This document shows, in pieces, positions 1-10,352 of a stretch of 10,352 bases of DNA. The DNA lies in the IMG/VR virus record IMGVR_UViG_2695420596_000008, positions 1 through 10,352 of that record. One strand, written 5' to 3'. This DNA is from a virus. Its lineage: Duplodnaviria > Heunggongvirae > Uroviricota > Caudoviricetes. The number at the start of each line of letters is the position of its first letter. The stretch's first letter is position 1. The notes under the pieces are model-generated. The model searched no databases. It was not told the origin of the DNA and saw only the letters and a list, made by a program, of their open reading frames with translations. The translations under genes and the position numbers were made by a program.

Positions 1-1074
1 TCATTTGTCGATTTCAATTTTGTCCCATTCCCGTCCACGGCTGTCCCTATACCGCGCCGCCATTGAATCTGATTTATGCCCGAGAAGACGTTGAGCAAAC
101 TTATCGCCAATCTGGTTCCGGTATAGCCTCGCTGACAGGCTACGCAGTTCATGGAATGTTGGCGGGTTTCCATCAAATGAGAGGCCAGATGCATTTCTCG
201 CCTTTGTAAAATACTTTGATACTGTTTTCGGGGAAAGCGGATCGTGATGCTTTGATGCGATTATAGTTTCACTGCTGCTGGCCTCCCTGCATTTCTGTAG
301 TGTATCAGCCAATGAGATATTGAGCGCGTCAATCGTTAGCGTTAGCGGAATGGCGAGTTTAGCCCCTGTTTTACTCTGTTTAATGTGAAGATGGTTGTCG
401 TTTATGTCTGACCATTTCATTCTGCACAAATCGCCGACTCTCTGCCCTGTAACGACGGCCAAATCCATCGCCAGCCTTAGCCAGATAGGGAGAGGTTCGG
501 CTGCATGGTAAATCTCGACATACTCATTAGCTGTCAGCCTTGAGCGCCTTACTTCTGACTTTGCTGTACGGGTTGCTGTTACCGGATTCGTTGCCACATG
601 CCCCTCGGCTATTGCTTCACGAAAAACGTCAACAAGGGTTGACCTGATTAATTTTGCGGAAGCTGCTTTACCTTCTGCTACGTAGGTGTTTAGCATTGCT
701 GCCACTTCTTTCGTTGATATGTCAGTGAGCGGTTTGTCCGGCAATTTTCTTCGGATTGCCCTGATTTTGCTGGCGTAGTCGAGTAGAGTTTTCGGCCTGA
801 TCCCCCTTTCGGTGAGGATTGTTTCATATCGGTCAAGCCACACATGAAGAGTGATTGCGTCACCGCCTTTAATTCTGTCTATCAGTGATTTGCGTCCGCT
901 GTCTGAGAGTAACTCAATATTGGCCTGTATTGCTTCAGTGATTGCTATCCTCCTGTCTCGGCCTAATCCAAACTCTTTACCCGTCCTTGGGTCCCTGTAG
1001 CAGTAATATCCATTGTTTCTTATATAAAGGTTAGGGGGTAAATCCCGGCGCTCATGACTTCGCCTTCTTCCCAT
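1..1074 (-). CDS. int: Lambda-type integrase (tyrosine site-specific recombinase), complete, stop codon at 1-3
   Basis: 357-aa ORF whose translation (MGRRRSHERRDLPPNLYIRNNGYYCYRDPRTGKEFGLGRDRRIAITEAIQANIEL..., C-terminal ...HELRSLSARLY...LLGH...YRD...EWDKIEI) matches lambda Int along its length as I recall it; 23-nt overlap with xis as in lambda. Confidence 0.95.
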   Translation of the reverse strand: MGRRRSHERRDLPPNLYIRNNGYYCYRDPRTGKEFGLGRDRRIAITEAIQANIELLSDSGRKSLIDRIKGGDAITLHVWLDRYETILTERGIRPKTLLDYASKIRAIRRKLPDKPLTDISTKEVAAMLNTYVAEGKAASAKLIRSTLVDVFREAIAEGHVATNPVTATRTAKSEVRRSRLTANEYVEIYHAAEPLPIWLRLAMDLAVVTGQRVGDLCRMKWSDINDNHLHIKQSKTGAKLAIPLTLTIDALNISLADTLQKCREASSSETIIASKHHDPLSPKTVSKYFTKARNASGLSFDGNPPTFHELRSLSARLYRNQIGDKFAQRLLGHKSDSMAARYRDSRGREWDKIEIDK

Positions 1075-1270
1075 TTCTGATCCTCTTCAAAAGGCTACCT
1101 GTTACTGGTCGATTTAAGTCAACCTTTACCGCTGATTCGTGGAACAGATACTCTCTTCCATCCTTAACCGGAGGAGGGAATATCCTGCACTCGCGTACCC
1201 ATCGACGAACTGTTTCAAGGCTTCTTGGGCGTCGCTGGCGTGCGTTCCACTCCTGAAGTGTCAAGTACAT
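1052..1270 (-). CDS. xis: Excisionase Xis
   Basis: 72-aa translation MYLTLQEWNARQRRPRSLETVRRWVRECRIFPPPVKDGREYLFHESAVKVDLNRPV... is essentially identical to lambda Xis; 3' end overlaps int start. Confidence 0.95.
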   Translation of the reverse strand: MYLTLQEWNARQRRPRSLETVRRWVRECRIFPPPVKDGREYLFHESAVKVDLNRPVTGSLLKRIRNGKKAKS

Positions 1271-1293
1271 CGCAAAGTCTCCGCAATTACACG

Positions 1294-1318
1294 CAAGAAA
1301 AAACCGCCATCAGGCGGC
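1294..1318 (-). terminator. Candidate intrinsic terminator on minus strand at end of orf55
   Basis: Minus-strand hairpin (g)ccgcc-tgat-ggcgg(u) followed immediately by TTTTTT (plus-strand A-run 1295-1303). Confidence 0.5.
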
Positions 1319-1477
1319 TTGGTGTTCTTTCAGTTCTTCAATTCGAATATTGGTTACGTCTGCATGTGCTATCTGCGCCCATATCATCCAGTGGTCATAG
1401 CAGTCATTGATGTTCTCTGCTTCGATAACTCTGTTGAATGGTTCTCCATTCCATTCACCTGTGACTCGGAAGTGCAT
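1310..1477 (-). CDS. Small hypothetical protein (55 aa), lambda xis-proximal orf55 homologue
   Basis: Hand translation of minus strand: MHFRVTGEWNGEPFNRVIEAENINDCYDHWMIWAQIAHADVTNIRIEELKEHQAA*; SD GGAGA 6 nt upstream of ATG; not in the ORF track because under 60 aa; same position relative to xis as the 55-codon ORF I recall in lambda. Confidence 0.5.
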   Translation of the reverse strand: MHFRVTGEWNGEPFNRVIEAENINDCYDHWMIWAQIAHADVTNIRIEELKEHQAA

Positions 1478-1719
1478 TTATCATCTCCATAAAACAAAAC
1501 CCGCCGTAGCGAGTTCAGATAAAAGAAATCCTCGTCAGTGCGAGGATGCTGTTCATTGCTGCTATACACTTTTTTGCTCTCAACGTAAGCGGTAGCTCAT
1601 TCTGTTGGGTTGGTGCAGTTGCTTTTAGGAAATGCTATTTACCCCTTAAACGTCGGCTGAAAGAGCTAAAATCCATGCAAAAAATTTACGCAATTTTGTG
1701 TATTATTGTGCAGTAAGTA

Positions 1720-2322
1720 ATGAGCTATTTTCTGCGCAAAAAATGGATGGTAAATTTGTCCGGGGCAGGAAAAATTTTATGGACGCTAAACATGAAAAAA
1801 GATTCGTATCCTTATTTGATTTGCATGACAGTTTCAGGCCTGATCTTTATTTTCCTTTTCTTCTGGTGGCGGGCAGATATTTACAGGGTCACGTTTCTTA
1901 ATCAGAGTATATCCCACTATTACATTCTGTTTAGCATGGGAATAGCTTTTCTGTTATCTCTGTTTTGGGTTAAGAAGGGGATAGTAAAACAAAGCGGCTG
2001 GAAGAGTCTGTCAGCATACCTTAAGGTTTATGCAGGGATGTGCATATTTGCTGGATTTTTTCTGATTATACCCCTTACAACACTAACTTATTTTTTGCCT
2101 GGAGAGACATCGTCTTATGTTGCACCGTATCGGTATACTTCCGGTAGTTCAAAAAGTTGTTCTGGAGCTGAGGTGGATGACCCCGATCTACATGAGAATA
2201 TTCGCATTTGCTATCCGTATGGCAATTATGAGTACGATAATATTATCTATGTTGAAAAGAAAATTAATACATTAGGTGCGGTAGTAACATATGCACAGAC
2301 CGCGCGTGATGATACTGAATGA
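1720..2322 (+). CDS. Hypothetical integral membrane protein (about 3 predicted TM helices, about 75-aa soluble C-terminal domain); accessory 'moron' gene replacing ea8.5/ea22; start uncertain (alternative ATGs at 1747 and 1792)
   Basis: 200-aa ORF on the strand opposite to all flanking early-left genes; hydrophobic stretches LICMTVSGLIFIFLFFWW, YYILFSMGIAFLLSLFWV, MCIFAGFFLIIPLTTLTYFL; visibly AT-rich compared with flanking lambda-like DNA; followed by a hairpin terminator; no convincing SD at any candidate start. Confidence 0.5.
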   Translation: MSYFLRKKWMVNLSGAGKILWTLNMKKDSYPYLICMTVSGLIFIFLFFWWRADIYRVTFLNQSISHYYILFSMGIAFLLSLFWVKKGIVKQSGWKSLSAYLKVYAGMCIFAGFFLIIPLTTLTYFLPGETSSYVAPYRYTSGSSKSCSGAEVDDPDLHENIRICYPYGNYEYDNIIYVEKKINTLGAVVTYAQTARDDTE

Positions 2323-2356
2323 GATAGTATATAGCGGGCAAGTTTTAGTTAATTTA

Positions 2357-2390
2357 TCGAGGTAATATAATTTACCTCGACTCGTTTATT
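2357..2390 (+). terminator. Candidate rho-independent terminator of the membrane-protein moron
   Basis: Perfect 9-bp inverted repeat tcgaggtaa / ttacctcga (2357-2365, 2372-2380) with 6-nt loop, followed by ctcgTTTATT; 35 bp after the ORF stop. Confidence 0.45.
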
Positions 2391-2532
2391 CTGGTATTAA
2401 TATTTCGCTTTACGATCGATTTTTATCTGATGATATCATGCGGTTTTCATATACTGACTTACTGTCTTTTCTCCGTTAGCGATTTTCTCCTGCTCAGCGA
2501 TGATTTTATCTTTGGCTTCTAGTTAATTTCGC

Positions 2533-2754
2533 TCACTTCGAACCTCTCTGTTTACTGATAAGTTCCAGATCCTCCTGGCAACTTGCACAAGTCCGACAAC
2601 CCTGAACGGCCAGGCGTCTTCGCTCATCTATGGGATCGCCACACTCACAACAATGAGTGGCAGATATAGCCTGGTGGTTCAGGCGGCGCATTTTTATTGC
2701 TGTGTTGCGCTGTAATTCTTCAATTTCTGATGCTGAATCAATGATGTCTGCCAT
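2533..2754 (-). CDS. orf73: TraR/DksA-family C4 zinc-finger protein (lambda Orf73-like)
   Basis: 73-aa ORF with CxxC-(17)-CxxC motif (CCECGDPIDERRRLAVQGCRTCASC) typical of TraR/DksA C4 zinc fingers; position between the ea22 remnant and orf61 as in lambda. Confidence 0.8.
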   Translation of the reverse strand: MADIIDSASEIEELQRNTAIKMRRLNHQAISATHCCECGDPIDERRRLAVQGCRTCASCQEDLELISKQRGSK

Positions 2755-2852
2755 CTTCCATTAATCCCTGAATTGTTGGTTAATACGCTTGAGGGTGAAT
2801 GCGAACAATAAAAAAGGAGCCTGTAGCTCCCTGATGATTTTGCTTTTCATGC

Positions 2853-3134
2853 TCACCGTTCCTTAAAGACGCCGTTTAACATGCCGATCGCCAGGCTTAA
2901 ATGAGTCGGTGTGAATCCCATCAGCGTTACCGTTTCGCGGTGCTTCTTCAGTACGCTACGGCAAATGTCATCGACGTTTTTATCCGGAAACTGCTGTCTG
3001 GCTTTTTTGATTTCAGAATTAGCCTGACGGGCAATGCTGCGAAGGGCGTTTTCTTGCTGAGGTGTCACTGAACAAGCCCCATGTCGGCAAGCATAAGCAC
3101 ACAGAATATGAAGCCCGCTGCCAGAAAAATGCAT
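2853..3134 (-). CDS. Hypothetical protein, lambda orf61-region homologue with a different reading-frame extent (93 aa here)
   Basis: ORF between orf73 and orf63; shares MHFSGSGLHILCAYACRHG..TPQQENALRSIARQANSEIKK with lambda Orf61 as recalled, then continues in frame through a T6/A6 homopolymer (3004-3009) for about 49 more codons. Confidence 0.5.
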   Translation of the reverse strand: MHFSGSGLHILCAYACRHGACSVTPQQENALRSIARQANSEIKKARQQFPDKNVDDICRSVLKKHRETVTLMGFTPTHLSLAIGMLNGVFKER

Positions 3135-3144
3135 TCAGTGGTTG

Positions 3145-3336
3145 TCATACCTGGTCTCTCTCATCTGCTTCTGCTTTCGCCACCATCATTTCCAGCTTTT
3201 GTGAAAGGGATGTGGCTAACGTATGAAATTCTTCGTCTGTTTCTACTGGTATTGGCACAAACCTGACTCCAATTTGAGCAAGGCTATGTGCCATCTCAAT
3301 GCTCGTTCTTAACTCAACAGGAGATGCTTTGTGCAT
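3145..3336 (-). CDS. orf63: Hypothetical protein, lambda Orf63 homologue
   Basis: 63-aa ORF, same length and position as lambda orf63, 28-nt overlap with orf60a exactly as in lambda. Confidence 0.75.
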   Translation of the reverse strand: MHKASPVELRTSIEMAHSLAQIGVRFVPIPVETDEEFHTLATSLSQKLEMMVAKAEADERDQV

Positions 3337-3491
3337 ACAGCCCCTCGTTTATTATTTATCTCCTCAGCCAGCCGCTGGGCTTTCAGTGGATTTTGGATAA
3401 CAGAAAGGTCGGGAAATACCCAGCCTCGCTTTGTAACGGAGTAGACGAAAGTGATCGCACCTACCCGGATATTATCGTGAGGATGCTTCAT
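3309..3491 (-). CDS. orf60a: Hypothetical protein, lambda Orf60a homologue
   Basis: 60 aa from [27 protein letters not shown]...; ATGA start/stop overlap with exo as in lambda (the track's 62-aa version starts two codons upstream). Confidence 0.75.
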
Positions 3492-4168
3492 CGCCATTGC
3501 TCCCCAAATACAAAACCAATTTCAGCCAGTGCCTCGTCCATTTTTTCGATGAACTCCGGCACCATCTCGTCAAAACCCGCCATGTACTTTTCATCCCGCT
3601 CAACCACGACATAATGCAGTCCTTCACGCTTCATACGCGGGTCATAGTTGGCAAAGTACCAGGCATCTTTTCGCGTCACCCACATGCTGTACTGCACCTG
3701 GGCCATGTAAGCTGACTTTATGGCCTCGAAACCACCGAGCCGGAACTTCATGAAATCCCGGGAGGTAAACGGGCATTTCAGTTCAAGGCCGTTGCCGTCA
3801 CTGCATAAACCATCTGGAGAGCAGGCGGTACGCATACTTTCGTCGCGATAGATGATCGGTGATTCAGTAACATTCACGCCGGAAGTGAACTCAAACAGGG
3901 CTCTGGCGTCGTTCTCGTACTGTTTTCCCCAGGCCAGCGCTTTAGCGTTAACTTCCGGAGCCACACCGGTGCAAACCTCAGCAAGCAGGGTGTGGAAGTA
4001 GGACATTTTCATGTCAGGCCACTTTTTTCCGGAGCGGGGTTTTGCTATTACGTTATGAACTTCTGAAGCTGTGATGACGCCGAGCCGTAATTTGTGCCAC
4101 GCATCATCCCCCTGTTCGACAGCTCTCACGTCGATCCCGGTACGCTGCAGGATAATGTCCGGTGTCAT
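3488..4168 (-). CDS. exo: Lambda exonuclease (Red alpha)
   Basis: 226-aa translation [65 protein letters not shown]... matches lambda Exo; 4-nt overlap with bet. Confidence 0.97.
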
Positions 4169-4950
4169 GCTGCCACCTTCTGCTCAGTGGCTTTCTGTTT
4201 CAGGAATCCAAGAGCTTTCACTGCTTCGGCCTGTGTCAGTTCTGACGATGCGCGAATGTCGCGGCGAAATATCTGGGAACAGAGCGGCAATAAGTCGTCA
4301 TCCCATGTTTTATCCAGGGCGATTAGCAGAGTGTTAATCTCCTGCATGGTTTCATCGTTAACCGGAGTGATGTCGCGTTCCGGCTGGCGTTCTGCAGTGT
4401 ATGCAGTATTTTCGACAATGCGCTCGGCTTCATCCTTGTCATAGATACCAGCAAATCCGAAGGCCAGACGGGCACACTGAATCATAGCTTTATGCCGTAA
4501 CATCCGTTTAGGATGCGACTGCCACGGCCCCGTGATTTCTCTGCCTTCGCGGGTTTTGAATGGTTCGCGGCGGCATTCATCCATCCATTCGGTAACGCAG
4601 ATCGGATGATTACGGTCCTTGCGGTAAATCCGGCATGTACAGGATTCATTGTCCTGCTCAAAGTCCATGCCATCAAACTGCTGGTTTTCATTGATGATGC
4701 GGGACCAGCCATCAACGCCCACCACCGGAACGATGCCGTTCTGCTTATCAGGGAAGGCGTAAATTTCTTTCGTCCACGGATTAAGGCCGTACTGGTTGGC
4801 GACGATCAACAATGCGATGAACTGCGCATCGCTGGCATCGCCTTTAAATGCCGTCTGGCGAAGAGTGGTGATCAGTTCCTGTGGGTCGACAGAATCCATG
4901 CCGACACGTTCAGCCAGCTTCCCTGCCAGCGTTGCGAGTGCTGTACTCAT
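4165..4950 (-). CDS. bet: Red beta single-strand annealing protein
   Basis: 261-aa translation [66 protein letters not shown]... matches lambda Bet. Confidence 0.97.
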
Positions 4951-4955
4951 CCGTT

Positions 4956-5372
4956 TTATACCTCTGAATCAATATCAACCTGATGGTGAGCAATGGTTTC
5001 AACCATGTACCGGATGTGTTCTGCCATGCGCTCCTGAAACTCAACATCGTCATCAAACGCACGGGTAATGGCTTTTTTGCTGGCCCCGTGGCGTTGCAAA
5101 TGACCGATGCATAGCGATTCAAACAGGTGCTGGGGCAGGCCTTTTTCCATGTCGTCTGCCAGTTCTGCCTCTTTCTCTTCACGGGCTATCTGCTGGTAGT
5201 GACGCGCCCAGCTCTGAGCCTCAAGACGATCCTGAATGTAATAAGCGTTCATGGCCGAACTCCTGAAATAGCTGTGAAAATATCGCCCGCGAAATGCCGG
5301 GCTGATTAGGAAAACAGGAAAGGGGGTTAGTGAATGCTTTTGCTTGATCTCAGTTTCAGTATTAATATCCAT
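4956..5372 (-). CDS. gam: Gam, RecBCD inhibitor (138-aa long form; internal Met-41 gives GamS)
   Basis: Translation [138 protein letters not shown] matches lambda Gam. Confidence 0.95.
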
Positions 5373-5470
5373 TTTTTATAAGCGTCGACGGCCTCACGAA
5401 ACATCTTTTCATCGCCAATAAAAGTGGCGATAGTGAATTTAGTCTGGATAGCCATAAGTGTTTGATCCAT
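5327..5470 (-). CDS. kil: Kil (host-killing / FtsZ-inhibiting small protein), 47 aa
   Basis: C-terminal 47 aa of the 89-aa track ORF ([47 protein letters not shown]) equals lambda Kil as recalled; 32-nt overlap with cIII as in lambda. Confidence 0.8.
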
Positions 5471-5603
5471 TTTTTGGGACTCCTGGCTGATTAAGTATGT
5501 CGATAAGGCGTTTCCATCCGTCACGTAATTTACGGGTGATTCGTTCAAGTAAAGATTCGGAAGGGCAGCCAGCAACAGGCCACCCTGCAATGGCATATTG
5601 CAT
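5439..5603 (-). CDS. cIII: CIII (FtsH/HflB inhibitor that stabilises CII), 54 aa
   Basis: Hand translation MQYAIAGWPVAGCPSESLLERITRKLRD...TYGYPD* matches lambda CIII; absent from the ORF track because under 60 aa. Confidence 0.85.
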   Translation of the reverse strand: MQYAIAGWPVAGCPSESLLERITRKLRDGWKRLIDILNQPGVPKNGSNTYGYPD

Positions 5604-5675
5604 GGTGTGCTCCTTATTTATACATAACGAAAAACGCCTCGAGTGAAGCGTTATTGGTATGCGGTAACGCAGCGC

Positions 5676-6044
5676 TCAGGCGGCTTTGATAGTCATATCA
5701 TCTGAATCAAATATTCCTGATGTATCGATATCGGTAATTCTTATTCCTTCGCTACCATCCATTGGAGGCCATCCTTCCTGACCATTTCCATCATTCCAGT
5801 CGAACTCACACACAACACCATATGCATTTAAGTCGCTTGAAATTGCTATAAGCAGAGCATGTTGCGCCAGCATGATTAATACAGCATTTAATACAGAGCC
5901 GTGTTTATTGAGTCGGTATTCAGAGTCTGACCAGAAATTATTAATCTGGTGAAGTTTTTCCTCTGTCATTACGTCATGGTCGATTTCAATTTCTATTGAT
6001 GCTTTCCAGTCGTAATCAATGATGTATTTTTTGATGTTTGACAT
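5676..6044 (-). CDS. ea10: Ea10 (lambda early-left protein, reported ssDNA-binding)
   Basis: 122-aa ORF in the lambda ea10 position, between cIII and the terminator at 6063-6090; flanking DNA is near-identical to lambda as recalled. Confidence 0.75.
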   Translation of the reverse strand: MSNIKKYIIDYDWKASIEIEIDHDVMTEEKLHQINNFWSDSEYRLNKHGSVLNAVLIMLAQHALLIAISSDLNAYGVVCEFDWNDGNGQEGWPPMDGSEGIRITDIDTSGIFDSDDMTIKAA

Positions 6045-6062
6045 CTATTCATATCCTCATAG

Positions 6063-6090
6063 ATAAAAAATTGCCCTCACATCGGAGGGC
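6063..6090 (-). terminator. Rho-independent terminator on minus strand (lambda tL-type) upstream of ea10
   Basis: Minus-strand hairpin gccctc-cgatgt-gagggc (plus 6073-6090) followed by aaTTTTTT (plus A-run 6063-6070). Confidence 0.6.
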
Positions 6091-6204
6091 AAAGAAGATT
6101 TCCAATAATCAGAACAAGTCGGCTCCTGTTTAATTATGAGCGACATTTCTCCGTGTATTCACTCGTTGGAATGAATGCACAGTGCAGTGTTTATTCTGTT
6201 GTTT

Positions 6205-6234
6205 ATGCCAAAAATAAAGGCCGACTATGCGGCC
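6205..6234 (-). terminator. Candidate rho-independent terminator on minus strand after the 149-aa membrane-protein gene
   Basis: Minus-strand hairpin ggccg-catagt-cggcc (plus 6219-6234) followed by TTTATTTTTGG; lies 6 bp past the ORF stop, exactly where lambda homology resumes. Confidence 0.5.
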
Positions 6235-6239
6235 TAAAA

Positions 6240-6689
6240 TTACTTAACCAATGATGCTGCATATTCGATAAGGTAAAGCTTTGGGGCCAGCCAAATTTTT
6301 AACCAAGTCATATTGGTTACTACAGCAATAATAAAACTTACCCACAGAACAAAAACTGCAGCTAATGGTAAGATTAGAAAACTAATCTCACCGTTACTTT
6401 CCCAAATCATAGTCGGTTTGTATTTAGTCTTCCCCTTATCCCATGACCATCCTTCATCATCGAACTTACCAATTTCAACTTTTTGGCACTGTTTCTTCAT
6501 AAACCAGAAAACCAGCGGGATTGTTAAAATGGCTATTAATGTTTTAATCAGACTGTCAACCATATTCCATAGCAGTAACTGATGAACAACATCAGGAATC
6601 TGTGCCTGGCTAAATGAGACAGCCGCGTCTATTCCATTACTGGCTTTTTGCAATAGTTCTATGAGAATCTTATTTGCCTGTTCTTCCAT
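6240..6689 (-). CDS. Hypothetical two-helix membrane protein (149 aa) occupying the lambda ral/sieB slot; possible superinfection-exclusion-type protein
   Basis: ORF with SD GAGGTG upstream; two hydrophobic helices (LIKTLIAILTIPLVFWFM; ISFLILPLAAVFVLWVSFIIAVVT) separated by a charged loop (DDEGWSWDKGKTKYK); flanked on both sides by lambda-like sequence; no resemblance to lambda Ral or SieB as I recall them. Confidence 0.6.
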   Translation of the reverse strand: MEEQANKILIELLQKASNGIDAAVSFSQAQIPDVVHQLLLWNMVDSLIKTLIAILTIPLVFWFMKKQCQKVEIGKFDDEGWSWDKGKTKYKPTMIWESNGEISFLILPLAAVFVLWVSFIIAVVTNMTWLKIWLAPKLYLIEYAASLVK

Positions 6690-6747
6690 ATATCACCTCA
6701 AATAAGTGGTTTGCTGCCTAATTTCATTTTCTGGCGAACAGTGCAGG

Positions 6748-7020
6748 TTACCTCGCTGTCAGTTGTTTTGATTTCCGGTAGCCTGCCGCGTAAAGAGCTA
6801 CGTTCGGAAGACAAGTTGAACCTTCATATTTTCTGGTCAACGTTGTCAGAGTTATAACTTCTGCTCTCATTGCTGGTTTGCGCTTGCATTGCAAGACCAC
6901 TCGTGAAGGGGTTGGCCTGTGTAGCTTGTCGGAGCTAATCGCCTCCTGACTTTGCAGGTTTGCGCGACGAGCTCTACGGCGAGAAGCTGCGGTGCCTTTA
7001 AATTCTGTTTTTCTGGACAT
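6748..7020 (-). CDS. N: N-type transcription antiterminator (P22 gene 24 / phage 21 N family), 90 aa from ATG at 7020
   Basis: N-terminal arginine-rich motif (KGTAASRRRARRANLQ) and C-terminus ...LPNVALYAAGYRKSKQLTAR closely resembling the P22 gene-24 C-terminus (...LPGVALYAAGHRKSKQITAR) as recalled; SD GGAGG 5 nt before ATG at 7020; the track's 114-aa version starts at an upstream ATG without an RBS. Confidence 0.8.
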   Translation of the reverse strand: MSRKTEFKGTAASRRRARRANLQSQEAISSDKLHRPTPSRVVLQCKRKPAMRAEVITLTTLTRKYEGSTCLPNVALYAAGYRKSKQLTAR

Positions 7021-7118
7021 AGATTCCTCCCGAATAAACTTTGGCGATGCAATCTCGAAGCTCCTCCTGAGACGGTTACTTCGGCATTGCATCCCACAGC
7101 TTATGTGGTTGGGTGATC

Positions 7119-7165
7119 TGGCTTTTCAGCCACGTAGTCGAGTGTTCGACGTTGTTTAAAGAGCC
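7119..7165 (-). promoter_or_regulatory. nutL: boxA (minus ggctcttta, plus 7157-7165), small hairpin (7137-7150), boxB (minus ggcugaaaagcc, plus 7119-7132)
   Basis: boxA-like GCTCTTTA followed by a 5-bp stem with GAAAA pentaloop between pL and N; near-identical in architecture to the nutR candidate at 9317-9362. Confidence 0.65.
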
Positions 7166-7204
7166 TGCCAGTCTGCTCCGTTTGGCTTACAGCGTCCTGC
7201 TGAT

Positions 7205-7260
7205 GAGTTGACTTTATCGAAATGATAAACTGATGGCAATAGCAAAATGATAAATTGTTT
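7205..7260 (-). promoter_or_regulatory. pL promoter with operator oL (candidate): -35 TTGCCA (plus 7234-7239), -10 TAAAGT (plus 7211-7216), 17-bp spacing; operator palindrome TTTATC-N5-GATAAA at 7213-7229 and a degenerate copy near 7237-7253
   Basis: Read directly from sequence; the same -10 hexamer and the same palindrome type occur at the divergent pR side. Confidence 0.5.

Positions 7261-10352: not shown

What the first reader, a model, noticed from the sequence alone, without database searches (positions are those of the whole stretch)
1550..2521. ea8.5/ea22 replaced by an AT-rich, opposite-strand membrane-protein moron with its own terminator
Lambda-like sequence runs through int, xis and the 55-codon ORF, then breaks after the hairpin near 1528-1547 and resumes at about 2521. 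In between is a roughly 1-kb visibly AT-rich segment encoding a 200-aa protein on the plus strand, antisense to pL transcription, with three predicted transmembrane helices and a 75-aa C-terminal domain rich in Tyr/Gly/Asp (CYPYGNYEYDNIIY), followed by a 9-bp-stem hairpin terminator. Reverse orientation, foreign base composition and a private terminator are the hallmarks of a lysogenic-conversion or defence moron, and small inner-membrane proteins at such sites often act as superinfection-exclusion or abortive-infection factors.
Basis: partly seen in the sequence, partly recalled or inferred. Interest (0 to 1): 0.65.

Follow-up and report, generated by a model that had tools for sequence, protein, structure and literature searches.

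The report
Orphan membrane-protein moron of phage 434
A self-contained, AT-rich gene cassette in this lambda-like prophage encodes a real but uncharacterised 176-residue inner-membrane protein whose conserved domain should face the periplasm. The same cassette also sits in the known anti-phage hotspot of P2-like prophages, so it is a good untested candidate for blocking superinfecting phages.

Summary
Relative to lambda, homology stops at 1547 and resumes at 2521. The 973-bp segment between has 37.9% GC against 47.5% and 49.9% in the flanks, and it replaces ea8.5 and ea22. It is 100% identical to phage 434.

One correction: the gene is 1792..2322 (176 aa), not the 200-aa ORF from 1720. All homologues start at that Met, and the upstream extension carries stop codons in every other lineage.

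The protein has three TM helices and a confident five-strand β-domain with two invariant cysteines. dN/dS is about 0.05–0.16. It matches nothing in Pfam, NCBIfam, PADLOC, PDB or BFVD, and it is not homologous to P22 SieA. The family is tiny: 61 representatives among 1.84 billion clusters, all Enterobacteriaceae.

The cassette occurs in 916 of 5,426 complete E. coli genomes, including O157:H7 Sp3 (ECs0804). It stays intact in decayed prophages. It recurs in the P2 gpA–gpQ defence hotspot in four lineages.

Enterobacter species carry a vertically inherited chromosomal orthologue, so phages probably captured a host gene.

Moron status is well supported. Superinfection exclusion is plausible (about 0.4) but untested. 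No transcript or phenotype data exist.

The parts
1497..1547 (-). Two terminator-like hairpins (1497-1516 and 1528-1547) at the left edge of the cassette. Lambda homology ends at 1547. This corresponds to 't-L4' of the old 434 record.
   Evidence: Terminator scan. M60848 annotates t-L4 at record 2292-2322, which is window 1521-1551. Breakpoint from blastn. dG -10.4 kcal/mol.
1548..2520 (.). 973-bp AT-rich cassette that replaces lambda ea8.5 and ea22. 100% identical to phage 434 and present in 916 of 5,426 complete E. coli genomes.
   Evidence: The non-coding flanks 1548-1700 and 2323-2532 match only 434, 2B8 and mEp332 among phage records.
1546..1716 (+). 56-codon ORF annotated 'putative membrane protein' in the 434 record. 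Probably not a gene.
   Evidence: Both differences from mEp332 are non-synonymous. In L018 the ATG is lost and many residues change. No family hit.
1696..1715 (+). Two phased 10-bp direct repeats, TTGTGTATTA and TTGTGCAGTA, preceded by an A-run. Copy number is 2-5 in other copies of the cassette. Annotated as a CII-consensus site in 434. The regulator is unknown.
   Evidence: Only match to TTGTGYN4TTGTGY in the window, with 0.01 expected by chance. Conserved and variable in copy number across lambdoid and P2 contexts. 434 annotation.
1720..1791 (+). Spurious 24-codon N-terminal extension of the ORF, open only in this lambdoid type. It contains the predicted promoter -10 element.
1748..1756 (+). 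Predicted extended -10 promoter element TGGTAAATT, 35 nt upstream of ATG 1792. Equivalent elements lie 35-42 nt upstream of the ATG in Salmonella and E. coli P2-hotspot copies and in Cedecea.
   Evidence: Comparative alignment of upstream regions. Not reported by the generic -35/-10 scan, so this is an inference, not a mapped promoter.
1792..2322 (+). CDS of 176 aa. Predicted layout: N-terminus in the cytoplasm, TM1 7-26, conserved periplasmic loop (IYRxTFL), TM2 42-59, basic cytoplasmic loop 60-77, TM3 78-101, then a periplasmic five-strand beta-domain 102-170 with invariant Cys123 and Cys140.
2357..2380 (+). 9-bp-stem hairpin followed by CTCGTTTATT. Predicted intrinsic terminator of the cassette. 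The T-tract is weak.
   Evidence: In L018 one stem position changes A-T to G-T, which keeps the pairing. Not conserved outside this cassette type.
2533..2754 (-). DksA/TraR-type zinc-finger gene of the pL operon, convergent with the cassette. Lambda-type homology resumes 12 nt beyond its stop codon.
   Evidence: Pfam PF01258, E 7.7e-09. phrog_54. Breakpoint.

Best explanation
The segment is an autonomous accessory cassette (a moron) carried in the exo-xis accessory slot of a lambdoid prophage. It consists of a promoter region with phased 10-bp repeats and an extended -10 element, one 176-codon gene (1792..2322, plus strand, antisense to pL) and a hairpin terminator.

The product is an inner-membrane protein. 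Its N-terminus and basic loop 2 face the cytoplasm. Its conserved loop 1 and a small beta-barrel domain, probably disulfide-bonded, face the periplasm. Conservation is concentrated in the periplasmic parts, so I infer that the protein acts at the outer face of the inner membrane.

My best guess for function: it is made in the lysogen and blocks genome entry of superinfecting phages. This would be superinfection exclusion analogous to P22 SieA, HK97 gp15 or T4 Imm/Sp, but not homologous to them. It could do this by interfering with the phage's periplasmic or inner-membrane DNA-delivery conduit, or with the inner-membrane host component that conduit uses.

Shown: the anatomy, the coding status, purifying selection, mobility and distribution.
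Inferred: the promoter, the topology and the disulfide.
Hypothesised: the exclusion function.
For: Real, selected gene:
- dN/dS is 0.05-0.16 in all measurable pairs. Between close copies there are 0 non-synonymous and 7 synonymous changes.
- 74 homologues were found, with a conserved start.
- The AF2 models are confident.

Autonomous cassette:
- Foreign GC.
- A conserved TGnTAAATT element 35-42 nt upstream of the ATG in independent contexts.
- A plus-strand terminator hairpin.
- The same promoter-plus-CDS block occurs in lambdoid prophages and in P2-like prophages. In E. coli O103 it sits beside a hitch-hiking fragment of a lambdoid ead/Ea22 gene.

Benefit to the lysogen:
- Intact in O157:H7 Sp3/CP-933K, where int is frameshifted and bet and the immunity region are gone.
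- Intact in a KplE1-like remnant among pseudogenes.
- Present in 916 of 5,426 complete E. coli genomes.

Anti-phage context:
- In four lineages it lies between gpQ (portal) and gpA of P2-like prophages.
- That interval is the hotspot holding old and tin and many validated defence systems (PMC9122126; PMC13586616).
- In K. michiganensis it lies next to an NB-ARC/STAND NTPase.

Acts at the periplasmic face:
- 17 of 69 C-domain columns are at least 80% conserved, against 0 in TM2, loop 2 and TM3.
- Cys123 is conserved in 36 of 36 sequences and Cys140 in 35 of 36.
- Loop 2 has a net charge of +2.8.

Precedent: P22 SieA is a 162-164-aa, three-TM inner-membrane protein made from a prophage promoter that blocks DNA injection (PMC10883804).
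Against: - There is no transcript, protein or phenotype evidence. The protein was catalogued only as 'hypothetical' in Rousset et al. Table S5 and was not among the systems they tested.
- It has no similarity to SieA (hhalign probability 0.2%), to any PADLOC model, to any functional PHROG, or to viral or solved structures.
- Seven Enterobacter species carry it at one syntenic chromosomal locus with host-like GC. There it diverges at about the pace of the neighbouring GGDEF gene. That is unusual for dedicated anti-phage genes and suggests a general cellular role that phages co-opted.
- The Shine-Dalgarno sequence before ATG 1792 is weak, and the terminator T-tract is poor.
- The promoter is inferred only from conservation.
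Confidence: 0.4

Rival explanations
1. It is a lysogenic-conversion or fitness factor unrelated to phages. On this view it is a host envelope protein family captured by temperate phages. Its periplasmic domain would protect or modulate the envelope, for example giving immunity or tolerance to periplasm-acting toxins or bacteriocins, antimicrobial peptides or envelope stress. This resembles how bor and lom are prophage copies of host-type envelope genes.
For: - Orthologues are vertically inherited at syntenic chromosomal loci in the Enterobacter cloacae complex, and in Cedecea and Pseudescherichia. They have host-like GC and an ordinary evolutionary rate.
- Chromosomal copies in Klebsiella sp. 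R390 and Citrobacter lie among housekeeping genes.
- The periplasmic domain is strongly conserved rather than diversifying.
- There is no defence-database hit.
Against: - The phage-borne clade sits repeatedly in a hotspot whose cargo is predominantly anti-phage.
- It has no similarity to any known immunity or stress protein.
- There is no conserved partner gene to suggest a pathway.
Confidence: 0.3
2. It is an abortive-infection effector. The three-TM protein would depolarise or permeabilise the inner membrane when triggered by an infecting phage, killing the cell before progeny are made.
For: Small membrane proteins are common Abi effectors (discussion in PMC9122126). The gene occurs in the P2 hotspot.
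Against: - It has no associated sensor gene in any context, and its neighbours differ everywhere.
- The TM helices are the least conserved parts, and the periplasmic domain the most conserved.
- It is stably carried as a chromosomal gene in Enterobacter.
Confidence: 0.1
3. The cassette matters mainly as a transcription unit. Rightward transcription, convergent with pL, would dampen read-through into xis and int, like the C1-activated antisense promoter PaI annotated at the equivalent place in P22. The TTGY-N6-TTGY repeats would be genuine CII sites.
For: - The repeats match the CII consensus and were annotated as such in 434.
- P22 has an annotated C1-dependent antisense promoter and aI RNA just right of xis.
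- The cassette is antisense to pL.
Against: - The protein is under strong purifying selection.
- The cassette, repeats included, is kept and even expanded in P2-like prophages and in a prophage lacking pL (Sp3). There is no pL operon there to regulate, and P2-like phages are not known to encode CII; the CII point is from my own knowledge.
- The repeats lie about 40 nt upstream of the -10 element rather than straddling a -35.
Confidence: 0.07
4. It is a chance or decaying ORF with no function.
For: The annotations are inconsistent: 188 aa, 200 aa, two fragments, or a different frame. There are PGAP 'frameshifted' flags. 112-aa forms are common in draft genomes.
Against: - dN/dS is 0.05-0.16.
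- The start codon, the cysteines and the fold are conserved.
- The 'frameshifts' are annotation artefacts.
- The only real truncation seen was in one rearranged remnant.
Confidence: 0.03

Closest known systems
P22 SieA (superinfection exclusion A)
   Same: A prophage-encoded single protein of about 160-176 aa with three predicted TM helices, located in the inner membrane. It is expressed from its own promoter outside the early and late operons (PMC10883804; P22 annotation).
   Different: There is no detectable homology (hhalign probability 0.2%). SieA has a soluble loop of about 50 aa between TM1 and TM2 and no C-terminal beta-domain or conserved Cys pair. Its function is demonstrated, whereas the function here is not.
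Cargo of the P2 gpA-gpQ defence hotspot (old, tin and others; Rousset et al. 2022)
   Same: Homologues at 56-78% identity occupy exactly this interval in E. coli, Salmonella (two lineages) and K. michiganensis P2-like prophages.
   Different: The window copy is in a lambdoid prophage, not in P2. The protein was listed only as 'hypothetical' and was never tested. It is not similar to Old, Tin or any PADLOC model.
Lambda ea8.5 / ea22 (exo-xis accessory region)
   Same: They occupy the same slot between the orf55/t-L4 hairpin and the DksA-like gene. They are also non-essential accessory genes.
   Different: ea8.5 and ea22 lie on the pL strand and are part of the early-left transcript. This cassette is on the opposite strand with its own signals, and it encodes a membrane protein with no similarity to either.
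Short NfeD-type proteins (YbbJ/YuaF: three TM helices plus a C-terminal OB-fold barrel). This comparison starts from my own knowledge.
   Different: No member matches PF01957 or any other Pfam family even at E<=10. No SPFH/stomatin partner gene is adjacent in any context. The invariant Cys pair and the charge distribution point to a periplasmic barrel, unlike the cytoplasmic location I recall for NfeD.
HK97 gp15, T4 Imm/Sp, P1 Sim (entry-blocking exclusion proteins). Recalled from my own knowledge, not compared directly.
   Same: They are small membrane-anchored proteins acting at the periplasm or inner-membrane face to stop DNA entry.
   Different: No PHROG annotated for exclusion was hit. 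No direct comparison was run, and the architectures differ (one or two TM helices).

Membership tests
Moron (autonomous accessory transcription unit in a prophage) | Occupies a slot between genes that are otherwise contiguous or differently filled in related phages | tested here: met
   Lambda homology ends at 1547 and resumes at 2521. Lambda has ea8.5 and ea22 in that interval. The cassette is present only in 434, 2B8 and mEp332 among phage records.
Moron (autonomous accessory transcription unit in a prophage) | Base composition distinct from the flanking phage genes | tested here: met
   GC is 0.379 against 0.475 and 0.499. GC3 is 0.373 against 0.42-0.60.
Moron (autonomous accessory transcription unit in a prophage) | Own promoter and terminator | tested here: inconclusive
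   A conserved extended -10-like element, TGGTAAATT, was found, and a hairpin terminator. The generic promoter scan did not report it, and no transcript mapping is available.
Moron (autonomous accessory transcription unit in a prophage) | Expressed from the repressed prophage | not testable with these tools
   [not shown]
P22 SieA family | Sequence or profile homology to SieA types A-C | tested here: not met
   hhalign of the family profile against P22 SieA gave probability 0.2% and E 0.29. Only type A was tested.
P22 SieA family | [quoted passage not shown] | not testable with these tools
   Three TM helices are predicted. Localisation and any injection block need experiments.
Known anti-phage defence systems (PADLOC-DB 2.0) | Match to a defence-protein HMM | tested here: not met
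   0 families at E<=1.
P2 hotspot cargo (Rousset et al. 2022) | Located between gpA (replication) and gpQ (portal) of a P2-like prophage | tested here: met
   Met for homologues P0039, P0044, P0048 and P0055. WP_000711113 is listed in their Table S5. The window copy itself is lambdoid.
NfeD (PF01957) | Match to the NfeD C-terminal domain model, and an adjacent SPFH partner gene | tested here: not met
   No Pfam hit for any of 20 members at E<=10. No SPFH gene was called in any neighbourhood.
Class I holin (three TM helices) | Sits in a lysis cassette and has a short charged cytoplasmic C-terminus | tested here: not met
   The gene lies in the exo-xis region, in the P2 hotspot or in the chromosome. 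Its C-terminus is a folded 75-aa beta-domain with an invariant Cys pair.
PHROG 1416 (unknown function) | HMM match | tested here: met
   E 2.1e-50, but only over aa 113-200 of the 200-aa ORF against a 90-position profile. The PHROG appears to be built from truncated gene calls of this same protein, and it carries no function.

The most novel reading that the evidence does not exclude
This is the founding member of an unrecognised family of single-protein, periplasm-acting exclusion factors. They would be three-TM-anchored, disulfide-bonded mini-barrels derived from a conserved Enterobacteriaceae chromosomal membrane protein. As a promoter-plus-gene cassette they shuttle between the lambdoid exo-xis slot and the P2 gpA-gpQ defence hotspot. 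Their expression would be set by a copy-number-variable array of phased 10-bp repeats bound by an unknown regulator.
Probability: 0.3. Interest if true: 0.65.

Novelty: new variant of a known kind. Interest (0 to 1): 0.45.

Why it matters
The cassette sits in phage 434, one of the classical lambdoid phages, and in about 17% of complete E. coli genomes, including O157:H7 prophage Sp3. It has no name, no family and inconsistent annotation: four different gene models, plus false 'frameshifted' flags.

If it is an exclusion factor, it would add a new structural class to the few known entry-blocking proteins. It would also be a clean single-gene system for studying how siphovirus or myovirus genomes cross the periplasm and inner membrane.

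If it is instead a co-opted envelope factor, it is a widespread lysogenic-conversion gene in pathogenic E. coli and Salmonella. It also shows a chromosomal gene being recruited into defence hotspots.

Either way, the corrected gene model (ATG 1792, 176 aa) fixes a systematic annotation error.

Tried and rejected
- Family libraries. Pfam, NCBIfam and PADLOC gave nothing. PHROGs hit only an unknown-function family built from truncated calls.
- P22 SieA homology was rejected.
- NfeD architecture was considered and rejected on sequence and on neighbourhood.
- The 3,074-aa repeat protein P0124 from the deep search is a spurious Cys-motif match.
- Short 'variant architectures' from the deep search are fragments with junk N-termini.
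- Rfam found no RNA family in 1400-2700.
- The upstream 56-codon ORF was rejected as a gene.
- Literature searches found nothing on function. I searched by accession, by ECs and Z locus tags, by mEp332/PhiR11 and by topic.
- I could not map EDL933 Z-numbers to ORFs. I could not look up the contigs encoding the 112-aa form.
- The CII-dependent-promoter reading of the repeats was considered. I judge it unlikely to be the whole story, because the repeats persist and expand in P2-like prophages.
Full report
**1. What is there**

The window is the int-to-O region of a lambdoid prophage. Positions 1450-2650 are 100% identical to phage 434 (OL657226), 99.9% to phage 2B8 and 98.3% to mEp332. Lambda and about 300 other phage records match only the two ends.

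A direct blastn against lambda aligns 1-1547 and 2521-4149 and nothing between. In lambda that interval holds ea8.5 and ea22.

The window as a whole is not 434. Its int and xis are only 77% identical to those of 434, and it lacks 434's ORF114.

The 973-bp segment has GC 0.379, against 0.475 and 0.499 on either side. Its left edge abuts the hairpin that the old 434 record calls t-L4. Its right edge lies 12 nt beyond the stop of the DksA/TraR-type gene.

**2. The gene model**

The 200-codon ORF 1720..2322 exists, but deposited annotations disagree:
- 434 starts it at TTG 1756.
- mEp332 uses ATG 1720.
- 2B8 splits it into two fragments, although the ORF there is intact.
- The old partial record M60848 annotates 'ORF-22+' from 1779 in another frame.

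Three lines of evidence fix the start at ATG 1792 (176 aa):
- All 18 aligned homologues share that Met, and the divergent ones are 169-180 aa long.
- The in-frame extension is closed by a stop 1-18 codons upstream of the Met in every other lineage. This includes a copy with no amino-acid differences in the CDS (L018), which has a TAG in the extension.
- A conserved promoter-like element lies inside the extension.

Copies that PGAP flags as 'frameshifted' (L027, L030, L031) have intact 176-codon ORFs. The stops fall in the spurious extension.

The upstream 56-codon ORF annotated in 434 does not behave like a gene.

**3. Is it a functional gene?**

Yes.
- Nei-Gojobori dN/dS is 0.10 against the E. 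coli P2-type copy, 0.08 and 0.14 against the two Salmonella lineages, and 0.11-0.16 among those lineages. Close copies differ by 7 synonymous and 0 non-synonymous changes.
- AlphaFold2 gives a confident model (pLDDT 86.6, pTM 0.71). It has helices at 5-29, 38-61 and 70-101, then five beta-strands at 105-171.
- The C-terminal domain alone also folds confidently (pLDDT 86.9).

**4. Topology and where the function lies**

I aligned 36 full-length members, down to 17% identity.
- The C-terminal domain is the most conserved part: 17 of 69 columns at 80% or more. TM2, loop 2 and TM3 have none.
- Cys123 and Cys140 are invariant (36 of 36, and 35 of 36 plus one gap).
- Loop 2 carries the positive charge (net +2.8).

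By the positive-inside rule (established knowledge), this places the N-terminus and loop 2 in the cytoplasm. Loop 1 (IYRxTFL) and the Cys-pair domain then face the periplasm, where a disulfide can form. This is inference, not demonstration.

**5. Relatives and family size**

Word-indexed search found 74 homologues in Escherichia, Shigella, Salmonella, Enterobacter, Cedecea and Klebsiella. A full HMMER profile scan of 1.84 billion cluster representatives found only 61 hits, all with the same architecture or fragments of it.

Nothing matches in any of these:
- Pfam, NCBIfam or PADLOC.
- PDB sequences.
- Viral predicted structures.

PHROG 1416 (unknown function) matches only the C-terminal 88 residues. 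It appears to be built from truncated calls of this protein.

**6. Where the cassette lives**

(a) Lambdoid prophages. It occurs in 916 of 5,426 complete E. coli genomes, always on the chromosome and usually as a single copy.
- One is O157:H7 Sp3/CP-933K at ybhC (Sakai ECs0804). There int is frameshifted, and bet and everything to its right up to the nin region are deleted, yet the ORF is intact.
- Another is a KplE1-like remnant next to torI, where its neighbours are pseudogenes.

(b) P2-like prophages. Copies lie between the portal gene (gpQ) and gpA in E. coli (78% identity), two Salmonella lineages (70% and 58%) and K. michiganensis (56%). The co-cargo varies. In Klebsiella it includes an NB-ARC/STAND NTPase.
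- This interval is the P2 defence hotspot that holds old and tin (PMC9122126; PMC13586616).
- In E. coli O103 the cassette sits there beside a pseudogene fragment of a lambdoid ead/Ea22 gene. That is a fossil of transfer between the two phage types.
- Rousset et al. list the protein (WP_000711113) as 'hypothetical' in Table S5 and did not test it.

(c) Chromosomes.
- Seven species of the Enterobacter cloacae complex carry it at one syntenic locus next to a HAMP-GGDEF gene, with host-like GC. Its divergence tracks that of the neighbour: 83-97% against 80-97%, and 63-69% against 79-88% between subclades.
- Cedecea and Pseudescherichia share another locus.
- Klebsiella sp. R390 and Citrobacter portucalensis have further chromosomal sites.

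A neighbour-joining tree puts all phage-borne copies in one clade with the Cedecea and Citrobacter copies. The Enterobacter and Pseudescherichia clades are separate.

My reading is that this is a host membrane-protein family, one branch of which was captured by temperate phages and now moves as a cassette.

**7. Expression signals**

Upstream of every E. coli and Salmonella phage-borne copy the order is the same:
- an A-run;
- 2-5 phased 10-bp repeats of the TTGTGC type (window 1696-1715). One strain differs from its neighbour only by one extra repeat;
- an extended -10-like element, TGnTAAATT (window 1748-1756);
- a leader of about 35 nt, then the ATG.

The -10-like element is also present in Cedecea and in the 58% Salmonella lineage.

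The repeat pair is the only such match in the window, with 0.01 expected by chance. It is what the 434 annotators marked as a CII consensus site. Its persistence and expansion in P2-like prophages argue for some other, or an additional, binding factor. This is unexplained.

The plus-strand hairpin at 2357-2380 (dG -12.9 kcal/mol) is a plausible terminator, though its T-tract is weak.

**8. Mechanism**

Shown: an autonomous, mobile, selected cassette encoding a three-TM protein.

Inferred: own promoter, N-in/C-out topology, a periplasmic disulfide, and action at the periplasmic face.

Best hypothesis (about 0.4): a lysogen-expressed factor that blocks genome entry of superinfecting phages. The closest functional analogue is P22 SieA, a 162-164-aa, three-TM inner-membrane protein (PMC10883804). 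There is no homology and the layout differs.

Main rival (about 0.3): a co-opted envelope or toxin-protection factor. The vertical Enterobacter orthologues and the non-diversifying periplasmic domain favour it.

Abi (about 0.1), a mainly regulatory antisense role (about 0.07) and a junk ORF (about 0.03) are less likely, for the reasons given under the rival explanations.

**9. Novelty and verdict**

The sequence itself is known and deposited, but it is uncharacterised and mis-annotated. As a kind of thing it is familiar: a prophage moron encoding a small membrane protein. The protein family and its architecture are new to the exclusion and defence literature that I could search. I rate it 'new variant of a known kind', with interest 0.45. 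It is a solid, cheap experimental candidate rather than a surprise.

Noticed in passing
window 1696-1715; L025/L026/L027 upstream of the gene; L006/L007: There is a copy-number-variable array (2-5 copies) of phased 10-bp TTGTGC-type repeats upstream of the cassette promoter. Strain ML775 differs from strain 129 by exactly one extra TTGTGCAAAT unit. The pair matches the CII consensus, yet it is kept and expanded in P2-like prophages. The binding factor is unknown.
   Followed up: partly
L027 2617-3192, L030 407-982, L031 407-982 (complete E. coli genomes): RefSeq/PGAP annotates intact copies of the 176-aa gene as 'frameshifted' pseudogenes. The reference model includes a spurious N-terminal extension that carries stop codons in these strains.
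   Followed up: yes
L026 4285-4655 (E. coli O103:H2 P2-like prophage): A fragment of a lambdoid ead/Ea22-like gene lies next to the cassette inside the P2 gpA-gpQ hotspot, together with ParM/StbA and Plasmid_stab_B genes. This is evidence of cargo exchange between lambdoid and P2-like phages.
   Followed up: partly
L033 (JARKOR010000073.1, 'Candidatus Nanosynbacter sp.' MAG, 3.5 kb): This contig carries the cassette at 99% identity, plus the DksA-like and exo genes at 97-98%. It is almost certainly E. coli prophage contamination of the MAG bin.
   Followed up: partly
[not shown]
   Followed up: partly
cluster of P0039: P0131, P0133 (112 aa), P0138 (81 aa): Short forms of the P2-hotspot variant that begin at internal GTG or ATG codons are recorded on at least 1,000 contigs, far more than the 176-aa form. 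I could not determine whether these are gene-caller truncations or real 5' lesions. The complete genomes I checked had intact ORFs.
   Followed up: partly
window 5676-6689 (-): There is a second AT-rich patch (GC 0.36-0.39). It holds two ORFs of unknown function on the pL strand: 5676-6044 (122 aa, phrog_646) and 6240-6689 (149 aa, phrog_3054, which looks hydrophobic).
   Followed up: no
window 7483-7989 (-): Two ORFs of unknown function (42 aa, phrog_12503; 120 aa, phrog_13858) lie immediately downstream of the cI-like repressor gene (8258-8962). Lambda carries rexAB in that position.
   Followed up: no
window 1-1300: The int and xis genes are only 77-79% identical in DNA to those of lambda and 434, although the adjacent 1298-4300 is 98.8% identical to 434. 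The window also lacks 434's ORF114 between xis and orf55. There is a mosaic junction near 1298.
   Followed up: partly
window ~10130-10230 (+), within ORF 9777-10352: The O-like replication protein contains tandem peptide repeats (IPQNEGGSPKMRD, twice, plus a variant). These presumably reflect origin iterons embedded in the gene.
   Followed up: no
L022 2281-5623 (K. michiganensis P2-like hotspot): A 790-aa NB-ARC/AAA_16 STAND NTPase and a 279-aa protein with no Pfam hit lie next to the homologue. This is likely an Avs-like defence system.
   Followed up: no

Follow-up and report, generated by a model that had tools for sequence, protein, structure and literature searches.

An N/nut antitermination module of the VT2-Sakai type in the early region of a lambdoid Escherichia coli prophage

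Judged by sequence, the nearest relatives of the N/nut module considered here are those of phages VT2-Sakai and H-19B/933W. The N protein of H-19B is an experimentally proven antiterminator (PMC3526286, PMC4499122), and its C-terminal domain has been described as the RNAP-binding domain (PMC4499122). H-19B nutR contains two hairpins, which were probed with RNase T1; N together with NusA/NusG protects the spacer and boxB, and Rho protects the spacer (PMC3526286). In lambda, the boxB pentaloop extrudes one base and takes up the fold of a GNRA tetraloop, according to the part of PMC12027372 that cites Legault 1998. Homologous nut sites are annotated as 'putative N-utilization leftward' and 'putative N-utilization rightward' in the VT2-Sakai record (AP000422), and nut sites are likewise annotated in the 933W record.

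For H-19B, Neely and Friedman are said to have described, in 2000, a dyad symmetry in the spacer between boxA and boxB. Reportedly, breaking one arm inactivates NUT and compensatory changes restore it, deletion of the dyad has little effect, and boxA and NusB are dispensable. The stem-loop is said to have been named a 'reducer' that brings boxA and boxB together. Searches of the open-access literature found no description of a 'reducer', of 'dyad symmetry' or of the VT2-Sakai nut sites, and boxA consensus strings were not found as text in NusB papers.

We analysed a stretch of 10,352 nucleotides, called the window below, from the early region of a lambdoid E. coli prophage. We conclude, with a probability of roughly 0.9, that it carries an N/nut processive antitermination module in its VT2-Sakai allele, belonging to the H-19B/933W/P22 N family. 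Annotations or publications on identical or sister phages already cover the gene, both nut sites and the spacer hairpin, and the finding thus has small weight as a discovery and its practical value lies in annotation.

The N gene and its two nut sites

The features of the module are collected in Table 1. The N gene starts at ATG 7020, which is preceded by GGGAGGA and is the start given both in AP000422 and by PGAP; read from there, the protein aligns with H-19B N from residue 1. The longer mechanical ORF at 6748-7092 (114 aa) begins too early and was rejected as N on these grounds. The 90-residue protein matched the Pfam profile PF25694 (N_peptide) over its full length (residues 1-90; 111.3 bits, E=3e-32), above the curated cut-off of 27.9, and PHROG 271 ('anti-termination protein N-like'). 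On the same Pfam profile, P22 gp24 scored 152, H-19B N 58 and phage 21 N 22, the last of these below the cut-off, and lambda N gave no match, being recognized by PF11438 (N36) only. A sequence search of the PDB with N returned no match even at E=10.

Table 1. Positions of the N gene, nut sites and associated transcription signals in the window
Feature	Position	Strand	Basis or description
pL-like promoter	7211..7239	-	TTGCCA-17-TAAAGT, promoter scan
Leader start CATCAGCAGGACGC	from 7205	-	conserved, identical to lambda pL leader start
nutL	7165-7119	-	pL leader, between pL-like promoter and N
nutL boxA (GGCUCUUUA)	7157..7165	-	same site is 'putative N-utilization leftward' in VT2-Sakai AP000422
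nutL spacer hairpin GUCGA-ACAC-UCGAC, 5 bp	7137..7150	-	fold; flanks ACAACG, CUACG
nutL boxB UGGCU-GAAA-AGCCA	7119..7132	-	5-bp stem, GNRA tetraloop
N antitermination protein, 90 aa	6748..7020	-	PF25694, phrog_271, identity to VT2-Sakai N
Intrinsic-terminator-like hairpin + T run, pL operon downstream of N	6218..6235	-	terminator scan
Other terminator-like hairpins downstream of N	6092-6071 and 5652-5633	-	terminator scan
nutR	9317-9362	+	between cro and cII
nutR boxA (CGCUCUUUG)	9317..9325	+	identical to site annotated as nutR in VT2-Sakai
nutR spacer hairpin GGAC-AUUC-GUCC, 4 bp	9333..9344	+	identical to H-19B nutR hairpin
nutR boxB UCGCU-GAAA-AGCGA	9349..9362	+	one loop C fewer than H-19B nutR boxB
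tR1-like stretch	9392..9417	+	26 nt identical to AP000422 'putative rho dependent terminator for pR transcript'

The two ends of the protein resemble different phages. [quoted passage not shown] Among the classic three it is most similar to that of phage 21 (10/19 identities; shared KGTA.SR..ARRA.L), followed by lambda (9/19; common core A-x-[ST]-RRR-x-RRA-xx-Q-x-Q) and P22 (7/19); H-19B shares 6/19. The tail (...CLPNVALYAAGYRKSKQLTAR) carries the LP.VA.YAAG[HY]R..K..TAR signature found with an N-terminal ARM in members of the PF25694 family. Its last 19 residues are exactly those of H-19B N, and its last 24 are 79% identical to the tail of P22 gp24 by tblastn, with LP.VALYAAG[HY]RKSKQ[IL]TAR in common; the lambda/21-type C-terminus (...TC.GRQKIK...PLI) is absent. 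Because the ARM is nearest to those of phage 21 and lambda and the C-terminus and Pfam match are of the P22 type, N is, as far as its sequence indicates, a mosaic in which the ARM is 21/lambda-like and the polymerase-binding tail is of the P22/H-19B type. A sequence-only reading of the window had already called a P22 gene-24-like C-terminus and an arginine-rich N-terminal motif, and both calls hold. Its label 'P22/21-type' holds in part: the C-terminus is of the P22 type and the ARM is nearest to phage 21, but the boxB hairpins match neither phage, and phage 21 N itself ends in a lambda-type C-terminus and scores under the PF25694 cut-off.

Both nut sites lie on the transcribed strand at the positions expected of lambdoid nut sites, with boxA ahead of boxB. 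The order is boxA, AACAACG, hairpin, CUACG, boxB in nutL and boxA, UAACAACG, hairpin, CUACG, boxB in nutR; both boxA elements match GCUCUUU, and the boxB stems differ at one pair, G-C in nutL but C-G in nutR. A composite pattern (boxA core, AACAACG, 8-16 nt, CTACGT, S-GCTGAAAAGC-S-AG) matched the window exactly twice, at 7118-7164 on the minus strand and 9318-9363 on the plus strand, where none was expected from 200 shuffles; the boxB half of the pattern alone gave the same two sites, again with none expected by chance. The earlier claim of two matched sites of one layout, with a 4-5-bp hairpin between ACAACG and CUACG, is therefore confirmed, and the boundaries it gave (7119-7165 on the minus strand and 9317-9362) were exact. 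It erred in assigning a GAAAA loop to boxB. Fold and sequence instead give a GAAA loop of 4 nt on a 5-bp U-A-closed stem; the fifth A already belongs to the 3' arm, as its first base, so that a 5-bp stem with a GAAAA loop cannot be drawn.

N is 100% identical to that of VT2-Sakai and to those of many other Stx1/Stx2 and non-Stx lambdoid phages, and the DNA of N plus nutL is 96-98% identical in many Stx and non-Stx lambdoid phages. The Stx1/Stx2 phages of O157 Sakai/Morioka, Nil2, YYZ-2008, 2851, 1717, the PA series and 2G7b group with VT2-Sakai in this module. VT2-Sakai nutR is identical over the annotated 40 nt, and nutL is the same apart from the spacer-hairpin loop (ACAC in the window, CUC in VT2-Sakai). 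By contrast, the flanks differ: the window has H-19B-type cI/cro/cII (97%) and different genes between pL and cI. N and its nut sites thus travel together independently of their flanks, as the sequence-only reading had proposed in describing the module as exchanged as a unit.

H-19B and 933W show the same nut layout (boxA, ACAAYG, spacer hairpin, CUACG, boxB), and their N proteins belong to PF25694 as well. H-19B nutR and the window nutR have one and the same spacer hairpin (GGACAUUCGUCC) and boxB stem, and their boxB loops differ by one base, GACAA in H-19B and GAAA in the window. H-19B N is longer (127 aa compared to 90 aa), and its ARM (...RRRERLKAKALANGV) goes with a GACAA boxB, as in P22, whereas the window ARM (...RRRARRANLQSQ) goes with GAAA. 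The H-19B boxA is degenerate (CGCUAUUU in nutR and none recognizable in nutL), unlike the GCUCUUU of both window sites. We rejected a discrete recombination patch at nutR relative to H-19B; the 8 differences in 9315-9370 do not stand out, as other bins of 60 nt (such as 8984-9043) diverge just as much.

The classic phages are more distant. P22 has an rrn-like boxA (GCUCUUUAAC) and a U-A-closed 5-bp boxB stem, as in the window, but its loop is a GACAA pentaloop and its spacer of about 10 nt has no hairpin. Lambda has the leader start and genome positions in common with the window, and its boxB likewise combines a U-A-closed 5-bp stem with a loop that contains G, A, A and a final A. The window N has another C-terminus and Pfam family and no Trp where lambda has W18. 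Lambda's spacer is shorter and lacks a hairpin, and its boxB loop is a pentaloop, where the window has a genuine 4-nt GNRA loop with no base to extrude. Phage 21 has a boxB with a 7-bp stem and a CUAACC loop.

The boxA-boxB spacer and the folding of nutL

Between boxA and boxB, nutL has a spacer of 24 nt and nutR one of 23 nt, compared to 8-9 nt in lambda. A long spacer with an extra small hairpin had been noted from the sequence alone and is real, but it is not unusual, as had been suggested, being a known feature of H-19B-type nut sites. The architecture likewise agrees with that type, a long spacer with a stem-loop whose structure is conserved rather than its sequence. In predicted folds the nutL spacer hairpin has pair probabilities of 0.87-1.0. 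Without the hairpin (14 nt in nutL, 12 nt in nutR), 10 and 11 nt of spacer are left.

Comparative data support the stem. Among the distinct spacers from IMG/VR, 28/31 form 4-6-bp stems, compared to 6.5% of shuffled spacers; the remaining 3/31 were rejected as family members, since they are chance matches that also have no complementary boxB. The stem occurs in at least 8 different sequences. In an alignment of 45 distinct sites, whose rows were pre-filtered for the stem, the four outer stem pairs are 100% paired and three of the four show double changes (64 cells), and the covariation score is 0.92 compared to 0.20 for shuffles and at most 0.23 for slid controls. The unbiased test is given by the 2x2 tables, in which presence of the stem tracks the independent criterion of boxB complementarity, both in IMG/VR (37/37 with and 0/3 without) and in genomes (24/37 compared to 3/49).

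By homology to its relatives, the window allele would bind RNA, use Nus factors and cause antitermination; the open-access literature yielded no experiment on this N allele. The pL and pR transcripts would carry nutL and nutR, and the N-terminal arginine-rich helix of N would bind boxB, a GAAA tetraloop on a U-A-closed 5-bp stem, while the near-consensus boxA would recruit NusB/S10. Folding of the spacer hairpin would take 12-14 nt out of the linear path between boxA and boxB, in line with the 'reducer' idea for H-19B, so that the effective distance would fall from 23-24 nt to about 10-11 nt, near the 8-9 nt of lambda. The P22/H-19B-type C-terminus of N would bind RNA polymerase, and the modified polymerase would then read through the tR1-like stretch and the terminator-like hairpins downstream of N listed in Table 1. 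The reduced need for host factors described for H-19B (boxA, NusB) may not carry over to the window allele, because its boxA is near consensus and that of H-19B is not.

The single-stranded flanks ACAACG and CUACG suggest that the spacer may be more than a passive distance adjuster. In one alternative, the hairpin and its flanks would form a binding platform for NusA and/or Rho (rut-like), with the hairpin holding ACAACG and CUACG in a fixed geometry. The stem itself is apparently not read, as its sequence varies freely, and deletion of the dyad in H-19B is said to have had little effect. ACAAYG and CUACG recur in every family member recovered, but both motifs were fixed in the search pattern, so that conservation of the flanks is not assessable from these scans. 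In favor of a platform, Rho alone protects G residues in the spacer of H-19B nutR, as does N with NusA/NusG, and NusA and Rho are stated to share the spacer as a binding site (PMC3526286). Given this balance, we regard a platform role as possible, but clearly less probable than not, and favor the distance-reducing role of the hairpin.

The two sites differ in predicted folding. Both hairpins fold in nutR. In nutL, the free-RNA MFE structure instead pairs boxA (GGCUCUUU) with AAAAGCC, comprising the boxB loop and 3' arm, around the spacer hairpin (-14.9 compared to -12.8 kcal/mol for the two-hairpin structure). Because boxA can pair with the 3' arm, the boxB helix is rare in the nutL ensemble (probability 0.02, or ~2%), and the fold of nutL would therefore depend on co-transcriptional order or on protein binding. 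The predicted probability of boxB is much higher elsewhere (0.94 in phiSTEC1589 nutL, 0.84 in H-19B and at least 0.97 in P22 and lambda). This pairing could be a regulatory switch that hides boxB until NusB/S10 bind boxA or N becomes abundant, and its preference in the MFE of both the window and VT2-Sakai nutL would fit such a role. Yet the closely related nutL of phiSTEC1589 lacks the pairing, nutR shows it weakly (boxB probability 0.56), some complementarity is expected from a U/C-rich boxA and an A/G-rich boxB 3' half that are set by their own requirements, and the predictions concern naked RNA at equilibrium. A switch is thus very unlikely, and the modelled boxA:boxB pairing in nutL is probably incidental. 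In nutL, G at boxA position 1 accompanies a G-C pair in the boxB stem, and in nutR C accompanies C-G; we rejected selected boxA:boxB pairing as the reason, since this apparent covariation fails in phiSTEC1589 and g341c. Just after the nutL boxB lies another hairpin, CCACA-UAAGC-UGUGG (7094-7108, minus strand), and the upstream ATG of the 114-aa ORF directly follows its 3' arm; different hairpins occupy the same place in the N leaders of lambda (CAAAGC...GCUUUG) and H-19B (CCAAAG...CUUUGG).

Finally, the reading that the motifs are a chance resemblance and the ORF is no functional N, with which the RefSeq/PGAP name 'hypothetical' would agree, is refuted by the shuffles, in which no pattern matches are expected, by the strong Pfam and PHROG matches, and by well over a hundred sequences of phages and prophages across Enterobacterales in which the module is conserved, with covariation.

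ARM classes and boxB loop classes among relatives

A pattern scan of IMG/VR returned 120 loci, often as two opposite-strand matches 1-3.5 kb apart, as expected for nutL plus nutR. For the 58 contigs that contain an N gene together with both nut sites, we tallied the ARM and the loops. Without exception (58/58), ARM and boxB loop were of matching class at nutL and at nutR: the ARM ...RRRERLKAKALANGV occurred with GACAA pentaloops at both sites in 25/25 contigs, and the ARM ...RRR[AE][RH]RA.LQ... with G[AC]AA tetraloops at both sites in 33/33. The g341c-type N combines an H-19B-like body with a tetraloop-class ARM and has GAAA boxB hairpins, and the loop match therefore follows the ARM and not the rest of the protein. 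A species-level scan of genomes found the tetraloop architecture in Citrobacter, Klebsiella, Enterobacter, Kluyvera and Atlantibacter and also in Pantoea, Mixta, Erwinia, Rahnella and Rouxiella; in the genome-wide pattern scan, 62/97 matches failed structural filters, with many chance matches outside Enterobacterales. One 3.5-kb contig of a 'Segatella copri' MAG (JAJXBQ010000280.1) has the same nutL, N (identical ARM) and nutR; it most likely comes from an Enterobacteriaceae phage and was mis-binned.

Further N/boxB specificity classes occur within the same protein family in SPN9CC and in HK630 and mEpX2. Salmonella phage SPN9CC nutR reads UCGCU-GACAA-GGCGA with a U-G closing pair, and its nutL hairpin differs (GCUC...GAGC). 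The HK620-type N (ARM DDNARNRRRARRQAQ) is accompanied by CCCGC-CGAAAU-GCGGG in nutL as well as nutR, and in HK630 N an HK620-type ARM precedes a phage 21-like middle and a tail of the H-19B type.

In lambda, the extruded loop nucleotide reportedly helps NusA to recognise the N-boxB complex, as Legault and colleagues are said to have found in 1998. It is conceivable, though in our judgement rather unlikely, that the N class with the ARM ...RRR[AE][RH]RA.LQ... (VT2-Sakai/g341c-like) uses a true 4-nt GNRA boxB and assembles its complex without this extruded-base contact, such that a one-base change of the loop (GACAA to GAAA) together with an ARM swap would switch specificity between near-identical nutR sites. 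In the open-access literature, we found no paper that states tetraloop assembly without the extruded-base contact, and neither a genuine GNRA tetraloop boxB for this allele nor the co-segregation of ARM and loop classes was found stated there. The tetraloop boxB and the perfect co-segregation are modest refinements, which older papers may well contain. The 58/58 survey, with two nutR classes whose loops are one base apart, supplies clean natural data on which experiments on N-boxB specificity could draw.

Annotation and prophage setting

The value of recognizing the module is illustrated by the genome of E. coli SLK172 (NZ_CP017631), where RefSeq/PGAP names the identical N (WP_000088203.1) 'hypothetical protein' (locus L134 1249-1718, equal to window 6748-7217) and covers the nutL leader with a pseudo-CDS marked 'frameshifted; internal stop'. 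As N is mislabelled and the leader obscured in this way, recognition of the module corrects the annotation of E. coli genomes that carry it. In the same genome, cro is also labelled 'hypothetical'.

The genes of the window run int and xis, the lambda-like recombination genes exo, bet, gam, kil/cIII and ea10, and then an ORF of 149 aa, N, two small ORFs, cI, cro, cII and the beginning of O. Positions 2521-6228 are 97.7% identical to lambda 30380-34087, in agreement with the lambda-like left arm claimed in the sequence-only reading, and 8204-10201 (cI to O) are 97% identical to the immunity region of H-19B. Window 6700-9500 matches chromosomal prophages in several complete E. coli genomes at 100%, and at least 80% of the stretch from N to nutR is present in 86 complete genomes. 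The prophage may be defective, because O is called frameshifted by RefSeq/PGAP in a genome identical to the window prophage. The terminator scan found 10 candidates compared to 3.4 expected. Across the whole window, an Rfam scan found no nut family; the sole family at gathering score was Lambda_thermo, the cIII translational thermometer (5558-5616, minus strand, 88.5 bits).

Several small ORFs occupy moron-like positions: ORFs of 120 aa (phrog_13858) and 42 aa (phrog_12503) lie within 7483-7989 on the minus strand between cI and pL, where lambda has rexAB, and a hydrophobic ORF of 149 aa (phrog_3054) lies at 6240-6689 on the minus strand between N and ea10. These three gave no Pfam or PADLOC match, and neither did a hydrophobic 200-aa ORF (1720-2322, plus strand) that is encoded between xis and the lambda-like block, on the other strand from the pL operon, in a part of the window without lambda similarity. 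A 73-aa protein at 2533-2754 on the minus strand has a TraR/DksA-type C4 zinc finger (PF01258, E=8e-9).
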